This document shows, one piece after another, positions 1-64,000 of a stretch of DNA of 64,000 bases (positions within the stretch are counted from its first letter, which is position 1; each line of letters starts with the position of its first letter). A model generated the notes under the pieces. That model saw only the letters and a program-made list of their open reading frames with translations. It was not told where the DNA came from and did no database searches. The position numbers and the translations under genes were made by a program. The stretch is from Rickettsiales bacterium. Its GTDB lineage: Bacteria; Pseudomonadota; Alphaproteobacteria; Rickettsiales; SXRF01. The stretch lies in NCBI GenBank assembly GCA_021299465.1, contig JAJTHB010000005.1, forward strand, positions 173,044-237,043, written 5' to 3'.

Positions 1-1
1 C

Positions 2-1045
2 TCAACGAGGTTGCAGGCGGATGGTGGGATTCTGGTGAGGTCGGCGGCGGATGACATTACCGCTTATGATTTTTATTCTGTGCCGGGCTCCTCAAGTCAG
101 CCACCAGGCCCTAATCCGGTGATAGCACTCACCAAGTTGGAGCTGATCGATACAGCAGCATTTCCCGTTGATGAGTTTGATAAAGGCGTGCTTCGTTTCG
201 CTGGTGCTGGATTATCAGATGCATGGAACGGTGCTGCCGTTTATCGCTCAGATGATGCTGGCGCTAACTATAATCGTATTGGCGATATTGCCGCGCCTGC
301 CGCCATGGGAACCGCGATATCGATTCTTCCCGATGGTCCAACACAACTATTTGATGAGAAAAACAATGTTACGGTTAATCTGGTCGGTAATGCTACATTG
401 CAAAGCATTACTGAGTTTGCCGTACTGAACGGCGGCAATATCGCTTTGCTTGGTGATGAATTAATTCAGTTTCGAAATGCTGTATTGCTAGAGCCGGGTA
501 GGTATCAATTAAGTGGATTGCTACGCGGTAGGCTTGGTACGGAGTGGGCGACAAGCGGCCACTTAGCTGGTGAACGATTTATTCTCATGGATGGGCGAGC
601 AACCCGTCAACTCATGCCCACTAGCTTTATCAATCTATTAAGGCAATACAAGGCGGTTAGCTTTGGAAATACTTTAGGTGCTACCCCAGCAAGTGATTTC
701 ACCTACACAGGGGTAGCCTTAAAGCCATATAGCCCTGTTCATATCACGGCTATTCGGGATGGATCAGCCAATATCACGTTAAGCTGGATTAGAAGAACTC
801 GCCTGAGTGGTGCGTGGCAAGACTTTGTGGATGTGCCGCTTAATGAAGAAATGGAGAGCTACGAGGTCGATATCATGAGTGGCTCGAATGTTGTTCGCAC
901 CCTTGCCACTACAACTTCAACTGTCAGCTATCTCGTATCCCAGCAAATTGCTGATTTTGGCAGTGCTCAAGCGTCAGTGACAGCTAGGGTCTATCAGCTT
1001 TCAGCAACGATTGGGCGTGGATATGCAGCTATAGCAACAGTCTAG
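2..1045 (+). CDS. GTA/phage tail host-specificity (baseplate/megatron-like, RcGTA g15-type) protein, C-terminal part; 5' end lies outside the window
   Basis: Frame is open from base 2. Motifs ALLGDELIQF, YQLSGLLRGRLGTE and LSWIRRTR...DVPLNEEMESYEVDI resemble the C-terminus of GTA-type tail proteins. Confidence 0.8.
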   Translation, partial: STRLQADGGILVRSAADDITAYDFYSVPGSSSQPPGPNPVIALTKLELIDTAAFPVDEFDKGVLRFAGAGLSDAWNGAAVYRSDDAGANYNRIGDIAAPAAMGTAISILPDGPTQLFDEKNNVTVNLVGNATLQSITEFAVLNGGNIALLGDELIQFRNAVLLEPGRYQLSGLLRGRLGTEWATSGHLAGERFILMDGRATRQLMPTSFINLLRQYKAVSFGNTLGATPASDFTYTGVALKPYSPVHITAIRDGSANITLSWIRRTRLSGAWQDFVDVPLNEEMESYEVDIMSGSNVVRTLATTTSTVSYLVSQQIADFGSAQASVTARVYQLSATIGRGYAAIATV

Positions 1046-1576
1046 CTACCCCAGCAGTTTTTTCTTTTGCTGCTGAAACTCCTCTTCGGTGAGGTAGCCT
1101 TTTTCCTTTAGATCGGCGAGTTTGGCGAGCTGCGACGCAATATCCGTTGGTGCAGCGGGCCCTGCGTGCATTCGCGCATTAGCCTGTTTGGCAGCAAACA
1201 TGGCTTCTTCGGTTGCTTTCACAAACGGCATGATGGAGCTTTTGAGCACCAGCCGGATGGTAAAGGAGCTGGCCCCATCCCATACACTGATTGAGCCGAA
1301 AGCAATTGTGAATTCATGATCGATCGATTGGATGCGTTCCAGCGGAAACTGAACCTGACGCAGCCCAAAGATCATGCCACGGTTTAGGAAAATCAAACGC
1401 CGGTTAGTGCATACACCAAGCCAGGTGCTGCTGTTCATGATGCCGGATGTGACGGCTTTGACAGATTCATCATTTTCCAGAATCTCAGGCAGCGCGCGAA
1501 TTTCCTTCTCTGTCCAGAAGATATATCGGCCCGGGCAGGCGGCGATCTGGCGTTTGATTTCAGCAAGTGTTGGCAT
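1046..1576 (-). CDS. Bacterial PH-domain protein with C-terminal SHOCT domain
   Basis: GVCTNRRLIFL...QFPLERIQSI is bPH-like; DIASQLAKLADLKEKGYLTEEEFQQQKKKLL is a typical SHOCT. Confidence 0.8.
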   Translation of the reverse strand: MPTLAEIKRQIAACPGRYIFWTEKEIRALPEILENDESVKAVTSGIMNSSTWLGVCTNRRLIFLNRGMIFGLRQVQFPLERIQSIDHEFTIAFGSISVWDGASSFTIRLVLKSSIMPFVKATEEAMFAAKQANARMHAGPAAPTDIASQLAKLADLKEKGYLTEEEFQQQKKKLLG

Positions 1577-1647
1577 GGGGCAACCTCCAATTCACCCATC
1601 ATAGGCAAAGCTTTACCGAAATAAAATCATTTTTAAGGAGTAATTTT

Positions 1648-2553
1648 ATGGCAACTACCAGCCACCTTGGACTCACTCTGGTTGAGCAGGCGCAAGCGCA
1701 AAAAGAAGTGACCGTGAATCAGGCATTCGTCCGTATTGACGCTTTGCTGAATACCGGCGCAAAAAGCCGCGCTACGAATACCCCGCCTGCTTTGCCTGCC
1801 AGCGGTGATTTATATATTGTTGGTACCAGCCCCACTGGCGCATGGGCAGGACAGGCGAAGAAACTTGCTTATTTCGATCAGATTTGGAAATTCATATCGG
1901 CCGGCGAAGGCATGCTCATCTGGGTGAATGATGAATCACGCAGCTATTATTATAATGGTACGGATTGGTTGGCCGTCGTTGGTAATGATTTAAGTGCGCT
2001 TGAAGCATTATCAACCACAGGTTTTGCAGCGCGCACGGCAACCGATACTTGGGCAACACGCTCCATCACCGCCGGCAACGGCATCAATGTCGCTAATGGA
2101 AATGGCGCCTCTGGAAATCCAATCGTTTCATTTATTGGTGGATTTGAGGATCTAGGCGATAGCGGAATTATCAGCCCAGCAAATGGCGAAATAATGGCTT
2201 ATAGTGGTGGTTTGTGGCGGAACGCTAGAGGCATCGCAACGCTATTCTACAACACCCAATCCGCCACTTCTTACACGCTGGTTTCTGCGGATGCTGGCCG
2301 TACCATCTATTGCACAGCAGCGACAAGCATCACCTTAACCATGCCAAACAACTTCAGTGTTGGTTATAACTGCAACATTATTCAGGCAGGCGCCGGACAA
2401 ATCACTTTTACGCCAGCTTCCGGCGCACTTCGCAGGAATCGCCAATCGCATACCAGATCTGCCGGTCAATGGGCGGTGTGCCAGTTACAGGTTGTTGGTA
2501 ATTCAGGTGGAAGCGCGGCGGAGTATGTGCTTTCAGGAGATACGGCAGTATGA
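1648..2553 (+). CDS. DUF2793-domain tail-fibre-like protein
   Basis: N-terminus MATTSHLGLTLVEQAQAQKEVTVNQAFVRIDALL is typical of DUF2793; AAGGAG RBS precedes ATG 1648; Gly/Thr-rich fibre-like C-terminal half. Confidence 0.85.
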   Translation: MATTSHLGLTLVEQAQAQKEVTVNQAFVRIDALLNTGAKSRATNTPPALPASGDLYIVGTSPTGAWAGQAKKLAYFDQIWKFISAGEGMLIWVNDESRSYYYNGTDWLAVVGNDLSALEALSTTGFAARTATDTWATRSITAGNGINVANGNGASGNPIVSFIGGFEDLGDSGIISPANGEIMAYSGGLWRNARGIATLFYNTQSATSYTLVSADAGRTIYCTAATSITLTMPNNFSVGYNCNIIQAGAGQITFTPASGALRRNRQSHTRSAGQWAVCQLQVVGNSGGSAAEYVLSGDTAV

Positions 2554-2798
2554 GCGAAGAAAAACAACATTGGACGGTTGAGCGAAAAATCCCGATCGCT
2601 GTTATTATTGCCCTATTCATTCAGATGCTCGCGGCTGTGATATGGGCAACGGAGCTCGCAGCCCGAGTGGAAACCATCGAGCAGCATTTTTTAAGCAGCA
2701 GCGTTGCCAATGAGAGGTTTGCCCGACTTGAGGAGCGTCTTGAGTATATTCACGAGAACGTGACCATTATCCGCCGCAAGCTGGATAAGACGAATTAG
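2550..2798 (+). CDS. Small phage-type membrane protein (one TM segment plus coiled coil), possibly holin/lysis-associated
   Basis: Hydrophobic IPIAVIIALFIQMLAAVIWA; 4-nt overlap with the upstream gene; directly precedes the lysozyme. Confidence 0.55.
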   Translation: MSEEKQHWTVERKIPIAVIIALFIQMLAAVIWATELAARVETIEQHFLSSSVANERFARLEERLEYIHENVTIIRRKLDKTN

Positions 2799-2811
2799 TA
2801 GTGGTGGGCAT

Positions 2812-3261
2812 ATGATGCAAATATCTCAGGTTGGTATAGATTTGATCAAGCGTTTTGAAGGCTTTGCTTCTGAGCCTTACTATTGCCCCGGCGGAAAGCT
2901 GACTGTGGGTTATGGTCATGTGATGACAGATGAGGAAGCAGCGACTGTGGAGCGCATTACAAAAGAACACGCTGAAATATTACTCAGGCAGGACGCCAAA
3001 ATAGCCGAAGAAGCTATCAATAAATTGGTTTCCGTAGCAATTAAACAAAATCAGTTTGATGCACTGGTTTCGTTTGTGTTCAATGTTGGGGGGCATGCAT
3101 TTGAAAAATCAACCATGCTTAAATTATTGAATAATAATGATATTGGCGCTGCCGCCAGACAATTTGATCGCTGGGTGTATGCCGCAGGTAAGAAATTGGA
3201 GGGGCTGGCAAGGCGCAGGGCTGCTGAAAAGGCTCTATTTTTGGGTGATGCTGATATTTAA
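2812..3261 (+). CDS. Phage lysozyme / endolysin (GH24)
   Basis: IKRFEG...YYCPGGKLTVGYGH, QNQFDALVSFVFNVG and GLARRRAAE are GH24 signatures. Confidence 0.92.
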   Translation: MMQISQVGIDLIKRFEGFASEPYYCPGGKLTVGYGHVMTDEEAATVERITKEHAEILLRQDAKIAEEAINKLVSVAIKQNQFDALVSFVFNVGGHAFEKSTMLKLLNNNDIGAAARQFDRWVYAAGKKLEGLARRRAAEKALFLGDADI

Positions 3262-3331
3262 CAGAATTGTCACACAAAAATAGTCGGGTTTTAGGTATAT
3301 TGAGCCATCAACTTTAATCATGGGAGTTAGT

Positions 3332-3805
3332 ATGGCAGAAGAACAAAAGAATCCGGTTGCGAAAATTGAAGGTGGCAAAGTTGTACCTAGCGCTGCAGCT
3401 GATGCTGTTCAGGCTCAGGCAATTGCTGATGCAGAAGCAGCAGCTGGCATGGCTGTGGGTGGTGATGTTGCTTCGATGCAGCAGGCGCGTGATGCCGCTG
3501 CAGCGGCGGGTGCGACTAATGCCGTTGCCAATCTGGATGCGGCCATAGCTGCTGCGCCACAACAAACCGGTACCTCTAACATTCCGCCAGTCGTCGCTGC
3601 TGCAGCTGAAAAAGGCATTATCACTACTGCACAAGCTGAGCAGATTGGGCAGATGGCAGCTGAACAAACGGTTGCTTCTTCGGTAACTGCTCCTGATCAG
3701 GTTCAGCAATCTTTTGCGAGCAATGTGCAAACACCTGAGACTACTTACACTGGCCAAGTCGCGGCCGATAAAGCTGCTAAACCTGCTACACGTAGCGTTG
3801 CGTAG
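3332..3805 (+). CDS. Ala/Gln-rich hypothetical protein
   Basis: GGGAG RBS before ATG 3332; followed by a strong terminator; no family recognised. Confidence 0.7.
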   Translation: MAEEQKNPVAKIEGGKVVPSAAADAVQAQAIADAEAAAGMAVGGDVASMQQARDAAAAAGATNAVANLDAAIAAAPQQTGTSNIPPVVAAAAEKGIITTAQAEQIGQMAAEQTVASSVTAPDQVQQSFASNVQTPETTYTGQVAADKAAKPATRSVA

Positions 3806-3830
3806 TTATTAGTTATTACAAAAAATGATC

Positions 3831-3860
3831 AAGCCCCCACCGAAAGGTGGGGGCTTTTTT
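3831..3860. terminator. Bidirectional rho-independent terminator
   Basis: AAGCCCCCACC-GAAA-GGTGGGGGCTT hairpin followed by a T-run, between convergent genes. Confidence 0.9.
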
Positions 3861-3871
3861 TGTGTTTGTTA

Positions 3872-4210
3872 CTAGGCGTTCAGGCTGGTTTTTTCTAAGC
3901 GGCTGTTATCGTTGCTGGCGTAGAAGTCATGATCAAAGCCGTAATAATCTTTGATTTTGGTTTTGATCTGAGCCGTCGGCTCCCCATAGCCTTTTTCAAC
4001 AATCACCGCAAAATGCGGAATATCCCCTTTTTCAAGGCAGCTCATCATTTGCTCATGAAGCATCGCGCTGGCAATGGCATAGTAAAACATACGTTCCTTC
4101 TTCAGCTCGTCATAAGCCGGAATAAAATACACGTTAATCTTTTTTGCGGCCTCATATTTGGATTTATAATGAGGCAGGCTTTCCATCATGTCCTGATCGG
4201 GGTTGAGCAT
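3872..4210 (-). CDS. Hypothetical protein, conserved partner of two-gene module copy A
   Basis: Aligns by eye with 18750-18977 and 58126-58455; TGATG coupling to the upstream peptide. Confidence 0.75.
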   Translation of the reverse strand: MLNPDQDMMESLPHYKSKYEAAKKINVYFIPAYDELKKERMFYYAIASAMLHEQMMSCLEKGDIPHFAVIVEKGYGEPTAQIKTKIKDYYGFDHDFYASNDNSRLEKTSLNA

Positions 4211-4389
4211 CAGTCAACTCCTTTTCCAAGGTGATCAGGGCACTTGCTGGCAACCGTTCTTGCTACATGAGTGCCAAGACTTCCTTCACCACAAAGAACA
4301 CCTTTGGAGCCTATGGTGACGTGCTCTGGCTGCTGCCCCCCACGGTGGTTTCGTGTATTCATTCCGTCTACTAAATCACGAACACTCAT
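4210..4389 (-). CDS. 59-aa low-complexity peptide, module copy A
   Basis: AAGGGAG RBS upstream of ATG 4389; stop overlaps the next start; ends HLGKGVD. Confidence 0.6.
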   Translation of the reverse strand: MSVRDLVDGMNTRNHRGGQQPEHVTIGSKGVLCGEGSLGTHVARTVASKCPDHLGKGVD

Positions 4390-4492
4390 AACGTCTCCCT
4401 TCATTTCAATCTACTAGATCGGGAGACATTTTTCACGTTTACATCTGTGAATCTTTTGTGACAGATCGCAGACGAATTGATGACAGTCTAGT

Positions 4493-7105
4493 CTATTTTT
4501 GCTTGCCAAGCGTCTGCGGCAAGTCATTCACCTGCACACGCACCACATGCTTGGAAAGGTCAGGATTTCCTGGCCCGTGGAGCACTTCGCCTTCGAGCTT
4601 TTCCTGCTCACTTTGCGCAGGGTTTCTCTTATGCTCTTCCTGTTTTGCAAGTGTTACAGAAAGCTTAAACCAGCCTTTCTCGGAGGTAAATGGAAGGCTA
4701 TCATCTTTACTTTCTATTAAGAGGGAGCTATTCGCCGCGAGCTTTAAATCCTGCGCGACAGATTCCACCGCCTGCCAGTTCGCCGCAGCATCACTTATAA
4801 ACACTTCAATCTTGTCAACTGGGTTTTTGATCGAAACGCTTGCTTCGGATTTTGCTTTACGCACGACATTCAGAATATCCACCGCAGCGATGCCTGCCAG
4901 CTCGTGTTTTTCATCCAGCGGGAAATCAGCGGCCACTGGCCACTGGCCACGCGCATGCACAGAGCCATGCTTCGCATAATCATCAGCGAAGAGATGGCTG
5001 TAAATCTCCTCGGTGACATGAGGCACAAATGGCGCAAACAGTTTGAGTAGTGCATTCAGGCAGTGATAGAGCGTGCATAGCGCGGATTGTTGATTGCCAG
5101 GCACTTCGCCGTAAGAACGAGCCTTGACCAGCTCAAGATAATTATCGCAGAAATCATTCCAGAAAAAATCTTCGATTGCCACCCGCGCATCTGAGTATTC
5201 AAAGCGCTCAAACTCTGGCGTGGCCTTATGCACCGTGCGATGGAGGCGCGAGAGTATCCATAGATCCAGTGGCTCGCTGATAAGGCCGTTTTTAACATCC
5301 TTAGCGGCGCTGGTTGGCTTTATTTTAAGTTTATCAAGGTTGAGCGCGGCAAACTGGCTGGCATTCCAGATTTTACCCACCAGCTTGCGGCCGATTTTGA
5401 GTAAATCTTCAGAAAAAGCCGTATCAGCGCCGAGGCGAGAAGTCGACGCCCAGTAGCGCACCGCGTCCGTTCCTTTTTCCTCAATGAGCGCCACGGGGGT
5501 TACAACATTACCCTTAGATTTGCTCATTTTGGTTTTGTCAGAAGCTAAGCACCAGCCGGAGATCATCAGGTTTTTCCACGGCACGCAGTCTTCATGCAGG
5601 TGCGCTTTCACGATCGTGTAAAACGCCCATGTGCGTATAATCTCGTGCGCCTGCGGGCGGATATCGGCGGGAAACAACTTGTTTTGCTTTAATGATTTCG
5701 CATTAATCTGCGGCGAAATGGACGAGGTCGCCCACGTATCCATCACGTCCATATCAGGCGTAACTTCATCTCTACCATACCCTTTAGGGGTATCTACCAG
5801 CGGGTCAACAGGCAGTTGATCTGGCGATGCATAAATCGCCTTTCCAACTTCGCCTTCACGCTTCGAATACCACACTGGAAAAGGCACACCGAAAAAGCGC
5901 TGGCGCGAAATGCACCAGTCTTCCTTAAGACCTTCAATCCACTGATTCAGCCGAACGCGCATGTAGTCAGGATGCCAATGGCACTCCGCGCCCTTTGCCT
6001 TTAGCGCTTCTTTTTTATCCGTGATCCGCACGAACCATTGTTCGGTGGGAATAATCTCAATCGGCGTGCCGCTGCGCTCGGCGCATTTGACGCTATGGGT
6101 CATCGGCGTCTGCTTTTTTAGCTTTCCTGCGGCTTGCAGCAACTCCAGAATTTTTGCATTCGCTTGCTTTGGCTTTAGGCCGTTTAATTCGGCTATTTCA
6201 CTTTGCAGCCTTCCGTCTTTGCCTAAAATAGCTTTCAGCGGCAGGTTATATTTTCTCCACCACTCCTTATCCGTATCATCCCCAAAGGTACAACACATCA
6301 CAAGACCAGTGCCTTTGCCTTGTTCTACGGCCTCATCCGCAATCATCGGCACTTTTACACCAAATAGCGGGATGATGGCATGTTTGTCTTTGTAACTTGC
6401 AGCATTCGCATTTTCCGGATGATACATCACCGCGACGCATGCGCCGAGCAGTTCCGGACGGGTGGTCATGATGAGTAGCGGCGAGCCATCTTCCAGCGTG
6501 AACTCAATCTCATTCATCGTGCCCGGAAGTTCTTTATTCTCAATTTCTGCCTGCGCAATGGCGGTTTGATCCACCCAGTCCCAATAAGTTGGCCTAAAAT
6601 CGCGGTAGGCATGGCCTTTTGCCACTAAATCCAGAAATGATGCCTGCGAGAGTGCGCGTACATCGTCGTTGATCGTCTGGTATTCCTTGCGCCAATCCAC
6701 GGAAAGGGCGGTGCTTTTAAACAGTGCGCGGAATTCGTCTTCCGCTTCTTTCACCACCTCTTTACACAGCGCCACAAACTCCGCGCGCGGCATACCCGTA
6801 CCCCGTACCCCTTTGATCTTTTCAACAAGGCGCTCGGTGGGCAGGCCATTATCATCAAAACCCATAGGGTAGAAAACATCTTTGCCGCTCATGCGCTGGT
6901 AGCGCGCGACAAAATCCGCCTGTGTGTAGCTGAAGATATGCCCCATATGCAGAAGGCCGGAGACGGTTGGCGGCGGCGTATCGATGACAAAGGTTTTTTC
7001 GCGCGGCTGGTCGTCGCGGAAATGATACACATCGCTGGTTTCCCACACGCGCTGCCAGTGCTTTTCACGTTCTTTGTGTTCGTAGTTTTTAGGCAGCGGT
7101 TTCAT
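4493..7105 (-). CDS. valS: Valine--tRNA ligase, archaeal/rickettsial type, with ~49-aa C-terminal extension
   Basis: PTVSGLLHMGH (HIGH motif), KMSKS, WCISRQRFFGVPFPVWY, RPQAHEIIRTWAFY; lacks the bacterial C-terminal coiled-coil arm. Confidence 0.95.
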   Translation of the reverse strand: MKPLPKNYEHKEREKHWQRVWETSDVYHFRDDQPREKTFVIDTPPPTVSGLLHMGHIFSYTQADFVARYQRMSGKDVFYPMGFDDNGLPTERLVEKIKGVRGTGMPRAEFVALCKEVVKEAEDEFRALFKSTALSVDWRKEYQTINDDVRALSQASFLDLVAKGHAYRDFRPTYWDWVDQTAIAQAEIENKELPGTMNEIEFTLEDGSPLLIMTTRPELLGACVAVMYHPENANAASYKDKHAIIPLFGVKVPMIADEAVEQGKGTGLVMCCTFGDDTDKEWWRKYNLPLKAILGKDGRLQSEIAELNGLKPKQANAKILELLQAAGKLKKQTPMTHSVKCAERSGTPIEIIPTEQWFVRITDKKEALKAKGAECHWHPDYMRVRLNQWIEGLKEDWCISRQRFFGVPFPVWYSKREGEVGKAIYASPDQLPVDPLVDTPKGYGRDEVTPDMDVMDTWATSSISPQINAKSLKQNKLFPADIRPQAHEIIRTWAFYTIVKAHLHEDCVPWKNLMISGWCLASDKTKMSKSKGNVVTPVALIEEKGTDAVRYWASTSRLGADTAFSEDLLKIGRKLVGKIWNASQFAALNLDKLKIKPTSAAKDVKNGLISEPLDLWILSRLHRTVHKATPEFERFEYSDARVAIEDFFWNDFCDNYLELVKARSYGEVPGNQQSALCTLYHCLNALLKLFAPFVPHVTEEIYSHLFADDYAKHGSVHARGQWPVAADFPLDEKHELAGIAAVDILNVVRKAKSEASVSIKNPVDKIEVFISDAAANWQAVESVAQDLKLAANSSLLIESKDDSLPFTSEKGWFKLSVTLAKQEEHKRNPAQSEQEKLEGEVLHGPGNPDLSKHVVRVQVNDLPQTLGKQK

Positions 7106-7106
7106 G

Positions 7107-8141
7107 TCAGTTTTTCTTTTTGGGGGCGAGGCCGTGTTCTTCGATGAGTGCCTCAGCGATCTGCACGGCGTTCAGCGCCGCGCCTTTGCGTAGATTATCG
7201 GATACGATCCACATGGCGAGGCCATGTTTCACGCTGGTATCCTGTCTGAGGCGGGAGATAAACACTGCGTCCTCACCAGCGCATTCCATCGGGCTGCAAT
7301 AACCGCCATCTTTGTGGTCATCATACATAGTGATGCCGTCTGCGCCTTCGAGCAGATCGCGCGCCTGCTCAGCCGTGATGGGCTTTTCAAACTCAATATT
7401 CACTGATTCCGAGTGGCCAACAAACACCGGCACACGCACGCAGGTGGCACAGACCTGAATATCCGCTTCCATGATTTTTTTGGTTTCTTCCACCATTTTC
7501 CATTCTTCTTTGGTGGAGCCATCTTCCATAAACACATCGATATGCGGAATCACGTTGAACGCGATACGCTTGGTAAACTTTTTTGGCTCTTTCGGATCAT
7601 TCATATAGATGGATTTGGTCTGATCATAGAGCTCATCCATGCCTTCTTTGCCTGCGCCGCTGACGGACTGGTAGGTTGAAACGACAACGCGCTTGATTTT
7701 CGCGGCGTCATGAAGCGGCTTCAGCGCTACAACCATCTGTGCGGTTGAGCAATTCGGGTTGGCGATGATGTTCTTTTTACGGAAATTTTTTAGCGCATGG
7801 CTGTTGACTTCCGGCACAATGAGAGGGATGTCCTCCATCATGCGGAAATAGGAGGTATTATCAATCACCACGCAGCCAGCCTCGGCTGCTTTGGGTGCGA
7901 ATATTTTTGATACGGCAGAGCCGGGCGAGAAGAGGGCGATATCGGTATCGCTGAAATCATAGTCATCAAGTGCTTTAACGATAAGAATATCCTCATCGCC
8001 ATAACTCACTTCTTTTCCAATCGACGCACGAGAGGCGAGTGCCACCACTTCGCTGGTTGGAAAATTACGTTCAGCGAGAATATCAAGCATGGCACGTCCG
8101 ACATTGCCGGTGGCGCCCACGACAGCGACTTTATAACTCAT
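7107..8141 (-). CDS. asd: Aspartate-semialdehyde dehydrogenase
   Basis: VAVVGATGNVG, IIANPNCST, SDNLRKGAALNAVQIAE. Confidence 0.97.
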   Translation of the reverse strand: MSYKVAVVGATGNVGRAMLDILAERNFPTSEVVALASRASIGKEVSYGDEDILIVKALDDYDFSDTDIALFSPGSAVSKIFAPKAAEAGCVVIDNTSYFRMMEDIPLIVPEVNSHALKNFRKKNIIANPNCSTAQMVVALKPLHDAAKIKRVVVSTYQSVSGAGKEGMDELYDQTKSIYMNDPKEPKKFTKRIAFNVIPHIDVFMEDGSTKEEWKMVEETKKIMEADIQVCATCVRVPVFVGHSESVNIEFEKPITAEQARDLLEGADGITMYDDHKDGGYCSPMECAGEDAVFISRLRQDTSVKHGLAMWIVSDNLRKGAALNAVQIAEALIEEHGLAPKKKN

Positions 8142-8207
8142 AATGCACTTTCTTTATTTTTTTGTTATAAGGAGGCGTAATATAACTAAAAAAACGTAGT
8201 GCACGCA

Positions 8208-9062
8208 ATGTTAAAAAGAAGTTTTTCTCTGCTTGTCACCCTGCTTTGGTTGCAAAGCTGCTCGCCGGTGGATGTGCTCAATGAATTCGTGCCGACCGAC
8301 GGCTACACGGTTCAAAAAAACATTCATTATGGCGAGCAGGAGCGCCAGAATCTCGATATCTACCTGCCGCCCAATCTTCACAAAAACACGCCGGTTGCCC
8401 TGTTTTTCCATGGCGGCAGCTGGCAATATGGCGATAAGGATGATTATCTTTTCCTAGGGCAGGGGCTGGTTTCGGAAGGGTTTATCGTCGTCATAGCCAA
8501 TTACCGTTTATACCCTGAAGTCACGTTTCCCGCGTTTCTTGAAGATAACGCGAAGGCGGTGGCATGGGTGCATAAGCATATCGCGCAGTATGGTGTGAGT
8601 AATCGAAATATCACGTTGGTTGGTCATTCCGCTGGAGCCTATAACGCTGTGATGCTGGCGCTGGACGAGCGTTACCTGAAGCAGGTTGGTATGAAACCAT
8701 CGCAGCTAGCGGGCGTGGTGGGGATTTCCGGGCCTTATGATTTTCTGCCGATACGTGGGCGTAAGCTGAATGCTATTTTCTCGCCCAAAGAAAAGCAGGA
8801 TTCGATGGAGCCGGTTTATTATGTGCGTGCCGGTGCGCCGCGCATGTTGCTTTTGACCGGTGATGAGGATGGCCTTGTCTCGCCAGAAAATTCAAAGAAG
8901 CTGGCAGATCTACTGAAAGCCAAGGGCAATGATGTGTCGCTCATCGAGTATAACGGCGTCGGGCATTATGGCATTGCGGCGGGCTTTGCGACGCCTATTT
9001 CATGGAATGATAAAGTGCGAAAAGATATCGCGGATTTCATTCGCCAAGGGCGGAAACAATAG
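8208..9062 (+). CDS. Alpha/beta hydrolase (carboxylesterase family), probable lipoprotein
   Basis: HGGSW, GHSAG nucleophile elbow, lipobox-like WLQSC. Confidence 0.85.
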
Positions 9063-10125
9063 CATCACCCATTTCGCTGGTGGTGAGTTTCTTCATGCCG
9101 TCTTGCATGATATCGGCGGTGCGATAGCCTTGTGCGAGTACATGCTTTACCGCAGCTTCAACCGCCTCTGCCTGCTTTGGCATGCCAAACGCATAGCGCA
9201 GCATCATCGCAAAGGACAGGATGGTGGCGATCGGGTTAGCGATGCCTTTGCCGGCAATATCAGGGGCAGAACCATGGATAGGTTCATAAACCCCTGGTGT
9301 ATCCGGCGCGCCGAAGGAGGCGGAAGGCAGCATGCCCAGCGAGCCGGTAAGCTGCGCGCCGATATCAGATAAAATATCGCCGAACATGTTGGTAGTGACC
9401 ATGACATCGAATTGTTTGGGGTTTCGAACCAGTTGCATGGCCGCGTTATCCACATACATATGCGACAGGGTAATCTCAGGGTAGTCCTTATCCCTGATTT
9501 TCTGAACTTCTTCACGCCACATCTCGGTGCATTCCAGCACGTTGGCCTTATCTACGGAGCAGACTTTTCCGCCACGTTTTCTGGCAAGGTCAAACGCCAC
9601 GCGCGCAATGCGGTGTACCTCTGGGGAGGTATAAACTTCAGTATTGATACCCTTTCGCGTACCGTCGGGCAGGGTTTCCACGCCGCGCGGCGAGCCGAAA
9701 TAGATACCCCCCGTGAGTTCCCTGACGATCATCAGATCCAGCCCCGCAATCACCTCGCGCTTTAACGTCGAGGCATCCGCCAGCGCATCAAAGCAAATTG
9801 CCGGGCGGAGATTGGCGAATAGCCCAAGCTCTTTTCTAAGCGCAAGTAACCCGCGCTCCGGCCTTTTTGCGTGTTCAAGCTTTTCCCATTTCGGTCCGCC
9901 AACGGCACCGAGCAGAATTGCATCTGCTTTTTTTGCTTTGGCCAGTGTTTCATCTGGAAATGGGCTGCCTGTTTCATCATAAGCGCAGCCGCCGATCAGC
10001 GCTGTATCGGTGGTAAAGTGAACGCCGTTTTTGCCGTTTAATTGCGCGATGACTTTCTGCGTTTCAGCAACTACTTCCGGGCCGATACCGTCGCCGGGAA
10101 GTAAAAGAATATGTTTAGTGACCAT
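9037..10125 (-). CDS. leuB: 3-isopropylmalate dehydrogenase
   Basis: [39 protein letters not shown]. Confidence 0.97.
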
Positions 10126-10720
10126 TGCGAAGTTCCTTTTTTGCCTGCCTGATGATTTTTAACGCTGAGCTGCCCTCCAGCCAAGTGATAAAGAGAGCAA
10201 CGAAAAGATCCGGCCAGAGGCTATGCGTCATGAATACCAGCCCTGCTGCAATTAATATTGCGACATTGGTGATCGCATCATTGCGGCTGCAAAGCCATAC
10301 GGACTGCATGTTGCTGTCGCGCTCGCGCGAGCGGTAAAGCAGGATCGCGCTGGTGACATTTACGAGCAGCGCGAGCAGCCCAACCCAGCCCATCGTCACA
10401 TAATCAGGAACATGCTGATGCATAATATTATACACACCTTGTCCCAGCGCGGCAGCGGCGAGCAGCAGCATCAGCCCTGCCTTAATCAGCGCCGCACGCG
10501 CGCGCACTCGCAGGCTGCTGGCGAGGACATATAGGGTGAGCAGGTAGCTGAAGGAATCGCTGAGGAAATCCATGGAATCGGCGATCAGCGCGGTGGAATC
10601 ACTTTTCATGCCTTGCCAGAATTCAAGGCCGAACATCGCAAAATTCAACACAAATACCGTGATCAGGACGCGGTGGTCGTGGCTTAGATGGTCATGGGCA
10701 TGGTCGTGATGACTGCCCAT
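10115..10720 (-). CDS. Cation diffusion facilitator (CDF) family transporter, TM domain only
   Basis: His-rich N-terminus; S[13 protein letters not shown] and WLCSRNDAI motifs. Confidence 0.85.
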
Positions 10721-11323
10721 TTAAGCAGCCAGCCACGGCGTGAGTTTGCTTTGCTTGGCTTCATAATTAGCGATATCAGCAGTTTTTTCTAAGGTTAAGC
10801 CAATATCGTCCAGCCCGTTTAGTAAACAATGCTTGCGGAATGATTCAATCTCAAATGAAAATTGATGGTTGCCAGCTGTAATGATTTGTTTTTCGAGATC
10901 CACCGTGATTTTTCCGCCATGCGCAGCGGTTTCCATCAGCGTTGCTACCTGTTCTTTTGGCAGCGCGATGGGCAGAATGCCGTTTTTGAAGCAGTTATTA
11001 TAAAAAATATCTGCAAAAGAAGGGGCGATCACGCAGCGAATGCCGAAATCAAGCAGCGCCCAAGGCGCATGCTCACGCGAGGATCCGCAGCCGAAATTAT
11101 TTCCGGCAATCAGGATTTCTGCTTTATCATATGGCGCGCGGTGCAAAACAAAATCTTCAATTTTTTTGCCATCAACCTGAAAGCGCATTTCGTAAAAAAG
11201 ACCTTCTTTCAAACCAGTGCGTTTGATGGTTTTTAGAAATTGCTTGGGAATGATCATATCCGTGTCGATGTTATCGATTGCCAGCGGCGCTGCGATAGCG
11301 GTCAGGGATGAAAATGGTTTCAT
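10721..11323 (-). CDS. leuD: 3-isopropylmalate dehydratase small subunit
   Basis: [29 protein letters not shown]. Confidence 0.97.
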
Positions 11324-11333
11324 TGAATGTTTC

Positions 11334-11639
11334 CTATAAGGCGATAATCGCTGATTTTATATAATCTTCCATTTCGTGAGTAACACGGCCAGCTTCGTTA
11401 GCTCGCTCAAGCTCTATTATTACCACCAATCCATCCATACTTGGTGTGAATTTTGGTTTAAGAGATCGCGGGATAATCATTTCTAGTTTGCTGCGTAGTT
11501 TGCTTAACTTTTCAAATAGTTGATCAATCGTGCCGGCATTGCTCAAACTAATGACCGACTTTACGCAGTAACCTTTATGTCTGGATTGCAGTGCAATTTT
11601 AAAATTCCACATGTCATGAAAACTCTCGAATATCAACAA
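11334..11639 (-). CDS. Hypothetical protein between leuC and leuD (start uncertain, possibly 11612)
   Basis: ORF exactly fills the leuC-leuD gap; no family recognised. Confidence 0.5.
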
Positions 11640-13023
11640 GCTTGCCAGTAATGGCAGCTGCAGCTGCCATCGCGGGTGACATTAAATGCGTGCGCCCACC
11701 GCGCCCCTGACGTCCTTCAAAATTGCGATTGGAGGTGGAGGCACAACGTTCACCTGGCTCCAATTTATCAGCATTCATAGCCAGGCACATCGAGCAACCA
11801 GGCTCACGCCATTCGAAACCCGCTGCACTGAAAATCCTATCAAGCCCTTCTTGCTCAGCTTGCTCTTTTACAAGCCCAGATCCGGGTACAACCATTGCAA
11901 GTTTGATGTTTTTAGCCAGCTTTTTACCCATGGCCACTTTGGCTGCCTCACGCAGGTCTTCGATACGGGCATTGGTGCAGGAGCCAATAAACACTTTATC
12001 AATTTGAATATCTTTTAGCGCAGTACCGGGCAGAAGCCCCATGTAATCGAGTGCTCTTTCGATCGATTTGCGCTCATCGTCGTCAGATATGCTGCGAGGA
12101 TCGGGTATGTTGCCGGTGATGGGTAATACATGCTGCGGCGAAGTTCCCCAAGTTACCTGCGGCGCGATCTCGGCGGCATGCAGCAGGATGTCGGCATCGT
12201 AGGATGCATCAGCATCAGATGGTAGTGTTTTCCAGAATGAAATGGCCTTTTCCCAGTCAGCACCCTGCGGTGACATTGGGCGGCCTTTCAGGTAAGCAAA
12301 TGTTTTCTCATCAGGCGAGATCAAACCTGCGCGCGCGCCTGCCTCGATACTCATGTTGCAGATGGTCATGCGGCCTTCCATGCTAAGGTCTCGTATGGCG
12401 CTACCAGCATACTCGATGACATAACCAGTGCCGCCTGCTGTTCCTATTTTGCCAATGACCGCAAGCACGATATCCTTGGCGGTGACGCCAGAAGGTAAGA
12501 TACCCTCTACCCGTATACGCATATTTTTGGCGCGGCGCTGAATCAGTGTTTGTGTGGCGAGTACATGTTCGACCTCTGAGGTGCCGATGCCGAACGCCAG
12601 CGCGCCGAATGCGCCGTGGGTGCTGGTATGTGAGTCGCCACAGACAATGGTTGTGCCCGGCTGTGTGAAGCCTTGCTCGGGCCCAACAATATGAACGATA
12701 CCTTGCCGCTTATCGTCCATCGCGTAATAGCGGATGCCGAATTCCTCACAATTATGTGCAAGGGTTTCGATCTGAATTCGTGAGGTTTCATCCCTGATAA
12801 TGCCTTGCTTACGCTCTGGTGTGGTGGGGACGTTATGGTCAGCGACAGCAAGCGTGGCGTCAGGTCTACGAACTTTGCGACCAGTTACACGAAGCCCTTC
12901 AAATGCCTGTGGGCTGGTCACTTCATGGATCAGATGGCGATCGATGTACATCAGGCAGGTACCATCATCCTGCGCGTGCACAAGGTGATTATCCCAGATT
13001 TTGTCGTAGAGGGTTTTCTTCAA
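11614..13023 (-). CDS. leuC: 3-isopropylmalate dehydratase large subunit
   Basis: [54 protein letters not shown]. Confidence 0.97.
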
Positions 13024-13027
13024 TTCT

Positions 13028-13097
13028 TGTCATCCCGCATTCATTGCGGGATCTCCCTCAATCATCATGAGACCCCGCAACTAAGTGCGGGGAGACA
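13028..13097. repeat. RPE/REP-like double-hairpin palindromic element
   Basis: TGTCATCCCGCATTCATTGCGGGATCTC...GAGACCCCGCAACTAAGTGCGGGGAGACA: two hairpins inside terminal inverted repeats. Confidence 0.75.
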
Positions 13098-13100
13098 CTA

Positions 13101-13475
13101 TTATTCAGCGGCTGCTTCTTCGCGTTTTTCAGTGATGCGGGCGGCTTTACCAGCGCGGCCACGAAGATAGTAAAGCTTGGCGCGGCGGACATTACCTTTG
13201 CGAACCAGTTCTACACCCTCGATGCGAGGCGAGTACATAGGGAACACGCGCTCGACGCCTTCGCCATGACTTAGTTTACGCACGGTGAATGAGGAACGCA
13301 GACCTGCATTGCGCTTAGCGATGCATACACCTTCAAAAGCCTGAACGCGCTCAGTTGCGCCTTCGACGATACGAACATTAACACGCACCGTGTCGCCTTC
13401 TTGGAAGGTATCGAGACGTTTGCCCTCAGCTAGTTTCTGAGCCTGAGCGGCTTCAATTTTTTGTAACATGTTCAT
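13101..13475 (-). CDS. rplS: 50S ribosomal protein L19
   Basis: [37 protein letters not shown]. Confidence 0.98.
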
Positions 13476-13476
13476 A

Positions 13477-14193
13477 TCATTCTTCCTTCTTATCTATCAC
13501 TAAATCAGGCCGCCGGATTCGGGTCATTTCCCTTGCTTGTTCCAGCCGCCAGCGTTTAATTTCCTGGTGGTTTCCACTTAACAGTGTCTCAGGCACACTC
13601 ATGCCCATCCACAAAGGAGGGCGAGTATAATGAGAATGTTCAAGTAGTCCAGCATATTCTGAGGCTAAACCAAAACTTTCTTGCCTGCTGGATTCATGCT
13701 TGCCCATGACGCCCGGAATGAGGCGCACAATGGCGTCCAGCATGGCGATGGCTGCGGGTTCGCCGCCGGAAAGCACAAAATCCCCAAGGCTGATTTCCTC
13801 CATCTGGTGATGCTCGATCACACGCTGATCCACCCCCTCAAACCTACCGCAGAGGATAATTAAATTTCTTTTTGATAATTCAGTAGCAAGCGGCTGATTA
13901 AATGGCCTCCCGCGTGGCGATGTATAAACAACGTTTGCGTCGGGTAGTTTGCTTTTAGCGGCTATAAGCGCGTCATGAACAACATCTGGCTTAAGCACCA
14001 TACCTTCACCGCCACCGTAAGGCGGGCTATCCACCGTGCGGTGCTTGTCGGTCGCAAAGCCTCGAATATCAATCGCCTCGAGCGACCATAGCCCGCTTTT
14101 AAGCGCTGTACCTGCGAGCGAATGCCCAAGCGTTCCCGGGAACATGTCGGGAAAGAGGGTGAGAGCGATGGCAGAAAATTTCTGATTTATCAT
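13477..14193 (-). CDS. trmD: tRNA (guanine-N1)-methyltransferase
   Basis: [42 protein letters not shown]. Confidence 0.97.
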
Positions 14194-14203
14194 AATTTGG
14201 TTG

Positions 14204-14278
14204 TGTCACCCTCGGCCTTGAGCCGAGGGTCCATCTTTTATTATCTGATGGATGCTCGGGTCAAGCCCGAGCATGACA
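14204..14278. repeat. RPE/REP-like double-hairpin palindromic element
   Basis: TGTCACCCTCGGCCTTGAGCCGAGGGTCCATC...GATGGATGCTCGGGTCAAGCCCGAGCATGACA. Confidence 0.85.
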
Positions 14279-14283
14279 AAGGA

Positions 14284-14541
14284 TCATTCTTTCTGCGGCG
14301 GGACTTCAAAAAACTCAAAATTTTGTACGATTAAATGCTGACCATCACTTGATTGAACCAAAAATTCTGGTTTTAGCGGCAGCATTTCGATTTTTTTGTT
14401 GGTTGCTTTTTCGATATCGCACACAAAACCGGCGCCATAATCATACACAGCAACAATGGTGCCATAGAGCTTACCGGCAGGTGTCAGCACCTGTTTGCCG
14501 GTTTCCGGATGTGCCGGGTGTTTACCGAGGCTGCGCTTCAA
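14284..14541 (-). CDS. rimM: RimM-like protein, PRC-barrel (C-terminal) domain only, 85 aa
   Basis: Canonical position between rpsP and trmD; GKQVLTPAGKLYGTIVAVYDYGAGFVCDIE matches the RimM PRC barrel; there is no room for an N-terminal domain. Confidence 0.7.
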   Translation of the reverse strand: MKRSLGKHPAHPETGKQVLTPAGKLYGTIVAVYDYGAGFVCDIEKATNKKIEMLPLKPEFLVQSSDGQHLIVQNFEFFEVPPQKE

Positions 14542-14545
14542 TCAA

Positions 14546-14890
14546 TTAAGCAGCGGCAGGTGCTTCAGCAGCAGGCGCTGCAGCTTCTTCGCCCTTATCT
14601 TTTTTGGATTTGCGGGCAGGGCGCTGGGCCGGTTTGGTTTTCACCAGGCCAGCCTGATTGAAAAACAGATGCACGCGGTCGCTCATTTGTGCGCCGACGG
14701 AGAGCCAATGCTTGGCGCGATCAGTATCGATGATCACTCGCTTGGCGTCGCCGGTAGGAAGCATCGGGCTATAGGTACCGATATTCTCGATGAATTTGCT
14801 ATCGCGCGGGCTGCGGGAATTGGTAACTAAAATCTTGTAAAATGGGCGTTTTTTAGTTCCGGCGCGGGAAAGTCTGATAGTAGCGGGCAT
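14546..14890 (-). CDS. rpsP: 30S ribosomal protein S16
   Basis: IRLSRAGTKKRPFYKILVTNSRSPRDSKFIENIGTY; ATG at 14890. Confidence 0.97.
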   Translation of the reverse strand: MPATIRLSRAGTKKRPFYKILVTNSRSPRDSKFIENIGTYSPMLPTGDAKRVIIDTDRAKHWLSVGAQMSDRVHLFFNQAGLVKTKPAQRPARKSKKDKGEEAAAPAAEAPAAA

Positions 14891-15029
14891 AGGATCCTTC
14901 AATCGAATAAAGTGTTTAAGGGGGCGCTTTCTAGCAGTTTTTAGGGCATACGACAAGCATAAATATGCGGCTGAATAGAAAATCTTAACATTTTGTCTGT
15001 TATGATTTTTGTCTGTTATGATATTTTCG

Positions 15030-15731
15030 ATGATTCGTGAACTTGCCGCCGCCTCAAGAGAAAAAATGAACGAACTGCCCCATCCGCGTGTCGTAAAACG
15101 CTTGCTTGCGCGCAAGCTGGATATGCAGAAGATCCTGAGCAAGGTCATTCACAGCCTGACCCTTGCCGTTTACCGCCCAACCTATATTGGTTTTGAGAAT
15201 ATCCCTAAATCAGGACCTGTGATTATTATCGCAAACCATGTGTCCTATGTTGATGGGCCGGTGATTGATGCCGGTACGCGCCGCAATGTGCGCTACATTA
15301 TCGATCAGGATATTTATAATCTGCCCGGCGTTCATTATATGATGAAGCTCGACCGCGCGATTCCCATTGCGCCGACTCGTAAAAGTATTGAGGAAGCCTT
15401 TGATGCAATTTCTGAAGGGCTGAGGCAAGGCGATGCGATTTGTATTTTTCCGGAGGGATTTCTCACCTTCACCGGCGGGCTTGGGCGTTTCAGGCCGGGT
15501 ATTGAGTGGATCATCAAGCGTGATCCGGTGCCGATCGTACCGATTGCGATTTCCGGACTCTGGGGCAGCATGTTCAGCCGCAAATACTTGAAATCACCGC
15601 TGCGCTGGCTACCGCGCCATTTCGGCCTGAAGGTGAAAGTCAAATGCGGCCCTGCCATCGACCCGCTTACTACTAAAGTGGATGTGAATTATCTTCAGGA
15701 AGTGGTGCTGAGGCTGAAATATTCGATTTAA
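15030..15731 (+). CDS. 1-acyl-sn-glycerol-3-phosphate acyltransferase (PlsC/Aas-like); start uncertain
   Basis: NHVSYVD (HX4D) and IFPEG motifs. Confidence 0.88.
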   Translation: MIRELAAASREKMNELPHPRVVKRLLARKLDMQKILSKVIHSLTLAVYRPTYIGFENIPKSGPVIIIANHVSYVDGPVIDAGTRRNVRYIIDQDIYNLPGVHYMMKLDRAIPIAPTRKSIEEAFDAISEGLRQGDAICIFPEGFLTFTGGLGRFRPGIEWIIKRDPVPIVPIAISGLWGSMFSRKYLKSPLRWLPRHFGLKVKVKCGPAIDPLTTKVDVNYLQEVVLRLKYSI

Positions 15732-17080
15732 CGCAGCCCGCCAAACAGCTGCCCCAATCCCCCGCGCATCAGGCCTTTCTGGCCCATCTTTTTCATTTTT
15801 TTCATCATGTCGGCCATTTGCATCTGCTGCTTGAGGATCTTATTCACATCCTGCACCTGAACGCCTGCGCCTTTTGCGATGCGCTGGCGGCGTGAGGCGT
15901 TGATGAGTTTGGGGAACTGGCGTTCTTTTTTGGTCATCGAAAGAATGATCGCCTCTTGTCGCGCGATCATATTATCATCAATCTTGCCTTCGATCTCTTC
16001 CTTCAGTTTGCCCATGCCCGGCAGCAGGTTTAGCATACTGCCAAAGCCGCCCATTTTTTTCATCTTTCGCATCTGGTCGAGCAGGTCGTTGAAATCGAAC
16101 TGCCCCTGCATCATGCGCTCAGCCATTTGCTCGGCTTCTTTTTGATCCACCGCTTCGGCGGCTTTTTCAACGAGCGCAACGATATCGCCCATGTCCAAGA
16201 TGCGGCCAGCGATGCGTGCGGGGTGGAATTCTTCAAACTCGGAAAGCTTCTCGCCGACGCCGATAAATTTAATCGGCTGGCCGGTGACCGCGCGCATGGA
16301 AAGCGCCGCGCCGCCGCGCCCATCACCATCAACGCGTGTTAAGATCAAACCCGAAACGCCAATCTGCTCGTGGAAGGTTTTAGCGATGTTCACCGCGTCC
16401 TGACCGGTGAGCGAATCAGCGACCAGTAGTGTCTCAATGGGCTGGGCGAGCTGTTTCACTTGCTTCAGCTCATCCATCAGCTCGCCGTCAATATGCAGGC
16501 GGCCGGCGGTATCAAGCAGCAACACATCATAGCCGCCAAGGCGCGCTTCTTTGATCGCGCGCTCGGTGATTTCCTGTGGTTTTTGACCGGGTATAATTGG
16601 CAGCGCATCAATACCTGCCTGCTTGGCCACTTGCGCCAGCTGTTCCTGCGCGGCGGGGCGGTAAATATCAAGCGAGGCAACCAGCACTTTTTTGTTCTGT
16701 TTAGTTTTCAATCTCAGTGCGAGCTTGCCGGTGGAGGTGGTTTTGCCGGAGCCTTGCAGGCCGACCATCATGATGATGGCAGGCGGTGTTGTGGCTAGAT
16801 TCAGTGGCTGATTTTCGCTGCCAAGGAGTTCGGTTAAGTGGTCATTGACGAGTTTGATGACCATCTGGGCCGGGTTGACGTTCTGGATCACCTCGACGCC
16901 GACGGCTTTGACCTTCAGCGAGGCAATGAAATCTTTGACCACCGGCAGCGCCACATCGGCCTCAAGCAGGGCGATGCGAACCTCGCGCATCACCGCGTCA
17001 ATATCCGCCTCCGAGAGCACCCCTTTGCCACGAAGCTTACTGAAGATGCCGCTTAACTTATTGGAAAGACTTGAGAACAT
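15728..17080 (-). CDS. ffh: Signal recognition particle protein
   Basis: GLQGSGKTT, DTAGR, RIAGRILDMGD, M-domain. Confidence 0.98.
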   Translation of the reverse strand: MFSSLSNKLSGIFSKLRGKGVLSEADIDAVMREVRIALLEADVALPVVKDFIASLKVKAVGVEVIQNVNPAQMVIKLVNDHLTELLGSENQPLNLATTPPAIIMMVGLQGSGKTTSTGKLALRLKTKQNKKVLVASLDIYRPAAQEQLAQVAKQAGIDALPIIPGQKPQEITERAIKEARLGGYDVLLLDTAGRLHIDGELMDELKQVKQLAQPIETLLVADSLTGQDAVNIAKTFHEQIGVSGLILTRVDGDGRGGAALSMRAVTGQPIKFIGVGEKLSEFEEFHPARIAGRILDMGDIVALVEKAAEAVDQKEAEQMAERMMQGQFDFNDLLDQMRKMKKMGGFGSMLNLLPGMGKLKEEIEGKIDDNMIARQEAIILSMTKKERQFPKLINASRRQRIAKGAGVQVQDVNKILKQQMQMADMMKKMKKMGQKGLMRGGLGQLFGGLR

Positions 17081-17173
17081 GGCTTAACTGTCACAAAACA
17101 TTAACATATAACAACTATAGTTGAGGATCATATTATGCTATTTTTTTAGAGTTTATAACGAAAGCGCACCCGC

Positions 17174-18460
17174 ATGTCGATTGAAGAGATTATTCCTTCG
17201 CTTAAACTATCTGACAGCAAATTGCTGGAACGTGCACAAACAAAAGCAGTTTATGCACTCGCAGATGCCTATGAAGCTGATTTAAAGGCGCTAATTGATA
17301 AGTTAGAAAAAAAGTACCATTTGAAAATCGGTAAGTTGATAGGGGTTGGCTCACTTGCGCTGGTTTTTGAAATAGAGCAGCCCGCCAAGGAAGGTGAAAA
17401 AGGCGTGGAGGTGTTCAAGAAGTCGGTTATTAGAATTCAGGGTAAAGAAAACACCGGTTTTGTTGATAACCCGCTTGCTATCCAGCCGCTACTTAACATC
17501 TCGAATGATGAGCTTGGAGAGGATAGCTACTACTCAGCTACTATCGTTCCGCGTGCTGAGATGGAGCGGGATGGTAAAGCAGCATCTCCTGATGAAATTC
17601 TACACACGATCGCTGCATTCAACGCGAAGAAGCAGTTTCCGCGTTTGTTTGATCTTTCCGAGGATCAGTTTGGGTTTATACCTGGTATTGCAACACCGGT
17701 ACTCATTGATATCAGCTCCATGTCTCATGATGATCCGGAGCAGCAGAAGAAAAAAATTGGATTTGGCGGTGTAGATAAGTTTATCGATACGCTTTCGGCT
17801 AAAACGGGCAAAAGCAAGGATGAGATCTTATCAAATAAGGAAGGCCTTGATCAGCTGGTGGCGCTGGAGATGGCGTCTCGCCGTCTGAATTCAGATGCGC
17901 TGCAAGAGTTTCGCGATGCCGATATCAATCTCGAAACACCGGCACAAAAACTCGCGCGGCAGCTTCTTGATACCCCCCTTCACTGGACTACCGAGGATAG
18001 TAACGGAAATGATGTTGATACTTATAACTTTAAGCAGTTTCTTGAGTATGTGACGACTGCCGATTATGCGGATGCTAATAAACCTGGAGGGATTATAGAT
18101 GTATCCAAAAAGGCGCAGCCCTCGCTGGTGGAGTACTATGAGTTAAAGAAGCATGCTGGCGATATCGTGGCGCTTCTGACACGAATTGAAAAAGGCCACA
18201 GCAACATCGGCCATGCTGAAAAAGAAACGCTGAAAAAGGGCTATCAGCTGGTGGCTTCGATTGCAGCCAACTACAACGATGTCAGACCCTTTGTGGAATC
18301 GATTGGTGCGGTAACTGAAAAACTGACAGGGAATGTCAATAAGTCAGCGGTTAATGACGCAGAAGAGGGCACGCTATTTAATTCGATAATGGTTCAATAT
18401 AGTCAGTTATTACAGGAGCTTCATATAGAAGTTCCCAAAGCTCGCCGTCTAGGCGGCTGA
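17174..18460 (+). CDS. Hypothetical protein with atypical protein-kinase-like N-terminal half
   Basis: KLIGVGSLALVFEI (Gly-loop-like), FDLSEDQFGF (catalytic-loop-like), PVLIDIS (DFG-like); helical C-terminal half. Confidence 0.5.
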   Translation: MSIEEIIPSLKLSDSKLLERAQTKAVYALADAYEADLKALIDKLEKKYHLKIGKLIGVGSLALVFEIEQPAKEGEKGVEVFKKSVIRIQGKENTGFVDNPLAIQPLLNISNDELGEDSYYSATIVPRAEMERDGKAASPDEILHTIAAFNAKKQFPRLFDLSEDQFGFIPGIATPVLIDISSMSHDDPEQQKKKIGFGGVDKFIDTLSAKTGKSKDEILSNKEGLDQLVALEMASRRLNSDALQEFRDADINLETPAQKLARQLLDTPLHWTTEDSNGNDVDTYNFKQFLEYVTTADYADANKPGGIIDVSKKAQPSLVEYYELKKHAGDIVALLTRIEKGHSNIGHAEKETLKKGYQLVASIAANYNDVRPFVESIGAVTEKLTGNVNKSAVNDAEEGTLFNSIMVQYSQLLQELHIEVPKARRLGG

Positions 18461-18504
18461 GCAATTTTTTCAAAAAATTAACATCTATGGTTTAAAGTCG
18501 AAGT

Positions 18505-18747
18505 ATGGAAAACGATACACCCATATATAGTTTAATCCCGCCATCAGAGCTGAGTGGTTTGTCTGCTGAGACCGCGGCAAGAATCTCCGAAAATCCTATG
18601 CCAACATCACAAAGGGTTTCTAACTTAACACCGCTTGAACTGGTTGGTCAGGGACAGCTATCAGCTAAAGATGCTGGCAAAAGTGACCCAGTTAGCCAGC
18701 CAATGCCATCAACTGGAAAAGAACCTTCCGGAAAAGGCAGGGGCTAG
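18505..18747 (+). CDS. 80-aa Ser/Pro-rich peptide, module copy B
   Basis: Ends SGKGRG; 2 nt before the partner gene. Confidence 0.65.
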   Translation: MENDTPIYSLIPPSELSGLSAETAARISENPMPTSQRVSNLTPLELVGQGQLSAKDAGKSDPVSQPMPSTGKEPSGKGRG

Positions 18748-18749
18748 CC

Positions 18750-18977
18750 ATGTTTGCCCGCAAGCAGGACGAGCTGGTTTTTCTTTCTAAAGGTACGCAT
18801 GAAGGTCGCCATACGTGGCACTATCTTCTAGTTAAAAAAATGAAGCTGCCGCAGCTCATGGAAGCGGTTAAGCAGGGACAGGTTGACCTTGCCCAGTATG
18901 GGCGTATTTTATTTTCCGGCTTTGGCGCTAATCCGCCAGCGGATGTCACGTTGCTGGTTCGTCAGAAATTCGGCTGA
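18750..18977 (+). CDS. Hypothetical protein, conserved partner of module copy B
   Basis: WHYLLVK...QGQVDLAQYGRILFSGFGANPP...FG aligns with the copy A and C partners. Confidence 0.8.
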   Translation: MFARKQDELVFLSKGTHEGRHTWHYLLVKKMKLPQLMEAVKQGQVDLAQYGRILFSGFGANPPADVTLLVRQKFG

Positions 18978-18978
18978 A

Positions 18979-19287
18979 TCAACCCGGCAGCTTCAGGCGC
19001 TGCACATGCCTGCCGTGGGTCAGGTGCTCGTGGATAACCTCATCGACATCCTCTTTCGTTCTGCAAGCATACCATACCCCCTCGGGGTAGATCACCATGC
19101 ACGGGCCAAGTTCACAGCGATCAAGGCAGCCAGCACTATTCACGCGGGTTTTGCGGATGCCGGCTTCTTTAACTTTTGCTTTCATGTAGTCGCGTAGTTC
19201 GGCTGCGTTCTTATCAGCGCAGCAGCCACGCTTGTGACCGGGCTCGCGCTGGTTGGTGCAGCAGAAGATATGGCGCTCGAAAAACAT
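18979..19287 (-). CDS. Thioredoxin-like [2Fe-2S] ferredoxin
   Basis: HIFCCTNQR...GCC, AGCLDRCELGPCMVIYPEGVWY. Confidence 0.92.
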   Translation of the reverse strand: MFFERHIFCCTNQREPGHKRGCCADKNAAELRDYMKAKVKEAGIRKTRVNSAGCLDRCELGPCMVIYPEGVWYACRTKEDVDEVIHEHLTHGRHVQRLKLPG

Positions 19288-19288
19288 A

Positions 19289-19576
19289 TCAGAGGTTGTA
19301 GAGGTAGGTGTAAAGTGCATCCCGCACAAAGTGCAGCAGTAGGATAAGTATCACCGGAGAAATATCGATGCCACCCATGTCCGGCAGGTACTTGCGGATG
19401 GGGCGTAGCGCGGGGTCAACAAGGCGATTCAGTGCATACATGATCTTCTGCACCACAGGTTGGTAGGCATTCACAATTTTGAATGCAATCAAAAGTGACA
19501 GCACTGCCTGAACGATGACGCACAGCAGATAAAGCGAAATGAGACTGCCGATAAGATTCACGAAGGGATTGAGCAT
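19289..19576 (-). CDS. yggT: YggT family membrane protein
   Basis: LVDPALRPIRKYLPDMGGIDISPVIL. Confidence 0.92.
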   Translation of the reverse strand: MLNPFVNLIGSLISLYLLCVIVQAVLSLLIAFKIVNAYQPVVQKIMYALNRLVDPALRPIRKYLPDMGGIDISPVILILLLHFVRDALYTYLYNL

Positions 19577-19585
19577 GGATTTGGC

Positions 19586-20389
19586 CTATTGATAGACAGC
19601 AGCTTGAATTGTTTTTTGAGGAATGTAGCGAGGATTGAAAACAAGCGGCTTCTTGTGATGATTAGCATGAAAATAAATGCCAAACCAGCAGCGATTTGCT
19701 GTCCAGAAATACCAGCCATCATCAAGGTTAACAGGGTGGGTTTCGCCTGTTGATGGGTCAACATAGTGACCGTAATAGTTCAGGTGGGCAAAAAGCCAGT
19801 AGCTGCCGATGTAAGATGGCAGATAGAAAAAAATCATATAAGTTGGCCCAAGCAGCAAATACCAGAACGTGATGTTCAGTGAAACAAGCGCTAAGAATAA
19901 TATGAATGAGAATTTTCTTGTGATGTGGCTTTTCAAGTTACTGCCGTAATGTTCGTAATAGCGTTTTGAGATAAGCTGCGACGGATAAAAAAACATTTTT
20001 TTACAATACTCAGCAAAAGTCATTCCTATTGGGGAATGAGGGTCTTGATCGGCTTTGTCCGTGTATAAATGATGGAATGCGTGAATTAGTTTCCATCCGT
20101 TGAAGCCCCACAGCTGATGCATCCCTGAGATGTGGCCAACGATACGGTTCATCCATCTTGGCGAAAAGCTGTTGTGGGTTGCGTTATGAATAAAAACAAC
20201 TGACAATCCGCCCACCCAGAACCCAATTGGAATTAGAGCCAGCAGCCACCAGTCGAAATAGTAGGTGTAGAATTCTGGTGAGTGCAGCTGTGCTGCAGCA
20301 AGGCAAAGTGCGCCACTGACGCAAACGCTCGGCGCTAATTGTTTAATATGGAAGAAGCGATCCGAATAAAATTTGCCGATTAATGACAT
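19586..20389 (-). CDS. Membrane fatty-acid desaturase family protein
   Basis: Three His boxes (HNATH, HAFHH, HANHH) plus TM segments. Confidence 0.85.
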   Translation of the reverse strand: MSLIGKFYSDRFFHIKQLAPSVCVSGALCLAAAQLHSPEFYTYYFDWWLLALIPIGFWVGGLSVVFIHNATHNSFSPRWMNRIVGHISGMHQLWGFNGWKLIHAFHHLYTDKADQDPHSPIGMTFAEYCKKMFFYPSQLISKRYYEHYGSNLKSHITRKFSFILFLALVSLNITFWYLLLGPTYMIFFYLPSYIGSYWLFAHLNYYGHYVDPSTGETHPVNLDDGWYFWTANRCWFGIYFHANHHKKPLVFNPRYIPQKTIQAAVYQ

Positions 20390-20478
20390 CTGATACTCAC
20401 ACTAAAGAAACAACTCTCTGTTTGCTATATAGCTAATTTTGTCAATAATGTCTAAAATTTCTAGAGTTTCATTATTCT

Positions 20479-21531
20479 GTGCGGGGTGTTGTGCATACTA
20501 AACACATTAAAGTTACCGATATCCCGGCGTCGGTGGAACAAAATGCCATATACGAATTCGTGCCTGTCCAGCCTGACGAGGCATTTTATAACGAACGAAC
20601 GGACAGGAATATTGGCTGGATAAGCCCTGAGGAGCAGCAGATACTGAAGCAATCGCGCATTGCGATTGCTGGGCTGGGCGGTATGGGTGGGGCTGCAGCT
20701 CCCTCGCTGCTCAGGATGGGGGTTGGCCAAATGAAGCTGGCTGACCTCGAGACGTTTGATGCCAGCAATATCAATCGCCAGTTTGGGGCGGGACGTTATG
20801 CCATTGGCCGATCCAAGGTTTTTGAAACCATCAGGCTACTTCGTCAGATAACGGATGATACAACATTGGTCGCATACCCACGCGGGGTAAATGAGCATGA
20901 GGTTGAGGGGTTTGTTGATGGCTGTGATCTGGTTTTGGACATGGTCGAGTTTTGGGCATTGTCTGCAAGAATTTTGCTGCATAAAACAGCACGCAGCAGG
21001 GGCTGTACAGTGGTCAGTGCAAACCCGGTAGGTATGGGAACAAGGCTGTTTTGGTTTGATGAGCGGGCATGCGATATTGAAACATTCCTCGGTGTCACTT
21101 ATGAAGAAGCGCTGGAGTTTGAAGAAAAAATGCGGCGCGGAACAGCGGGTAATAAAGAAAAGATGCGTATTATCGCTTCCGTAATGTCCAGCTTTGTGCC
21201 AGAGCTACCGTTTTATGCTGATAGTGAGCAGAAAGCGAGTAACCATAAAACACTTCGTGAGCGTATCATGAAGGATAACAAGCCCTCTGTGATAGGTTCA
21301 AATTTAGCGATGGCTGGCGGGTTTCTTGCAAATCACGTTGTGCTATATTTGCTCAGAAACTCAAACGTGAAGCGCCGTAAGCTGCCGCGTTACCCAAGCG
21401 CCCCAGGCTATATTTATTTTGATTCAGCATTTGTGAAGGCGGCAATCAGGCATAATGGCGTGCTTGTTAAATTGCTTCGTCTTTTATATCGCCTTGGTGT
21501 TAGGCTGGCGATGAGAAAAGTTCCTGATTAG
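20479..21531 (+). CDS. ThiF/E1-like adenylyltransferase family protein
   Basis: RNIGWISPEEQQILKQSRIAIAGLGGMGG, DLETFDASNINRQ. Confidence 0.85.
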   Translation: MRGVVHTKHIKVTDIPASVEQNAIYEFVPVQPDEAFYNERTDRNIGWISPEEQQILKQSRIAIAGLGGMGGAAAPSLLRMGVGQMKLADLETFDASNINRQFGAGRYAIGRSKVFETIRLLRQITDDTTLVAYPRGVNEHEVEGFVDGCDLVLDMVEFWALSARILLHKTARSRGCTVVSANPVGMGTRLFWFDERACDIETFLGVTYEEALEFEEKMRRGTAGNKEKMRIIASVMSSFVPELPFYADSEQKASNHKTLRERIMKDNKPSVIGSNLAMAGGFLANHVVLYLLRNSNVKRRKLPRYPSAPGYIYFDSAFVKAAIRHNGVLVKLLRLLYRLGVRLAMRKVPD

Positions 21532-21604
21532 CCAGTAATTTACACTTTATTAACTGTGTTATTCCTGCAACCAGTTCGGCTTCGTTAAAGAAGTGGGCGG
21601 CAAT

Positions 21605-21619
21605 TTAATTATATTTTAA
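21605..21619. promoter_or_regulatory. Candidate CtrA box upstream of the TBDR operon
   Basis: TTAA-TTATATT-TTAA (TTAA-N7-TTAA), but in an AT-rich context. Confidence 0.35.
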
Positions 21620-21672
21620 TTTAATGCAGGAAATATGGCCGCAAGAGTTTCTAAACTAATGGAGATTTGAGT

Positions 21673-23691
21673 ATGTCATGGCTGCGGTCAACTAGCGCAC
21701 TTTGCGGACTTGCAATTGCTTGCATGGTATTTCCTGCCTCAGCGCAATCAACAAACCCAGATGAAGAGTTTGTCGATTTATCACTCGAGCAGCTTATTCG
21801 AATCAAGGTTACATCGGTTTCCAAGCGCTCTGAGAATGCTAACGAAGCGGCGGCAGCCATTTATGTGATCACGCAGGACGATATTCGCCGCAGTGGTATG
21901 ACCTCCATTCCTGATTTGCTCAGGATGGTTCCTGGCCTCAGCGTTGCAGGCAGCAGTGCGCATCAATGGGCGATTTCATCGCGTGGCTTTTCGGGGGTGT
22001 TTTCAAACAAGCTTCTCGTGCTTATGGATGGCCGCACCGTTTATACCCCGCTCTTTTCTGGTGTTTACTGGGACGCGCAGGACACGATGCTGGAAGACAT
22101 TGAGCGTATAGAGGTTATTCGCGGCCCCGGTGCAACATTATGGGGTACGAATGCAGTAAACGGCGTTATCAATATCATCACAAAATCATCTAAAGACACG
22201 GTGGGTGGTCTTGCTGCTCTGACTGTAGGCAATCAGGACAAAGCTTTGGCTCGTGGTCGTTATGGCTACAAGCTTGATGAAGACAGCTATGTTCGTGCAT
22301 ATGCAAAGTTTGATGACCGCGATGAATCCCGAACTTACACGGAGGCGCGTGGCCTCGATGCCTGGAATAAAGGCCAGGCTGGTTTCAGGGCAGATCTTGG
22401 TCTCGACGACAAAAAATCAATCACAATTCAGGGGGACATGTATCGTCTTGGAGCGAGTGGTCAACTGACGATTCCAAGCTTTACCAGCCCGCTAACCGAT
22501 TCAGTACGTGACCGTGAGCTGGCTAAGGGTGCAAACCTGCTGGCGCGCATGAATTATGAAATTGAAAAAGATAATGATCTCACGCTGCAGGTTTATTTTG
22601 ACAATGCGCAGCGTGAAAATGCGATCTTTGATGATAATCGAAGCACCTTCGATATTGATGCACAGCAGGCGCTGGTGGCGTTTAATGGACAGCATGAAAT
22701 TGTATGGGGTCTCGGATATCGACTGGTTTCTGATGAGATTCTTGGTTCTACAACACTGGTATTCTCGCCGCAGAAACGCTCGGATAATCTTTTCAGTGCG
22801 TTTGTGCAGGATAAAATTGCGTTGGTGCCAAATGAGTTTTTCCTGACGCTTGGTTCAAAATTTGAACATAATGATTATACAGGGTTTGAATTTCAGCCAA
22901 GCGGGCGCTTATCATGGATTATCGATGATAGGCAAACCTTATGGAGTTCCATCTCGCGCGCGGTGAGATCGCCAAATCGCTTCTCAGATGATGGCTCGCT
23001 GGCATCGCTATATAATCCCGATATCGATCCAGGCGGGCCGGTGGTTCCTGCGTTTGTCGGTACGATTGGAAATCGCAATCTGGATTCTGAAGTGCTTAAT
23101 GCTTATGAGCTGGGCTATCGTATCCAGGCAACGGATAAGATTTCATTTGATGCCGCAACTTTCTATAATGACTATGATAGCCTGGTAATTGGCGCTCTTG
23201 GTGCTCCTACCGCAGTCAATTTTCCGGGTCTTGGTGTTGTCCCTTATGTTCCGGTTACACCGCAAAACCTAAATGAAGCGAGGGCCTATGGTTTTGAGCT
23301 TAGCTCTAACTGGGCGGTTAGCAGTAATTTTGATGTGTCGGCTGGCTATACCTATTTTGATTTAAAACTTGATCTCAATGATCCATTTGGGTTTGAGTAT
23401 GCGGGCAAGACACCTAAGCATCAGTTTAATATTCGCAGTAACTGGCTGCTTGGAAATAATGTAGAATGGAATAATGCGGCTTACTTTGTTGATTCACTTA
23501 CCGGCCCAACTATTCCAAGCTATTTAAGGTTTGACAGTCGTCTGGCGTGGAGGCCTGTTGAGTCTCTTGAGCTTTCGATTGTTGGACAGAATCTGTTGGA
23601 TCCTTATCACCCAGAATTTAGTGGCTATACTTATCAGGGTAATTCGCAAATACCACGCAGTGTCTACGGAAACATAACCTGGAAGTTTTAG
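21673..23691 (+). CDS. TonB-dependent receptor (YfiR-associated type)
   Basis: Signal peptide, DLSLEQLIRIKVTSVSK plug, IERIEVIRGPGATLWG, terminal aromatic WKF. Confidence 0.92.
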   Translation: MSWLRSTSALCGLAIACMVFPASAQSTNPDEEFVDLSLEQLIRIKVTSVSKRSENANEAAAAIYVITQDDIRRSGMTSIPDLLRMVPGLSVAGSSAHQWAISSRGFSGVFSNKLLVLMDGRTVYTPLFSGVYWDAQDTMLEDIERIEVIRGPGATLWGTNAVNGVINIITKSSKDTVGGLAALTVGNQDKALARGRYGYKLDEDSYVRAYAKFDDRDESRTYTEARGLDAWNKGQAGFRADLGLDDKKSITIQGDMYRLGASGQLTIPSFTSPLTDSVRDRELAKGANLLARMNYEIEKDNDLTLQVYFDNAQRENAIFDDNRSTFDIDAQQALVAFNGQHEIVWGLGYRLVSDEILGSTTLVFSPQKRSDNLFSAFVQDKIALVPNEFFLTLGSKFEHNDYTGFEFQPSGRLSWIIDDRQTLWSSISRAVRSPNRFSDDGSLASLYNPDIDPGGPVVPAFVGTIGNRNLDSEVLNAYELGYRIQATDKISFDAATFYNDYDSLVIGALGAPTAVNFPGLGVVPYVPVTPQNLNEARAYGFELSSNWAVSSNFDVSAGYTYFDLKLDLNDPFGFEYAGKTPKHQFNIRSNWLLGNNVEWNNAAYFVDSLTGPTIPSYLRFDSRLAWRPVESLELSIVGQNLLDPYHPEFSGYTYQGNSQIPRSVYGNITWKF

Positions 23692-23694
23692 TTT

Positions 23695-24267
23695 GTGATA
23701 CATCCACTCTCCAATCTGTGGATTAAGATTGTCCACCGCACGTGTTTTGCGGTGGCTCTTCTTCACGTTGGATCAGCACTTGCAGCAGCACCAAAGGCAT
23801 TGCCGCCTAAATCATTTTATGGGCAATACTCGAGGCATTTTCTTGGCAGTATGAGTTGGCCGGCTGAGGTTGATTTTCTTGCTCAGTCAGGTTTTAATTT
23901 CTGTATTATCGGAGATAGATTGGAAATCAGCCCCCCGCCTCCTGCTAAGTGGAATTTTTCTGCCCCCGTAAAAATTATTGATGCGAATGGCAAGGGCGAT
24001 CGTTTCATTGCCGAAAGCTGCAATGCTATTTTTATTGCATCTACGGAAGAAAAGCGTCTTTCAGCGATTCTTTTGGCAATTAATGATCGGCCAATCCTTA
24101 CCATCAGCCCCATCATTAAATTCACTTCAAAAGGTGGCATGTTTGGGTTTGTTCAGGTTGGTGAAACCATTCGTTTTACCATCAACCGTAAAGCGTTGGA
24201 GGCGGCCGGACTTCGTATCACGGATCCGAAAGTGCTCGATCTAGCTGTTTCTGAGCAGGAGGACTAG
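23695..24267 (+). CDS. YfiR/DUF4154 family periplasmic protein
   Basis: FLGSMSWPA, FCIIGD, GGMFGFVQVGETIRFTINRKALEAAGL. Confidence 0.8.
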   Translation: MIHPLSNLWIKIVHRTCFAVALLHVGSALAAAPKALPPKSFYGQYSRHFLGSMSWPAEVDFLAQSGFNFCIIGDRLEISPPPPAKWNFSAPVKIIDANGKGDRFIAESCNAIFIASTEEKRLSAILLAINDRPILTISPIIKFTSKGGMFGFVQVGETIRFTINRKALEAAGLRITDPKVLDLAVSEQED

Positions 24268-24272
24268 CGTTT

Positions 24273-25814
24273 ATGCAGCTCCTCAATCACAACATATCCA
24301 TTAAACGCCGCCTGAACCTGATCATCATGGCGATCAGCACAATTTCGGTGTTGCTCACAACGATGACCGTTTCGCTGGTTGGTATCTACAATATCCGAAA
24401 CAGCATCATCAACGAGCTTAACCTCTCTGCAACGATTGTCGGCGAGGCAAATATTTCGGCGCTGGAATTCAGCATTTATGACAAGGTGCCGGCCAGTATG
24501 AATGTTTTCAGTGTTAAGCCACAAATTGTGCTCGCATGCATTTATGATGCTGAGAGTTCTTTTGCAGATGCTGATGACAATATACTCATGGATAAAAGGG
24601 TTGGTGAGTATTCCTTTGGGGATGGCTACCCCTCAAATTGTCCTGAGGATGTGAGCCCACGCATTACTATCAGCGATGATCATATCGAAATCATGAAGGA
24701 TATTGTTAACGATAGTTTCCAGCGTGTTGGCTCTATTTATATCAAATCAACCTTAGAGCAGATCAATGAATATATCAAAAAGCAGTTCGCGATAGCGATT
24801 ACGGTTATTGCGACAGCGCTGCTGTTGTCATATCTTCTTGCTGTTTCTCTGCAGCGCGCTATTTCAGCGCCTATTCTTGGTTTAGCTGAAACAGCACGAA
24901 AAATATCTCAGCTCAAAGACTACGCGATCCGTGCGCCGGTGATTGGTGATCCCCGCAAAGAAGATAAAAATGAGCTGGTAGTTCTCACGACGGCCTTTAA
25001 CGACATGTTGACGGAAATTGGTGAGCGCGACAACCAGCTCAAGAAACAAAATATTGCATTGGAAAAAGCTAAAGATTCAGCTGAGAGTGCAAGCCGCGCA
25101 AAATCACAATTTCTTGCAAATATCAGCCATGAACTCCGCACGCCGCTGAATGCCATTATTGGTTTCTCATCGATTCTGATGAACCAATTATTTGGTCCGC
25201 TCGGTGATAATAAATACCTTGAATATGCAAAGGATATCAATGAATCGGGAACGCATCTGCTGGATATCATCAATGACATTCTTGATCTTTCTAAAGCAGA
25301 GGCTGGCAAGCTTTCCATTACCTACCAGGAAGTTCATGTTGGTAAGTCTATCAACAAATGCCTTACCATTCTTGCTGAGCGTGCTGAAAAAGGAAATGTT
25401 ACGGTTAGTGTTGATGTTCCCAAAACACTGCCAGCACTAATTGCGGATCGTCTTCGCTTTATTCAGATTGTTCTCAATATCATGTCCAATGCTGTGAAAT
25501 TTACTGAAGCTGGCGGGCGCGTTCATGTTGCGGCGAAAGTCGTCGATGATCAGTTTGTTATCACCGTTCAGGATACTGGTATTGGTATGTCAAAAGAGGA
25601 TCTGGATAAAGCCTTCCAGAGCTTCGGACAAGTTGATAGCGGCCTCAATCGTAAGTATGAAGGCACGGGGCTTGGCCTTCCGCTTACTCGTAAGCTCATT
25701 GAGCTTCACTATGGTAAAATTGAAATGGAAAGCGAATTAGGCAAAGGAACGATCGTGCGCCTGATTTTCCCAACAATTCCGCCGCCTGAAGCGGGCTATG
25801 TTGCGGAAGAGTAG
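24273..25814 (+). CDS. Membrane sensor histidine kinase (periplasmic domain, HAMP, PleC/DivJ-like HisKA, HATPase)
   Basis: KSQFLANISHELRTPLNAIIGFS, NAVKFT, DTGIGM, GTGLGLPL. Confidence 0.93.
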   Translation: MQLLNHNISIKRRLNLIIMAISTISVLLTTMTVSLVGIYNIRNSIINELNLSATIVGEANISALEFSIYDKVPASMNVFSVKPQIVLACIYDAESSFADADDNILMDKRVGEYSFGDGYPSNCPEDVSPRITISDDHIEIMKDIVNDSFQRVGSIYIKSTLEQINEYIKKQFAIAITVIATALLLSYLLAVSLQRAISAPILGLAETARKISQLKDYAIRAPVIGDPRKEDKNELVVLTTAFNDMLTEIGERDNQLKKQNIALEKAKDSAESASRAKSQFLANISHELRTPLNAIIGFSSILMNQLFGPLGDNKYLEYAKDINESGTHLLDIINDILDLSKAEAGKLSITYQEVHVGKSINKCLTILAERAEKGNVTVSVDVPKTLPALIADRLRFIQIVLNIMSNAVKFTEAGGRVHVAAKVVDDQFVITVQDTGIGMSKEDLDKAFQSFGQVDSGLNRKYEGTGLGLPLTRKLIELHYGKIEMESELGKGTIVRLIFPTIPPPEAGYVAEE

Positions 25815-25881
25815 AGTTATAAACCCATTCTTAACGAATGACGGTTAGATTAAACTTGATTAGAATATAGAAGAGGTTGCC

Positions 25882-26340
25882 TTGAAAGATATCTACACCG
25901 AATGCATTTTGATGATTGAACGTCTCCACCGTCGTTTTCTTGACGTGGTAAAGACCGAGCTTGATCGCCTGCGGATCGACGACATCAACAACGTTCAGAC
26001 CCTCATTCTCTACAACATCAACCATGAGCAGCTAACCATTGGTGAACTCACCAACCGTGGCTATTATCTTGGCTCAAACGTTTCCTATAACGTCAAAAAA
26101 TTAGTGGAAAATGGCTATCTGGTTCAAGAGCGTGCGCCACATGACAAGCGCTCTACGCGAATAAAACTCTCTGATAAGGGCTTGAGCCTTTGTAAGAAAG
26201 TCGATGAGCTCTATCAGCGCAATGTTGAATCGCTCTCGAAAGAGACGGATGCCGTGAAGCTTTCTGCTCTGAATGCATCACTTTCTCAGCTTGAGCGCTT
26301 CTGGTCAGATTACATTAATAATATTCATAAGGTTAAGTAG
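25882..26340 (+). CDS. ldtR: MarR-family regulator, LdtR-like
   Basis: IERLHRRFLDVVK, GYYLGSNVSYNVKKLVENGY, DKRSTRIKLS. Confidence 0.75.
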   Translation: MKDIYTECILMIERLHRRFLDVVKTELDRLRIDDINNVQTLILYNINHEQLTIGELTNRGYYLGSNVSYNVKKLVENGYLVQERAPHDKRSTRIKLSDKGLSLCKKVDELYQRNVESLSKETDAVKLSALNASLSQLERFWSDYINNIHKVK

Positions 26341-26458
26341 TCATTATTCCAAAAAATTCTTGGGGTAATTTTAGTCGATTTAGGCTTTTTTTACTTGACC
26401 TTGCGTGTGATCTTTTCTATAAACCGCGCTCTTAATCAAACTTTACTGAAGGTTTTTT

Positions 26459-26755
26459 ATGTCTAGGCGTTGTTCTGTCACCGGCACTGGTTCGCAATTT
26501 GGCAATAAAGTGTCGCATTCTAACCGTAAAACCAGAACGCGTTTTCTGCCTAACCTGCAGAAAGTCTCGCTGATGAGCGAAGTGCTAGGCACGACCATTA
26601 CCCTTCGCGTGACTGCGGCTACGCTTCGCAGCATCGAGCATAATGGCGGTTTGGATGCTTATCTGACCAATCACTCTTCCCGTAAACTCACGGAAGAAGC
26701 AGGCAAGTTAAAGCGCCAGATCGAACGTAAGTTGGCTAAGAAAGCCGCCGCTTAG
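26459..26755 (+). CDS. rpmB: 50S ribosomal protein L28
   Basis: MSRRCSVTG...[20 protein letters not shown]. Confidence 0.98.
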
Positions 26756-28496
26756 TTTTGCGATCTGCCTTAAAGAGACCGGTTAGTTGCTCGGTCATGG
26801 CTTCGCCGAGTTTTTCAATCTCAGAAATTGTTACGGCGTGCTTGTAATAGCGTGTTACGTCGTGGCCGATGCCAATCGCAAGCAGTTCAATCGGCATTTT
26901 GGTTTCTACCAGCTCAATCACGTCGCGTAAGTGGCGATCAAGATAGTTGCCGGTATTGGCCGAGAGCGTGCTGTCATCCACCGGTGCGCCATCCGAAATC
27001 ACCATCAGGATACGCCGTTGCTCTGGTCTTGATAGCAAGCGTTCAGCAGCCCAAAGGATTGCTTCGCCATCGATATTTTCCTTGAGGATGCCATCTTTAA
27101 GCATCAGCCCAAGATTCTTTTTTGCTTTGCGCCAACTGATATCAGCGGGCTTATAAATGATATGGCGCAGGTCATTTAACCTTCCTGCCTGTGCAGGTTT
27201 ACCAGCTTTAAGCCACTCTTTATACGAGGCTCCGCCTTTCCATTCCTTGGTGGTAAAGCCTAGTATTTCGGTTTTAACGCCGCAGCGTTCCAGCGTGCGC
27301 GCCATGAGATCAGCCGAAAGTGCGGCCATGGTGATCGGACGGCCGCGCATTGAGCCGGAGTTATCAATCAATAGCGTGACGACGGTATCGCGGAAATCTG
27401 TATCATGTTCGCGCTTGTAGATTTGTTCTTCTTCGGGGTGGATAATGAGCCGTGTGAGCTTGCGATTATCAATAATGCCGTCATCCTGATCAAACATCCA
27501 ATGCCTTGCCTGACGCGCGAGCAAAAGACGTTGTAGCTTATTGGCAAGGCGCGCGGTCAGGCTTTGAAACTGTTCTAGCCGTGCATCAAGCTGTTCTCGG
27601 AGTTGCTCCAACTCCTGCAAGCTTGCAAGCTGGCTTGCCGCAATCACCTCATCATAGCGTTTGGTATAGGCGTGATATGGCGCAAGCGATGATTTGGTTT
27701 GGTTATGCGTATGAGGAAAGGGATTATCACCTGCTTCTTCCTTGCCGGGCGGCGGTGATTCGCTTGCTTCCGCCGGCACACTACTTAGAACAGGAAATAG
27801 CGATGGTTCTTGCATGCCATCAGGGCTGGTGGGAGATGACATGCCGCTTTCAACTTTGCTTTGCGCGTCATTGGTATTGGCGTGGTCATCGGGCGCAGGT
27901 GGCGGGCCAGCGCCTTCGTTTTTATCTTCGTTTGAGGCCTTGATCAGCGCCAGGGTTTCGAGAAGTTTGAGCGCTTCCTTCGCATAGGCTTCCTGCGTGC
28001 TGGTAAGGTTTGAGAGTTGCTTTAGATGGGGGGCAATATCAGATAGTTTCTCGCGTGCCTCATCGACGCCTGCACCTGAAATGTCTTGGCCTGCAATATC
28101 CACGCGAGCAAGTAGCTCTGTTGCTGCTTGGGGTGTCATGGTTTGTGAGGCGATAGTTTTCATCTGCCAGGCACGTTCAAATTTCTTGAGCAGGTTAAAC
28201 TGTACGCCGGAGAGATAGCGGCTGCCAATCGCCTCCATGCGAACTGCTTCCAGCGTATCAAAGAGTGCAGCTTGAGCGAGCTGATTAGGGCGAAGCTGCT
28301 GGTGTAAGCTGGCATTATGATAACGATGGCGGATAGCCTGCTCATCCATCATTGCGCGCACCAGTGGCAATTCATCATCGCTTGGAGGTTTAGCAAGTGG
28401 CGGTAAGCTGAACTCTTTCTTCTCAGCAGCTAAGGCACGTGAAGCGGCCAGCAATTCTTGTCGAAGATGGGTTAGGCGTTCGCTTTCAGCGGCCAT
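26736..28496 (-). CDS. cobT: CobT-like VWA protein (cobaltochelatase CobT family)
   Basis: [44 protein letters not shown]. Confidence 0.9.
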
Positions 28497-29480
28497 TTAA
28501 GCCTTCGCGAGTAAATCGACATTAAAGCAGCGCTGGTAGTATTCAGCGATGATACCGCGTTCATTTTCATCGCATTTATTGAAAAAAGTGAGGCGGAAGG
28601 CTTGATGAACATCGCCAAAAATTTTGGTGTTCTCAGCCCAGTTGATCACCGTGCGCGGCGACATGACGGTGGAAAGATCGCCCTGAATAAAGCCCTGGCG
28701 TGTGAGGTTTGCCATCGCGATCATGCTGCGCAGTGCTTCTTTAGGTTTACCGCTTATGCCTAAATCCTTCACCTTGCCACTTACCACTTTGAATTCATCT
28801 TCTTCCGGCAGGTAATTCAGGGTGGTGACGATGTTCCAGCGATCCATCTGGCCTTGGTTAATAGGCTGGGTGCCATGATAAATACCGGTGGCATCACCAA
28901 GACCAATGGTATTGGAGGTTGCAAACAGCCTGAAGAACGGATGCGGCGTGATCACGCGGTTTTGGTCAAGCAGCGTGAATTTACCCTGCGCTTCAAGCAC
29001 CCGCTGGATCACGAACATCACATCCGGCCTTCCAGCATCATATTCATCAAACACCAGCGCCACCGGCCGCGCCAGCGACCACGGCAGGATGCCCTCTTGA
29101 AACTGCGTGATCTGCTTACCGTCTTTCAGCGTAATCGCATCGCGGCCGACAAGGTCGGTGCGGCTGACATGGCTATCGAGATTCACGCGAATGCACGGCC
29201 AGTTCAGGCGCGCGGCCACTTGCTCAATATGGGTTGATTTACCGGTGCCGTGATAGCCTTGCACAATCACGCGGCGGTTATGCGCAAAACCAGCAAGTAT
29301 GGCGGCTGTCGTAGCCGGTTCAAACTGATAGTCAGGATCAATCTCCGGCACATGTTCTTCTGCTTTAGAAAAAGCGGCGACTGCGAAATTCACTTTCACA
29401 CCAAAGAGTTTCTCGGTGGAGACGGTTTTATCCGGTGTGTCTTGTGAAAGACAGGAGGGGGCGGTTTTGTTCATGGTCAT
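28497..29480 (-). CDS. cobS: CobS AAA+ ATPase
   Basis: GYHGTGKSTHIEQVAARLNWP, FDEYDAGRPDVMFVIQRVLE. Confidence 0.93.
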   Translation of the reverse strand: MTMNKTAPSCLSQDTPDKTVSTEKLFGVKVNFAVAAFSKAEEHVPEIDPDYQFEPATTAAILAGFAHNRRVIVQGYHGTGKSTHIEQVAARLNWPCIRVNLDSHVSRTDLVGRDAITLKDGKQITQFQEGILPWSLARPVALVFDEYDAGRPDVMFVIQRVLEAQGKFTLLDQNRVITPHPFFRLFATSNTIGLGDATGIYHGTQPINQGQMDRWNIVTTLNYLPEEDEFKVVSGKVKDLGISGKPKEALRSMIAMANLTRQGFIQGDLSTVMSPRTVINWAENTKIFGDVHQAFRLTFFNKCDENERGIIAEYYQRCFNVDLLAKA

Positions 29481-30052
29481 GGTTTATACAGCGATGCTTT
29501 TAAATGTGCAGCAAGCAAATGATAGGATTCGGTGATTTTTTTGAATTTATCCTCGGCGAGCTTATCGGTTTTATTGATGTCGGGATGGTATTTCTTGACC
29601 ATCTCGCGGTAGCGGCGTTTGAGCTCTTTGGCTTCAAACGGATAGTCAAGATCAAGCAGTGATAGCGCCTTTCTGACTTTCGCGGAAAGCTGCGGCTGTG
29701 CTTTCTTTATTTTGGTTTTGCCGGAGAGAAACTCATACAGCGCATCATGCAGATTGGCGACCGGCTCGCGCAGGCGCGTTTCGCGGTTCCATGTCGGGCG
29801 GTGGCCGGTTACGGCGTCGCGCATGAACGCCTCAATCTCACTTGCATTCATGCCGCGAAAATAATCCCATGTTTGGTTGTGCTTGCGGATATGCTCTAAG
29901 CACAGCCAGCGATAGTCATGGAGTTGATTATTCGACCTCGGTGCTTTATAGACGCCTTGCTCGCGGCAACCCGGCATTTCGCACATAGGCGCTTGGTCGG
30001 GGGGTATGTGCGGTGCAAAATCTTGACGTGCGTTTTTTCTGGGTTTTTTCAT
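29477..30052 (-). CDS. J-domain (DnaJ-like) protein
   Basis: C-terminal HPD J-domain; N-terminal CEMPGC...WLCLEH. Confidence 0.88.
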   Translation of the reverse strand: MKKPRKNARQDFAPHIPPDQAPMCEMPGCREQGVYKAPRSNNQLHDYRWLCLEHIRKHNQTWDYFRGMNASEIEAFMRDAVTGHRPTWNRETRLREPVANLHDALYEFLSGKTKIKKAQPQLSAKVRKALSLLDLDYPFEAKELKRRYREMVKKYHPDINKTDKLAEDKFKKITESYHLLAAHLKASLYKP

Positions 30053-30314
30053 GAGTCGAATCGAGCGAATAAAGGCAATAGTAACGCAGGCGCTAGAGCC
30101 CTGTCACCTTGAAATCATCGACGAATCGCATAAACATGCGGGGCATGCCGGAGCCGCACCAGGCGGTGAAACCCATTACAAGCTCGTGATCAGCAGTAAA
30201 AAGCTGGAGGGTCTAACCAAGGTCAAGGCGCATCAGGCAATTTACCAGTTGCTCGGCGATGAGTTCAAATCAGGCCTGCACGCTTTGGCGATTGAGATTA
30301 AGCCGGTTCCATGA
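30051..30314 (+). CDS. bolA: BolA family protein
   Basis: DESHKHAGH, GETHYKLVI, GLHALAI. Confidence 0.93.
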   Translation: MSRIERIKAIVTQALEPCHLEIIDESHKHAGHAGAAPGGETHYKLVISSKKLEGLTKVKAHQAIYQLLGDEFKSGLHALAIEIKPVP

Positions 30315-30981
30315 CTTTCTTGGACTGCGCTTTTTCCTTTGGCTGCTCTTCGTCCTTATCCTCGGTTAGCGCCAGTATTTCCTTCACCAGCGATTTGATT
30401 TCGCGCGCGGCCTGACTGGTTGGTTCCAGTTCGGTGGCGGTGCGCCCTTCCATCAGCGACGACGCAAAGAGTACGCGGTTGCCGATAGTGGTTTCTGTAA
30501 GTTCCGGCAGTTCATCAGAAATGATACCAGCCAGTTTTGAATTCGCAGTGACGCGGTTCAGCACCACGCGCACAGGAATTTTTTCGGCTTTTGCAAGCTC
30601 CAATGTAGCTTTTGTTGCCCACAGATCCGTTGGGCTTGGTTGAACAGGGATGATGATGAGATCCGCGCTGCGGATAGCGGTGCGTGCCTCGGTTTCGGTA
30701 TGGGGAGGGCTGTCGATGATCACATAATCCTGAGAGCGTTGCAGCCTCGACACCTCACTACCAACGCGCCAGCCGGAAAGTGATGTAAAGGTTAGGCCAG
30801 TATAGCCTTCACCGAATTTATCCTCACGAATTTTGTGCCAATAAGAGAGGCTGCCCTGCGGATCAATATCAACAATCGCGACACGGTTGCCTTTTTGGCT
30901 AAGTGCCACTGCGACGTGAGCGGCGATAGTGGTTTTGCCTGCTCCGCCTTTTTGCTGTGCAATCGTGATGATTTTTGCCAT
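30298..30981 (-). CDS. Orphan ParA-family ATPase
   Basis: QQKGGAGKTT deviant Walker A, VDIDPQGS, IIDSPP; no adjacent parB. Confidence 0.88.
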   Translation of the reverse strand: MAKIITIAQQKGGAGKTTIAAHVAVALSQKGNRVAIVDIDPQGSLSYWHKIREDKFGEGYTGLTFTSLSGWRVGSEVSRLQRSQDYVIIDSPPHTETEARTAIRSADLIIIPVQPSPTDLWATKATLELAKAEKIPVRVVLNRVTANSKLAGIISDELPELTETTIGNRVLFASSLMEGRTATELEPTSQAAREIKSLVKEILALTEDKDEEQPKEKAQSKKVMEPA

Positions 30982-31077
30982 AGTGCGCCTCGTTTTTTAG
31001 ATTAACCAACGTAGCATTACATAAATTGATCTATCATCGCAACTAGATTTAGTAGCCCTGCTGCAAAATAACACCAT

Positions 31078-32022
31078 ATGAACGAAATTGATACAGCCGC
31101 CATATTATTAAGGGACGATAAGCTGGTCGCGATTCCCACTGAGACAGTCTATGGACTGGCTGGTAATGCGCTATCGGATAAGGCTGTGGCTGCCATCTAT
31201 TCAGCCAAGCAAAGGCCGCAGTTTAATCCGCTGATTGTTCATGTGTTATCGATTGAGCATGCGCGCGAGCATGCCCAGATCGATGCAAGGGCGGAATTGC
31301 TTGCCAAAACATTTTGGCCAGGGCCGCTGACCTTGGTGCTTCCCAGAAAAAAAACAAGCAAACTTTCCTTATTGCTTAGCGCTGGTTTGGATAGTGTTGC
31401 CGTTCGTTCGCCTGCTCATCCGCTGGCGCGGGAAGTTTTAGAGAAGTTGGATTTCCCGCTTGCAGCGCCCAGTGCGAATCGCTCTGGCCGTGTAAGCCCT
31501 ACTGAAGCCGCGCATGTTGCAAGCGAACTGGGCGATCGTGTGGCTATGATTCTTGATGGCGGCGCATGTCAGGTTGGGCTGGAATCTACCGTACTTGATT
31601 TAACAACCAATGATGCTTCTATTCTGCGCCATGGCGCGATAACAGTGGATATGCTGGAGCCACTCATTGGTTCTCTGCGAGCGGCATCATCAACCATTAA
31701 AGCGCCTGGCATGCTTGCCAGCCATTATGCGCCATCAAAACCTCTACGAATGAATGCGCTATCAGTCGCTGCGAATGATGCGCTGCTCGCTTTTGGTAAG
31801 CCGGTTGCTGGTGCAGCGGTAATGCAGAATTTGAGTGAGTCAGAAAATCTGGAAGAGGCGGCGGCGAATTTATTTCGCATGATACGGCTGCTGGATAATA
31901 GCGGTGCGAAGGCTATTGCTGTGATGCCGATTCCGGAAAAAGGCCTTGGCCTTGCTATTAATGATCGCCTGCGCCGCGCCGCGCATGGCACGGATTATAA
32001 TGCTCAGGAAGTGATAAGTTAA
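31078..32022 (+). CDS. tsaC: L-threonylcarbamoyladenylate synthase (Sua5 type)
   Basis: PTETVYGLA, KQRPQFNPLIVH, APSANRSG, GLESTV, SUA5 C-terminal domain. Confidence 0.93.
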   Translation: MNEIDTAAILLRDDKLVAIPTETVYGLAGNALSDKAVAAIYSAKQRPQFNPLIVHVLSIEHAREHAQIDARAELLAKTFWPGPLTLVLPRKKTSKLSLLLSAGLDSVAVRSPAHPLAREVLEKLDFPLAAPSANRSGRVSPTEAAHVASELGDRVAMILDGGACQVGLESTVLDLTTNDASILRHGAITVDMLEPLIGSLRAASSTIKAPGMLASHYAPSKPLRMNALSVAANDALLAFGKPVAGAAVMQNLSESENLEEAAANLFRMIRLLDNSGAKAIAVMPIPEKGLGLAINDRLRRAAHGTDYNAQEVIS

Positions 32023-33689
32023 TAGTAACCGAAACTCTCTTTTTCAGAAAATGTTTCACGTGAAACATTTTTGAGCCCCAGCATGCTCTGCGCAACGGCT
32101 TCGGCTACCTTGATGCCATCCACACCCGCGGACAATATGCCGCCAGCATAGCCAGCTCCTTCACCGGCAGGAAAAAGCCCTTTGGTATTAAGGCTTTGGA
32201 AGGTTTCATCGCGCTTGATACGAATGGGCGAAGAGGTTCGGGTTTCAACGCCGGTGAGAACCGCATCATCCATATCAAACCCGCGAATTTTTTTGCCAAA
32301 AGCAGGAAGTGCTTCGCGGATAGCGCTGATGGCAAAGTCAGGAAGGCAAGTCGATAGATCAGTCGGCGTTACTGCGGGCTTATAGGATGGTATTACATCT
32401 CCAAGCGACTGGCTTGGCCTGCCGGCGATAAAATCACCAACACGTTGAGCTGGTGCCGCGTAAGTTCCGCCGCCTGCTTTGAACGCGGCTTCTTCCCATC
32501 TGCGCTGGAAATCAATACCAGCCAGCGGCGAGCCGGGATAATCTTTTTCAGGCGTGATGCCAACCACGATTCCCGCATTAGCATTGCGCTCAGCGCGTGA
32601 ATACTGGCTCATGCCGTTGGTGACGACGCGCCCCTGTTCGGACGCTGCGGCAACGACCGTACCACCCGGGCACATGCAGAAACTATATACATCCCTGCCG
32701 TTGCTTGCGTGGTGTACTAGCTTATAATCCGCAGCTCCTAAAATGGGATGGCCAGCCGATTCTCCAAAACGCGCGCGGTCGATCAGCGATTGTGGGTGTT
32801 CGATGCGAAAGCCAATGGAGAAGGGCTTAGCTTCGATATAGACACCGTTGTCATGCAGCATTTGAAAGGTATCACGTGAGCTATGGCCGATGGCGAGCAC
32901 GACATGATCGGCTTCAAGTTGCTGTCCGTTATCAAGTATCACGCCGCGAATCTGCCGCTCGCCGGCTGTACTGGTTTCTACGTTCAAACCTGTGACTCGG
33001 TTTTGAAAGCGATATTCGCCGCCAAGTGATTCAATTGTGCGGCGCATATTTTCAACCATTTTTACGAGGCGAAAAGTGCCGATATGCGGATGCGCTTCGG
33101 TCAGGATTTCCGGTGGTGCTTCGGCTTTTACGAACTCGGTCAGAACTTTTCTGCCAAGGGAACGCGGGTCTTTAATCTGGCTATAGAGTTTGCCGTCAGA
33201 AAATGTTCCGGCGCCGCCTTCACCATATTGCACGTTGGATTCGGTATGCAAAATTGATTTTCGCCAGAATCCCCAAGTGTCTTTGGTTCGTTCACGAACG
33301 ACTTTACCGCGCTCTAAGATGATCGGTCTAAAGCCCATCTGTGCAAGGATAAGCCCCGCAAATAACCCGCATGGTCCTGTGCCGATCACGACTGGGCGAT
33401 TGGAAAATCCTTCCGGCGCTCGCGCGACAAATTTGTAATCCATATCGGGTTTTATTCTGATCTGGTTTTCGTTTGAAAAGCGCTTTAGCAGCGCCGCTTC
33501 GTTTTCCACCTCAACATCAAGGGTGTAGATCAGCATGATTGCATTTTTCTTGCGTGCATCATGCGCCCGCCTGAATACCTCGCATGAGCGCAGCTGTGAT
33601 GGTGCGATCTTTAAGCGTTGAATAGCCGCTTTCTCGATATCCTGAGGTGGGTGATCAAGCGGAAGTTTGATATCAGTCAGTCGAAGCAT
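32019..33689 (-). CDS. Uncharacterised NAD(P)/FAD-dependent oxidoreductase
   Basis: VIGTGPCGLFA, GEGGAGTFSDGKL, GEGAGYAGGILSAGVDG. Confidence 0.88.
   Translation of the reverse strand: MLRLTDIKLPLDHPPQDIEKAAIQRLKIAPSQLRSCEVFRRAHDARKKNAIMLIYTLDVEVENEAALLKRFSNENQIRIKPDMDYKFVARAPEGFSNRPVVIGTGPCGLFAGLILAQMGFRPIILERGKVVRERTKDTWGFWRKSILHTESNVQYGEGGAGTFSDGKLYSQIKDPRSLGRKVLTEFVKAEAPPEILTEAHPHIGTFRLVKMVENMRRTIESLGGEYRFQNRVTGLNVETSTAGERQIRGVILDNGQQLEADHVVLAIGHSSRDTFQMLHDNGVYIEAKPFSIGFRIEHPQSLIDRARFGESAGHPILGAADYKLVHHASNGRDVYSFCMCPGGTVVAAASEQGRVVTNGMSQYSRAERNANAGIVVGITPEKDYPGSPLAGIDFQRRWEEAAFKAGGGTYAAPAQRVGDFIAGRPSQSLGDVIPSYKPAVTPTDLSTCLPDFAISAIREALPAFGKKIRGFDMDDAVLTGVETRTSSPIRIKRDETFQSLNTKGLFPAGEGAGYAGGILSAGVDGIKVAEAVAQSMLGLKNVSRETFSEKESFGYY
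32052..32067. promoter_or_regulatory. parS site (ParB-binding centromere)
   Basis: Exact consensus TGTTTCACGTGAAACA within a 24-bp perfect palindrome (32048-32071). Confidence 0.88.
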
Positions 33690-33714
33690 AATTCTTACAT
33701 GTCTGTCCAATCGC

Positions 33715-33736
33715 GCCGTAGCGTAAGCGAAGGCGG
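33715..33736. repeat. Short REP-like motif immediately 3' of tRNA-Gln
   Basis: GCCGTAGCGTAAGCGAAGGCGG hairpin-forming 22-mer; single copy in the window. Confidence 0.35.
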
Positions 33737-33737
33737 A

Positions 33738-33811
33738 TGGCTGGGGGACTAGGACTCGAACCTAGATTGACGGAGTCAGAGTCCGCTGTCCTACCATTAG
33801 ACGATCCCCCA
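33738..33811 (-). tRNA. tRNA-Gln(CTG)
   Basis: Reverse complement TGGGGGATCGTCTAATGGTAGGACAGCGGACTCTGACTCCGTCAATCTAGGTTCGAGTCCTAGTCCCCCAGCCA. Confidence 0.95.
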
Positions 33812-33901
33812 ACAGGCTAGGGGCGCAGATTTACTATAAATAGCCGGTTTTTCAACCCCTAAAATGTTGCTTTATTTAATCTTCGCGGGTATAACGCCGC
33901 G

Positions 33902-35227
33902 ATGTCAAAAAACGTTCAAATAGCTCCTAAAGTCGGTTTCGTGAGTCTTGGCTGCGCTAAGGCTCTGGTTGATTCAGAGCGTATCCTGACCCAGCTTCGC
34001 GCGGAAGGGTATGAATTTTCGTCTGGCTACAAAGCAGCGGATCTCGTGATCGTTAACACTTGTGGTTTTCTGGACAGCGCACGTGAGGAATCATTATCTG
34101 CGATCGGCGAAGCGCTAAATGAAAACGGCAAGGTGATCGTAACCGGTTGCATGGGCGCAACGCCGGAGCTTATTCGCAGCAAATATCCCGAGGTGCTTGC
34201 GATCACCGGCCCGCAGCAATATGAATCGGTGGTGCAGGCGGTGCATAAGGCGCTGCCACCGAAACATGATCCTCACCTCGACTTGCTTCCGCCTCAAGGC
34301 ATCAAACTCACGCCGAGGCATTATGCTTATCTCAAAATTTCAGAGGGCTGTAATAATCGCTGTTCGTTCTGCATTATTCCGAAACTGCGCGGTGATCTGG
34401 TGAGCAGGCCAGCGGCTGATGTGCTGTCAGAAGCGGAAAAACTAGTTCAGTCCGGTGTGAAAGAGTTGCTCGTGATTTCGCAGGATACCAGCGCTTACGG
34501 TATCGATACTAAATATGCCGCCAGCCGTTGGAAAGACCGCGAGGTGCGCGCGAAATTCTATGATTTATGTGAAGAACTCGGCAAGCTAGGTGCGTGGGTG
34601 AGGCTGCATTATGTTTATCCTTATCCGCATGTGGATGAAGTGATTCCGATGATGGCGGAAGGAAAGATCCTGCCCTATCTCGATATTCCCTTCCAGCATG
34701 CCAGCCCAAAGGTTTTAAAGGCGATGAAGCGTCCGGCAAATCAGGAAAAAGTGCTGGAGCGTATCGCGAAGTGGCGCAGCATTTGTCCTGACCTCACCAT
34801 CCGTTCGACGTTTATTGTTGGCTTTCCTGGTGAGACCGAAGAAGATTTTGAGTATCTACTCGAATGGCTTGAAGAAGCGCAGCTCGATCGCGTGGGTTGT
34901 TTCCGCTATGAGAATGTTTCCAGCGCTGATTCCAATGCGCTGGCTTGTCATGTATCAGAAGAAGTCAAACAAGAGCGCTGGGAGCGCTTCATGGAAGCTC
35001 AGCAGGTAATCAGCGCAAAACGCCTGAAGCGCCATGTGGGCAGGACGCTGCCGGTGCTGATTGATGAAGTGTCTGAAACGGCGGCAATTGGCCGTTCTCC
35101 AGCCGACGCACCGGAGATTGATGGCGTGGTGCATGTCAAGCTCAAGGGCAGGGTGCTTGCAGGTAGTATTATTCAAGTGAAAATCGAAAGCTCTGATGCC
35201 TACGATTTACATGGGGCCGCCGTATAA
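33902..35227 (+). CDS. rimO: Ribosomal protein S12 methylthiotransferase
   Basis: [21 protein letters not shown] radical-SAM motif, TRAM domain. Confidence 0.96.
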
Positions 35228-35283
35228 TTGCGCCTTGACCAGCTTGGGGCGAGCACCCTATAGTCTGGCTCCATTTTATTGAT

Positions 35284-35358
35284 GGCCGAGTAGCAAAGTG
35301 GTAATGCACGGGACTGCAAATCCTGTATTCGGGAGTTCGATTCTCCCCTCGGCCTCCA
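35284..35358 (+). tRNA. tRNA-Cys(GCA)
   Basis: GGCCGAGTAGCAAAGTGGTAATGC...CTGCAAA...GTTCGATTC...CCTCCA cloverleaf. Confidence 0.93.
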
Positions 35359-35366
35359 TCTATTTT

Positions 35367-36500
35367 ATGAAGATTCGCTTTGTTTTACTGAGTTTTTTGT
35401 TAATTGGCCTGGTCTTTAGCAGACCAGCGATCGCTGATAGTTTTTACTTTGTTGAACTCGGTAAAGTGAAATCGCTAAAAGAGGCGGATGAGCAATGGCA
35501 GCAACTACTGGATGCGCATACGGCTTTACTGGGTGATCTGCGTTATTATCCCCGTGAGGTGATTCACGAAGGCAGGCACAGTTTTGTTCATATTTATGCA
35601 GGCCCGATCGAGGACAAAAGCGAAGCGCAAACATTATGCAGCCGGCTTTTTCGAGACAAGATTGCATGTTTCGTGGTCGAAGGCCTTCCTTCTGTGCAAA
35701 AAAAGACAGAGTCAATTGTTGCTGAAGCACCAATTTTACCGTGGCTTTTAGAGGAAGAAAAAAAGCGCGTTGATGAACAGAGGCAGGCTGCTTTACTCCC
35801 GTGGTCGGTAACCAGCCAAGTACAAGAGCCGATTAATGATGAGGTTGCAGAAGCTAAAATAGAAGTCGCGGAAGCTGTTCGTGTTCCACTTAGCGATAAT
35901 GTTTCCTCCTCGCAGCGTTCCCATTCGCCAAGTAACAAACATTGGGTTGTCGTTAAGCACTTCGAAAGACAGCGTGACGCTATTGATTATTGGAAAAGAG
36001 TAAGAGATGAGGCTCAAAATATGACAGTAGGGCTTCGTACTGTCATTAGACGTGGCGCTGGTGATGAGAGGTTTTCATTGCTTGTCGGGCCAGTTTCCAG
36101 CCATTCTGATGCTAGCTATTTATGCTCGATGGCGTTGCTACCGGTCGATCCAAGTTTAAGCTGTGATGTAAAAGAAGATCTGGCAAACGCACGCTCGAAA
36201 CATCGTTATAACAAAACTGAATATGCTCCTGAAGCTGTCGCTCCCTCTCGTGCAGAAAAAGCTGCTTATTGGATACAGCTACCGTTAACCGGTAAAGTTG
36301 AGGACGCTGATATTTTGTGGCAGTCATTGCTTAGAGAGCATGGCGATGTGCTTGCTGAAATTGAATATCGAGGCGTCAGCTCTACTTTGAGGGGACACGC
36401 ATTTCAGCTGGGCAATTTCTCCAGTAAAGATGAGGCGGTTGAACGATGCTACCAACTCATGCAACGCCAGGTGAAATGTCAGGTTTTTGGTGGTTTATAA
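35367..36500 (+). CDS. Secreted protein with SPOR-like domains
   Basis: Signal peptide; repeated modules such as YFVELG...EA..W..L...H..LL.....GP....EA..LC, occurring three times. Confidence 0.7.
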   Translation: MKIRFVLLSFLLIGLVFSRPAIADSFYFVELGKVKSLKEADEQWQQLLDAHTALLGDLRYYPREVIHEGRHSFVHIYAGPIEDKSEAQTLCSRLFRDKIACFVVEGLPSVQKKTESIVAEAPILPWLLEEEKKRVDEQRQAALLPWSVTSQVQEPINDEVAEAKIEVAEAVRVPLSDNVSSSQRSHSPSNKHWVVVKHFERQRDAIDYWKRVRDEAQNMTVGLRTVIRRGAGDERFSLLVGPVSSHSDASYLCSMALLPVDPSLSCDVKEDLANARSKHRYNKTEYAPEAVAPSRAEKAAYWIQLPLTGKVEDADILWQSLLREHGDVLAEIEYRGVSSTLRGHAFQLGNFSSKDEAVERCYQLMQRQVKCQVFGGL

Positions 36501-36585
36501 GCATATAAAAGAACACGCAGATTCTGCTGGTCAACCAGAATGATGTTTGCTATATCAAACGCCCTTAGCCTGTTTTTCTAGGTAT

Positions 36586-36660
36586 TCCGCGATAGCTCAG
36601 CGGTAGAGCATCCGACTGTTAATCGGACGGTCGCTGGTTCGAATCCAGCTCGCGGAGCCA
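36586..36660 (+). tRNA. tRNA-Asn(GTT)
   Basis: TCCGCGATAGCTCAGCGGTAGAGCATCCGACTGTTAATCGGA...GTTCGAATCC...GGAGCCA. Confidence 0.96.
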
Positions 36661-36664
36661 ACGC

Positions 36665-38542
36665 TCATTTTTTTATGATGCGGTTCTGGCCAAAGAACAG
36701 ACTAATTGCGCATGTTTTTGCATCGGCGCTTTCTTTCAATATACCTGCCTGATGATCAGCGGCGAGAAGGCGCGCAAGTTTTAAATTGATATCGTCAGCA
36801 GGGGTATCGGTTGACAAGACCTTGCGGTGGAGCGTTTCTTCGATTGCGCTTTGTGCAAGCTTGATCAATTCACTATCGCTTTTTGTCTTTATTGCCTGAT
36901 TGCTGAATTCAAATAAAAGGTAATTTCTATCTTTTAGCTCATTGAGCCATCTCACACGAATCATGATGGAGGCTTGCTCATGCTGGTTAAATAAGTGCTG
37001 CATAAGGTTTGAAACCATCTGCTGAAGCCTGAATTCATTGATCATGAGGTTTGGCAGATTAGCCGGGCAATCAATTTCAATTTTCCCGTTGCCTGCATTT
37101 AGATTTGATGAAAGCTGCTTGACGCTTTTTTCTATCACCTGATCGACATCGGTTGGTTTTTCATCTTTGGCAACATAACCGCTTTCGGTCTTACTGAAGG
37201 TAAGAAGCTCCGTTAGTTCCGAAAGCATGTGATTGCTGTTTTGGTAGATATCGAGAGCGCATTGGCGATATTTGCGGTTTTCTATTGGCCCATAGACTTG
37301 GTCTTTCATGACCTGAGAGTAGGTGATGATTTCTGTAATTGGCTTTCTTAGTTCCTGACAGATAAAGCCGAGAAATTCCGATTTGCTATGTTTTTCAATT
37401 TCAGACTGCTCTTTGCTTTGCTTCAGCATAAACATTTTATTGCGAAGCTCATCTTCAACACGGTTACTTTCAGAGATATAGTCACTTATTCTCTCAAACT
37501 CCGTAGCGAGATTCTCAATCTCCTGTGATCCGCCTTGTGGCTTATTGGTGTAGGGTTTGCCTCGCGCAATTTCGCTGGCTGCATCGGTTAGCATGAGTAT
37601 CGGGCGGATCATCCGCGCACGCATGATCCACAAAAACAATACAAAAAATATCGCAAAACCCAATACCTGAAGAAGCCTTGACCAGAGTTGGTTTCTTACG
37701 TTTTCATCATTTTTACGGGCGTCATAGCCTAGCAATATTATATAGGGATGAGCAGGGGCTACGCGATAGTAGGTGTAGAGACTCGAGCCAATAAAAAGAT
37801 TGCCGCGTTCAATAATTCCTTTGTTTGATGCGCTTAAGTTGTTTTTAAGCAGTTTCCTTGCAGGGAAATGATTCAGAACGAATTCTTTCTCGTCCGAGAC
37901 CTCTGTGAGTGGCACCAAATTTTTACTCACGATTGCAAAGCTAATGGAATCTGTTTTGAGCAGTGAGCGTATTTCCTGCGTTAGCATCTCTATATCGACA
38001 CTGATCAAGACTGTGCCGATATGCTTGCCGGTATAATGTGTAACACCCATTGCGATTGGGATAATCCAGCGGCCTGATACCCGCCCATCGACAGGCTCGC
38101 CGATTTGCATTTTCCATGGCTCGTTATAAGCCAGTTTCACATAGTCTCTATCCGAGACATCAATTGGTTCATCCAATACGCCTTTGTTGCTACTTACGAC
38201 AACCTTGCCTTGCGGGCTCACGAATGAGAAAACTGAGTAAATGCTGCCTTTTGTCTCAAAGGATTTCAGCATTCCAGCCATCTGGTTCAAATCCTGCTTA
38301 TCAAATACAGAAATCTGTTTTCCCAATGAACTGAGCAGGTAGCTGCCGTAACGAAGATCACGCTCAAGACTTCGTTCGATTTTACTGGATTCATCGTCGA
38401 GCTTAACGCTTACCTGCCTGGCATGTTTGACATAGGTGCCATAGCTTACCCATGCCGAAATCAGAAAAAGCACAAACAATATCGCCGCGGCTAGTAAGGC
38501 GAAGTCACGTGACAAGGATGGCTGTGACCATGGTGCTTTCAT
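36665..38542 (-). CDS. Cache-domain sensor pseudo-histidine kinase (His to Gln; degenerate ATPase domain)
   Basis: KSEFLGFICQELRKPI versus canonical SHELRTPL; no DxGxG or GxGLG boxes. Confidence 0.8.
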   Translation of the reverse strand: MKAPWSQPSLSRDFALLAAAILFVLFLISAWVSYGTYVKHARQVSVKLDDESSKIERSLERDLRYGSYLLSSLGKQISVFDKQDLNQMAGMLKSFETKGSIYSVFSFVSPQGKVVVSSNKGVLDEPIDVSDRDYVKLAYNEPWKMQIGEPVDGRVSGRWIIPIAMGVTHYTGKHIGTVLISVDIEMLTQEIRSLLKTDSISFAIVSKNLVPLTEVSDEKEFVLNHFPARKLLKNNLSASNKGIIERGNLFIGSSLYTYYRVAPAHPYIILLGYDARKNDENVRNQLWSRLLQVLGFAIFFVLFLWIMRARMIRPILMLTDAASEIARGKPYTNKPQGGSQEIENLATEFERISDYISESNRVEDELRNKMFMLKQSKEQSEIEKHSKSEFLGFICQELRKPITEIITYSQVMKDQVYGPIENRKYRQCALDIYQNSNHMLSELTELLTFSKTESGYVAKDEKPTDVDQVIEKSVKQLSSNLNAGNGKIEIDCPANLPNLMINEFRLQQMVSNLMQHLFNQHEQASIMIRVRWLNELKDRNYLLFEFSNQAIKTKSDSELIKLAQSAIEETLHRKVLSTDTPADDINLKLARLLAADHQAGILKESADAKTCAISLFFGQNRIIKK

Positions 38543-38579
38543 GGAACAAACTATAAGAGATTAAAGAGAAATAGGCAAA

Positions 38580-39674
38580 CTATAGCGCAGCCGAAAGCTG
38601 ACTATCAGCGGCTGGCTGGTTTTCAAGGCGTGCTGCAAAGGAACGATTAGGCTCCAGTTTATGTTTTATCGTTCTAGGATCAATCATTTCAGGCTGGGAA
38701 TTTTGAATATAAAAAGCATCATCGTCATCAATGAATGACTTTGGCACACCTAATGCCGCACTGACATCATGTGCAACATCAGGGCGCGGTGTTTTATTCG
38801 CACGTTTCTTAGCCGAAAGGCGGCTAATCGCATTCCAGATAATAATGGCAGCACTTGTGGCATAGAGGTCCAGCGCAATCACTTTGCCAAACCGGTAGGT
38901 TTTGTTTGCCTGCTGAAGCTCGGTTAATTCTTTCGTAATTGGAGTTGCGGCAATGGCTTTGCCTTCTTTACTCAAAAAAGCAAATTTGCGGGCGAACCAA
39001 TCTTCATATTTATCGAACCAGTATTTATCGGTCGTTTTATCTTTGCCAAGCAATATGTCTGCTGTGATGAAGGATGTTGCAACTGTTGTGAAAGCTGCAA
39101 GCCTGCCTTTGATGACATCGGTCCAGTCTTGTTTTGGAATATCCTTCAGGCGCTCGTGGGCAATTTCTACTTCGCCGGGTTTGCCAATCTTGCGATTAAA
39201 GAAATTGGCAATGGATTCACGGCTATTCTCAAGCCATTTGAGCATTGGAGCAAAGAGATTGCCACCGTGAAACAGTGTCATGGTACTGGCTAAAGCCGCA
39301 GCAACTCTTGCATGTCCCTCTGTTTTTCCGCCTAGTGGATAGATTGGGTTTTCAAGCAGTACCTTTTCAAACCACTGCTGAAACTTTTTGAAAATGTTAG
39401 GGATGCCAGCATAGCTATCTTTGGCATATTTAGGATTAGCAGCAAAGGCTAGAACCGCAGTAATCGCAATGATAAACGCCTTTCCAGTAAGGAACTGGAA
39501 TACATCATAGGCACGCTCGCCGGTTGTTTTTTTGGAGATATCAATGGGCGGTTTGGTTTTCGTCGCTTCGCCTTGTGCAGAGTCGTTCTGCGCTATCTGT
39601 ACGCCAGCAACAGCTGACGGCGAGGTGTCTTGGCGCGCCTTAGTCTCACTCTCTGATGTTGGGCGCTGAACCAT
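38580..39674 (-). CDS. Hypothetical membrane protein, tandem paralogue 3
   Basis: PKQDWTDVIKGRL motif shared with the two neighbours; TM segments. Confidence 0.75.
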   Translation of the reverse strand: MVQRPTSESETKARQDTSPSAVAGVQIAQNDSAQGEATKTKPPIDISKKTTGERAYDVFQFLTGKAFIIAITAVLAFAANPKYAKDSYAGIPNIFKKFQQWFEKVLLENPIYPLGGKTEGHARVAAALASTMTLFHGGNLFAPMLKWLENSRESIANFFNRKIGKPGEVEIAHERLKDIPKQDWTDVIKGRLAAFTTVATSFITADILLGKDKTTDKYWFDKYEDWFARKFAFLSKEGKAIAATPITKELTELQQANKTYRFGKVIALDLYATSAAIIIWNAISRLSAKKRANKTPRPDVAHDVSAALGVPKSFIDDDDAFYIQNSQPEMIDPRTIKHKLEPNRSFAARLENQPAADSQLSAAL

Positions 39675-39679
39675 TGCCG

Positions 39680-40762
39680 CTAGCTCATTCCGGGTTGCAG
39701 GCTGGCAGAATTATCTGGCGATACACGATCAACAAATCGATCGGAACCTGCGCGCTGCTGGTTGATGAGTATATTGGTTTGCCGTGGCTTAACCTGCTCG
39801 GAGAAAAGCTTTTTAGGTGTGCCTGATGGATCTTCGTCCAGCGGAAGCGACGGCGTATCTTCAATAATCGATGCTTTTGGTGTTTTGTCCTTTTTTGCAC
39901 CGTTAGTTAGATAAAGAGTCATCGCGGTGATTTTAGTGAAGACCGTATCCAGCGCGCCTAATCCTACATAACGCGCAAGAACGCCTTCGCCTTTTAGCCT
40001 GGTGGCCAGCTTATCGCCCTTGGGAAACATGCTGACACCTTTTGCCAGCACATCATTAACAACCCAGTCTGTTGTACGAGCTTTACCACCATAATGCCCT
40101 TCGTGGGTAATCATTAAAGGGTTAGCATCATATGGGTTGAGCGGGAATTGTTCGTGGGTGGGTTTGGTTTTGTCGGCCGCAAGCTTATCAAGTGCGGTTC
40201 CGGTTCCTAGTACAAACGCTGACGCAAGAACGCGCCTGCCGATCACGCGCAGCCAGCTCTGCTTGGGCTGCTCTTTTTCAATATAAATTTCATCAGCGGT
40301 CAGCTGGTGGCCGTCCGGCGCAGTTTGATCAATACCAAACTTTTCGTTTAGCCAGTGCACAATTGGGCGCTTGCGGTCTTCCATGAATTTCATGGGAACA
40401 AGCAGCAGCCAGCCACCGCCCGTCAGTGCCAATGTTTCCATGACGACTTTGGTGTTGTAGTAGCCCTTATTGAGAGGCACCTTGCCAACTTTTTCTACAC
40501 CCTGGGCGATTTTACCAACGGCATATTGGAATGGTTTTTTCAGGCGGCCAGAAATCAGCTCATCAGCCAGTATCACCGAGCCCACCAGATTCACCCAGTA
40601 ATTGATGCCCGAATAAACTGTCCAGTTATACCATTTTTCACCCTTGGACATTTCATGCGGCAACGCGGCGCCAGCAGCTGCGGCTTCAGGAGCGGCATCC
40701 ACCCTGATATTCGCATTCTTGCCGGCTACAATCACCGTGCTATCTGTTTTTATCTCAGTCAT
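39680..40762 (-). CDS. Hypothetical membrane protein, tandem paralogue 2
   Basis: PKQSWLRVIGRRV motif. Confidence 0.75.
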   Translation of the reverse strand: MTEIKTDSTVIVAGKNANIRVDAAPEAAAAGAALPHEMSKGEKWYNWTVYSGINYWVNLVGSVILADELISGRLKKPFQYAVGKIAQGVEKVGKVPLNKGYYNTKVVMETLALTGGGWLLLVPMKFMEDRKRPIVHWLNEKFGIDQTAPDGHQLTADEIYIEKEQPKQSWLRVIGRRVLASAFVLGTGTALDKLAADKTKPTHEQFPLNPYDANPLMITHEGHYGGKARTTDWVVNDVLAKGVSMFPKGDKLATRLKGEGVLARYVGLGALDTVFTKITAMTLYLTNGAKKDKTPKASIIEDTPSLPLDEDPSGTPKKLFSEQVKPRQTNILINQQRAGSDRFVDRVSPDNSASLQPGMS

Positions 40763-40771
40763 TGTTTCTAA

Positions 40772-42304
40772 TTAAGTTCCTAGCTGTAGACCTTGTTGTT
40801 CCTGCGACTGCATAATTTTATCCGCAAACGATGCCGATGCTTCTGAGCGCGGCGCTTTTTTTGCTGGTACGCGGTTTGAAAATTTATTTTTCTCTGGCGT
40901 GCAATGTTTTTTAGAGCTGTGCTGGGGTTCTTGTGTTCCAGCAATGCTATCTTCGATAACGGCAACGGCTGGCACAACACTCACCTCGTTCAAACCTTGC
41001 TCGTCATGACATGCTTCCTTGTGCGATTTTTTGGTAAAACCAACTTTTGAAAGCAGGTTGTGAGCAGGCTTCCATTTGGTTGCACCGTAAATTACAACCG
41101 AAAGAATGGTAGTCAGGAAGAATTCTTTAGTAACGAAAAGGCGCGATTGCTCAGCGAATACAGCGCGCTCGACATGCGCAAAGAGTTTGCTGTCTTTTTT
41201 AAGCCCAGCCTCGATATGCTCAATCTCAGCCATGATTTTCAGCTGTTCTTCCGGGTTGCCATGGTATTTTCGTATCTCACTGTGGTGCCCAATAATTTGT
41301 TTACCGGCTTCTAATATTTCAGGCGGTGCATTGGTAATCTTTAGAATATCTTCAAGATTTTCATGTTGTATACCCGATAGCTTTACTTTGTTTGCTGATA
41401 AAAACTTAGCAAGCCAGCTCCTGACTTTTTCTGGCATCCAATCATACATCTTGTTGCCAAAGCCCCAGCCTGCAACCGAGTCGATGTTTTTGTACATGCC
41501 GGGTTTACCCTGGCTGATATGGTTATGCTTGAGAATGCTATCAACGTTATCACGCACCTGATCGATGCTGAAAACAACAGCTAGTGCTACAAGTCGTGCG
41601 CGAATCAGGTTCCACCATGTTTCTTTTGGTTCATCGCCTGGTTTGAGTGCGGCAGCTTCTTTTTCTTCTGGCGTGCGGTTCGGGTGCAGCCAGTTATCAA
41701 CTTTATTGAGGAATCCTTCGCGATGGTTTTCAAGATACCAGACCGGCGCCAGCGCGACAAAACCAGCAATACACATGAACAAGGTCTCAATCGCTGAGCG
41801 ACGAGATTTAGCTGCACGATAGGCTATCTCAGCTGTTTTTTCTGCCTCAGGAAGGGCGTTGAGACCTTTATTTAACTCGACGCCGCCTAATTTGAATGCA
41901 CCATTAACCGCTTTTCCCGGTAGTGAAAGTGCAAACGAAATAACTTTGCCTGCCTCCGATTTTGCCAAGCTCTCCTTCATCCAGTCCGCGCCTTTGGTGG
42001 TCGCGAGGTAGTAGGTGATGACGACAGAAGCAACGTTGTTAAAAATCTGGTGAAGTCCGCCAAAATTTACGAGATGGAAGGCGATGCGCGCGCCTTTTTT
42101 ATTAAAGCGGTTTTCGTGAAGTTCCTGAAGTTTCTTCTCTTTTTCTGATAATGGTTGTTCGTTAGCCTTGCTATCGGTTTGATTCTGAACATTTGGCGAG
42201 GAGTGGCTATGTTTGGTATCAACCTGCACAACAACGGTTTCCTGCTGCTCATGATCAGCGGAATTGGTATTTTCTTGTTTTATTTCAATATTTAACTTCT
42301 TCAT
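40772..42304 (-). CDS. Hypothetical membrane protein, tandem paralogue 1
   Basis: PKETWWNLIRARL motif. Confidence 0.75.
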   Translation of the reverse strand: MKKLNIEIKQENTNSADHEQQETVVVQVDTKHSHSSPNVQNQTDSKANEQPLSEKEKKLQELHENRFNKKGARIAFHLVNFGGLHQIFNNVASVVITYYLATTKGADWMKESLAKSEAGKVISFALSLPGKAVNGAFKLGGVELNKGLNALPEAEKTAEIAYRAAKSRRSAIETLFMCIAGFVALAPVWYLENHREGFLNKVDNWLHPNRTPEEKEAAALKPGDEPKETWWNLIRARLVALAVVFSIDQVRDNVDSILKHNHISQGKPGMYKNIDSVAGWGFGNKMYDWMPEKVRSWLAKFLSANKVKLSGIQHENLEDILKITNAPPEILEAGKQIIGHHSEIRKYHGNPEEQLKIMAEIEHIEAGLKKDSKLFAHVERAVFAEQSRLFVTKEFFLTTILSVVIYGATKWKPAHNLLSKVGFTKKSHKEACHDEQGLNEVSVVPAVAVIEDSIAGTQEPQHSSKKHCTPEKNKFSNRVPAKKAPRSEASASFADKIMQSQEQQGLQLGT

Positions 42305-42443
42305 CGATTACGCTTTTTCTGTGGCATTGCAACATATCCACACTTCTCCACGCTATTAATTTAGCATATTCGCGTACTTAATAATGTGAAGTTTGCATGA
42401 CAAAAGGCCTAATGGCCATTAACAAACTACGCAAAACTGCCAT

Positions 42444-42477
42444 AAAAAAGGCTGCGGATTGTTCCGCAGCCTTTTTT
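42444..42477 (-). terminator. Rho-independent terminator of groESL
   Basis: AAAAAAGGCTGCGGA-TTGT-TCCGCAGCCTTTTTT. Confidence 0.9.
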
Positions 42478-42500
42478 GTTAGATATTACAGTTGGTTGGA

Positions 42501-44180
<1,680 letters not shown>

Positions 44181-44495
44181 TTACGCAGCTTTTTTCTTGC
44201 TGCTGGTCATTTCAATCGTGCCAATCACATCGGATTCTTTGAGCACTTTGTATTCTTTGCCGTCGACTTTGATATCGCTACCAGCCCACTGGGTGAAGAG
44301 AACAATATCACCAACTTCGACATCCATCGGGATGCGCTTGCCATTTTCATCTTTTGCGCCTGGGCCAACGGCCAGTACTTTACCCTGTTTTGGCTTTTCT
44401 TTCGCGGTATCGGGGATGATAATGCCGCCGGCGGTTTTATCTTCCTGCTCAAGGGCTTCGACCACAATGCGGTCGCCAAGTGGTTTAATGTTCAT
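44181..44495 (-). CDS. groS: Co-chaperonin GroES
   Basis: [23 protein letters not shown]. Confidence 0.98.
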
Positions 44496-44570
44496 AACTT
44501 CGAACTCCAATCTAGGTTAAACTTAAGGAAATTGCTGATTAGCCGACATTCTCGACTAAATTTGTATGGC

Positions 44571-44600
44571 AGATATAGAAGGCTTCGACTAGGTTTCAAG
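44571..44600 (-). promoter_or_regulatory. RpoH (sigma-32)-type promoter of groESL
   Basis: Minus strand CTTGAA-N15-TCTATAT matches the alphaproteobacterial RpoH consensus CTTGAA-N15/16-CCTATAT. Confidence 0.65.
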
Positions 44601-44626
44601 GGTTAGTTTTATTTTTTTGTAATAAA

Positions 44627-45286
44627 ATGTTTGAACCTGCATCAAATTGTCACTTTTGTTCGCGTTTAGTTGATTTTAGGGCGGCTAACCGGCGTGATTA
44701 TCCTCATTTCTTTAATGCGCCTGTGCCAGCGTTTGGTGAGCTTAGCTCAAAACTGCTGATTGTCGGGCTTGCGCCCGGGCTGCAAGGCGCTAATGCCACT
44801 GGCCGACCTTTTACTGGTGATTATGCTGGTGATGTGCTTTACGGCGCGCTGCTAAAAGCAGGGTTTGCTAAGGGCAGCTACAGCAGCCCAAGAGGCGAAA
44901 AAATTTCTGGTTCTTATCAGGATGGGCTTGAGCTGGCCAGTTGCCGCATTACCAATGCTGTGCGTTGCGTACCGCCGGAAAACAAGCCCGAGCCTAGCGA
45001 AATCAGAAGGTGCAACGATTTCCTCAAAGCAGAAATCGCGGCCATGCCAAACCTAAAGGTGATTCTTTCGCTGGGCCTGATCTCACACAATGCTGTGCTT
45101 ATTGCGCTGGGCAAAAAAGCAAAAGATGCAAAATTTACGCATGGCGCGCTTCACGTCATCCAGCATCCAGCATCAACCATCCACCTACTGAATAGCTATC
45201 ACTGCTCACGCTATAATATGAATACCAATCGGCTTACCACCGAGATGTTTGATCAGGTGATGCAGCAAGCTAGAGAGCTTATCTAA
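44627..45286 (+). CDS. Uracil-DNA glycosylase (Fe-S, family 5/UdgB-like)
   Basis: CHFCSRL, GLAPG, GRPFTGDYAG, ITNAVRCVPPENKP, YHCSRYN. Confidence 0.88.
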   Translation: MFEPASNCHFCSRLVDFRAANRRDYPHFFNAPVPAFGELSSKLLIVGLAPGLQGANATGRPFTGDYAGDVLYGALLKAGFAKGSYSSPRGEKISGSYQDGLELASCRITNAVRCVPPENKPEPSEIRRCNDFLKAEIAAMPNLKVILSLGLISHNAVLIALGKKAKDAKFTHGALHVIQHPASTIHLLNSYHCSRYNMNTNRLTTEMFDQVMQQARELI

Positions 45287-45962
45287 AGGTTTCATTAAAC
45301 CAGTTGAGGGCACCGCCAGTAGCCGGACCCGCCGCGCCGCCAGCGGTGCCGGTCACTGTATCAGCATAGCCTTGGCCTGGCTTATTGCTTTTATTGCCGC
45401 TTTCGCCGTCAAATGGTGAAGCTGGCGCATTTTGGGTAGATGATGGGCCGACCTTTCCAACACCGCCGCCTTGCTGGGATTCTGCCGAACCGCCCGTTGT
45501 TGGTAATGATGGCATCTCGTAGCGCAGGCCAGGGAATGGATAACCCGCGATCATCGCAGGAGTTTCCAGCGCGCAGGTCAAAGCATCGGTTTTTTTCAGG
45601 CGGCACCAGCCTTCATTTCCAACACGTTTACAGGCTATACCCTCGTTAGTGCCTTTATAGCCACCAACATCAAATGTTTCACTATAAGGGCGGCAGATGG
45701 CCTTGGATTTACTGGTAAATGCTTCGCCGACACTGATCGCGCCTATATTATTATCAGAGCTTTTCCATGGGTAGGGTTCTTTGGTGGTGATGGTATCCAT
45801 TACATATTCAAAAACTTTGACGTAATAGTCCTTTTCGACAGCGGATAATTCGCCTGGTCGTGGTGGTGCATGTACCAGCACTGGCTCAGGCTGCGTTTTG
45901 GGCTGGCTGGCATAATACCAGATAAAAGCGAGCGCGACGATTAAGATAGCTAAGTATTTCAT
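45279..45962 (-). CDS. RT0821/Lpp0805-like (17-kDa antigen-like) surface protein
   Basis: N-terminal membrane anchor; W...G.I......CRPYSET....EGIAC....GW pattern. Confidence 0.6.
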   Translation of the reverse strand: MKYLAILIVALAFIWYYASQPKTQPEPVLVHAPPRPGELSAVEKDYYVKVFEYVMDTITTKEPYPWKSSDNNIGAISVGEAFTSKSKAICRPYSETFDVGGYKGTNEGIACKRVGNEGWCRLKKTDALTCALETPAMIAGYPFPGLRYEMPSLPTTGGSAESQQGGGVGKVGPSSTQNAPASPFDGESGNKSNKPGQGYADTVTGTAGGAAGPATGGALNWFNETFR

Positions 45963-46015
45963 GTATCTTACTATAATCGCTTGACCGTTTCTTGTCAGCA
46001 GCCTTATCTCACCTT

Positions 46016-47059
46016 ATGAAAATTTTTCATGCATTATTCAGCGATAAGAGCGGGGGCTTGGAGCAGGCCTATTTTGATTACTCTGAAGCGATGGCAAACA
46101 AAGGCCATTCGCTTGTGCTGGCCATCCATCCTGAGGCTAAGTTAAAATCGCAGCTTAGCCAGCTCAGGCAAGAGATTCTAAGTTTTGCTCCCAAAGGCTA
46201 TTATGATTTAGGGACGATCTGGCAATTAAGAAGGGCGATCAGGCAAACCAAGCCTGATGTGGTTCTGGCGCATAATAGCCGTGCAGTGAGTGTACTTAAG
46301 CTGGCTATGCTTGGGCTTTCGATTCCACTTATAGGTGTCAGTCATGGTTATAAAACCAGACGCATGATGCGCGCTGATTACCTGCTGACGCTTACCAACG
46401 ACATGCGTGATCATTTCGTTAAAGCTGGATATTGTGCAAATCGCTGCTTGGTAATGCCCAATATGATCAGGCCGGTGGCATTAGATTACCGGCCAATGAA
46501 TCCCGTGCCTGTCATTGGCGCAATTGGGCGGTTGGTTTATGACAAGGGTTTTCACCAGCTGGTGCAGGCGATGGCCGAGCTTTCGCGGCGCGGTGTGCTT
46601 TGCAGGGCTGTGATTGCGGGTGATGGGATAGAGCGAGATTCGCTACAGCGCTTTGCTGCAGATCTGGGTGTTTCGGATTTAATCAGCTGGACGGGCTGGG
46701 TGCGTGATAAACAACATTTTTATGATACGATCGATTTGCTCGTATTTCCTTCTCTGAATGAGTCATTCGGGCTTGTTGTGCTGGAAGGCATGACTTATTC
46801 AAAGCCCGTTATTGCAAGCAATACCGTCGGCCCGGCTTCGATCATTGAGCATGAAAAAAACGGCCTTCTGTTTGAATCCGGCGATGTGCTGGGGTTGGTG
46901 GAGGCGATAGAGCGGTTGATTGAAAACAGCGTTTCAGCAGAACAGATCGCCAAAGCGGGCAGGGAGCGTTCGCAAGAATTTTCACCTGAGCGATTTGCTG
47001 AGCGATTGGATAAACTGCTTATTAACATCAGAGATAATAGATCAGTGCGATCGTCGTAG
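46016..47059 (+). CDS. Glycosyltransferase family 4
   Basis: IGRLVYDKGF, PSLNESFGLVVLEGM. Confidence 0.9.
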   Translation: MKIFHALFSDKSGGLEQAYFDYSEAMANKGHSLVLAIHPEAKLKSQLSQLRQEILSFAPKGYYDLGTIWQLRRAIRQTKPDVVLAHNSRAVSVLKLAMLGLSIPLIGVSHGYKTRRMMRADYLLTLTNDMRDHFVKAGYCANRCLVMPNMIRPVALDYRPMNPVPVIGAIGRLVYDKGFHQLVQAMAELSRRGVLCRAVIAGDGIERDSLQRFAADLGVSDLISWTGWVRDKQHFYDTIDLLVFPSLNESFGLVVLEGMTYSKPVIASNTVGPASIIEHEKNGLLFESGDVLGLVEAIERLIENSVSAEQIAKAGRERSQEFSPERFAERLDKLLINIRDNRSVRSS

Positions 47060-48572
47060 CGGCTGCGAGTGACGCCCAGGCAAACTGTAGCCATTGTTTG
47101 TGTTCATGCCTGCGATTTTCACTTAGAGCGCGAATGGAATCTGGATGCAGTGTGATGCCTTCCGGGTTTCCTAGTCTGGCAAAGGTATTTTCAATCGACC
47201 GCATGACATCCGGAAATTTTTGGGCAAGTTCTGCACCATCTTTCGCGCAATCTTTAAGTTTTGCCTGCAAGCCGAAATGTTCACGCGCCCAGCCTTCGAC
47301 CAGTGGCCGCGTCAGCTCCCACATGTTGAGTTTCGGGTTCAGCATTCTGCCAACCCCTTCGGTTACCATCATGGTTTTTTGCAGCAGCAAAAGCTGCGGC
47401 TGAGTTTCCATTTCAAATTCAGCGGCGATGTTAAACATCTGCCCGAGTAAATGCGCGACGGAAATTTCATTCACCGGCTTGCCGACAATCGGCTGTGCAA
47501 CCGCCATGCAGGCCTGCGTGAAGGCATCCAGCGATTTGCCGGCTGGCACATAGCCGGCTTTGAAATGCATCCTTGCAACATGGCGGTAGTCCTGCGTGAG
47601 GAAGCCGCGCAGGATCTCAGCCATGTAAAGCCGCGAGTCCCAATCCAGACGGCCCATGATGCCGAAATCGACCGCGGCAATATCGCCATTTTTATCGACG
47701 AATAAATTACCCGGATGCAGATCGGCATGGAAATAGCCATCGACAAAGACTTGTGAAAACAAGCTGCGCGCGGCTTTGGTCAGGATGGCATCTGGATCAA
47801 AACCACTCCTTCGAATTGCTTCGATGTCATTCATTGGAATGCCGTCGATCCATTCCAGCGTGAGCACGCGCTGTGAGGTTAAGTTCCAATCGATCGTTGG
47901 CACACGAAACCCAGGCTCGTGCTTTTTGATGTTATTTGCAAGCTCGGTCGCGGCGGCGGCTTCAAAGCGCAGGTCGAGCTCGAAGAAAACCGTTTCTTTA
48001 AAGGTTGAAACAACCTGTTTCGGCTTGAATCGCTTGGAATCACTGAGGCGGCTCTCAATGATATCGGAGAGCCAGAAAAAAAGCTCCAAATCACGGGCAA
48101 AAGCTTTTTCGATACCCGGCCTAAGGATTTTAACGGCAACATCGCGGCCGTCTTTTGTTTTGGCTTTGTGAACCTGCGCAATCGAGGCGGCAGCAACCGG
48201 TGTCTCATTAAATTCAGCGTAAAGACTGCTTAGCGGCGCGCCGAATTCTGATTCGATGATGCTCCTGGCAACGCTACTGGAAAAGGGCGGCAGTTTATCA
48301 CGCAGGCGCGAAAGCGAATCTGCCAGTTCATCGCCAATCAGGTCGGAGCGCGTCGATAGCGCCTGACCCAACTTAATAAAAGTGGGCCCAAGTTTTTCCA
48401 GCGCTGCTGCTAGGCGTTCACCCTTGCTACGGCCTCCGCTTGGCAAGCATTTACCAATAAGACCCAGAACTGGCAAAATACGCAGCTCATCAAAAATAAA
48501 TAGCGCATTCTCGCTCGCCATAATAGCGGCGATACCAAGTAATCGTTTGATGTTGCGAATGCTGCGGATCAT
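47028..48572 (-). CDS. ubiB: Ubiquinone biosynthesis kinase-like protein UbiB
   Basis: LGPTFIKLGQALSTRSD, AAASIAQVH, FHADLHPGN, DFGIMGRL. Confidence 0.95.
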   Translation of the reverse strand: MIRSIRNIKRLLGIAAIMASENALFIFDELRILPVLGLIGKCLPSGGRSKGERLAAALEKLGPTFIKLGQALSTRSDLIGDELADSLSRLRDKLPPFSSSVARSIIESEFGAPLSSLYAEFNETPVAAASIAQVHKAKTKDGRDVAVKILRPGIEKAFARDLELFFWLSDIIESRLSDSKRFKPKQVVSTFKETVFFELDLRFEAAAATELANNIKKHEPGFRVPTIDWNLTSQRVLTLEWIDGIPMNDIEAIRRSGFDPDAILTKAARSLFSQVFVDGYFHADLHPGNLFVDKNGDIAAVDFGIMGRLDWDSRLYMAEILRGFLTQDYRHVARMHFKAGYVPAGKSLDAFTQACMAVAQPIVGKPVNEISVAHLLGQMFNIAAEFEMETQPQLLLLQKTMMVTEGVGRMLNPKLNMWELTRPLVEGWAREHFGLQAKLKDCAKDGAELAQKFPDVMRSIENTFARLGNPEGITLHPDSIRALSENRRHEHKQWLQFAWASLAAATTIALIYYL

Positions 48573-49306
48573 TAGAGTTTGCGCCCCGAATGAATGGCGA
48601 CTACGCCGCCGGATAAATTACGGTATCGCGCCACGCCGAAACCCGCCTGTTTAATCATCGCGAGAAAATTTTCCTGATTAGGAAACCGCCGAATACTTTC
48701 CACCAAGTAGCGATAAGCCTCTTCATTGCCCGTGACTTTTTTGCCAATAGCCGGAATGATATGAAAGGAATAAGCATCATAAAGCTTTTGCAGTGTGGTG
48801 TTTGGTAGTTGGCTGAATTCCAGGCATAGAAACCTGCCGCCGGGTTTTAATACGCGGTGGGCTTCGCTCAGTGCGCGGTCAATACGGGTGACGTTGCGAA
48901 TACCAAAGGCAATGGTGTAGGCATCGAAATGGTTGTCAGGAAAGGGAAGGGCTTCGGCGTCGCAGCAGATCCATTCCAATCCATGCGTCAGGTTTCGATC
49001 AATCGCGCGTGACTTTCCTTCTTCAAGCATCTGCTGGTTGATATCAGCAACGGTTACAAGGCATCCCGCTTTTTCGATCATACGAAACGCAATGTCACCA
49101 GTGCCGCCTGCGACATCGAGGATGTGCATGCCGGAACTAGGCGAAAGCATTGAGACCAATTCATGTTTCCATAGCCGGTGGATGCCCGCACTCATGAGGT
49201 CATTCATCAGGTCGTAACGGCTGGCCACCGAATCAAACACACCTTTCACCAATGAGGATTTCTCATCCTCGGCGACATGTTTGAATCCGAAATGGGTGGT
49301 GGACAT
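48572..49306 (-). CDS. ubiE: Ubiquinone/menaquinone C-methyltransferase
   Basis: [28 protein letters not shown]. Confidence 0.96.
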
Positions 49307-49311
49307 AGATG

Positions 49312-49394
49312 AGGTTGCGTAAGTTCAGTAGGTTTCGTAAGTTCTGGCCGATCAACCTACTAAACCTTCGAAACCTACGCAACCTTCGAAACCT
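49312..49394. repeat. Inverted array of 9-bp tandem repeats
   Basis: Right arm units ACTAAACCT, TCGAAACCT, ACGCAACCT, TCGAAACCT; left arm carries reverse-complement units AGGTTGCGT, AAGTTCAGT, AGGTTTCGT. Confidence 0.75.
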
Positions 49395-49402
49395 ATTTTA
49401 TC

Positions 49403-50224
49403 ATGCCCGAATTACCAGAAGTTGAAACGGTGCGCCTTGGACTTGAGTCGCAGATTATTGGCGCCGTCATTGATAAGGTGATTCTCAGGCGTAAGGACCT
49501 CCGCGTACCTTTTACGAAGAACTTTGCGCGCCGTGTTCAGGGGGCGCGCATTCAGGCGATCAAAAGGCGCGCTAAATATCTTTTGTTTTACCTCAGCAAT
49601 GGTGAGGTGATTCTATCGCATCTTGGCATGAGCGGTCGCTATGTGATCTGGCCGGATTCGTTGCCGAAAGCGGCTAAGCATGACCATGTCATCATGCATT
49701 TCGCTGATGGCCGTTTTCTTGTTTATCATGATCCGCGGCGTTTTGGTGTGATGGTCATACGTCATGCATCTGAACTGGCAATCGATCCGCTGCTTTCTTC
49801 GCTAGGGCCGGAGCCGCTGGAGCCATCTTTTACGGCCTCTGTATTAAAAGAGGCGCTGAGCAAAAAATCTGCGCCAATTAAGCAGGTCCTCATGGATCCG
49901 CAGGTGGTGGTGGGTGTGGGTAATATCTATGCAAGTGAAGCGTTGTTCTTGGCTAAGATTGATCCGCGCAAACCAGCCTATCAAGTGCAGGGTGAGTCTG
50001 CTGAGCTGGTTCGGGCGATACGCAAGGTATTGAAGGCGGCTATTGCCTCTGGAGGTTCCAGCCTGCGGGACTTTCTTCAGGTTTCTGGCGAGGAAGGCTA
50101 TTTCCAGCATGCGTTTAAAGTTTACGGAAGGGCTGGAAAACCTTGTGTTTCATGCGCCATACCCCTACGGAGTATACGCCAGGCGGGGCGCAGCACATTC
50201 TTCTGCGCCGTATGTCAAAAATAG
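49403..50224 (+). CDS. mutM: Formamidopyrimidine-DNA glycosylase
   Basis: MPELPEVE, HLGMSG, GVGNIYASEAL, C-terminal zinc finger. Confidence 0.97.
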   Translation: MPELPEVETVRLGLESQIIGAVIDKVILRRKDLRVPFTKNFARRVQGARIQAIKRRAKYLLFYLSNGEVILSHLGMSGRYVIWPDSLPKAAKHDHVIMHFADGRFLVYHDPRRFGVMVIRHASELAIDPLLSSLGPEPLEPSFTASVLKEALSKKSAPIKQVLMDPQVVVGVGNIYASEALFLAKIDPRKPAYQVQGESAELVRAIRKVLKAAIASGGSSLRDFLQVSGEEGYFQHAFKVYGRAGKPCVSCAIPLRSIRQAGRSTFFCAVCQK

Positions 50225-50392
50225 CTGCCATGTTCGTTATTCTGATTAAGCTGTAAAGCCCGGAAAATAAGGCTTTTTGGCGGGTAAGAAAAAAATGGGA
50301 CAGCCTGTGGATTAGTGCTTGACGAGGGAGGTGAACGCGGTTATTTTCGTCAGTCCGAATTCGGTATAAATTTTTTATAAGTGAGATGTTCA

Positions 50393-50659
50393 ATGGCAAA
50401 CCATAAGTCGTCAGAGAAGCGCATTCGCCAGACGGTCCGCCGCAGAGAGGTGAACCGCAAGCGTGAAAGCAAAGTGAAGGCATCGGTTAAAAAAGTTGAG
50501 CTTGCTATTGCAAGCGGCAAAAAAGCGGATGCTGGCAAAGCGTTGGTAGAAGCTCAATCGCTGCTTATGCGGGCTGTTTCTGCTGGTGTACTTAAGCTTC
50601 CGACAGCGTCTCGCAAAGTCAGTCGTTTGTCGCAGCGTATTAAAAAACTCGCCGCCTAA
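50393..50659 (+). CDS. rpsT: 30S ribosomal protein S20
   Basis: [13 protein letters not shown]...TASRKVSRL. Confidence 0.97.
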
Positions 50660-50750
50660 TATCTAAAACTATCTTCCAGTGATTCCTTAGCCGCTCCATC
50701 AAGAGAGCGGGCAGGTTTTTGCTGCCTTAAAAAACATAACGGGATGGAAC

Positions 50751-52154
50751 ATGAAAGCTCAGTTGCGCTTGGAAACCACGCTTGATGATGTGCTCGCTCC
50801 GATCTGGGAGCGGATTAGTGAAAAACTTAAAGGTTTATATGGTGAGGCTGTGCATCGCAGCTGGCTCAGGCCTATGCGCTATGCGGGTCTTGACGGCCAG
50901 AAGATTCAGCTGAGCGTGCCAACACGCTTCATGCGCGAATGGGTCAGCACCCATTATGCCGATGACATACGCCACTTCTGGCATGAAGAAAAAGAGGCAG
51001 AAGGCCTTGCAGTAGAATTTGTGATTGCCAGCCAGAACAGCGAACCAGTCGCTGCTAAATCAGTTTCTAATATCGTGACGCCTTCTTGGAATGCTTCTGA
51101 TAGCAGTGATCCGATTTTGCAAATGGGCGCCTCACTTGATCCACGCTATACGTTTGAAAATTTTGTTGTTGGTAAGCCTAATGAACTTGCGCATGCTGCC
51201 GCGCGCCGCGTAGCCGAATCACCGCAGGTGGTGCAGGGGTGTAACCCGCTGTTCCTGTATGGTGGTGTTGGGCTTGGTAAAACCCATCTTATGCACGCCA
51301 TCGCCTGGCATATCCGTACCCATACGCCTGAGCGCCGCGTGATGTATTTGTCGGCTGAAAAATTCATGTACCAGTTCATCAAGGCGCTGCGCTTTAAAGA
51401 GGCGTTTGCGTTCAAGGAACAGTTCCGCTCGGTTGATGTGCTGATGATCGATGATGTGCAGTTTATCAGCGGCAAGGATTCCACGCAGGAAGAGTTTTTC
51501 CATACGTTCAATGCACTGGTTGACCAAAACAAGCAGCTGATTATTTCAGGTGATCGCTCACCGTCGGATCTGGAAGGTATCGAAGAGCGCGTTCGTTCCC
51601 GCCTTGGCTGGGGCTTGGTCGCTGATATTCACGCAACAACCTATGAGCTGCGCCTTGGTATTCTTCAGTCGAAAATTGAGCAGATGCCACAGCTGCAAAT
51701 TCCTACCAAAGTTATCGAATTTCTGGCCCACAAAATTACATCAAATATTCGTGAACTTGAAGGTGCGTTGAACCGATTGGTTGCACACACCACGCTGGTC
51801 GGCAGACCCATGACGCTTGAAGGCGCGCAGGAAGTGCTGCATGATTTGCTTCGCGCCAATGATCGCCGCGTGTCGATTGATGATATTCAAAAGCAGGTGG
51901 CGAATCACTTTAATATCAAAGTATCGGATATGCATTCGGCGAGGCGCTCGCGCGTGGTGGCCAGGCCAAGGCAGATCGCCATGTATCTTTCTAAAAAACT
52001 CACCTCCAAAAGCCTGCCGGAAATTGGCCGAAAATTCGGCGGCAAGGATCATACAACGGTGATGCATGCGGTGAAGCGTGTTGAGGAACTGATGGCAAGC
52101 GATACCGATTTTGCTAAAGATCTTGAACTCCTAACCAAGATGGTGCAGAACTAA
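50751..52154 (+). CDS. dnaA: Chromosomal replication initiator DnaA
   Basis: [37 protein letters not shown]. Confidence 0.99.
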
Positions 52155-52176
52155 CCCATCAGAACATGGAGCCGTT

Positions 52177-53352
52177 ATGCCAGCAGCAGCGCAAACCTTA
52201 GAAAAAACCTCAAGCCCAACCAAATCTCAGCCCGTGAAGTTCACGGTTGAGCGTGCGCCGCTGCTTCGCAGCCTCGGCCATGTGCAGTCGGTTGTCGAAA
52301 AACGCGGCACCATCGCGGTACTTTCTAATGTTAAGATTGAAGCAAAAGCCGATGGCATCGAGCTGACCGCAACCGACATGGATATTGCCATAGTCGAAAA
52401 AGTACCGGCGAATGTTTCCAAACAGGGCGCTACCACCGTGCCTGCGCATATGCTCTATGATATCGTTCGTAAACTGCCGGATGGCGCAGAAATTGAGTGC
52501 GCGGTTGGTGAAGATGGCGGCAAGATGACGATACGCTGCGGCCAGTCACGCTTCTCGCTGGGTTGTTTGCCGATTGAAGATTTCCCGGTGATGTCGGATG
52601 ACGATTTAACGCATAGCTTTTCGATTAAATCAGCAGAATGCATGGCGCTGGTTTCCAAGCCAAGCTTTGCCATGTCCAATGAAGAAACGCGTTATTATTT
52701 GAACGGTATTTATCTGCATGCAACCGGCAGCGGCGCTAATAAAGTGTTGCGTGCGGTGGCAACTGACGGTCATCGTCTGGCGCGTATTGAAGTGGCGCTG
52801 CCAGCAGGTGCTAACGGTATGCCGGGCGTGATTGTCCCGCGCAAAGCAATTCATGAAGTTCGTAAACTACTAGAAGGAGCAGAAGGCGATGTCGAAGTTT
52901 CTCTCTCAGATACAAAAATTCGCTTCGTTTTCGGGAGCGCTGTATTGGTCTCTAAGCTTATTGACGGTAACTTTCCTGATTACGAGCGTGTAATTCCCTC
53001 GGGCAACGACAAGATTCTTGAAGCGGATTGCAAGCTGCTGGCTCAGGCGGTGGATCGTGTATCGGTTATCTCCTCGGAAAAATCGCGCGCGATCAAGCTG
53101 CATATTGAAAATGGCAAGCTCACTTTATCCGCCACCAGCAGTGAACATGGAACGGCTAGCGAGGAAATCGATGTAACCTATTCCTCTAATTCACTCGATA
53201 TTGGTTTTAACTCGCGCTACATGCTCGAAATGATGTCGCAGATCGAGGGTGATACCGCGCAGTTCCTACTCAACGACGGTGCATCGCCGGCGATCGTTCG
53301 TGATACGGCAGATGTCGGCTCACTCTATGTTATCATGCCAATGAGAGTGTGA
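52177..53352 (+). CDS. dnaN: DNA polymerase III beta clamp
   Basis: LTATDMDI, ETRYYLNG, VATDGHRLA, YVIMPMRV. Confidence 0.98.
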   Translation: MPAAAQTLEKTSSPTKSQPVKFTVERAPLLRSLGHVQSVVEKRGTIAVLSNVKIEAKADGIELTATDMDIAIVEKVPANVSKQGATTVPAHMLYDIVRKLPDGAEIECAVGEDGGKMTIRCGQSRFSLGCLPIEDFPVMSDDDLTHSFSIKSAECMALVSKPSFAMSNEETRYYLNGIYLHATGSGANKVLRAVATDGHRLARIEVALPAGANGMPGVIVPRKAIHEVRKLLEGAEGDVEVSLSDTKIRFVFGSAVLVSKLIDGNFPDYERVIPSGNDKILEADCKLLAQAVDRVSVISSEKSRAIKLHIENGKLTLSATSSEHGTASEEIDVTYSSNSLDIGFNSRYMLEMMSQIEGDTAQFLLNDGASPAIVRDTADVGSLYVIMPMRV

Positions 53353-53367
53353 AACTGAGATGATCCG

Positions 53368-56963
<3,596 letters not shown>

Positions 56964-56979
56964 GCTGGTTACCAGTTTT

Positions 56980-56994
56980 TTAACCTTCGCTTAA
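56980..56994. promoter_or_regulatory. Candidate CtrA box upstream of the pilin-like gene
   Basis: TTAA-CCTTCGC-TTAA, 25 nt before the start codon. Confidence 0.6.
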
Positions 56995-57019
56995 TCCTAC
57001 TGGCTTATAATGTTTAGCC

Positions 57020-57814
57020 ATGGCCGCTCCTGACTTTTTTTGCCGAACTCTATCTGCTCGTCGCAGCAGCGGCTTTACGTTGCTTGAGATTTCTATCGTT
57101 CTGCTTGTGCTTTCATTGATGATGGGCGGCTTGCTGGCGATGGTCGCTCAGGAAACGCGTCGCAGTAAAATGGCTGAGCTAAAAATGAAAATGGATGCCA
57201 TTGAGTATGCATTAGTTAGTTACTCAAAACGCGCCACTACGCTTGCACTTCCTTGTCCTGCAAATCCTACACTGGCTTTGGAGCATGCTGATTTTGGTTT
57301 TGCCGTAGCAGCGGGTTGCAGCAGTATTCCATCGCCCGCCTATCGCGATGGTAGCAGTGCGGCAGGTACCGTTCCGGTCAGAACACTTGGACTGCCTGAT
57401 GAATATGCCTTTGACCCTTGGGGTAATAGATTTACTTATGCGGTTGGTCTGCTAATCACGTCAACCAATGCACTTATAACTTACCCGGTCACATCAACTG
57501 CTGCCTCGCAGATTAATTTTAGGGATACTAACGGAGTTGATTATGACAACGTTGTCGCCGTAGTTGTCTCGCATGGCATGAATGGGTTTGGTGCATTTAG
57601 TCGAACGGGCCAGAGAAAAGCGGTTAGCTCAACCAATGCCAACGAGCGTTTAAATTGTGGATGCACATCCGATACAGCAAACAGCTACTCAAATCGTTAC
57701 ATATTCGGTTCATTTACTGGAGATGCTTCAACTGCCTCTGCTAGATTTGATGATGTTGTTCGTGGTTACCAGCGCAATTTCTTTTTATTAACCAATGATA
57801 TAGTTATTCCTTAG
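57020..57814 (+). CDS. Type IV pilin / T2SS pseudopilin-like protein (prepilin N-methylation motif)
   Basis: G|FTLLEISIVLLVLSLMMGG cleavage/methylation motif; PDEYAFDPWGNRFTY. Confidence 0.85.
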   Translation: MAAPDFFCRTLSARRSSGFTLLEISIVLLVLSLMMGGLLAMVAQETRRSKMAELKMKMDAIEYALVSYSKRATTLALPCPANPTLALEHADFGFAVAAGCSSIPSPAYRDGSSAAGTVPVRTLGLPDEYAFDPWGNRFTYAVGLLITSTNALITYPVTSTAASQINFRDTNGVDYDNVVAVVVSHGMNGFGAFSRTGQRKAVSSTNANERLNCGCTSDTANSYSNRYIFGSFTGDASTASARFDDVVRGYQRNFFLLTNDIVIP

Positions 57815-57835
57815 TAACCGCCCTTATTCTTTATA

Positions 57836-57850
57836 TTAATTTTTATTTAA
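57836..57850. promoter_or_regulatory. Candidate CtrA box upstream of module copy C
   Basis: TTAA-TTTTTAT-TTAA; AT-rich context lowers significance. Confidence 0.3.
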
Positions 57851-57891
57851 TATTGATTGGTTATAATAATATCAAAAATAGGGGGGAATCT

Positions 57892-58122
57892 ATGAAGGCT
57901 TTTTTTGGCTCCGATGGAGCATTGCAAGTGGTTGCTGTGAGTGGTGCAATCGAAGCAAATAGTCCAGCCGCCAATCTTGTTACAGAAGCCATTCAGCAAA
58001 CCAGCTCTCGAAATTTTTCCGATTTAAGTTCGGGTGATTTATCGTCGATTGTTACCCTTCCAGCAGCGTCATCCCATTTATCTTTACCAATGTCTCCCAA
58101 TCCTCAGGGGCGCGGGCGGTAG
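57892..58122 (+). CDS. 76-aa Ser/Pro-rich peptide, module copy C
   Basis: GGGGGA RBS before ATG 57892; ends PNPQGRGR; 3 nt before the partner gene. Confidence 0.65.
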   Translation: MKAFFGSDGALQVVAVSGAIEANSPAANLVTEAIQQTSSRNFSDLSSGDLSSIVTLPAASSHLSLPMSPNPQGRGR

Positions 58123-58125
58123 ATC

Positions 58126-58455
58126 ATGGTGAGTGTGCATTTATCTCCGCCTTCATCAAGTCGTCACATGGCGGACTTATTATGCACGATCATTGTTTTG
58201 TGCCAGGCGAGTGATGAGCGCGGCGATCCTTTTTGGAGTTACCTGTGCCTAAAGCCGAGCATGGCGCAGGCCTTTCGTGAGGCGCGTTTGAAAGGCTCAT
58301 GCAATCTCGACGATTTTGGCACCATCATTGAACATGGTAAAGGTAACGCAGTCCCACTTGATGTGAAGCTTCGTATGGAGCGTGATTTCGGTGTGAATCA
58401 TAGGCTGGAAGATGATCTTGCCAAGGCGATTGAAGCCAGAAAACAAATCCAATAA
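58126..58455 (+). CDS. Hypothetical protein, conserved partner of module copy C (alternative start 58168)
   Basis: FWSYLCLK...KGSCNLDDFGTIIEHGKG...DFG aligns with the copy A and B partners. Confidence 0.8.
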   Translation: MVSVHLSPPSSSRHMADLLCTIIVLCQASDERGDPFWSYLCLKPSMAQAFREARLKGSCNLDDFGTIIEHGKGNAVPLDVKLRMERDFGVNHRLEDDLAKAIEARKQIQ

Positions 58456-58464
58456 ACTCAGACG

Positions 58465-59169
58465 ATGAAGCCTATTGTTATTCTTACCGGAGCGGGCATA
58501 TCCGCAGAGTCCGGCCTTGCCACCTTTCGTGCTGCGGATGGCTTGTGGTGCGGTCACCGCGTCGAGGATGTCGCAACACCGGAAGCTTACGAGCGGGATC
58601 CTGAACTTGTTCATCATTTTTATAATGAGCGGCGCCGTCAGCTTAAACAGGTGAGGCCAAATGCTGCACATGAAGCTTTGGAACGGCTTGCAAACCACTA
58701 TCCAGCACGCGTGACAATTATTACCCAAAATGTCGATGATCTGCATGACCGCGCTGGTTCATCTGGTGGTTTGCTCCACATGCATGGCGAGCTGCTTAAG
58801 GCAAGGTGCGAGGTCAGTGAACAGGTTTTTGCATGGCAGGAAGATTTAGAAACGAAAACCCTATGCTCCTGTTGCCGTAAACCCGGCAGGCTGCGGCCTC
58901 ATATTGTCTGGTTCGGCGAAATGCCATTTTACATGGATCTCATTGAATCTTTGCTCAGCCAGTGCGGGACTTTTGTTTCGATCGGTACCTCAGGCAATGT
59001 GTATCCGGCAGCCGGATTCGTACGAATCGCCAAAATGCACGGCGCGCACACGCTCGAGCTTAACCTTGAGCCATCACTTGGCAAAAATTTATTCGATGAG
59101 CATCGTTACGGCAAAGCAAGTGAGATTGTGCCCGCTTATGTCGAAGAATTGCTTGCCTCGCTAAAGTGA
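58465..59169 (+). CDS. cobB: NAD-dependent protein deacylase (sirtuin, CobB class)
   Basis: [44 protein letters not shown]. Confidence 0.92.
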
Positions 59170-59652
59170 CTGAACGGCGCTTAGCACATCCTTTACATGG
59201 CCATCGACGCTTACTTTGCGCCAGATGCGGCGGATTATGCCATTGCCGTCGATGAGGAACGTGGCGCGCTCTATGCCCATATATTCCTTGCCATACATGC
59301 TTTTTTTGACCCATACGCCGTAATCTTCGCACATGGTGCCATTTTCATCGGAGGCAAGCGGAAAAGGTAGGCAATATTTTTCCTTGAACTTATCGTGGCT
59401 TTTAACGGAGTCTTTCGAAACGCCAATGATCACTGCACCGGCTTTCTCAAAAGCTGAGATATGGTCGCGGAAATCCTTGGCTTCGATCGTGCAGCCGGGG
59501 GTATCATCCTTCGGATAAAAATAAAGTACGACTTTTTTGCCCTTCAGTGATTCGGATGTGACTGAATGTTTGCTGTCAAACTGCGTGGTGAATGATGGTG
59601 CTTTATCTCCAACCGCGAGTTCGCGCATATTTTTCTTGGCTGTTGCAGTCAT
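59161..59652 (-). CDS. bcp: Peroxiredoxin (BCP/PrxQ)
   Basis: [15 protein letters not shown]; AGGAGG RBS. Confidence 0.94.
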
Positions 59653-59662
59653 GGGACCTCCT

Positions 59663-62557
59663 TTATGGTTTCATCTGGTTAACATAGGCATCTTTGACCT
59701 TTTCTTCAAGTGCAACCAGCCTTGCAGCCACCTCTTCAAACGTAGCGAGGCCAAGGCATCCGGCCAGCAGTTTCTTTAGGCCGCCGACTGCCTCGCTTTC
59801 TACAAACCGGCCATGGCATGTCAGCCTTAGCATATGAAACAGGTGGTGAAGGTCGTGGTAAGCAACTTCGAGCTCACTTGCTGTTTGTTCCGGTATGGCT
59901 CTGTTCTCAGCCAGCCACGCCAGCACCTGATCGGCCGGTCCGCGAATGGCTGCGCCTTTGTCCGATGCATAGCGAAGGAGCAGGTATTGCGCGATAAAAT
60001 CAAGATCGATTAAGCCGCCTTTTGCATATTTAATGTCCCAGATACTGTGGGGCGGGAATTCTTTTTCAATGCGCGCGCGCATATCAAGCACATCATGCAA
60101 TAGTTTTTGTTGTTCTTTAGGGCTGCAAAGTGCCTGGTTAATCACCTGATCAACCTGTGTTCCAAGATGCGATGCTCCGCAAACGATGCGCGATTTGGTG
60201 AAAGCCATTAATTCAAATGTCCATGCCGACTCGGCAAAATATTGTCTGAGGCCATTTAGACCGATGACGAGTAAGCCCTGCGTGCCGGATGGCCTCAGCC
60301 TAAGATCCACCTCGTAGAGGCGTCCTTCGCGGCCGATGGTGGTGAGCGCGCTTAAAACACGCTGGGTTAAACGGCTGTAAAACACACTGGCTGGAAGAGA
60401 TTTGCCGCCGGTAGAAACGGCCTGCTCTGGTGCATCATAGACAAAGACCAGATCAAGATCAGAACCAAATGTCATTTCGCGGCTACCGAGCTTGCCAAGA
60501 GCAACAATGACCATGCTGCTATTTGGTAATTCACCATGCGATTTTGAGAACTCATATAATGCCAGGCGATAAATCTCGCCGAGACATAAATCCGCAAGAT
60601 CAGATAAAAATTCGCCAGCCTGTTTCGCCGAAATCATTTGTTTGAGCAGATGCACGCCGGCCTGAAATTGTTTTTCATTCCGGAAGCGAGTAAGCGCGTC
60701 CATGGCTTCCTCAAAATCATCCTCTTTTGGCATGACTTGTTTCAGCTGCTCTTCAAGCTGGTGGCGGCTTGGGAGTTCATTATAAAAATCAGCATAAAGC
60801 ACCGCATCAAGAAGGTTGGGTGATTTGCTCAAATACTCGGAAAGCGTGGGCGCGCTACCCATGATGTCAGCAACCAACCCGAGAAGTTGTGGGTTGATGT
60901 TAAACAATGAAAAAAGCTGAACACCGGCGGGCAGGTTGGTTAAAAAATCGTTGAATTTAAGAAAAGCATGGTCTGGGCTTGCTGTTTCTGCCAGCCGTTT
61001 GAGCAAAACCGGCATAAGTTCTGTGAGCAGTTCACGCGCGCGCTTGGTTCGTGTGGCGCGTTTAGAGCCATGATGCCAGCCCATGATGATTTCTGAAATC
61101 GTCTCTGGCTGCTGGTAGCCCATGCTGCGCAGCGTTTGTAGCGTTTCCGGATCACTTGCCACACCGGTAAACACCAAATTTCCTTCATCACCAAGTTTTT
61201 CAGAGCTCTTGAAGGAATTCGCAAATATATCATGAACCACCTCAAGTTTTTGCTCGGTGATACGTGTAAATGATTCTACATCATCAAATCCCATAAATTT
61301 GGCAATGCGCTCCAGCTCAGGCGCATGGGCAGGCAAGCTGTGGGTTTGCTCGTCAGCCACCATTTGAATGCGATGTTCGAGTTTGCGGTAGTAACGATAG
61401 GCATCAATCAGCGTATCGCGCTTTGCCGGTTCAATAAGCTGGTGATGGGTCAGTTTTTGCAGTGTTTCGCAGGTGCCACGCGTTCTTAAATCATTGATGC
61501 GCCCGCCCCAGATGAGCTGGTGAATTTGCGTATAAAACTCGATTTCACGAATACCTCCGGTGCCGAGCTTGATGTTGTGCCCCTGCGCGCGAACTTTTTT
61601 ATTCTGGTGGCTATCCATTTGCCGCTTGATGGAGTGAATATCTTGGATCGCAGCGAAATCAAGGCTGCGCCGCCACATGAACGGCGCTAGATTTTTCAGG
61701 AATTGACCGCCGGCATCGATGTCACCCGCAATCGGCTTGGCTTTGATCATCGCCGCACGTTCCCAGTTCTGGCCGACGCTTTCGTAATAATAATGGGCGG
61801 CGGTGGTATTGATGGCAGGCGGGGTAGAGGCCGGATCGGGCCGGAGCCTTAAATCTGTTCTGAAAACATAGCCGTCGGCGGTACGTTCCTGCATAATCTG
61901 TACCAGATCCTGTGCGAGGCGGTTCATGAAATGCTGTTCGTTATGGCGCCCTTTATAGCCAAGACGGTCTTTTTCAAAAAGTATGATGAGATCGATATCG
62001 CTTGAGTAGTTAAGCTCATCGGCGCCGAGCTTGCCCATGCCTAAAATGATGATGCCGCTACCGAATGCTTCTGTTTCGTGATGCCACTCAATCTCGGCGC
62101 GCTTGTGAGCCTGCCGGAGCAAAAAATTCAGTGTTGCATCAAGGCATGCGTTTGCCAGCTTGGATAAAAGGCCGGTAACTTCTTCCAGTTCCAGCGTTTT
62201 ATCCATATCTCCCATTGCAATCATGAGCGCCATTTTGGATTTTATAAGGCGCAGTTCTTTCATCAGTTCTTCGCGGGACCCAAGGCTAGCGGTTTGAGGA
62301 ATTTTCTCTAGCAAGGCATGGCACGCGGCATTGGCGCCATGTTCATTTGCGTGCATGGCGGCTTCCGGGTATTTGATCAAAAGTCGTGATAGGTAAGGCG
62401 AATTGGCAAATACTGCCTGGATAGAGAGAGATTCAGCATTGCTTCGCATCCAGCCAGCAAGTGGCTCATCTTTCTTGGATGATTTTTCAAGCCATTCCTG
62501 CGTTAAACGTATGGCATCATCAAGTGAATATAGACGAGGCAGGTGGGCTTGGTTCAT
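59663..62557 (-). CDS. glnE: Bifunctional glutamine synthetase adenylyltransferase / deadenylylase
   Basis: Two nucleotidyltransferase domains: GMGKLGADELNYSSDIDL and ALGKLGSREMTFGSDLDL. Confidence 0.95.
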   Translation of the reverse strand: MNQAHLPRLYSLDDAIRLTQEWLEKSSKKDEPLAGWMRSNAESLSIQAVFANSPYLSRLLIKYPEAAMHANEHGANAACHALLEKIPQTASLGSREELMKELRLIKSKMALMIAMGDMDKTLELEEVTGLLSKLANACLDATLNFLLRQAHKRAEIEWHHETEAFGSGIIILGMGKLGADELNYSSDIDLIILFEKDRLGYKGRHNEQHFMNRLAQDLVQIMQERTADGYVFRTDLRLRPDPASTPPAINTTAAHYYYESVGQNWERAAMIKAKPIAGDIDAGGQFLKNLAPFMWRRSLDFAAIQDIHSIKRQMDSHQNKKVRAQGHNIKLGTGGIREIEFYTQIHQLIWGGRINDLRTRGTCETLQKLTHHQLIEPAKRDTLIDAYRYYRKLEHRIQMVADEQTHSLPAHAPELERIAKFMGFDDVESFTRITEQKLEVVHDIFANSFKSSEKLGDEGNLVFTGVASDPETLQTLRSMGYQQPETISEIIMGWHHGSKRATRTKRARELLTELMPVLLKRLAETASPDHAFLKFNDFLTNLPAGVQLFSLFNINPQLLGLVADIMGSAPTLSEYLSKSPNLLDAVLYADFYNELPSRHQLEEQLKQVMPKEDDFEEAMDALTRFRNEKQFQAGVHLLKQMISAKQAGEFLSDLADLCLGEIYRLALYEFSKSHGELPNSSMVIVALGKLGSREMTFGSDLDLVFVYDAPEQAVSTGGKSLPASVFYSRLTQRVLSALTTIGREGRLYEVDLRLRPSGTQGLLVIGLNGLRQYFAESAWTFELMAFTKSRIVCGASHLGTQVDQVINQALCSPKEQQKLLHDVLDMRARIEKEFPPHSIWDIKYAKGGLIDLDFIAQYLLLRYASDKGAAIRGPADQVLAWLAENRAIPEQTASELEVAYHDLHHLFHMLRLTCHGRFVESEAVGGLKKLLAGCLGLATFEEVAARLVALEEKVKDAYVNQMKP

Positions 62558-62638
62558 GACATAGATGTAACTATATTTTCTCTTTCTTAAGCAATATACG
62601 ATCAACTACGGCTTAAGATAGATATTTTTAGGAGATTT

Positions 62639-64000
62639 GTGCGGATAAGTCGCAACACAATTCGGTTTGGTTTTGGTTTAACCGCGGGTCTTCTGATTGC
62701 GGCGCTGGTGGCGTTTAACTCGCTTCTGCTCTGGGTTGCAACCGGCCCGCGTTCATTATCGACTCTAACACCTGTTATTGCCTCGGCGTTTAGCGCAAAT
62801 GATGGTAACTATAAGGTTGCTATCGGCGAGACATGGCTGCTTTGGGATGGCTGGCAGCATCCGATTGATATTCGCTTGAAGCAAGTTGATGTACTGACGC
62901 CTGACGGACAGGTTTTTTCCTCTTTTCCTGAGGTTGCGGTTGGCCTGCATATTCCATCCCTGCTCATGGGCAAAATTTTGCCTACATCACTTACGATTGA
63001 TAAACCGGTGGTGAGTCTTTTTCAGCATGAAGATCGCTCGGTGAGTTTTGGTTTCCGTAGTAATAATAGTGAGAACTCTAAGCAGGCCAGTGCACCATTT
63101 GCTCTACTGTTTGCGGCCGTGAGCCAGGATGATTCCGGTGGTCCACTTCGTAAACTACGTCATGTTAGAATTAAACAGGCTGATGTCAGCATTGGCAGCG
63201 AGCGCGATGGCATGGTACTTGAAGCCACTGCGGTTGACATGCTGCTCAAGCGTTCAAAGCGCAAAGGGGTTGAATTCTTGCTCAGTGGCAAAATTCGCTA
63301 TGATGAATATCAATCTACCGTTTCCGCTGATTTAAGTTTGCCGCCTGGCACAACTAACGTTCATGGCAATGCGAATTTTAAAGGTGTGGAAGTTTCAACA
63401 CTTGTGGATTTATTCACTGCCAAGGACAAACCTATTCCTGTTTCTATACCTATTTCTGGTATGGCGGAAATCACACTGAATACCGATGGTGAGGTTGAGC
63501 GCGCGAGGATCAAAGCTGAGGGTGGTCAGGGAGCTATTAACACAAACGAGCTTAAATCAACGCTTAATATAAACTGGGCCAGATTTGATGTTACAGTTTC
63601 CAATAAGATGCGCCAGCTGCATATAGCTTCCCTTAATGCTGATATTGAGGGAATGATTCTGGCAGCGCAAGGTGATGTAACGTTGAATGATCAAAATCAG
63701 GCGGCGATAAAACTTGAGGCAGGCATTAACAATGTACCAACTGATCGAGTCTCTAATCTCTGGCCGGCAAGGCTAGCACCGATTACACGCGAATGGGTCA
63801 CGCAGAATATCAAAGGCGGCATGGTGCCGCTAGCCAACTTGAAAACGGATATCGATTTTGGCGATTTAGCAAAACCTGTGCTGCCAAAAGAATCGATTCA
63901 AAGCTCGATTCGGCTCGAAGGGGCAACCATTGGCTACTTGCCTGATCATCCGCCAGCTAGGAATGTTTCGGCGCAGATAGCGATTGATGCCGTCGCGCTC
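62639..64000 (+). CDS. AsmA-like / YhdP (DUF3971-type) protein, truncated by the window end
   Basis: GGAG RBS, GTG 62639. Manual translation MRISRNTIRFGFGLTAGLLIAALVAF...GPRSL...W.GW.HPIDIRL; absent from the supplied ORF track, probably because it runs off the window; N-terminal TM anchor. Frame checked by hand only for the first ~120 codons. Confidence 0.7.
   Translation, partial: MRISRNTIRFGFGLTAGLLIAALVAFNSLLLWVATGPRSLSTLTPVIASAFSANDGNYKVAIGETWLLWDGWQHPIDIRLKQVDVLTPDGQVFSSFPEVAVGLHIPSLLMGKILPTSLTIDKPVVSLFQHEDRSVSFGFRSNNSENSKQASAPFALLFAAVSQDDSGGPLRKLRHVRIKQADVSIGSERDGMVLEATAVDMLLKRSKRKGVEFLLSGKIRYDEYQSTVSADLSLPPGTTNVHGNANFKGVEVSTLVDLFTAKDKPIPVSIPISGMAEITLNTDGEVERARIKAEGGQGAINTNELKSTLNINWARFDVTVSNKMRQLHIASLNADIEGMILAAQGDVTLNDQNQAAIKLEAGINNVPTDRVSNLWPARLAPITREWVTQNIKGGMVPLANLKTDIDFGDLAKPVLPKESIQSSIRLEGATIGYLPDHPPARNVSAQIAIDAVAL

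Follow-up and report, generated by a model that had tools for sequence, protein, structure and literature searches.

KTSC (PF13619) is a small domain of about 60-80 residues in which an aromatic-x-Y strand is followed by a helix ending in A/S-x-x-G, and it is known on its own as a small protein, from phages, and joined to an aminoacyl-tRNA synthetase (at the C-terminus of LysRS). In these respects it resembles the small protein family analysed in this study, whose members are referred to here as partners. KTSC has been described as DNA-binding (PMC9503650), whereas the partner family is mostly acidic, and the C-terminal half of the partner (strand, G-x-G, PP, helix, [FY]G, helix) has no counterpart in KTSC. 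Class I type III secretion chaperones are small, acidic and encoded beside a client; the partners are small and mostly acidic, and a client next door, bound as proposed below through a short, poorly conserved, extended segment, would be a further likeness. No likeness in sequence or fold joins the two, no secretion system is linked to the partner, and its clients would include cytosolic housekeeping enzymes. RRE (PqqD-like) domains share with the partner a length of about 90 aa, a build of three strands plus helices, and a position beside a short peptide gene, and a peptide might bind to either as an added strand. The PqqD-like fold runs three strands and then three helices. Translationally coupled gene pairs that undergo fusion and fission show the same stop-start overlap or 2-3 nt gap, a Shine-Dalgarno site within the end of the upstream ORF, and a segment that is fused or free depending on the genome. 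This likeness is one of layout, not function; what is unusual here is that one small-protein family stands repeatedly behind unrelated genes.

In this study, we analysed a 64,000-nucleotide stretch of a Rickettsiales bacterium (the window), for which an earlier note had described three dispersed copies, A, B and C, of a module consisting of a short peptide gene and a partner gene. The coordinates and lengths of the six ORFs were reproduced, as were the junctions: a 1-nt overlap (TGATG) at A, a 2-nt gap at B and a 3-nt gap at C. The features are as follows.

3872..4210, minus strand: partner A, an ORF of 112 aa, matching the family profile at E 1.5e-44; member of the valS-linked orthologue group
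4210..4404, minus strand: peptide A, 64 aa with the first ATG as start, 59 aa with the one at 4389
4218..4223, minus strand: putative Shine-Dalgarno site AAGGAG of partner A, inside GGAAAAGGAGTTGACTGATG, reading K-G of G-K-G
4493..7105, minus strand: valS (Pfam tRNA-synt_1 and Anticodon_1), the upstream gene of the A unit
4493..4642, minus strand: C-terminal tail of ValRS, about 45-49 aa, ...LHGPGNPDLSKHVVRVQV...GKQK, past the anticodon-binding domain
17174..18460, plus strand: 428-aa protein, unmatched in Pfam, encoded ahead of the B unit
18505..18747, plus strand: peptide B, an ORF of 80 aa
18730..18743, plus strand: Shine-Dalgarno-like purine-rich stretch GGAAAAGGCAGGGG of partner B, coding the G-K-G-R-G ending
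18750..18977, plus strand: partner B, 75 aa, a minimal core domain, basic (pI 9.9)
57020..57814, plus strand: pilin-like gene (PF07963, N-terminal methylation motif), conserved left neighbour of the C unit
57853..58122, plus strand: peptide C, 89 aa with TTG as start, 76 aa with the ATG at 57892
58126..58455, plus strand: partner C, 109 aa, the copy used for modelling
58465..59169, plus strand: cobB (Sir2 family, PF02146), starting 9 nt past the stop of partner C, conserved right neighbour

The flanking genes are valS and asd at A, ffh and a ferredoxin-like gene at B, and gyrB, the pilin-like gene and cobB at C. Judged by sequence, all three junctions have the layout of translational coupling, with the stop near the start and the Shine-Dalgarno site inside the upstream ORF.

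The relationship among the partners was investigated by BLASTP and profile searches. Partners B and C matched at E 2e-9 and A and B at E 6e-5, and no pairwise match was found between A and C. A three-partner profile recovered three further paralogues from the same genome, two at E 3e-15 and 1e-11 and the third at E 0.002 (6e-10 once a five-sequence profile was used), and the genome holds six copies, A to F. The count of three copies in the earlier note was thus too low for the partner and too high for a homologous pair. The family was present in 36 of 41 related genomes, at 1-25 copies each (the highest number, 25, in a 2.5-Mb genome), and as a single copy in 7 of 199 genomes elsewhere in the class; the same profile matched 993 cluster representatives among 1.84 billion metagenome proteins. 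Its nearly invariant columns (aromatic-x-Y, the [DE][YF]G-x-I strand, G-x-G, P and [FY]G) are the motifs of the consensus that had been drawn by eye. Since dN/dS was 0.02-0.15 overall (0.02-0.05 within the genus for partner A and 0.05 for partner B) and the orthologue clades had 93-100% bootstrap (A 100/100, C 98/88, D 93/78, E 100/99), the copies are read as old paralogues under purifying selection, as had been argued. Scans of the six ORFs and paralogues D and E against Pfam, NCBIfam, PHROG and PADLOC gave no match above threshold, in line with the earlier failure to recognise a named family. Taken together, the matches identify partners A, B and C as true homologues in a large family without a name, whose domain, by its genome distribution, has expanded within one order of small-genome alphaproteobacteria.

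The fold of the partner was predicted with AlphaFold (AF2). The model of partner C (pLDDT 87.9, pTM 0.70) is a small alpha/beta domain with a predicted core of about 80 residues, a three-stranded sheet and the order α-β-β-α-β-α-α, which differs from the strands-first order of PqqD-like folds. Foldseek searches with this model against PDB and BFVD returned nothing at E<=0.001, so the note's proposed structural check exposed no characterised fold; the best match was Borrelia Pur-alpha (E 0.25), and the PDB matches included no RRE, antitoxin or known secretion chaperone fold. Because the family is sizeable, unnamed and without a known structural relative, it merits a family definition. A PDB sequence search with an 87-sequence profile matched only an inter-domain segment of Fe/Mn superoxide dismutase (E 0.08-0.12), with which the family shares the local motif G-x-P...[LV]...[IM]...[FY]G-x-x-[DH]. 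We rejected this identity, the match being short, local and at chance level, with no metal ligands and no fold match.

KTSC membership was examined against the Pfam gathering score of 25 bits. W/F/Y-x-Y is nearly invariant in the partner family (Y39 of partner C), and three residues alone show no membership. Sub-threshold matches to KTSC positions 23-51 were found in 14 of 87 family members (E<=0.1) and in the D-type copies of four relatives. The best E among the 87 was 5.6e-4, and paralogue D scored 14.7 bits; partners A, B and C had no match at E<=1. Family members in relatives reached 18-20.6 bits, compared with 73-83 bits for true KTSC genes. In hhalign, a weak test here, the 87-sequence profile aligned with one true KTSC sequence over 25 columns (probability 2%, E 0.023). 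Membership was rejected, as every match lay under the cut-off, the best at 20.6 bits.

The same searches bear on whether the units are toxin-antitoxin or toxin-immunity pairs, as the earlier note had entertained, or whether they join a RiPP precursor to the protein recognising it, a narrower form of the note's peptide precursor and binding protein. In favour are the small size and close coupling of the two genes, a family of several copies per genome that includes tandem two-domain forms, and stray weak matches to Imm58 (E 0.033, in one of the 87 members) and to a RelB-like protein (in another). However, no toxin, antitoxin, immunity or PqqD/RRE match was found in PADLOC or Pfam, and Foldseek gave no RRE, PqqD or antitoxin fold. 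None of the three units is flanked by a protease, a transporter or a modifying or other biosynthetic enzyme, and the housekeeping neighbours (valS, acnA, cobB) are syntenic across genera, unlike those of a pair that moves as a unit. These readings found no positive evidence, the upstream genes including valS, acnA and dehydrogenases, and we consider them highly improbable.

We next consider the peptides as a set. Local alignments among peptides A, B and C were at chance level against shuffles (p 0.50, 0.75 and 0.26), phmmer gave zero matches across peptide groups, and in BLASTP only the last 7 residues of peptides B and C aligned (E 0.18). The motif that the peptides had been said to share is not supported by these comparisons. 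In peptides A and B the G-K-G codons, GGA AAA GG[A/C], coincide with the partner's Shine-Dalgarno region (in A, AAGGAG sits 7 nt before the partner ATG), and the GRGR ending of peptide C corresponds to a G-rich run 6-18 nt before the partner ATG. The G[KR]G ending of peptides A and B is thus the partner ribosome-binding site read in frame, and such a site, together with low-complexity composition, can mimic a shared peptide motif by eye. The family HMM matched none of the peptides, and we rejected the idea that they are degenerate copies of the partner domain, as tandem two-domain proteins might suggest. By these comparisons the peptides are not one family, but a fast-evolving coding segment immediately upstream of the partner. 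Because of the dN/dS values (about 0.3) and the retention of the ORFs, they are probably translated, as the earlier note had supposed.

Upstream neighbours were scored for 85 family genes, a check that the earlier note had proposed. A short ORF preceded 28 of them, a long ORF 36 and nothing 21. For 64 of the 85, a same-strand ORF stopped at -30 to +25 nt relative to the start, compared with a crude genome background of 35%; outside the C group the excess was modest (42% long ORFs against 35% background). Paralogues D and E have no peptide ORF upstream, and F has only a non-adjacent, unlinked short ORF. With peptides that are not mutually homologous, the pair can no longer be called conserved and obligate. 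These findings bring in the main rival explanation, that the short ORFs and tails are functionless remnants or duplicates of upstream 3' ends, or simple uORFs, kept for ribosome binding and termination-reinitiation, while the partner works independently. It would account for low-complexity peptides that evolve fast and bear no relation to one another, for an ending that is a Shine-Dalgarno site, for a peptide length that ranges from 47 to 115 aa against a stop position invariably within -4 to +20 nt of the partner ATG, and for the existence of D and E without any peptide. In contrast, RNA folding at the three junctions gave no stable structure hiding the partner starts (z -1.1, -0.8 and +0.7 against shuffles), and several observations at the individual loci, given below, also count against it. 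We regard this explanation as rather unlikely, if a serious one.

At locus A, the Pfam domains of ValRS stop near residue 765 of 870, and a conserved tail follows. The full-length 45-aa tail was found in 13 genomes, all of one family (f1), to which the A-type partner is likewise confined. Peptide A resembled the tail in BLASTP (E 0.001, shuffle p 0.0045), and a ValRS-tail HMM ranked four A-group peptides first among the tested short upstream ORFs. Peptide A persists as a 64-codon ORF in G002 and G003 (dN 0.37, dS saturated). These results indicate that peptide A probably derives from the ValRS tail as a free, diverged copy, and that the genus of this genome, as its ORFs are read, holds both forms. 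Such a copy of the valS 3' end, with valS retaining its own tail, is also what functionless remnants would look like; however, across 10 genera the core of the tail does not vary while synonymous sites are saturated. In 10 of the 13 genomes with a tailed ValRS, the A-type partner directly follows valS with no peptide ORF, which removes the upstream peptide as an obligate element. Tail-less ValRS is accompanied by a spacer ORF, tail-like in G012 and less clearly so in G016 and G006. Another conserved spacer ORF, of ~65 aa, occurs in G005, G008 and G017 and is fused to ValRS in G015; its conservation across three genera (about 70% identity by eye) again argues against a functionless segment. Across relatives, then, the A segment appears either as a C-terminal tail fused to ValRS or as a split-off mini-ORF.

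At locus B, the orthologue of peptide B in G003 has 80 codons with zero indels and a dN/dS of 0.28, a value that does not favour a functionless ORF. In contig L096 the 428-aa protein has a 265-aa homologue (E 3e-23) whose gene runs 4 nt into the start of the B orthologue, and residues 25-45 of peptide B resemble the C-terminal tail of that homologue (E 0.003). Peptide B had no similarity to the 428-aa protein of the window itself. This one weak local match suggests that peptide B may be a split-off or copied tail of the upstream gene. Downstream synteny is identical at the partner B orthologue P0040.

At locus C, the pilin-like gene is syntenic at 11 related loci, and in 17 genomes each C-type partner examined is preceded by an ORF of 57-115 aa whose end lies at -4 to +18 nt. 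A search for related loci with partner C as the sole query returned one MAG contig. C-type peptides matched within the genus (phmmer 1e-5), and a cross-genus C-peptide HMM, run over the full ORF set of this genome, picked up neither peptide C nor peptide B. The position of these peptides is kept while conservation of their sequence is almost nil, and the lack of detectable cross-genus conservation fits a sequence-independent role. Peptide C showed no similarity to the pilin-like protein. A 194-codon frame in G018 was rejected as a natural peptide-partner fusion, being a chance frame with the real peptide ORF in another frame. We also modelled an in-frame fusion of peptide C and partner C of 200 residues, with the TAG read through (AF2, pTM 0.65). 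One of five models, the best, reached pLDDT 75, and residues 11-50 of peptide C had pLDDT 71-78 without alignment depth; Foldseek matched this model to nothing in PDB at E<=0.001. The model hints that such values would be hard to reach unless the segment were placed against the partner, and the predicted ordering of the N-terminal module of peptide C speaks against a functionless ORF.

In our best reading, still unproven, the partner would be a small adaptor that is expressed along with an upstream tail or mini-protein and binds it. The partner would be made together with the upstream product through translational coupling and, as a small acidic adaptor or chaperone-like protein, would bind the tail or mini-protein, which perhaps adds a strand to the three-stranded sheet. 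As a whole, a paralogous domain at fixed addresses that binds a fast-evolving upstream segment in this manner is a tentative proposal, to which we give somewhat less than an even chance.

The addresses were compared with the partner tree, and synteny agreed with its clades. Group A lies behind valS, group B behind a gene for a kinase-like protein, group C between the pilin-like gene and cobB behind a short ORF, group D in the capsid-adaptor interval inside a GTA/phage head cluster, and group E behind acnA. AcnA before the E-type members ends at its canonical C-terminus. Each old paralogue thus has a fixed address, usually as the downstream cistron of a stop-start junction behind a specific gene. 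One small domain coupled repeatedly downstream of unrelated genes is an unusual pattern, a hint that in this uncultured alphaproteobacterial lineage ValRS and other housekeeping enzymes may have a small protein dedicated to them. D- and E-type members, having neither tail nor peptide, count against tail-binding, as do the C-type peptides without detectable cross-genus conservation and the tails of other upstream proteins, among which no common motif was found.

The D address raises the alternative of a phage or GTA origin, in which the domain began as a small head-associated or regulatory protein and the chromosomal paralogues are domesticated or selfish copies at gene ends, the peptides being incidental. 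A D-type copy lies between HK97-like capsid and head-tail adaptor genes in at least 11 genomes from several families of the order, and its neighbour orf146 matches phrog_5707. The wide range of copy number (1 to 25) and the sub-threshold likeness to KTSC, a domain common in phages, point the same way. The family itself, however, had no PHROG match, zero tblastn matches in 50,697 phage records and no structural match in BFVD, and groups A, C and E are inherited vertically and stably beside housekeeping genes. This origin is quite unlikely. Against plasmids, tblastn gave a single weak match, in Runella.

The genes upstream of family members also bear on a secreted substrate with a dedicated chaperone, where the upstream segment, peptide or tail, would serve as an effector or export signal. 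Three features fit: the small size and mostly acidic character of the partner, its place in relatives beside many proteins without a Pfam match, and the pilin-like gene next to the C unit. Acidity and adjacency were checked as marks of the chaperone type: median pI was 5.2-5.5, with B basic at 9.9, and the neighbours are not known to be secreted. Upstream genes encode cytosolic housekeeping enzymes (ValRS, aconitase, 2-hydroxyacid dehydrogenase, DHH phosphoesterase, PIG-L deacetylase), the predicted fold is unlike known secretion chaperones, and no apparatus genes lie beside the three units, all of which makes secretion very unlikely. The substrate and chaperone/adaptor pair of the earlier note survives in altered form, in which the upstream gene would supply the segment that is bound, as a tail or as a mini-protein.

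In an extension of the adaptor reading that we hold to be unlikely, the paralogues would be lineage-specific 'tail readers', each recognising the C-terminal extension or split-off mini-protein of its own neighbour, for instance ValRS or the kinase-like protein, and controlling that neighbour's stability, assembly or location. If so, the recognition segment would be free to shift between fused and free-standing states, the arrangement would be an undescribed way to attach a regulatory subunit to housekeeping enzymes, and a function would emerge for the ValRS tail, which is conserved and confined to this bacterial family.

Among the metagenome members, one bears the annotation 'superoxide dismutase'. 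Long kinase-TPR fusion proteins were also encountered, on a metagenome contig. Membership in DUF2610 (PF11020), which matched none of the 87 family members, was rejected: in the long metagenome protein P0010, DUF2610 lies at 959-1037, apart from two partner domains at 1265-1353 and 1385-1450.

The earlier note had described three dispersed units in the window (A, B, and C), each with a short peptide ORF followed by a partner gene. All six ORFs and their junctions were borne out: peptide and partner overlap by 1 nt in unit A (at 4210), and are separated by 2 nt in unit B and by 3 nt in unit C, where both ORFs lie in one reading frame. The partners were homologous beyond chance, as had been claimed (BLASTP, 2e-9 for B-C and 6e-5 for A-B); the A-C pair gave no pairwise BLASTP match. 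Profile searches of the 1.95-Mb genome revealed three more copies, D, E, and F, outside the window.

Members of the partner family in the genome of the window
Window 3872-4210 (-): partner A
Window 18750-18977 (+): partner B
Window 58126-58455 (+): partner C
C36:156916-157149: paralogue D, found with the three-partner profile
C31:2065-2295: paralogue E, found with the three-partner profile
C4:108241-108786: paralogue F, the sixth copy, found with a five-sequence profile (E 6e-10)

The partner consensus of the earlier note was correct in an alignment of 87 sequences and in an alignment of C-type members. The Tyr of aromatic-x-Y and both Gly of G-x-G were nearly invariant in the former; in the latter, the same was true of the Gly preceding the third strand and of the last [FY]G. 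The family is mostly acidic (median pI 5.2-5.5), with partner B as the exception at 9.9. No copy was matched by any Pfam, NCBIfam, PHROG, or PADLOC model, in line with the view that the partners belong to no named family. A profile search of 1.84 billion cluster representatives gave 993 proteins at E<=0.001; the named matches were all 'hypothetical protein', and none had a Pfam domain on record. The family is undescribed in the libraries and literature searched.

The commonest form of the family is a single-domain protein of 75-130 aa. Tandem two-domain proteins of 150-200 aa were also found, as were long metagenome proteins with protein-kinase, TPR, ZZ, ankyrin, or HEAT domains that contain one or two copies internally or at their end. 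Since single, tandem, and embedded forms occur, the partner is a self-standing domain. Among such metagenome representatives (P0010, P0016, P0034, P0036, P0085, P0026, P0082), the one or two copies often lie at the extreme C-terminus, and the accompanying domains are Ser/Thr kinase, TPR, ZZ zinc-finger, or ankyrin. P0063 has five tandem partial copies after an N-terminal region that appears hydrophobic by eye.

AlphaFold2 gave a confident model of partner C with 87 homologues (pLDDT 87.9, pTM 0.70), with the predicted topology helix, strand, strand, helix, strand, helix, helix. Foldseek of this model against PDB and BFVD found nothing significant. KTSC (PF13619) was the sole named family with any signal. 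Matches to one common 25-residue stretch were seen in 14 of 87 members and in the D-type copies of four relatives, all below the Pfam cut-off, and profile comparison with one true KTSC protein gave 2% probability. KTSC is regarded here as a lead and not as an assignment. One family member, P0170, is annotated as 'superoxide dismutase' by JGI. A sequence search of the PDB gave nothing beyond a chance-level local match to Mn-SOD, and the annotation is probably an error from short local likeness to the Mn-SOD inter-domain segment.

Of 41 related genomes, 36 had the partner family, in 1-25 copies. It was present throughout the bacterial family to which the window belongs (25 genomes, counting the window's genome and 24 relatives); in an even sample of the class outside that bacterial family, 7 of 199 genomes had one copy each. 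Old orthologue groups, each with its own address, were resolved from a maximum-likelihood tree (85 members) and from the identity of the neighbours. In relatives, the start codon was always taken as the ATG lying farthest upstream of the domain, so that individual gap sizes may be off. The A-type group (support 100/100) lies after valS, and the C-type group (98/88) between a pilin-like gene and cobB. In the window, unit C is just past dnaA-dnaN-recF-gyrB; because these four genes lie in a row directly upstream, unit C is probably near the chromosomal replication origin. The row occupies 50751-56963 (+), upstream of the pilin-like gene and unit C. The E-type group (100/99) directly follows acnA. 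Partner B was placed among short members, which in relatives lie closely behind DHH/DHHA1 phosphoesterases, PIG-L deacetylase, and several proteins without Pfam match; other members outside the four named groups lie behind 2-hydroxyacid dehydrogenases. Within the window's genus, dN/dS of the partners was 0.02-0.15. These groups and values agree with the earlier proposal of old paralogy under selection, as far as the partners are concerned. In two relatives (locus L055 in G019 and L083 in G016), a second member lies ~700 nt downstream of the acnA-linked copy, with an 88-aa or 137-aa ORF upstream; these may represent local tandem expansion.

The D-type group (93/78) is found within a GTA- or prophage-like cluster, in the interval that separates an HK97-like capsid gene from a head-tail adaptor gene, and this address is kept in other families of the order. 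This head-cluster address would fit a phage or GTA origin of the family with later domestication of the paralogues, an unlikely origin given that the family was absent from the phage databases searched. Around paralogue D of the window's genome (L004, C36:155416-158649) the order is capsid, orf146 (phrog_5707, unknown function), D, a 251-aa ORF without Pfam match, and head-tail adaptor. More distant families of the order have the simple order capsid, D, adaptor. A pair of secretion substrate and chaperone is improbable, since the neighbours are cytosolic housekeeping genes. The toxin-antitoxin, immunity, and peptide-precursor (RiPP) readings of the earlier note found no positive evidence, and conserved housekeeping synteny makes them more improbable still.

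The upstream peptides gave a different picture. Local alignments of peptides A, B, and C scored as shuffled sequences did (p 0.50, 0.75, 0.26), so the motif proposed for them was not upheld; phmmer found no similarity between peptide groups, and BLASTP of B against C aligned the last seven residues only. The DNA upstream of the partner start is GGAAAAGGAGTTGACTGATG in A, GGAAAAGGCAGGGGCTAGCCATG in B, and GGGCGCGGGCGGTAGATCATG in C. Where peptides A and B have Gly-Lys-Gly, the codons (GGA AAA GGN) form the purine-rich Shine-Dalgarno region of the downstream partner, with a textbook AAGGAG 7 nt before the ATG of partner A; the GRGR of peptide C is encoded by a G-rich run located 6-18 nt upstream of the partner ATG. 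The G[KR]G ending thus arises from translation signals and is not a peptide motif. The idea of a repeated homologous two-gene module was half right: the partners are homologous, and the peptides are mutually unrelated.

Among 85 family genes, the upstream ORF ending -30 to +25 nt from the start was longer than 130 aa in 36 and 45-130 aa in 28; 21 had none. At random genome positions, 13.5% had a 45-130 aa ORF end in the same interval (4.5% for 75-130 aa). Short upstream ORFs are thus enriched, largely due to one orthologue group, C. An ORF of 57-115 aa whose end lies -4 to +18 nt relative to the start of the partner was found at 13/13 C-type tree loci and four more, covering 17 genomes and about 15 genera. 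Chance cannot keep an 80-codon frame open so often before C-type partners. Sequence conservation of these peptides was minimal: within-genus pairs alone were detectable, and a cross-genus HMM missed peptide C in its own genome. By eye, they show a strand-like [ST]-x-[VI]-[VA]-G, one or two amphipathic helices, and then a disordered tail. Paralogue D has no upstream ORF, and E starts 42 nt after acnA, whose product has an ordinary C-terminus. About 110-210 nt upstream of F (C4, ~108.8-109.0 kb, (-)), after a long ORF, lies a 60-aa Ser/Gly-rich ORF (MSFDMPIRDEDRL...GAGGKSNRR); its composition is like that of C-type peptides, with no significant similarity to them or to other peptides.

Unit A adjoins valS, and the junction between valS and the A-type partner has several states among genomes.

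Window 4493-4642 (-): ValRS tail, a C-terminal extension of ValRS; further loci with one or other of the two ValRS tails described below, fused or free: L009, L012, L015-L018, L020, L027, L033, L046, L100-L106

In 13 genomes, a 45-aa tail (RNPDQ..HEKLEGK.LHGPGxPDLSKHVVKVQV..SL.RQK) lies past the anticodon-binding domain of ValRS, and in 10 of these no peptide ORF intervenes, the start of the partner lying -4 to +14 nt from the stop codon of valS. Across 10 genera the core of the tail does not vary although synonymous sites are saturated, indicating that the tail is constrained as protein. Tail-less ValRS is followed by a 160-570 nt spacer holding a short ORF, which is tail-like in G012 and less clearly so in G016 and G006. 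In G005, G008, and G017, the spacer holds a different, well-conserved ~65-aa ORF (...GFKPNADGMKW..QPKILVAGAYKxIRTAAxKAR...), and in G015 ValRS carries a related sequence as a fusion. Genomes of the window's genus differ: a free 64-codon ORF (peptide A) accompanies the tail in G000, G002, and G003, whereas the tail occurs alone in G001. Peptide A resembled the tail (BLASTP E 0.001, 12/28 identities; shuffle p 0.0045), and a tail HMM placed four A-group peptides at the top when run on a set of short upstream ORFs. Given this likeness, the preferred reading of peptide A is a free, diverged copy of the tail of ValRS. We know of no precedent for such a fused/free pattern at valS. Pfam detected no C-terminal domain after the anticodon-binding domain in this bacterial family; in its place, ValRS has one of two unrelated-looking conserved tails (type 1, ...LHGPGxPDLSKHVVKVQV...; type 2, ...KPNADGMKW..QPKILVAGAYK...), each occurring fused to ValRS or as a free mini-ORF depending on genus.

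The unit B pair is also present in G003, where the peptide keeps 80 codons without indels and dN/dS is 0.28 versus 0.05 for the partner. On a metagenome contig, a B orthologue is likewise followed by ferredoxin-like and yggT genes. The gene for a 265-aa protein homologous (E 3e-23) to the 428-aa protein encoded upstream of unit B runs 4 nt into the start of this orthologue, and the C-terminal tail of the 265-aa homologue aligns with peptide B (E 0.003; one weak local match). Weak as it is, the match suggests that fused and free forms exist for B as they do for A. The homologue (L096:199-996) ends opposite residue ~270 of the 428-aa protein (17174-18460 (+)), so that ~160 aa at the C-terminus of the window protein are additional; Pfam matched neither of the two.

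These results show that one small domain family lies repeatedly downstream of, and tightly joined to, unrelated genes. A fast-evolving coding segment directly precedes the partner in three orthologue groups; in the A group this segment can be either a tail of the upstream protein or a mini-ORF of its own, and the B group probably alternates likewise. As a tentative best explanation, the partner would be co-produced with the upstream product via translational coupling and would act as a small adaptor, or as a chaperone-like subunit, by binding that upstream tail or mini-protein. Small accessory proteins coupled to a neighbour are of a familiar general kind. One and the same bacterial family holds all occurrences of the ValRS tail and of the A-type partner, which we count as indirect support for binding. 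The short ORFs could instead be only a coupling device or remnant that carries the Shine-Dalgarno sequence and brings ribosomes to the partner. This is possible but somewhat less likely: the peptides' absence of homology, variable length, and fixed stop position fit it, as does the copy-like nature of peptide A, but partner start sites are not hidden by RNA structure. Protein-level constraint on the tail, the second spacer ORF, and peptide B also weakens it, and counts as indirect support for binding by the partner.

The natural in-frame C unit was modelled with AlphaFold2 as a 200-residue fusion, with the TAG stop read through. The pTM was 0.65 over 200 residues, and would hardly exceed ~0.5 with order confined to the partner domain of 100 residues. 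Peptide residues 11-50 were modelled as strand, strand, helix at pLDDT 71-78 in spite of an alignment with no depth in this part. Judged from pTM and pLDDT, the peptide C module thus seems to be placed against the partner, a docking hint that is a further indirect support for binding but has serious caveats, as only one of five models was this good.

Elsewhere in the window, three adjoining genes without Pfam match lie beside groEL at 38580-42304 (-). Their products of 364, 360, and 510 aa have similar C-termini, with [SR]F[AV][AD][RK][LVI] ~13 residues before the stop.

What the first reader, a model, noticed from the sequence alone, without database searches (positions are those of the whole stretch)
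4493..4642. ValRS carries a C-terminal extension homologous to the peptide of module A encoded just downstream
After the ValRS core (…KLSVTLAK) comes a 49-aa tail. Its end, VLHGPGNPDLSKHVVRVQVNDLPQTLGK, aligns with peptide A, VLCGEG--SLGTHVARTVASKCPDHLGK: 12 identities in 28 columns (V, L, G, G, L, H, V, R, P, L, G, K). The two DNA segments are visibly less similar than the proteins, suggesting protein-level constraint. Inference: either an essential tRNA synthetase has acquired the same tag as the peptide (export, localisation or partner binding), or an ancestral peptide copy fused to valS.
Basis: partly seen in the sequence, partly recalled or inferred. Interest (0 to 1): 0.78.

Follow-up and report, generated by a model that had tools for sequence, protein, structure and literature searches.

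The report
ValRS tail is a fused small protein
The only valyl-tRNA synthetase of this uncultured alphaproteobacterium ends in a conserved 45-residue tail that also exists as a separate small protein in related genomes, and it always occurs with an uncharacterised 100-residue protein encoded just downstream, which suggests an undescribed synthetase-peptide-partner complex.

Summary
valS (4493-7105, minus strand) encodes an archaeal-type ValRS with a 49-residue tail. This is the genome's only ValRS.

- **Not an assembly error.** The tail is in frame in independent assemblies and in 21 of 44 genomes of the family. It is under strong purifying selection and is absent from about 276 genomes of other families of the order.
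- **Homology to peptide A.** On its own the similarity is modest: shuffle p about 0.001-0.003, and no DNA similarity. A linking sequence settles it. P0127 is a free-standing 56-residue protein encoded between a tail-less valS and the downstream "partner" gene. It matches the tail profile at E=1.8e-7 across 1.84 billion proteins, and matches peptide A at z=6.9.
- **Fused or free.** The peptide is either fused to ValRS or separate. A second, unrelated peptide type shows the same fusion and fission. This genus has both forms.
- **Link to the partner.** All 21 tail-bearing genomes have the valS-linked partner orthologue. All 12 genomes without that orthologue lack the tail.
- **Structure.** AlphaFold predicts the tail to be disordered. 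The partner fold matches nothing in the PDB or BFVD.

Best reading (inferred): the tail is a tethered docking peptide for the partner. I found no support for a secretion tag. The function of the complex is unknown.

The parts
4493..7105 (-). valS: archaeal-type valyl-tRNA synthetase, 870 aa, the only ValRS in the genome
   Evidence: ORF. Pfam tRNA-synt_1 plus Anticodon_1. NCBIfam PRK13208 scores 1044.8 bits against a cut-off of 738, with the match ending at residue 794. It is the only ValRS found by tblastn on the whole genome.
4493..4642 (-). C-terminal tail of ValRS (49 aa plus stop). Conserved motif: KRNPxQxxxEKLEGxVLHGPGxPDLSKHVVKVQVxxLPxTLxKQK.
   Evidence: Conserved in 65 distinct ValRS tails. 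Mean majority fraction is 0.75, against 0.57 for the preceding C-terminal domain. pN 0.04 against pS 0.78 within the genus. AlphaFold pLDDT is 27-42, against 80-90 for residues 580-822. Found on ValRS in 21 of 44 genomes of the family and in no genome of other families.
4405..4492 (-). Spacer between the valS stop and peptide A. It holds the conserved motif TGTCACAAAAGATTCACA (4446-4463), and there is no terminator after valS.
   Evidence: About 88% identical between G000 and G002/G003, while synonymous sites of the flanking genes differ at 44-78%. A 15-of-17 match to the motif occurs upstream of the free peptide of a distant genus, L021. The motif is unique in the window. No terminator was found here.
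4210..4404 (-). Peptide A: a free-standing homologue of the ValRS tail. The probable start is the second ATG at 4389 (59 aa), which has the Shine-Dalgarno sequence AAGGGAG 7 nt upstream. From the first ATG it is 64 aa.
   Evidence: ORF; sequence. Frame and length are kept across saturated synonymous divergence (pN 0.29, pS 0.79). Public gene calls exist for it: P0121, P0122, P0130 and P0131. Homologous to the L021 and L012 peptides (z=8.0 and 6.9), to P0127 (z=6.9) and to the tail profile.
3872..4210 (-). Partner: a 112-aa protein of an unnamed family. Its start overlaps the peptide A stop (TGATG).
   Evidence: Orthologues (E<1e-30) lie directly after valS in 32 of 44 genomes of the family. 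dN/dS is 0.02-0.05 within the genus. No hit above threshold in Pfam, NCBIfam, PHROGs or PADLOC. AlphaFold gives pLDDT 78 overall and above 90 for the core, with the topology alpha-beta-beta-alpha-beta-alpha-alpha. No Foldseek match at E<=0.001 in the PDB or BFVD.
3831..3856 (.). Bidirectional intrinsic terminator that closes the valS-peptide A-partner operon and the convergent phage-like or GTA-like genes
   Evidence: Stem of 11 pairs followed by T-runs on both strands.

Best explanation
The ValRS tail is a fused copy of a small protein that is otherwise encoded as a separate gene between valS and a conserved 100-113-aa partner gene.

**Shown**
- The tail, P0127 and the peptide A family are homologous.
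- The peptide is fused to ValRS in 21 genomes of the family. It is free in at least four lineages. In this genus it is present in both forms.
- A second, unrelated peptide type at the same position is free in three genera and fused to ValRS in a fourth.
- The tail never occurs without the partner orthologue.
- The tail is strongly conserved, yet predicted to have no structure of its own.

**Inferred**
- The peptide is a short docking element that folds on binding the partner protein. When fused, it tethers the partner to ValRS. When free, it is made together with the partner from a translationally coupled gene pair.
- In this genus the free peptide A may compete with the ValRS tail for the partner.

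What the partner does for ValRS is unknown. The candidates are tRNA or nucleic-acid handling, regulation or inhibition of the enzyme, and localisation.
For: - **Tail conservation:**, with purifying selection.
- **Homology chain:** (P0127, E=1.8e-7 library-wide; P0127 lies between a tail-less 852-aa valS and a 113-aa partner; P0127 against the tail z=17.6, against peptide A z=6.9, against L021 z=6.9; profile-level support).
- **Gene spacing:** tail-bearing valS lies -39 to +20 bp from the partner. Tail-less valS leaves 174-509 bp that hold a small ORF.
- **Second fusion case:** the L027 ValRS tail against the free peptides of L022 and L023 scores 63 and 57, reached by 0 of 3000 shuffles.
- **Phyletic pattern:** tail and partner both present in 21 genomes, tail without partner in 0, partner without tail in 11, neither in 12. 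Fisher p=8e-5, not corrected for phylogeny.
- **Restriction to one family:** both the tail and the valS-linked partner orthologue occur only in this family of the order.
- **Disordered tail:**
- **Translational coupling:** TGATG overlap.
Against: - No physical interaction was tested. Only single chains could be modelled.
- The partner has no recognisable fold or family, so its activity is unknown.
- The co-occurrence statistic is inflated by shared ancestry. The joint absences are in genus g9, genus g18 and part of genus g12; how many independent losses they represent was not established.
- The ValRS AlphaFold model used a shallow alignment of 16 sequences (mean pLDDT 59.6), so the disorder call is only moderately reliable.
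- Small ORFs in some tail-less spacers (L016, L018, L036, and the type-2 peptides) show no detectable similarity to the tail. A partner-linked upstream peptide therefore need not be of this family.
- aaRS C-terminal extensions often bind tRNA directly, which would explain the tail's conservation without any partner.
Confidence: 0.55

Rival explanations
1. The tail is a tRNA-binding or ribosome-binding appendage of ValRS that works without the partner. It would stand in for the C-terminal coiled coil of bacterial-type ValRS, which this archaeal-type enzyme lacks. The partner is then just a neighbouring gene.
For: - From general knowledge, C-terminal extensions of class Ia synthetases commonly contact tRNA. 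An example is the LeuRS C-terminal domain (PMC3561953, listed).
- The tail ends in a basic K/RQK and is as conserved as the anticodon-binding domain.
- No Val_tRNA-synt_C coiled coil was found.
Against: - The same peptide exists as a separate gene product, detached from ValRS and translationally coupled to the partner.
- The tail never occurs without the partner orthologue.
- The tail's net charge is about neutral.
- Eleven genomes of the family have the partner orthologue but no tail, and another 12 have neither.
Confidence: 0.2
2. Peptide plus partner is a toxin-antitoxin-like pair, with a labile, disordered antitoxin encoded upstream of a small globular toxin. The ValRS tail would then be an antitoxin domain captured by an essential enzyme.
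For: - The gene order, with a small upstream gene and a TGATG overlap.
- The peptide evolves about 15 times faster than the partner: dN 0.37 against 0.024.
- The partner superfamily is multi-copy, with 1-6 copies per genome, and some copies sit in phage-like or GTA-like regions.
- The upstream peptides of the paralogues are lineage-specific.
Against: - No hit above threshold to any toxin, antitoxin or defence family in Pfam, NCBIfam or PADLOC; the single PADLOC E1-E2 hit at E=0.0097 was not pursued.
- No DNA-binding domain is present in the peptide.
- The valS-linked partner stays at one locus in 32 of 44 genomes of the family and is under strong purifying selection.
- Most genomes have no free antitoxin gene at all.
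Confidence: 0.12
3. The tail and peptide A share a C-terminal export or localisation tag.
Against: - The ValRS-peptide A resemblance is explained by common descent over about 45 aligned residues, not by a short convergent tag.
- This is the only ValRS in the genome, so it must act in the cytosol.
- The tail occurs only on ValRS in these genomes.
- No secretion genes lie in the operon.
Confidence: 0.04
4. The similarity is due to chance, and peptide A is a spurious ORF.
For: The pairwise score is modest (p about 0.001-0.003). There is no DNA similarity.
Against: - The intermediate P0127 links both with strong scores.
- Peptide A has a strong Shine-Dalgarno sequence and keeps its frame and length across dS above 1, with pN well below pS.
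- Homologues exist at the same position in other genera.
Confidence: 0.02

Closest known systems
Rosetta-stone gene fusion and fission (domain-fusion logic for predicting interacting proteins)
   Same: A protein that is separate in some genomes (P0127, the L021 and L012 peptides, peptide A) is fused to a neighbouring gene product (ValRS) in others. The usual inference of a functional or physical link applies.
   Different: - The fused element is a disordered peptide of about 45 residues, not a folded domain.
- One genus carries both the fused and the free copy.
- The inferred binding target is a third protein, the partner, not ValRS itself.
Appended domains and accessory proteins of aminoacyl-tRNA synthetases. 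Examples: the cyanobacterial ValRS with a CAAD membrane-anchor insertion (PMC4893482); from general knowledge, the eukaryotic ValRS N-terminal extension that binds EF-1H, and Arc1p with MetRS and GluRS.
   Same: A lineage-specific appendage on an otherwise ordinary synthetase, probably mediating an interaction beyond catalysis.
   Different: The sequence, position (extreme C-terminus) and inferred partner are unrelated to any of these. The appendage also exists as a free gene.
C-terminal coiled-coil domain of bacterial-type ValRS (Pfam Val_tRNA-synt_C)
   Same: It is at the C-terminus of ValRS and could in principle help bind tRNA.
   Different: That domain was not detected here. The tail is predicted to be disordered, not a long helical hairpin, and it is only 49 residues long.
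KTSC domain (Pfam PF13619). From my recollection of the Pfam entry it is named after a C-terminal domain of some lysyl-tRNA synthetases; PMC9503650 calls it DNA-binding.
   Same: Conserved paralogues of the partner give repeated sub-threshold KTSC hits over the same YxY-helix segment: E 0.002-0.15 in 5 of 11 sequences. KTSC is also a small domain associated with a synthetase.
   Different: No hit reaches the gathering score of 25 bits. The 19 valS-linked partner orthologues give no KTSC hit at all. Only about half of the KTSC profile is covered.
Type II toxin-antitoxin operons
   Same: A small, fast-evolving and probably disordered upstream product is translationally coupled to a conserved small globular protein, and the genome holds several paralogous copies.
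   Different: There is no family match and no DNA-binding domain. The locus is retained at one position next to an essential gene across the family, and the "antitoxin" is usually part of ValRS.

Membership tests
Archaeal-type ValRS (NCBIfam NF009687 / PRK13208) | Score above the curated cut-off of the equivalog model | tested here: met
   1044.8 bits against a cut-off of 738, covering residues 2-794.
Archaeal-type ValRS (NCBIfam NF009687 / PRK13208) | Class I catalytic core and anticodon-binding domain, with the HIGH-like and KMSKS signatures | tested here: met
   Pfam tRNA-synt_1 (E=1e-81) and Anticodon_1 (E=7e-38). LHMGH and KMSKS are readable in the translation.
Bacterial ValRS C-terminal coiled coil (Val_tRNA-synt_C) | Pfam match to the coiled-coil domain, and a long helical hairpin | tested here: not met
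   No such Pfam hit. The tail has pLDDT 27-42 with almost no secondary structure.
Rosetta-stone fusion and fission pair | Homologous sequence present as a separate gene in some genomes and as part of a larger protein in others | tested here: met
   P0127 is free and lies between a tail-less valS and the partner. It scores E=1.8e-7 against the tail profile and z=17.6 against the tail. A second case: the L027 tail against the free L022 and L023 peptides.
Rosetta-stone fusion and fission pair | Physical or functional interaction of the components | not testable with these tools
   Only single-chain structure prediction was available. Support is indirect, from co-occurrence: tail and partner together in 21 genomes, tail without partner in 0.
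Type II toxin-antitoxin system | Match of either component to a known toxin or antitoxin family | tested here: not met
   No match above threshold in Pfam, NCBIfam, PHROGs or PADLOC.
Type II toxin-antitoxin system | Small upstream gene overlapping or abutting the downstream gene | tested here: met
   TGATG overlap of the peptide A stop with the partner start.
Type II toxin-antitoxin system | Toxicity of the downstream product, neutralised by the upstream one | not testable with these tools
   This needs expression experiments.
KTSC domain (PF13619), for the partner protein | Score at or above the Pfam gathering threshold (25 bits) | tested here: not met
   Best score 18.2 bits (E=0.002), and only for the conserved paralogue. 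No hit for the 19 valS-linked orthologues.
Secretion or export signal | Association with a secretion system, or presence of the tag on several exported proteins | tested here: inconclusive
   The tail profile matches only ValRS in 44 genomes of the family and 301 of the order. No secretion genes lie in the operon. Export itself cannot be tested by computation.

The most novel reading that the evidence does not exclude
ValRS, the tail or free peptide, and the partner form a previously unknown three-component synthetase accessory system specific to one family of uncultured Rickettsiales-like bacteria. The partner would be a new-fold protein, possibly a remote KTSC-like nucleic-acid binder, recruited to ValRS by a disordered docking peptide. 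In genera that keep a free peptide gene, that peptide would compete with the ValRS tail and so regulate how much partner is bound to the enzyme.
Probability: 0.2. Interest if true: 0.75.

Novelty: new variant of a known kind. Interest (0 to 1): 0.56.

Why it matters
Lineage-specific appendages of aminoacyl-tRNA synthetases are a main way these enzymes gain extra functions, and almost all well-studied cases are eukaryotic. This case is bacterial, and comparative genomics gives an unusually complete picture of it:

- The free, the fused and the "both" states of one peptide are all observed.
- A parallel fusion of a second peptide type occurs at the same site.
- The tail always occurs with one small, fold-unknown protein.

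This gives a concrete, testable prediction of a ValRS-associated complex. It also gives a first handle on a small-protein superfamily that is present in about 40% of sampled genomes of the order and has no name or known function. In addition, it shows that a highly conserved but disordered peptide can move between being a gene and being a protein tail.

Tried and rejected
- **DNA similarity.** Tail-coding DNA and peptide A DNA show no similarity. A recent tandem duplication is therefore rejected.
- **Spacer RNA.** An Rfam scan of 3700-4800 found only noise around the terminator. No sigma-70-like promoter was found.
- **Family searches.** Pfam, NCBIfam, PHROGs and PADLOC gave nothing for peptide A, the tail, the partner or the partner paralogues.
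- **Partner structure.** Foldseek against the PDB and BFVD gave nothing at E<=0.001. A profile search against PDB sequences gave nothing.
- **Type-2 peptides (L022, L023, L028).** They show no profile-level similarity to the tail or to peptide A. A short C-terminal match to this genome's peptide A (p=0.001-0.02) is not shared by the G002 allele, so I did not claim homology.
- **Other spacer ORFs.** Those of L016, L018 and L036 could not be linked to the family.
- **Trees.** Partner and ValRS trees were compared to test for horizontal replacement of the peptide A-partner segment. Support was too weak to decide.
- **Peptides B and C.** The peptides of the other two modules in the window are lineage-specific and uninformative.
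- **Literature.** Searches found nothing on this tail or on the partner family.
- **In-frame read-through fusion.** Only one relative (L052) has the partner in frame after the valS stop. That is too few for an alignment-based fold of a tail-partner chain, so it was not attempted.
Full report
**What is there.** Window 4493-7105 (minus strand) encodes an 870-aa ValRS. It has the class I catalytic core and the anticodon-binding domain. It is the archaeal-type enzyme: NCBIfam PRK13208 scores 1044.8 bits against a cut-off of 738, and the match ends at residue 794. tblastn over the whole 1.95-Mb assembly finds no other ValRS.

Downstream on the same strand, with no terminator in between, lie four features:
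- an 88-bp spacer;
- peptide A (4210-4404). The probable start is the ATG at 4389, which gives 59 aa and has an AAGGGAG Shine-Dalgarno sequence 7 nt upstream;
- a 112-aa "partner" gene (3872-4210), whose ATG overlaps the peptide's TGA as TGATG;
- a bidirectional terminator at 3831-3856.

**Check of the observation.** Four of 5000 and 15 of 5000 shuffles reach that score, and there is no DNA similarity. On its own this is suggestive only.

**The tail is real and old.** A homologue search with the ValRS C-terminus returned dozens of ValRS from uncultured "Rickettsiales/Alphaproteobacteria bacterium" MAGs that cover the tail fully.
- Sixty-five distinct tails align almost without gaps to KRNPDQxEHEKLEGKVLHGPGxPDLSKHVVKVQVxxLPxTLxRQK.
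- Near-identical tails occur in several independent assemblies of the same species or genus (P0001-P0006), which rules out a lost stop codon.
- Within the genus the tail has pN 0.04 against pS 0.78.
- Across genera it is as conserved as the anticodon-binding domain (0.75 against 0.78). It is much more conserved than the C-terminal domain just before it (0.57).
- A six-frame profile search finds the tail in 21 of 44 genomes of the family (12 of 19 genera). It is always a single copy at the end of a ValRS-sized open frame.
- It is found in none of about 276 genomes of other families of the order.

**Locus anatomy across relatives.** The partner gene follows valS throughout the family.
- Where ValRS has the tail, the partner starts -39 to +20 bp from the valS stop.
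- Where ValRS lacks the tail (it then ends a few residues after ...GWFxVxVTL), there is a 174-509 bp spacer containing a small ORF.
- This genus (G000, G002, G003) is the exception. It has the tail and also a 282-284 bp spacer with peptide A. One other tail-bearing genome (L044) has an unrelated 1665-bp insertion.

**Peptide A is a gene.** Between G000 and G002 the ORF keeps its frame and its 195-nt length although synonymous sites are saturated (pN 0.29, pS 0.79). It has a strong ribosome-binding site. Public gene callers predict it in several assemblies (P0121, P0122, P0130, P0131). Homologous small ORFs sit at the same position in two other genera: L021 scores 60 (z=8.0) and L012 scores 55 (z=6.9).

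**Homology of the tail and peptide A.**
- Profile against profile (65 tails against 6 free peptides): 83% probability, P=9e-6 over 40 columns. One of 200 column shuffles reached the score.
- A tail HMM against 63 frame translations of valS-downstream DNA ranks the L021 peptide first (E=6e-4) and the window's peptide A second (E=0.016). The G003 and G002 alleles rank fourth and fifth.
- The decisive result came from searching the tail profile against 1.84 billion representative proteins. Only five hits appeared. Four are ValRS C-terminal fragments. The fifth is P0127, a 56-aa protein, at E=1.8e-7.
- P0127 is encoded between a tail-less 852-aa valS and a 113-aa partner orthologue, 60 bp after the first and 2 bp before the second.
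- P0127 scores 96 against this genome's tail (z=17.6), 59 against peptide A (z=6.9, 0 of 5000 shuffles), 48 against the G002 allele (z=5.8) and 56 against L021 (z=6.9). All are in one register (alignment).

The tail and the peptide A family are therefore homologous through an intermediate. Peptide A shares features with the other free peptides that tails lack: an N-terminal M[SA]xxD leader, a one-residue insertion (GSxG[IV]L) and a CP motif. It is therefore a member of the old free-peptide lineage and not a recent copy of the adjacent tail.

**A second, independent fusion.** In G015 (L027) ValRS carries a different, longer tail and abuts the partner. That tail is significantly similar to the free "type-2" small proteins encoded in the spacers of L022 and L023 (scores 63 and 57; 0 of 3000 shuffles). 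Type-2 peptides show no detectable similarity to the canonical tail. Fusion or fission between ValRS and whatever peptide precedes the partner has therefore happened more than once.

**Link to the partner.** A profile search for the partner in the 44 genomes of the family separates two groups. The valS-linked orthologues score E<1e-30. A conserved paralogue scores about E=1e-13. Combining this gives four classes: tail and partner orthologue both present in 21 genomes; tail without orthologue in 0; orthologue without tail in 11; neither in 12. Fisher p=8e-5.
- This is not corrected for phylogeny. The joint absences are in genus g9, genus g18 and part of genus g12; the number of independent losses was not established.
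- In the ValRS core tree, tail-less lineages are scattered among tail-bearing ones.
- Outside the family the valS-linked orthologue is absent. Paralogues of the superfamily, however, occur in 124 of 301 genomes of the order.

**Structure.** The partner model has a confident core (pLDDT above 90 for residues about 30-90) with an alpha-beta-beta-alpha-beta-alpha-alpha topology. It has no Foldseek match at E<=0.001 in the PDB or BFVD and no family match. In a full-length ValRS model from a shallow 16-sequence alignment, residues 580-822 have pLDDT 80-90, while the tail (823-870) has 27-42. High sequence conservation without intrinsic structure is what one expects of a peptide that folds on binding something.

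**Mechanism.**
- *Shown:* the homology, the fusion and fission, the co-occurrence with the partner, the purifying selection and the translational coupling.
- *Inferred:* the peptide is a docking element for the partner. Fused, it tethers the partner to ValRS. Free, it is made with the partner. In this genus the two copies could compete.
- *Rivals:*
  - A partner-independent tRNA-binding tail (0.2). It is plausible from what is known of class Ia C-terminal extensions, but it does not explain the free form or the co-occurrence.
  - A toxin-antitoxin-like pair (0.12). The gene order, the rate asymmetry and the multi-copy paralogues fit. There is, however, no family match, and the locus is retained at one position next to an essential gene.
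  - A secretion tag (0.04).
  - Chance (0.02, refuted).

**Comparison with known systems.** This is a Rosetta-stone fusion and fission involving a synthetase appendage. It resembles other lineage-specific aaRS extensions only in kind; one example is the cyanobacterial ValRS CAAD insertion (PMC4893482, listed). It is not the bacterial ValRS coiled coil. The conserved paralogue of the partner gives repeated sub-threshold KTSC (PF13619) hits over one segment (E 0.002-0.15 in 5 of 11). The valS-linked orthologues give none, so KTSC remains a lead and not a classification.

**Limits.**
- No interaction test was possible.
- The direction of the event (fusion or fission) and the origin of the "both" state in this genus are not resolved.

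**Verdict.** The finding is a new variant of a known kind of event, an appended peptide on an aaRS arising by gene fusion. It points to an uncharacterised partner protein. Interest is moderate.

Noticed in passing
window 3872-4404, compared with L002 and L003 (G002, G003): Between G002 and G003 the spacer plus peptide A is nearly identical (pS 0.02), while the flanking valS tail and partner have pS 0.20-0.34. Either the segment was recently exchanged between the two species or it is constrained at the nucleotide level. Between G000 and G002 the same ORF is the most diverged part of the locus.
   Followed up: partly
window 4446-4463 (minus strand): The motif TGTCACAAAAGATTCACA in the valS-peptide A spacer is conserved in the genus. 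It recurs at 15 of 17 positions upstream of the free peptide of a distant genus, L021. It may be a promoter or an operator for the peptide-partner pair. It is not present in L074.
   Followed up: partly
genome C36:156910-157236 (about 16 kb upstream of the window start): A paralogue of the partner sits with its own promoter-like and terminator-like signals inside a phage-like or GTA-like head gene cluster, next to the capsid, protease and connector genes. It lies 19-28 kb from valS in most genomes of the family. By eye it is about 70-80% identical across families of the order (KLTxSEQIIAEKTVCVLLVRGExPDGxxIYAYVAVRADKLExFMEAQKSGxFYPEDYGVIxESGEGEP). It gives sub-threshold KTSC hits.
   Followed up: partly
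window 1-3805 (plus strand): The end of a phage-like or GTA-like cluster converges on the valS operon: a DUF2793 tail-fibre-like protein (1567-2553), a phage lysozyme (2812-3261) and an Ala-rich 161-aa protein (3320-3805). The same arrangement (a 162-aa gene, then a lysozyme) follows the partner gene in L074. The cluster therefore appears to be a conserved neighbour and not a recent prophage.
   Followed up: no
window 18505-18977 and 57892-58455: Two further partner-family genes (75 and 109 aa) each follow a short, low-complexity peptide gene ending in GKGRG or GRGR. Both peptides are lineage-specific: B occurs only in G000 and G003, and C only in G000.
   Followed up: partly
L015, L021, L048 (genus g10) and L063-L073 (genus g12): Species placed in the same genus carry very different valS 3' ends. 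Some have the tail and some do not, some have the partner and some do not, and their ValRS proteins fall in different clades. This suggests recombination or horizontal replacement of the valS-partner locus, or errors in MAG binning.
   Followed up: no
L052 (G004), valS stop and partner start: In this relative the partner ORF begins at the codon directly after the valS stop and in the same frame. A single stop-codon read-through or stop loss would therefore give a ValRS-tail-partner fusion protein.
   Followed up: no

What the first reader, a model, noticed from the sequence alone, without database searches (positions are those of the whole stretch)
18505..18977. Module copy B: minimal partner protein (75 aa) defines the core domain
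The partner ends right at the conserved FG, with none of the C-terminal helix seen in copies A and C, so it delimits the minimal fold. The peptide shares a PM-x-S/P and G[KR]GR end with copy C.
Basis: partly seen in the sequence, partly recalled or inferred. Interest (0 to 1): 0.62.

Follow-up and report, generated by a model that had tools for sequence, protein, structure and literature searches.

The report
Minimal member of unnamed small-domain family
The 75-residue protein is the shortest natural form of a widespread but undescribed small protein domain that elsewhere sits on large bacterial immune-type proteins; here it follows a kinase-like gene and a fast-evolving 80-residue peptide gene, and its function is untested.

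Summary

The partner belongs to an unnamed domain family ("X"). The family has 1,637 cluster representatives and no Pfam, NCBIfam, PHROGs or PADLOC model. Profiles built without this genome's copies still hit copies A, B and C.

AlphaFold2 folds all 75 residues as a compact beta-beta-alpha-beta-alpha unit (pLDDT 91). Foldseek finds no significant match to solved structures.

B belongs to a distinct "type-1" clade that always ends 0-4 residues after FG; other members run a median of 22 residues further, and copy C is modelled with an extra helix there. The "minimal core" reading therefore holds, as a clade trait and not a truncation (dN/dS 0.06).

Elsewhere X is fused to STAND NTPases, CHAT, TIR, protein kinases, an Mrr-like nuclease and XRE HTH domains, and it occurs in tandem arrays. 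With no conserved polar residue, a non-catalytic binding or adaptor role is most likely.

The peptide looks like a real gene (dN/dS 0.28) but is not homologous to the peptide of copy C. Only a G[KR]G-type tail is shared. One relative has kinase-like gene plus X with no peptide gene. What X binds is unknown.

The parts
18750..18977 (+). 75-aa partner protein: minimal 'type-1' member of the unnamed X domain family (b1 7-15, b2 21-29, a1 30-42, b3 51-58, conserved SGxGxxPP loop, a2 64-74, stop right after FG). Basic, pI 9.9.
   Evidence: dN/dS 0.06 against the G003 orthologue
18505..18747 (+). 80-aa acidic (pI 4.9), Ser/Pro/Gly-rich peptide gene. Residues 1-50 are 80% identical and residues 51-80 are 60% identical to the only orthologue. 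Ends GKGRG.
   Evidence: (dN/dS 0.28, dS 0.61, no indels, substitutions mostly at third positions)
18730..18743 (+). Purine/G-rich stretch ggaaaaggcagggg, 7-20 nt before the partner ATG. It encodes the GKGRG tail of the peptide and is at the same time the likely Shine-Dalgarno region of the partner gene.
   Evidence: Inference only; the genome-wide control shows no general G.G bias in coupled genes.
17174..18460 (+). 428-aa fast-evolving kinase-like protein, co-oriented, 44 nt upstream. Homologues of 220-261 aa occupy the same ffh|fdx slot in four relatives.
   Evidence: The kinase assignment is only weakly supported (PLK4 N-lobe, E about 0.65).
58126..58455 (+). Paralogue C of the partner (109 aa), with an N-terminal helix and an extra C-terminal helix.
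57892..58122 (+). Peptide gene of copy C (76 aa). It is in the same reading frame as partner C, separated only by TAG plus one codon.
3872..4210 (-). Paralogue A of the partner (112 aa).
4210..4404 (-). Small ORF in front of copy A (64 aa, ends LGKGVD, overlaps the partner start by ATGA).

Best explanation
The 75-aa protein is a functional, minimal stand-alone member of an undescribed small alpha/beta domain family, here called X. It most likely acts as a non-catalytic binding or adaptor module.

Shown:
- It belongs to the family.
- It is modelled as a complete beta-beta-alpha-beta-alpha fold.
- It is under strong purifying selection.
- Its ending at FG is the rule in its 'type-1' clade.
- X is fused elsewhere to STAND NTPases, CHAT, TIR, protein kinases, an Mrr-like nuclease and XRE HTH domains, and it forms tandem type-1/type-2 pairs.

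Inferred:
- X pairs with another X domain, or binds a short segment of a partner protein.
- In this locus the clients are the product of the kinase-like gene just upstream, the 80-aa acidic peptide, or both.
- The peptide is a real, mostly disordered small protein, translationally coupled to the partner, and possibly derived from a copy of the kinase-like protein's C-terminal tail.

The three genes form an accessory cassette in a variable slot between ffh and a ferredoxin-like gene.

The confidence given (0.5) is for the whole statement including the inferred binding/adaptor role; family membership, fold limits and the clade-level short form alone I hold at about 0.9.
For: Family membership:
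- A profile of the five paralogues finds 1,637 cluster representatives at E <= 1e-3 and 339 at E <= 1e-10.
- An HMM built without this genome's copies hits B at 1.4e-15.
- 36 of 41 related genomes carry 1-23 copies, against 8 of 201 genomes sampled across the class.

Fold:
- pLDDT 91.2, pTM 0.77.

Selection:
- dN/dS is 0.06 for the partner and 0.28 for the peptide at dS about 0.6, with identical lengths and stops.

Type-1 clade:
- 16 tips with support 0.84. Members that end a protein stop 0-4 aa after FG, against a median of 22 aa in the others.

Non-enzymatic:
- The near-invariant positions are Y, F and four G only.

Fusions:
- CHAT-AAA-TPR-X, DUF4062-AAA-TPR-X, NACHT-HEAT-X, CHAT-NACHT-X, Pkinase-TPR-DUF2610-X-X.
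- ZZ-Pkinase-TPR-X(type 1)-TPR-X, TIR-Pkinase-DUF2610-X, TIR-Pkinase-TPR-X, X-NB-ARC.
- From my own reading of the sequences, without a Pfam scan: TIR-X, X-Mrr-like nuclease, many HTH-X proteins, and tandem type-1/type-2 proteins.

Locus:
- The kinase-like gene occupies the same ffh|fdx slot in G002, G003, G004 and MAG SW_32. In SW_32 it is followed directly by a type-1 X of 85 aa.
- Charges are complementary: partner pI 9.9, peptide pI 4.9.
- In the single-chain model of peptide C plus partner C, the peptide's N-terminal strand and helix reach pLDDT about 77 and the whole chain has pTM 0.69.
- The tail of the SW_32 kinase-like protein aligns with peptide residues 20-43: score 37 against 25.5 +/- 4.8 for shuffles, p about 0.025.
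Against: - No experiment bears on the function, and no co-fold of B with its own peptide was possible because the two ORFs are in different frames and the tool folds single chains only.
- Coordinates and PAE of the copy C fusion model were not available, so docking of that peptide onto the domain is inferred only from DSSP strand calls, pLDDT and pTM.
- The kinase-like assignment is weak: no Pfam hit, and the best PDB profile hits are at E about 0.65.
- Genes upstream of type-1 X in other genomes are unrelated to one another, so no single client family exists.
- G002 and G004 keep the kinase-like gene without X.
- The peptide-to-tail similarity is marginal.
- One STAND locus examined has no second X copy nearby, so homotypic coupling within an operon is not shown.
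Confidence: 0.5

Rival explanations
1. X is a small-ligand sensor, for example of a nucleotide-derived signal, and not a protein-protein adaptor. The conserved Gly-rich SGxGxxPP loop at the N-terminus of helix 2 would form an anion or phosphate-binding site. Dimers or tandem pairs would create the pocket, and ligand binding would switch the fused or neighbouring effector (TIR, nuclease, CHAT, kinase, HTH).
For: - The architectures TIR-X, X-nuclease, HTH-X and CHAT-...-X resemble sensor-effector proteins of signalling-based defence systems.
- The most conserved exposed element is a G-x-G loop preceding a helix.
- Tandem type-1/type-2 pairs exist.
Against: - No signal-generating enzyme was seen next to the copies examined.
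- There are no PADLOC or Pfam sensor-family hits.
- The domain is very small, and no conserved basic or polar residue lines the loop.
- In STAND proteins X follows the TPR or HEAT arrays, a position equally typical of protein-binding modules.
Confidence: 0.15
2. Peptide and partner form a type II toxin-antitoxin-like pair: an acidic, disordered antitoxin encoded upstream and a basic 75-aa toxin downstream.
For: The two genes are small and tightly coupled (2-nt gap). Charges are complementary: pI 4.9 and 9.9. The cassette is accessory and patchily distributed.
Against: - No toxin or antitoxin family is hit in Pfam, NCBIfam or PADLOC.
- X has no conserved catalytic residue and occurs in tandem arrays and as a terminal module of large proteins.
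- Paralogues D and E, and the SW_32 orthologous locus, have no peptide gene.
- The other X paralogues are acidic.
- The peptide has no DNA-binding domain.
Confidence: 0.07
3. The ORF at 18505-18747 is not a functional gene. It would be a decaying remnant (a former N-terminal extension or duplicated tail) or a leader region whose only role is to carry the ribosome-binding site of the partner. The shared G[KR]G tail would simply be a G-rich Shine-Dalgarno sequence read in frame.
For: - Homologues occur in only one other genome.
- Constraint is much weaker than on the partner, 0.28 against 0.06. The copy C peptide has dN/dS 0.65 between its closest orthologues.
- There is no obvious SD before 18505.
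- The tails of A, B and C overlap purine/G-rich stretches at SD distance.
- The SW_32 locus lacks the ORF.
- Single-chain proteins with an N-terminal extension plus X exist, such as the Wolbachia 156-aa protein and many 160-250-aa representatives.
Against: - The frame, length and stop are kept at dS 0.61, and substitutions are concentrated at third positions (10, 16 and 27 at positions 1, 2 and 3).
- The analogous copy C peptide ORFs stay open in four genomes of the genus (a fifth, G004, has a 95-aa open frame there) at saturating divergence, and the three orthologues in G001-G003 have strong SDs of their own.
- Genome-wide, coupled genes show no G.G tail bias (1.4% against 2.6%).
Confidence: 0.2
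4. B is a recently truncated, decaying copy (a pseudogene) of a longer X protein that has lost its C-terminal helix.
For: It is the shortest copy in the genome. Its stop lies 1 nt from the convergent stop of the ferredoxin-like gene.
Against: - dN/dS is 0.06, with the same stop in an orthologue at dS 0.67.
- The closest relatives in other families, in Wolbachia and in multidomain proteins end at the same point.
- The whole 75 aa is modelled as a confident complete fold.
Confidence: 0.03

Closest known systems
KTSC domain (Pfam PF13619; uncharacterised structure PDB 4rgi)
   Same: A small domain of roughly 60-75 residues with a beta-hairpin carrying a conserved aromatic 'Y.Y..V' followed by a helix ('F..A..kG.F'). 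22 of 82 X members give weak hits to PF13619 over exactly this strand-2 plus helix-1 segment. The X profile touches 4rgi over the same segment at E = 1.
   Different: No member reaches the Pfam gathering score (best E 5.6e-4, about 15 bits against a cut-off of 25). Copy B gives no hit at all. The similarity covers about 27 residues only. X has a third strand, a conserved SGxGxxPP loop and a second helix that were not aligned to KTSC. Foldseek did not list any KTSC-type structure among its top 50 matches.
Effector-associated domains (EADs) of NTP-dependent bacterial conflict systems (Kaur, Burroughs, Iyer, Aravind 2020, PMC7159879; 2021, PMC8195603)
   Same: X is a small domain without enzymatic features. 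It is found both on STAND-type core proteins and on effector-type domains (TIR, nuclease, CHAT, kinase), and as stand-alone lineage-specific paralogues. This is the 'coupling adaptor' logic described for EADs (for the definition; for the architectures).
   Different: X matches none of the Pfam models. It sits at the C-terminus after TPR or HEAT arrays. No paired second copy was seen in the one operon inspected. The stand-alone copies studied here are in small-genome Rickettsiales-like bacteria next to housekeeping or orphan genes, not in conflict-system operons.
Rosetta-stone fusion/fission pairs (domain-fusion logic)
   Same: Type-1 X is fused to protein kinases in some organisms (P0133) and is encoded directly behind a kinase-like gene here and in MAG SW_32.
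   Different: The fused kinases are canonical Pkinase domains. The neighbour here is an unclassified kinase-like protein with Arg in place of the beta3 Lys, so the link is suggestive only.

Membership tests
Unnamed X domain family (this scan) | Significant match to a family profile built without the query genome's own copies | tested here: met
   B 1.4e-15, A 8.5e-13, C 4.4e-30 at Z = 1e6. jackhmmer seeded from B recovers A, C, D, E and F.
Unnamed X domain family (this scan) | Conserved core: aromatic in strand 2, F in helix 1, and G...G.....G.G..PP around strand 3 | tested here: met
   B carries all six near-invariant positions (Y25, F36, G43, G51, G57, G59).
Type-1 subclade of X | W[HY]Y in strand 2, SG[FWY]G..PP loop, and a chain or domain end 0-4 residues after [FY]G | tested here: met
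   The clade has 16 tips with support 0.84. Chain ends are 0, 2, 3, 3 and 4 residues after FG, against a median of 22 in 147 others.
KTSC (PF13619) | Score at or above the Pfam gathering threshold (25 bits) | tested here: not met
   B has no hit at E <= 5. 22 of 82 relatives give sub-threshold hits (best E 5.6e-4; 14.7 bits for copy D).
KTSC (PF13619) | Fold match to a solved KTSC-type structure | tested here: inconclusive
   Foldseek against the PDB gives no match with E <= 1e-3 and no KTSC-type entry in the top 50. The sequence profile touches 4rgi at E = 1 over 26 residues. That 4rgi is KTSC-type is my assumption.
Effector-associated domains (EAD1-11) | Small, non-enzymatic, and fused both to core NTPases and to effector domains | tested here: met
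   No conserved polar residue. Fusions to CHAT, NACHT, AAA, NB-ARC, TIR, an Mrr-like nuclease and Pkinase.
Effector-associated domains (EAD1-11) | A second copy encoded by an adjacent gene of the same system, and a sequence match to a described EAD family | tested here: not met
   No second X in three loci around the DUF4062-AAA-TPR-X protein. No EAD model appears among the Pfam hits.
Type II toxin-antitoxin pair | Recognisable toxin fold or family, and an antitoxin with a DNA-binding domain | tested here: not met
   No hits in Pfam, NCBIfam or PADLOC for either ORF.
Protein kinase-like superfamily (upstream 428-aa gene) | Gly-rich loop, beta3 Lys, catalytic loop and DFG, with a significant profile match | tested here: inconclusive
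   A conserved G.G..A.V plus V[IL]RI (Arg, not Lys) is seen in the four-sequence alignment. The only PDB profile hits of that kind are PLK4 N-lobes at E about 0.65. No Pfam hit.

The most novel reading that the evidence does not exclude
X is a new class of peptide-binding or homotypic adaptor domain with a fold not yet represented in the PDB. It would be shared by bacterial STAND/TIR/CHAT/kinase immune-type proteins, an animal ankyrin protein (Lingula) and the small proteomes of Rickettsiales-like endosymbionts, including two Wolbachia. In the endosymbiont lineage each stand-alone copy would be dedicated to one neighbouring gene product. It would capture a short strand-helix segment, or the G[KR]G-ended tail, of that product or of a split-off small peptide by beta-sheet augmentation. 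It would so regulate or chaperone clients as different as a kinase-like protein and ValRS.
Probability: 0.2. Interest if true: 0.75.

Novelty: new variant of a known kind. Interest (0 to 1): 0.5.

Why it matters
If the reading is right, a 75-residue protein gives the cleanest experimental handle on a domain family that has no name, no structure and no known function. It is small enough for NMR, crystallography or binding screens.

The family appears in more than 1,600 protein clusters. These include NLR-like (STAND), TIR, caspase-like (CHAT) and kinase proteins of bacterial immunity-type systems.

Knowing what X binds would help explain how those large proteins sense or couple to partners. It would also help explain why one lineage of small-genome intracellular-type alphaproteobacteria keeps up to 23 stand-alone copies per genome.

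For genome annotation, the result turns several 'hypothetical proteins', including single-copy genes in two Wolbachia genomes, into members of a defined family with known domain limits.

Tried and rejected
Searches that found nothing:
- Pfam, NCBIfam, PHROGs and PADLOC scans of the two ORFs and of 82 family members gave no family hit. Only sub-threshold KTSC matches appeared.
- Foldseek of both models against the PDB and BFVD gave nothing at E <= 1e-3.
- The word-indexed protein search with B alone found only B itself.

Ideas tested and not supported:
- Homology of the peptides: BLAST and hhalign were negative.
- The shared G[KR]G tail as a generic by-product of a Shine-Dalgarno sequence inside coupled genes: the genome-wide control shows no such bias. 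The local overlap with a G-rich stretch remains.
- A link to the nearby ThiF/E1-like gene (20479-21531), with the Gly-ended peptide as an adenylation substrate: rejected, because G001 keeps ThiF but lacks the whole cassette.
- Programmed -1 frameshift fusing peptide and partner: I saw no canonical X XXY YYZ heptamer in the 18696-18747 overlap (inspection).
- A conserved client gene upstream of type-1 X in other genomes: the upstream genes are unrelated (weak DHHA1-like and SpoIIE/PP2C-like hits; the rest are orphans) and have no homologue in this genome.
- A lone PqqD hit among the 82 members could not be located in the ten longest members, so I dropped it.

Tools that could not be used as planned:
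- Promoter and terminator scans were at chance level.
A three-sequence alignment worked.

Full report
**1. What is there**

The window is G000:C36:173044-237043, from a 1.95-Mb assembly of an uncultured alphaproteobacterium. Public records that carry orthologues are titled "MAG: Rickettsiales bacterium" or "Alphaproteobacteria bacterium".

At the given coordinates there are two co-oriented ORFs:
- 18505-18747: 80 aa, ending ...PMPSTGKEPSGKGRG.
- 18750-18977: 75 aa, ending ...VRQKFG.

They are separated by TAG-CC-ATG. The stop of the second ORF lies 1 nt from the convergent stop of a ferredoxin-like gene (18979-19329, minus strand). A 428-aa gene (17174-18460) lies 44 nt upstream on the same strand.

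**2. The partner is a true member of a real family**

- B matches copy C (58126-58455) at tblastn E 5.6e-6 and copy A (3872-4210, minus strand) at BLASTP E 6e-5.
- The genome holds three further clear copies:
  - D, in a phage or GTA-like head-gene cluster.
  - E, behind aconitase.
  - F, on contig 4.
  - There is also one weak hit.
- A profile of five paralogues finds 1,637 representatives of 50%-identity clusters at E <= 1e-3, and 339 at E <= 1e-10.
- An HMM built only from foreign members hits A, B and C at 8.5e-13, 1.4e-15 and 4.4e-30. jackhmmer seeded with B alone recovers all the paralogues.
- No Pfam, NCBIfam, PHROGs or PADLOC model covers the domain.
- All named database members are "hypothetical protein".
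- 36 of 41 genomes of the same order carry 1-23 copies. Only 8 of 201 genomes sampled across the class carry any. This is a lineage-specific expansion of a sporadically distributed domain.

**3. Fold and limits**

With an 82-sequence alignment, AlphaFold2 models all 75 residues at pLDDT 91.2 and pTM 0.77. The elements are strand 7-15, strand 21-29, helix 30-42, strand 51-58 and helix 64-74. Foldseek finds no match at E <= 1e-3 in the PDB or in BFVD; the best TM-scores are about 0.4.

The near-invariant positions are one Tyr, one Phe and four Gly, including the loop SGxGxxPP between strand 3 and helix 2. No conserved polar residue suggests catalysis.

Copy C was folded as a read-through fusion with its peptide (see section 6). 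It shows the same core plus a short N-terminal helix and an extra C-terminal helix (fusion residues 172-186, pLDDT about 85). B lacks both.

**4. "Minimal" is a clade trait, not an accident**

In a tree of 174 domain instances, B falls in a clade of 16 with support 0.84. I call this clade type 1. Its features are:
- W[HY]Y in strand 2.
- SG[FWY]G..PP in the loop.
- Often an SF..K motif before strand 1.

Type-1 domains that end a protein stop 0, 2, 3, 3 or 4 residues after [FY]G. In 147 other last-domain instances the median is 22 residues and the 10th percentile is 11; only one has 5 or fewer.

The same end is seen in several relatives:
- The G003 orthologue (FG*).
- The closest homologues in other families (FGCA*, YGTA*, YGFEE*).
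- Two Wolbachia genomes (FGL*).

Type-1 domains also form the N-terminal half of tandem two-domain proteins, followed after 4-17 residues by a second domain from outside the type-1 clade.

Between G000 and G003 the partner has dN/dS 0.06 at dS 0.67. A recent truncation is therefore excluded.

**5. What the domain is attached to elsewhere**

Pfam scans of large representatives give these architectures:
- CHAT-AAA-TPR-X, DUF4062-AAA-TPR-X, NACHT-HEAT-X, CHAT-NACHT-X, Pkinase-TPR-DUF2610-X-X, HTH_XRE-X-X, TPR-X and ankyrin-X-ankyrin-X.
- ZZ-Pkinase-TPR-X-TPR-X with type-1 domains, TIR-Pkinase-DUF2610-X, TIR-Pkinase-TPR-X-TPR and X-NB-ARC.

Reading the mid-sized representatives by eye, I also see a TIR-X protein, an X-Mrr-like nuclease protein and about a dozen HTH-linker-X proteins. 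These last assignments are my own reading of the sequences, not Pfam results. One 530-aa protein has five tandem copies.

The ankyrin protein is XP_023933241.1 of the brachiopod Lingula anatina.

This pattern fits the "effector-associated domain" logic described for bacterial conflict systems: small non-enzymatic domains on both core NTPases and effectors (PMC7159879, section on EADs). X matches none of the described families. It sits C-terminal to the repeat arrays. One STAND locus I inspected has no second copy nearby.

A ligand-sensor role is a rival I cannot exclude. It would rest on the Gly-rich loop at a helix N-terminus and on the sensor-effector-like architectures.

**6. The peptide**

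An orthologue exists in only one other genome, G003 (public record CANHDY010000093.1). It is 73% identical, has the same length and stop, and has no indels. dN/dS is 0.28, and differences number 10, 16 and 27 at codon positions 1, 2 and 3. This pattern indicates a coding sequence under moderate constraint. Residues 1-50 are 80% identical and residues 51-80 are 60% identical.

The peptide is acidic (pI 4.9) and 62% Ser, Pro, Gly, Thr, Ala, Gln or Glu. The partner is basic (pI 9.9).

It shows no detectable homology to the peptides of copies A or C (hhalign probability 0.4%). 'PM' is not conserved in the orthologue. What recurs is a tail of the form [LQ]P-x(4-8)-G-[KR/x]-G-x(0-3):
- B: GKGRG*
- B in G003: VKGRG*
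- C: GRGR*
- C orthologues: GKGNSR*, GTGRAR*, GTGWAR*
- A: GKGVD*

Genome-wide, G[KR]G in the last six residues occurs in about 0.5% of long ORFs. It is not enriched in genes coupled to a downstream gene. The recurrence is therefore unlikely to be chance or a generic effect. Locally, though, the tail codons coincide with a purine/G-rich stretch at Shine-Dalgarno distance from the partner start (ggaaaaggcagggg, 18730-18743). I cannot separate a protein-level motif from an RNA-level one.

The copy C peptide helps as an analogue:
- Its ORF is kept open in G000-G003, and G004 has a 95-aa open frame at the same place, at saturating divergence.
- The ORFs in G001-G003 have strong SDs of their own.
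- In the genus the ORF is in the same frame as the partner, separated by one or two stop codons.
- Folding the TAG-read-through chain gives pTM 0.69. It predicts a strand (12-18) and a helix (25-37) in the peptide at pLDDT about 77, while the G[KR]G tail region is disordered.
- A DSSP strand needs a pairing partner, so I infer that this segment is modelled against the X sheet. I could not see the coordinates or the PAE.

**7. The locus**

The ffh|fdx junction is a variable slot:

| Genome | Content of the slot |
|---|---|
| G001 | empty (10 bp) |
| G004 | 261-aa homologue of the upstream gene |
| G002 | 225-aa homologue plus a 342-aa gene I read as sigma-factor-like (not scanned) |
| G003 | 220-aa homologue, peptide, partner |
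| G000 | 428-aa homologue, peptide, partner |
| MAG SW_32 (JAGVKI010000284.1) | 254-aa homologue followed after 7 nt by an 85-aa type-1 X, with no peptide gene |

The upstream family evolves fast: 25-36% identity within and between genera. It has a conserved G.G..A.V stretch followed by V[IL]RI. Support for a kinase fold is limited to PLK4 N-lobe hits at E about 0.65.

The tail of the SW_32 protein (AELAEKGINIEAVPSKQTVQNLEP) aligns with peptide residues 20-43 (AETAARISENPMPTSQRVSNLTP). The score is 37 against 25.5 +/- 4.8 for shuffles, p about 0.025. The peptide may therefore derive from a copied tail of the neighbouring gene, as an earlier agent of this scan proposed for other copies. The evidence is marginal.

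Type-1 X genes in other genomes lie directly behind unrelated, mostly orphan genes. In two Wolbachia genomes a single 156-aa protein joins an 85-aa basic extension to a type-1 X, next to a gene I read as miaA.

**8. Comparison with known families**

KTSC (PF13619) is the nearest named family. 22 of 82 members give sub-threshold hits confined to strand 2 plus helix 1. B itself gives none, and no fold match was retrieved. I therefore do not file X under KTSC; a distant relationship stays possible. X behaves like an EAD but fails two of the EAD criteria I could test.

**9. Verdict**

- The "minimal core domain" interpretation is supported and generalised to a subfamily.
- The "peptide plus partner module" interpretation is not supported as a repeated homologous unit. 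A functional pairing of the peptide, or of the upstream protein's tail, with X remains the most economical hypothesis and is directly testable.

Noticed in passing
window 57892-58455: The peptide and partner of copy C are in the same reading frame, separated only by TAG plus one codon. The same in-frame arrangement, with one or two stops, holds in three other genomes of the genus. This looks like a split of a single longer ORF, or a site of stop-codon read-through.
   Followed up: partly
G000:C16:44243-44482 (locus L060:1501-1785): The genome also encodes a stand-alone DUF2610 (PF11020) protein of 94 aa, overlapping by ATGA a downstream gene of at least 485 aa. In other organisms DUF2610 sits directly in front of X in large kinase proteins (P0014, P0062).
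   Followed up: partly
protein P0023 (XP_023933241.1, Lingula anatina): An animal protein annotated as an ankyrin-repeat subunit carries two type-1 X domains between ankyrin arrays. These are the closest relatives of copy B outside bacteria apart from P0066.
   Followed up: no
L068:2752-3222 and L069 (Wolbachia of Dipetalonema caudispina NZ_CP046580.1 and of Cruorifilaria tuberocauda NZ_CP046579.1): A single-copy 156-aa protein joins an 85-aa basic Ser/Lys/Arg-rich extension to a type-1 X domain ending FGL*. It lies next to a gene I read as miaA. It is the only X copy in each 0.86-Mb genome.
   Followed up: partly
L054:5443-6471 (G002): In G002 the ffh|fdx slot holds, besides the kinase-like gene, a 342-aa protein whose C-terminus reads like a sigma-70 region 4 HTH. 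I did not scan it. The slot is a hot spot for accessory genes.
   Followed up: no
window 18975-18981: The stop codons of the partner (TGA 18975-18977) and of the convergent ferredoxin-like gene (18979-18981) are 1 nt apart; in G003 they abut. There is no room for separate terminators.
   Followed up: no
G000:C4:108241-108786 and G000:C36:145188-145487 (outside the window): A sixth clear X paralogue (about 118 aa, with 'ILGRGS' near its N-terminus) and a seventh weak match (E 0.0016).
   Followed up: partly
related genomes, for example G008:C35:4516-7553, G015:C3:215577-218396, G007:C4:100118-103444: In several genera a short X copy lies 2-3 kb from, and on the opposite strand to, a higher-scoring long X hit that I take to be the D-type copy of the GTA/phage-like head cluster. 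In G008 the short copy is preceded by a roughly 200-aa orphan gene. G000 lacks this arrangement.
   Followed up: partly
window 18730-18736 and 18709-18715: The heptamer GGAAAAG occurs twice, 21 nt apart start to start, near the end of the peptide ORF. The same GGAAAAGG occurs at the end of the small ORF in front of copy A.
   Followed up: no

What the first reader, a model, noticed from the sequence alone, without database searches (positions are those of the whole stretch)
38580..42304. Shared fixed-distance C-terminal motif in six unrelated proteins: candidate secretion or targeting tag
An x-[FHY]-x-x-[RKQ]-[VLIT] motif sits 13-14 residues before the stop in six proteins. 38580 protein: SFAARL+14. 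39680 protein: RFVDRV+13. 40772 protein: SFADKI+13. ValRS: KHVVRV+13. Peptide A: THVART+14. 3332 protein: TYTGQV+14. In each it follows a low-complexity linker. I did not notice it at the ends of the other housekeeping proteins, but made no systematic count. Established: alphaproteobacterial T4SS substrates often use C-terminal signals. Inference: a lineage-specific C-terminal translocation or recognition signal; no secretion machinery lies in this window.
Basis: partly seen in the sequence, partly recalled or inferred. Interest (0 to 1): 0.68.

Follow-up and report, generated by a model that had tools for sequence, protein, structure and literature searches.

The report
Shared C-terminal tail motif, reader unknown

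Summary
All six strings exist at the stated distances, but the proteins are not six independent cases. The three genes at 38580-42304 are distant paralogs of one unannotated membrane-protein family (743 cluster representatives). The ValRS tail and peptide A are homologous to each other. ValRS, peptide A and the 3320 protein score within proteome noise, and the ValRS tail is absent from the ortholog in a related genome.

The core observation holds in a sharper form. [S/N/G]-[F/H/Y]-[A/V/T]-[E/D/Q/A]-[R/K]-[I/L/V/A], with the aromatic residue 15-18 residues from the end of a disordered tail, is conserved across the family. The same motif at the same distance is conserved in unrelated families elsewhere in the genome: a ParB/Noc-fold soluble protein (33 of 44 homologs), a 355-aa membrane protein and small glycine-zipper proteins.

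Carriers are fast-evolving or lineage-specific. No shared DNA repeat explains the tails. In all three families with many homologs, the last six residues almost lack acidic residues, as in tails of known type IV secretion substrates. The genome encodes VirD4 and two VirB4.

My best reading is a cytoplasmic recognition peptide, most likely a signal for the T4SS coupling protein (about 0.35-0.4). Protease-tag and other docking roles remain open.

The parts
40772..42304 (-). Paralog 1 (510 aa) of the unannotated polytopic membrane-protein family ('family 1'). It is the first gene of the array, 196 nt downstream of groEL.
   Evidence: ORF. No Pfam or NCBIfam hit. Paralogy by blastp and family HMM (E 1.7e-6). 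The ortholog in L012 is 51% identical.
39680..40762 (-). Paralog 2 (360 aa), the best-conserved member. It has a helical membrane core with a beta hairpin (residues about 35-290) and a disordered tail (291-360). Its start lies 9 nt after the stop of paralog 1.
   Evidence: 77 homologs. 743 cluster representatives at E<=1e-3. AF2 mean pLDDT 80.8, with the tail at pLDDT about 45-55. Foldseek against PDB finds nothing (best E 0.19). Intergenic sequence.
38580..39674 (-). Paralog 3 (364 aa), the last gene of the array. Its start lies 5 nt after the stop of paralog 2. A Cache-HAMP-HisKA sensor kinase gene follows at 36665-38542.
   Evidence: The synteny groES-groEL-[1-4 paralogs]-kinase is seen in nine related MAG loci.
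40814..40831 (-). Motif S-F-A-D-K-I of paralog 1, followed by 13 residues (MQSQEQQGLQLGT) and the stop.
   Evidence: Sequence read. Scores 12.7 bits on the 7-column matrix trained on outside homologs.
39722..39739 (-). Motif R-F-V-D-R-V of paralog 2, followed by 13 residues (SPDNSASLQPGMS) and the stop.
   Evidence: Sequence read. Scores 9.2 bits. Homologs have S/N rather than R before the aromatic residue.
38625..38642 (-). Motif S-F-A-A-R-L of paralog 3, followed by 14 residues (ENQPAADSQLSAAL) and the stop.
   Evidence: Sequence read. Scores 9.7 bits.
39683..39892 (-). Disordered C-terminal tail of paralog 2 (residues 291-360). It consists of a Lys-rich stretch after the last helix, a variable linker, the motif, and an acid-free end.
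   Evidence: AF2 per-block pLDDT of 66, 53, 51, 49, 43, 48 and 51 over residues 291-360, with no secondary structure. Composition by position.

Best explanation
SHOWN.
- The three window genes are paralogs of a large, unnamed family of inner-membrane proteins of uncultured Rickettsiales-like Alphaproteobacteria.
- Each ends in a disordered tail whose last 18-20 residues form a conserved module.
- The module starts with [S/N/G]-[F/H/Y]-[A/V/T]-[E/D/Q/A]-[R/K]-[I/L/V/A].
- About 8 polar residues rich in Q, A, S and charged residues follow. The last six residues almost lack acidic residues and are rich in small or hydrophobic ones.
- The same module at the same distance from the stop is conserved on proteins with unrelated folds in this and related genomes. 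It therefore behaves as a portable tag, not as a quirk of one family.

INFERRED.
- The tag is read in the cytoplasm by one common partner. One carrier is a soluble ParB/Noc-fold protein with no signal peptide evident by eye.
- The membrane proteins' tails follow a Lys-rich segment after the last helix, which suggests a cytoplasmic location.
- The initial Ser with Glu three residues on looks like a helix capping box. This suggests a short helical docking peptide that presents the aromatic and aliphatic residues on one face.

MOST LIKELY READER (inference by analogy, untested).
- The coupling protein VirD4/RvhD4 of the genome's rvh-type type IV secretion system.
- The tag would then mark about 10-14 fast-evolving proteins per genome for translocation. 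These are polytopic and glycine-zipper membrane proteins and a ParB-like protein.
- ValRS, peptide A and probably the 3320 protein do not carry the tag.
For: FAMILY-LEVEL CONSERVATION.
- The tails of the 77 homologs carry the motif, with the aromatic residue 15-17 residues before the end in 56 of 78 tails anchored.
- 56 of 107 more distant full-length representatives still carry it.
- Paralogs that have diverged to about 20-28% identity keep it.

CROSS-FAMILY CONSERVATION.
- A matrix trained only on family 1 finds the motif at 14-20 from the end in 33 of 44 homologs of the C4:34602 protein and 4 of 8 homologs of the C8:42605 protein. The rate over two whole proteomes is 67 of 3755 (tails).
- The C4:34602 protein has a ParB/Noc fold: AF2 pLDDT 85.9 and Foldseek probability 1.00.
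- hhalign finds no homology between family 1 and the C8:42605 family (probability 0.55%).
- The motif is kept between G000 and G077 orthologs that are 28-43% identical.

STATISTICS AND CONTROLS.
- Combined matrix at >=12 bits: 3 proteins per genome outside the training families, against 0.12-0.13 expected (p about 3e-4).
- The tails share no DNA repeat.
- The AF2 helix of the ParB-like tail starts at F217, directly after S216.

POINTERS TO THE T4SS.
- VirD4 and two VirB4 genes are present.
- Carriers are lineage-specific or fast-evolving.
- Acidic residues make up 0.02 of the last six positions in all three families, against 0.10 proteome-wide, with Q/A/S-rich stretches before them. This matches the description of the C-terminal tails of Xanthomonas T4SS substrates (PMC8740702, section 6).
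- RalF and RARP-2 of Rickettsia bind RvhD4 through C-terminal tails that follow variable linkers (PMC4546372 and PMC11077975).
Against: - No experiment or co-occurrence pattern ties the tag to VirD4. VirD4 is in 81 of 81 genomes of the order, family 1 in 16 and the ParB-like family in 1. The phyletic test is therefore uninformative.
- Tag-bearing genes are not next to T4SS genes in G000 (coordinates).
- The genome's ankyrin and patatin proteins, which are classic effector types, lack the tag and have basic tails instead.
- Family-1 tails have a net charge of about -0.6 over the last 20 residues and no Arg in the last six. VirB/D4 signals are usually positively charged.
- Family 1 has a well-conserved core and a fixed position between groESL and a sensor kinase. 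This looks more like a resident membrane function than a typical effector.
- Polytopic inner-membrane proteins are unusual T4SS cargo.
- Enrichment outside the named families is only about two-fold.
- Membrane topology was judged by eye, not by a predictor.
Confidence: 0.38

Rival explanations
1. Degradation or quality-control tag. On this reading the tail is a C-terminal degron, or an adaptor-binding peptide plus a degron, read by an AAA+ protease such as ClpXP with SspB, Lon or FtsH. It would give a set of accessory and membrane proteins a controlled lifetime. The fixed distance to the C-terminus would reflect the spacing between an adaptor site and the protease-engaged end.
For: - The tag sits at the extreme C-terminus of disordered tails.
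- The last residues are small or hydrophobic and acid-free.
- The genome encodes SspB right beside tmRNA.
- The family-1 array sits directly after groESL, among stress genes.
- Cytoplasmic AAA+ proteases are universal, which would explain a tag shared by patchily distributed families.
Against: - The extreme C-termini differ between families: G-[V/I/L] or A-P in family 1, an invariant Q-R in the C8:42605 family, L-N or L-H in the ParB-like family. No common LAA/VAA-like end exists.
- The organism's own tmRNA tag, ANDNVAFVAANDNAVVAVRAAA, scores only 2.8 and -9.5 bits on the two tail matrices.
- The conserved part lies 12-15 residues from the end, not at the end.
Confidence: 0.17
2. Docking peptide for some other cytoplasmic hub. 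Candidates are a polar organiser, a cytoskeletal or scaffold protein, a chaperone, or a lineage-specific receptor. The peptide would recruit diverse membrane proteins and a ParB-like DNA-binding protein to one place. Secretion and proteolysis would not be involved.
For: - The tag has the form of a short helical linear motif: a capping-box-like S-x-x-E, and an AF2 helix that starts right after the Ser.
- It sits in disordered tails on proteins of unrelated folds.
- ParB-family proteins are commonly tethered to hubs in Alphaproteobacteria (established knowledge).
- The neutral or acidic family-1 tails do not look like classical secretion signals.
Against: - No candidate hub was identified.
- A simple docking motif need not sit at a fixed distance from the C-terminus, yet the distance is tight: 15-18 in three families.
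- Carriers are patchy and fast-evolving, which is less typical of clients of a housekeeping scaffold.
Confidence: 0.22
3. The motif is only a family-1 feature, and the resemblance in other families is coincidence. On this reading the tail serves an internal role in the membrane-protein family, for example assembly of the tandem paralogs into a hetero-oligomer. Look-alike tails elsewhere would be chance or convergent low-complexity sequence.
For: - Family 1 supplies most high-scoring tails.
- Enrichment outside it is about two-fold only.
- Several look-alikes are demonstrably chance: IMPDH, aspartokinase, the pfkB kinase and the glycosyltransferase at 45992-47059.
- Families 1, C8:42605 and C16:58762 also share an E-x-P-K-Q-x-W element, so some 'unrelated' carriers could be remote relatives.
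Against: - The ParB/Noc-fold family cannot be a relative of a polytopic membrane protein, yet 33 of 44 of its homologs keep the motif at the same distance behind a linker that varies in length and sequence.
- The C8:42605 family keeps it, often twice.
- The AF2 monomer model does not dock the tail on the family-1 core.
- Single-copy members and soluble carriers argue against a role specific to the array.
Confidence: 0.1
4. Nascent-chain signal acting inside the ribosome at termination. When the stop codon is in the A site, an aromatic residue 15-18 positions back lies near the tunnel constriction. The tail could slow termination, for example to couple translation of the tightly spaced downstream paralog or to allow membrane insertion.
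For: - The distance to the stop codon is nearly fixed.
- The array has 5- and 9-nt intergenic gaps.
- Known arrest peptides such as SecM and TnaC have key aromatic residues 12-16 positions from the arrest point (established knowledge, recalled and not tested here).
Against: - The residues nearest the stop are not conserved between families.
- The distance still varies from 13 to 22.
- The tag also occurs on last genes of arrays, on single genes and on soluble proteins.
- There is no evidence of downstream regulatory targets.
Confidence: 0.03

Closest known systems
C-terminal translocation signals of VirB/VirD4-type (P-type) T4SS substrates, including the RvhD4-binding tails of Rickettsia RalF and RARP-2 (PMC4546372, PMC11077975)
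   Same: An uncleaved signal at the extreme C-terminus, behind a variable or disordered linker, on otherwise unrelated proteins. It is read in the cytoplasm. The host genome carries VirD4 and VirB4. Carriers are fast-evolving accessory proteins.
   Different: - The papers read here state no sequence consensus for rvh substrates, whereas this tag is a defined six-residue core at a fixed distance.
- Classical signals are net positive (from memory: the Agrobacterium R-x7-R-x-R-x-R type), while family-1 tails are neutral to slightly acidic.
- No binding or translocation evidence exists here.
XVIPCD C-terminal domain of Xanthomonadales bacteria-killing T4SS effectors (X-Tfes; PMC8740702)
   Same: It marks diverse toxin-like proteins for VirD4. 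Its unstructured tail is rich in Q, A and charged residues up to about position -8. The last six residues lack acidic residues and are rich in small or hydrophobic ones. One search shows the same pattern here.
   Different: XVIPCD is a domain of about 120 residues with a folded alpha-alpha-beta-beta-beta part that does the VirD4 binding. Here there is no folded domain, only about 20 residues. Family 1 has no Arg in its last six residues.
ssrA (tmRNA) tag with SspB adaptor and ClpXP
   Same: A bipartite C-terminal peptide read in the cytoplasm, with an aromatic-containing adaptor site upstream of a small, nonpolar end. SspB and tmRNA are both present in this genome.
   Different: The genome's own tag scores as noise on the tail matrices. 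The ends are not LAA/VAA-like and differ between families. The spacing is longer, at 12-15 residues.
Eukaryote-style short linear motifs (SLiMs) in disordered tails, and bacterial examples such as the SSB C-terminal tip or the FtsZ C-terminal peptide
   Same: A 6-residue conserved core inside a disordered, otherwise unconserved tail. The likely helical docking peptide is portable between unrelated proteins.
   Different: Those bacterial examples each belong to one protein that recruits many partners. Here many proteins carry one peptide, presumably for one partner.

Membership tests
VirB/VirD4-type T4SS C-terminal translocation signal | Located at the extreme C-terminus in an unstructured region and not cleaved off as part of a folded domain | tested here: met
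   The AF2 tail of the 39680 protein has pLDDT about 45-55 and no secondary structure. The ParB-like tail has pLDDT 52-65 behind a confident core. The motif lies 12-15 residues from the stop.
VirB/VirD4-type T4SS C-terminal translocation signal | Net positive charge or Arg-rich pattern in the last ~20 residues | tested here: inconclusive
   Mean net charge over the last 20 residues is -0.64 in family 1, +0.89 in the C8:42605 family and +2.36 in the ParB-like family, against +0.70 for the proteome. An Arg at +8 from the aromatic residue is common in two families but not in family 1.
VirB/VirD4-type T4SS C-terminal translocation signal | A T4SS with a coupling protein is encoded in the same genome | tested here: met
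   VirD4 at C29:11722-13035 (E 9e-146) and VirB4 at C19 and C29. VirD4 is also present in G077 and G081-G083. It is present in all 81 genomes sampled, so this feature does not discriminate.
VirB/VirD4-type T4SS C-terminal translocation signal | The tail binds the coupling protein and is necessary and sufficient for translocation | not testable with these tools
   This needs two-hybrid or pull-down assays and reporter translocation assays.
XVIPCD (X-Tfe VirD4-interacting domain) | [quoted passage not shown] | tested here: not met
   No folded element precedes the motif in the 39680 tail. In the ParB-like family the region before the motif varies in length and sequence. Only the tail composition resembles XVIPCD tails.
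ssrA-like degron (SspB site plus ClpX-binding LAA/VAA end) | Resemblance to the organism's own tmRNA tag and a conserved nonpolar A-A type C-terminus | tested here: not met
   The tag ANDNVAFVAANDNAVVAVRAAA scores 2.8 and -9.5 bits. C-termini differ by family, for example G-V/I, A-P, Q-R and L-N/L-H.
VirB6/TrbL family (considered for the tandem membrane-protein triad because of earlier notes on other genomes) | Match to Pfam TrbL/VirB6 (PF04610), or fold likeness to TrwI/VirB6 structures | tested here: not met
   No Pfam family at E<=0.1 for any of the three proteins. The Foldseek search of the AF2 model against PDB lists no TrwI/VirB6 chain among its top 50, with best E 0.19.
Sortase / exosortase / rhombosortase type C-terminal sorting signals | A short motif followed by a hydrophobic transmembrane helix and a basic tail | tested here: not met
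   The 12-15 residues after the motif are polar (Q, A, S, E, D, P) with no hydrophobic helix.
ParB/Noc/Spo0J fold (for the unrelated carrier C4:34602-35306) | ParB/Srx-type N-terminal domain with a GxxR/DGHHR-type motif plus a helical DNA-binding domain | tested here: met
   Foldseek gives Noc, ParB and Spo0J at probability 1.00, E 2e-5 to 3e-3 and TM up to 0.5. D78-G79-H80-H81-R82 are invariant in the family alignment. Pfam itself gives no hit at E<=0.01.

The most novel reading that the evidence does not exclude
The tag would be the first sequence-defined translocation signal of the Rickettsiales rvh type IV secretion system. It would be a helical S-aromatic-x-E-R-aliphatic peptide about 16 residues from an acid-free C-terminus, read by RvhD4. 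It would define, by sequence alone, an effector set in environmental Rickettsiales made largely of membrane-inserting proteins (polytopic and glycine-zipper types) and a ParB-like DNA-binding or nuclease-type protein. That fits the proposal that ancestral rvh systems targeted neighbouring microbes rather than animal cells.
Probability: 0.3. Interest if true: 0.85.

Novelty: new variant of a known kind. Interest (0 to 1): 0.6.

Why it matters
Substrates of the Rickettsiales rvh secretion system are hard to find. In the papers read here effectors were identified one by one through binding assays with RvhD4, and no signal consensus is stated. A short, scorable tag shared by unrelated fast-evolving proteins would let candidate substrates be listed directly from metagenome-assembled genomes of uncultured relatives. 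The same would hold for clients of whatever machine reads the tag.

The work also defines a large membrane-protein family that has no name in Pfam or NCBIfam. It has 743 cluster representatives at 50% identity and a fold that matched nothing in the PDB. Its position beside groESL is conserved.

Tried and rejected
1. ValRS, peptide A and the 3320 protein as carriers: rejected or left doubtful.
- Their matrix scores are low.
- The ValRS tail is absent in the G077 ortholog.
- The ValRS tail and peptide A are homologous to each other.
- The homolog of the 3320 protein in L133 has its HVDQV 34 residues from the end. A variant, KTYAGQV, does occur in one family-1 tail (P0241), so the 3320 protein is 'cannot tell, probably not'.

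2. Other look-alike tails are chance. The glycosyltransferase at 45992-47059 (RFAERL+16), the pfkB kinase at C16:143663, C4:87917 and C2:31084 do not keep the motif in G077 orthologs; IMPDH, aspartokinase and the BON protein keep it, but their orthologs are 72-80% identical overall and the residues look like part of the conserved protein rather than a tail.

3. A shared DNA repeat or cassette at gene ends: blastn of the last 93 nt of 14 carriers found only 10-13-nt matches.

4. tmRNA-tag mimicry: low scores.

5. VirB6-like identity of the triad: no Pfam or Foldseek support.

6. Homology between family 1 and the C8:42605 family: hhalign probability 0.55%. A short shared E-x-PKQ-x-[W/M] segment remains unexplained.

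7. Phyletic correlation with VirD4: uninformative, because VirD4 is in 81 of 81 genomes.

8. Promoter and terminator scan of 38300-42700: counts are at shuffle level.

9. Ankyrin and patatin proteins as positive controls for the tag: they lack it.

10. A link to gene transfer agents was considered. In G081 the ParB-like gene sits just after a GTA cluster. In G000 it is elsewhere, so I did not pursue this.

11. ARAGORN found no tmRNA in the joined G077 contigs, so tags could not be compared between genomes.

Full report
WHAT IS AT THE LOCUS

On the minus strand, after groES (44181-44510) and groEL (42501-44156), lie three co-oriented genes. They are 40772-42304 (510 aa), 39680-40762 (360 aa) and 38580-39674 (364 aa). 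Only 9 and 5 nt separate them. A Cache-HAMP-HisKA sensor kinase follows at 36665-38542. None of the three has a Pfam or NCBIfam match.

They are not unrelated. Pairwise blastp gives E 6e-6, 5e-6 and 4e-4. An HMM built from outside homologs of the middle gene recovers all three, plus a fourth copy at C13:2595-3458 of the same genome.

CHECK OF THE SIX CLAIMED INSTANCES

All six strings are present at the stated distances. Peptide A is the 64-codon ORF at 4210-4404 (minus strand), between ValRS and a 112-aa gene.

- The ValRS tail and peptide A align with each other (E 4e-4).
- The six cases therefore collapse to three lineages.
It occurs at +13/+14 in 28 of 1882 called proteins, against 13.8 expected. 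About 0.45 hits are expected among the 62 window genes.
- On a 7-column matrix trained on outside homologs, ValRS (3.6 bits), the 3320 protein (4.7) and peptide A (7.2) are matched or beaten by 70, 47 and 24 of 1882 proteins respectively.
- The ValRS ortholog of a related genome has no such tail.

THE MOTIF IS REAL IN THE MEMBRANE FAMILY

- The middle protein has 77 homologs in a 5.8-billion-protein collection. All are 'hypothetical' and come from uncultured Alphaproteobacteria or Rickettsiales MAGs.
- A full HMMER scan of 1.84 billion cluster representatives finds 743 at E<=1e-3 and 405 at E<=1e-10.
- Anchored on the aromatic residue, the tails read [S43/N13]-[F39/H24/Y15]-[A/T/V]-[E/D/A]-[R/K/A/L]-[A/I/V/L]. 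The aromatic residue is 15-17 residues from the end in 56 of 78 tails.
- Many tails carry a second copy upstream.
- 56 of 107 further, more distant full-length representatives keep the motif at 15-19.
- In 17 loci from related MAGs the family forms arrays of one to four very divergent paralogs, nearly all with the tail. Nine loci keep the order groES-groEL-array-kinase.
- AlphaFold2 with the family alignment gives a confident helical core with a beta hairpin (residues about 35-290, mean pLDDT 80.8) and a disordered tail (pLDDT about 45-55).
- Foldseek against the PDB finds nothing (best E 0.19). In particular it finds no VirB6/TrwI.

THE SAME TAIL OCCURS ON UNRELATED PROTEINS

Scanning the genome's own proteome with the family-derived matrix gave hits outside the family. 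I followed these up.

(a) C8:42605-43672, a 355-aa membrane protein.
- Its homologs end in ...RSFVERVARVP..Q.[S/G][H/Y]VQR[L/V], then 14 residues ending in QR.
- Profile-profile comparison with family 1 is not significant (probability 0.55%).

(b) C4:34602-35306, 234 aa.
- 45 homologs were found, down to 43% identity.
- A linker of variable length and sequence is followed by [G/S]-[F/H]-[V/A]-x-[R/K]-[L/V/I]-x-x-x-R, with the aromatic residue 16-18 from the end.
- Its AF2 model (pLDDT 85.9) matches Noc, ParB and Spo0J structures at Foldseek probability 1.00. It is a soluble protein unrelated to a polytopic membrane protein.
- The modelled terminal helix starts at F217, right after S216. Together with the frequent S-x-x-E this suggests a helix capping box (inference).

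(c) Smaller or weaker families keep the motif between this genome and G077. G077 belongs to the same taxonomic family but a different genus. I fetched it whole and called its genes crudely.
- The 171-aa glycine-zipper protein at C4:42519 has KSFVESL, and its ortholog has KSFVADL.
- C16:58762 and its two G077 counterparts keep the motif.
- C36:164966 and its ortholog keep it as triple [S/T]-H-x-x-x-[V/L] repeats.
- New high scorers appear in each genome: C26:9850 in G000, and g77C6:366586 and g77C6:503262 in G077.

STATISTICS

- Hits of at least 9 bits outside family 1, at aromatic-to-end 14-20, number 12 in G000 and 11 in G077. About 12 in total are expected from neighbouring offsets (p about 0.003).
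- With a matrix pooled over three families, 3 proteins per genome outside the training families exceed 12 bits, against 0.12-0.13 expected from pseudo-termini (p about 3e-4).
- A matrix trained on family 1 alone detects 33 of 44 ParB-like and 4 of 8 C8-type homologs, against 67 of 3755 proteins overall. Homologs are not independent, so I take this as evidence of conservation, not as a p-value.
- The tails share no DNA repeat.

WHO CARRIES THE TAG

I count about 14 proteins in this genome. None of those searched has a Pfam or NCBIfam family above its cut-off.

- Eight have no reciprocal best hit in G077, against 31% of all proteins (Fisher p 0.04).
- The other six are 26-43% identical to their orthologs, against a median of 63%.
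- The ParB-like family is absent from the other 80 genomes sampled in the order. Family 1 is present in 16 of 81.

WHAT READS THE TAG

By eye, one carrier is soluble with no signal peptide evident, and the membrane proteins' tails follow a Lys-rich segment. Recognition is therefore probably cytoplasmic (inference).

Evidence for the T4SS:
- The genome has VirD4 and two VirB4 genes.
- RalF and RARP-2 of Rickettsia bind RvhD4 through C-terminal tails behind variable linkers. The passages I read state no consensus.
- The composition of the tails matches the description of the tails of Xanthomonas T4SS substrates. Acidic residues make up 0.02 of the last six positions in all three families, against 0.10 proteome-wide. 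Small residues and Q/N are enriched.

Evidence against the T4SS:
- VirD4 is in all 81 genomes, so there is no phyletic signal.
- Carriers are not next to T4SS genes.
- The ankyrin and patatin proteins lack the tag.
- Family-1 tails are not basic.
- Family 1 has a conserved core and a fixed chromosomal position.

A protease-tag reading is weakened because the ends differ between families and the organism's tmRNA tag does not resemble the tail. SspB is nevertheless present.

VERDICT

The finding as written mixes true members with chance hits, but it points to a real portable C-terminal tag that I did not find described.

- I am about 0.8 confident that the tag is a shared functional element.
- I am about 0.35-0.4 confident that the T4SS coupling protein is its reader.

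Noticed in passing
window 1-3805 and 4210-7105; L133:1-15094: The window starts with the end of a gene-transfer-agent-like cluster. It has a 1224-aa g15-type protein ending at 1045, a SHOCT-like gene (1046-1576), a gene at 1567-2553 in the slot of L133's DUF2793 gene, and a lysozyme-position gene (2812-3261). The 3320 protein follows, then ValRS on the opposite strand. A related MAG (L133) shows the same order and has the tag-bearing ParB-like gene inserted between the lysozyme region and ValRS.
   Followed up: partly
genome contig C4:12564-13385 (outside the window): The permuted tmRNA encodes an unusually long 22-residue tag, ANDNVAFVAANDNAVVAVRAAA, which looks like an internal duplication of the usual alphaproteobacterial ANDN... 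tag. The sspB gene lies directly beside it.
   Followed up: partly
window 40267-40293 (paralog 2), 41629 region (paralog 1), 39130 region (paralog 3); C8:42605-43672; C16:58762-61098: A second short element, [E/D]-x-P-K-[Q/E/D]-x-[W/M]-x-x-x-[I/L/V], sits just before a membrane helix in all four family-1 paralogs. It also occurs in two other tag-bearing families (GEKPKQTMLMTI and LPKDKWMQVL). Six of the 23 proteins matching the regex carry the tail. Remote homology or a second shared motif is possible.
   Followed up: partly
genome contig C16:134714-135786 (outside the window): Two adjacent small glycine/alanine-rich membrane proteins (148 and 204 aa) end in similar weak versions of the tail: GQFAAREDARRGAPAGQQLGA and GQHTAAVTEKRMGAPAQQAQVG. 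This is another tandem paralog pair with the tag.
   Followed up: no
window 36665-38542: The sensor kinase that always follows the array shows dCache_1, HAMP and HisKA domains. No HATPase_c match appears at E<=0.1, so its ATP-binding domain may be very divergent or lost.
   Followed up: no
C16:58762-61098 versus G077 C7:36496-39129: The 778-aa tag-bearing protein of this genome is an internal duplication or fusion. In G077 the two halves are separate adjacent genes (487 and 388 aa), each with its own tail. They lie about 15 kb from that genome's virD4.
   Followed up: no
C17:44030-45196 and C35:10090-11229 (outside the window): The only ankyrin-repeat protein and one of the three patatin-like proteins end in strongly basic tails (…GQTRRVYQRHPAR and …ARKKPKKK). 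This is the classical look of VirB/D4 substrates and is distinct from the tag studied here.
   Followed up: no
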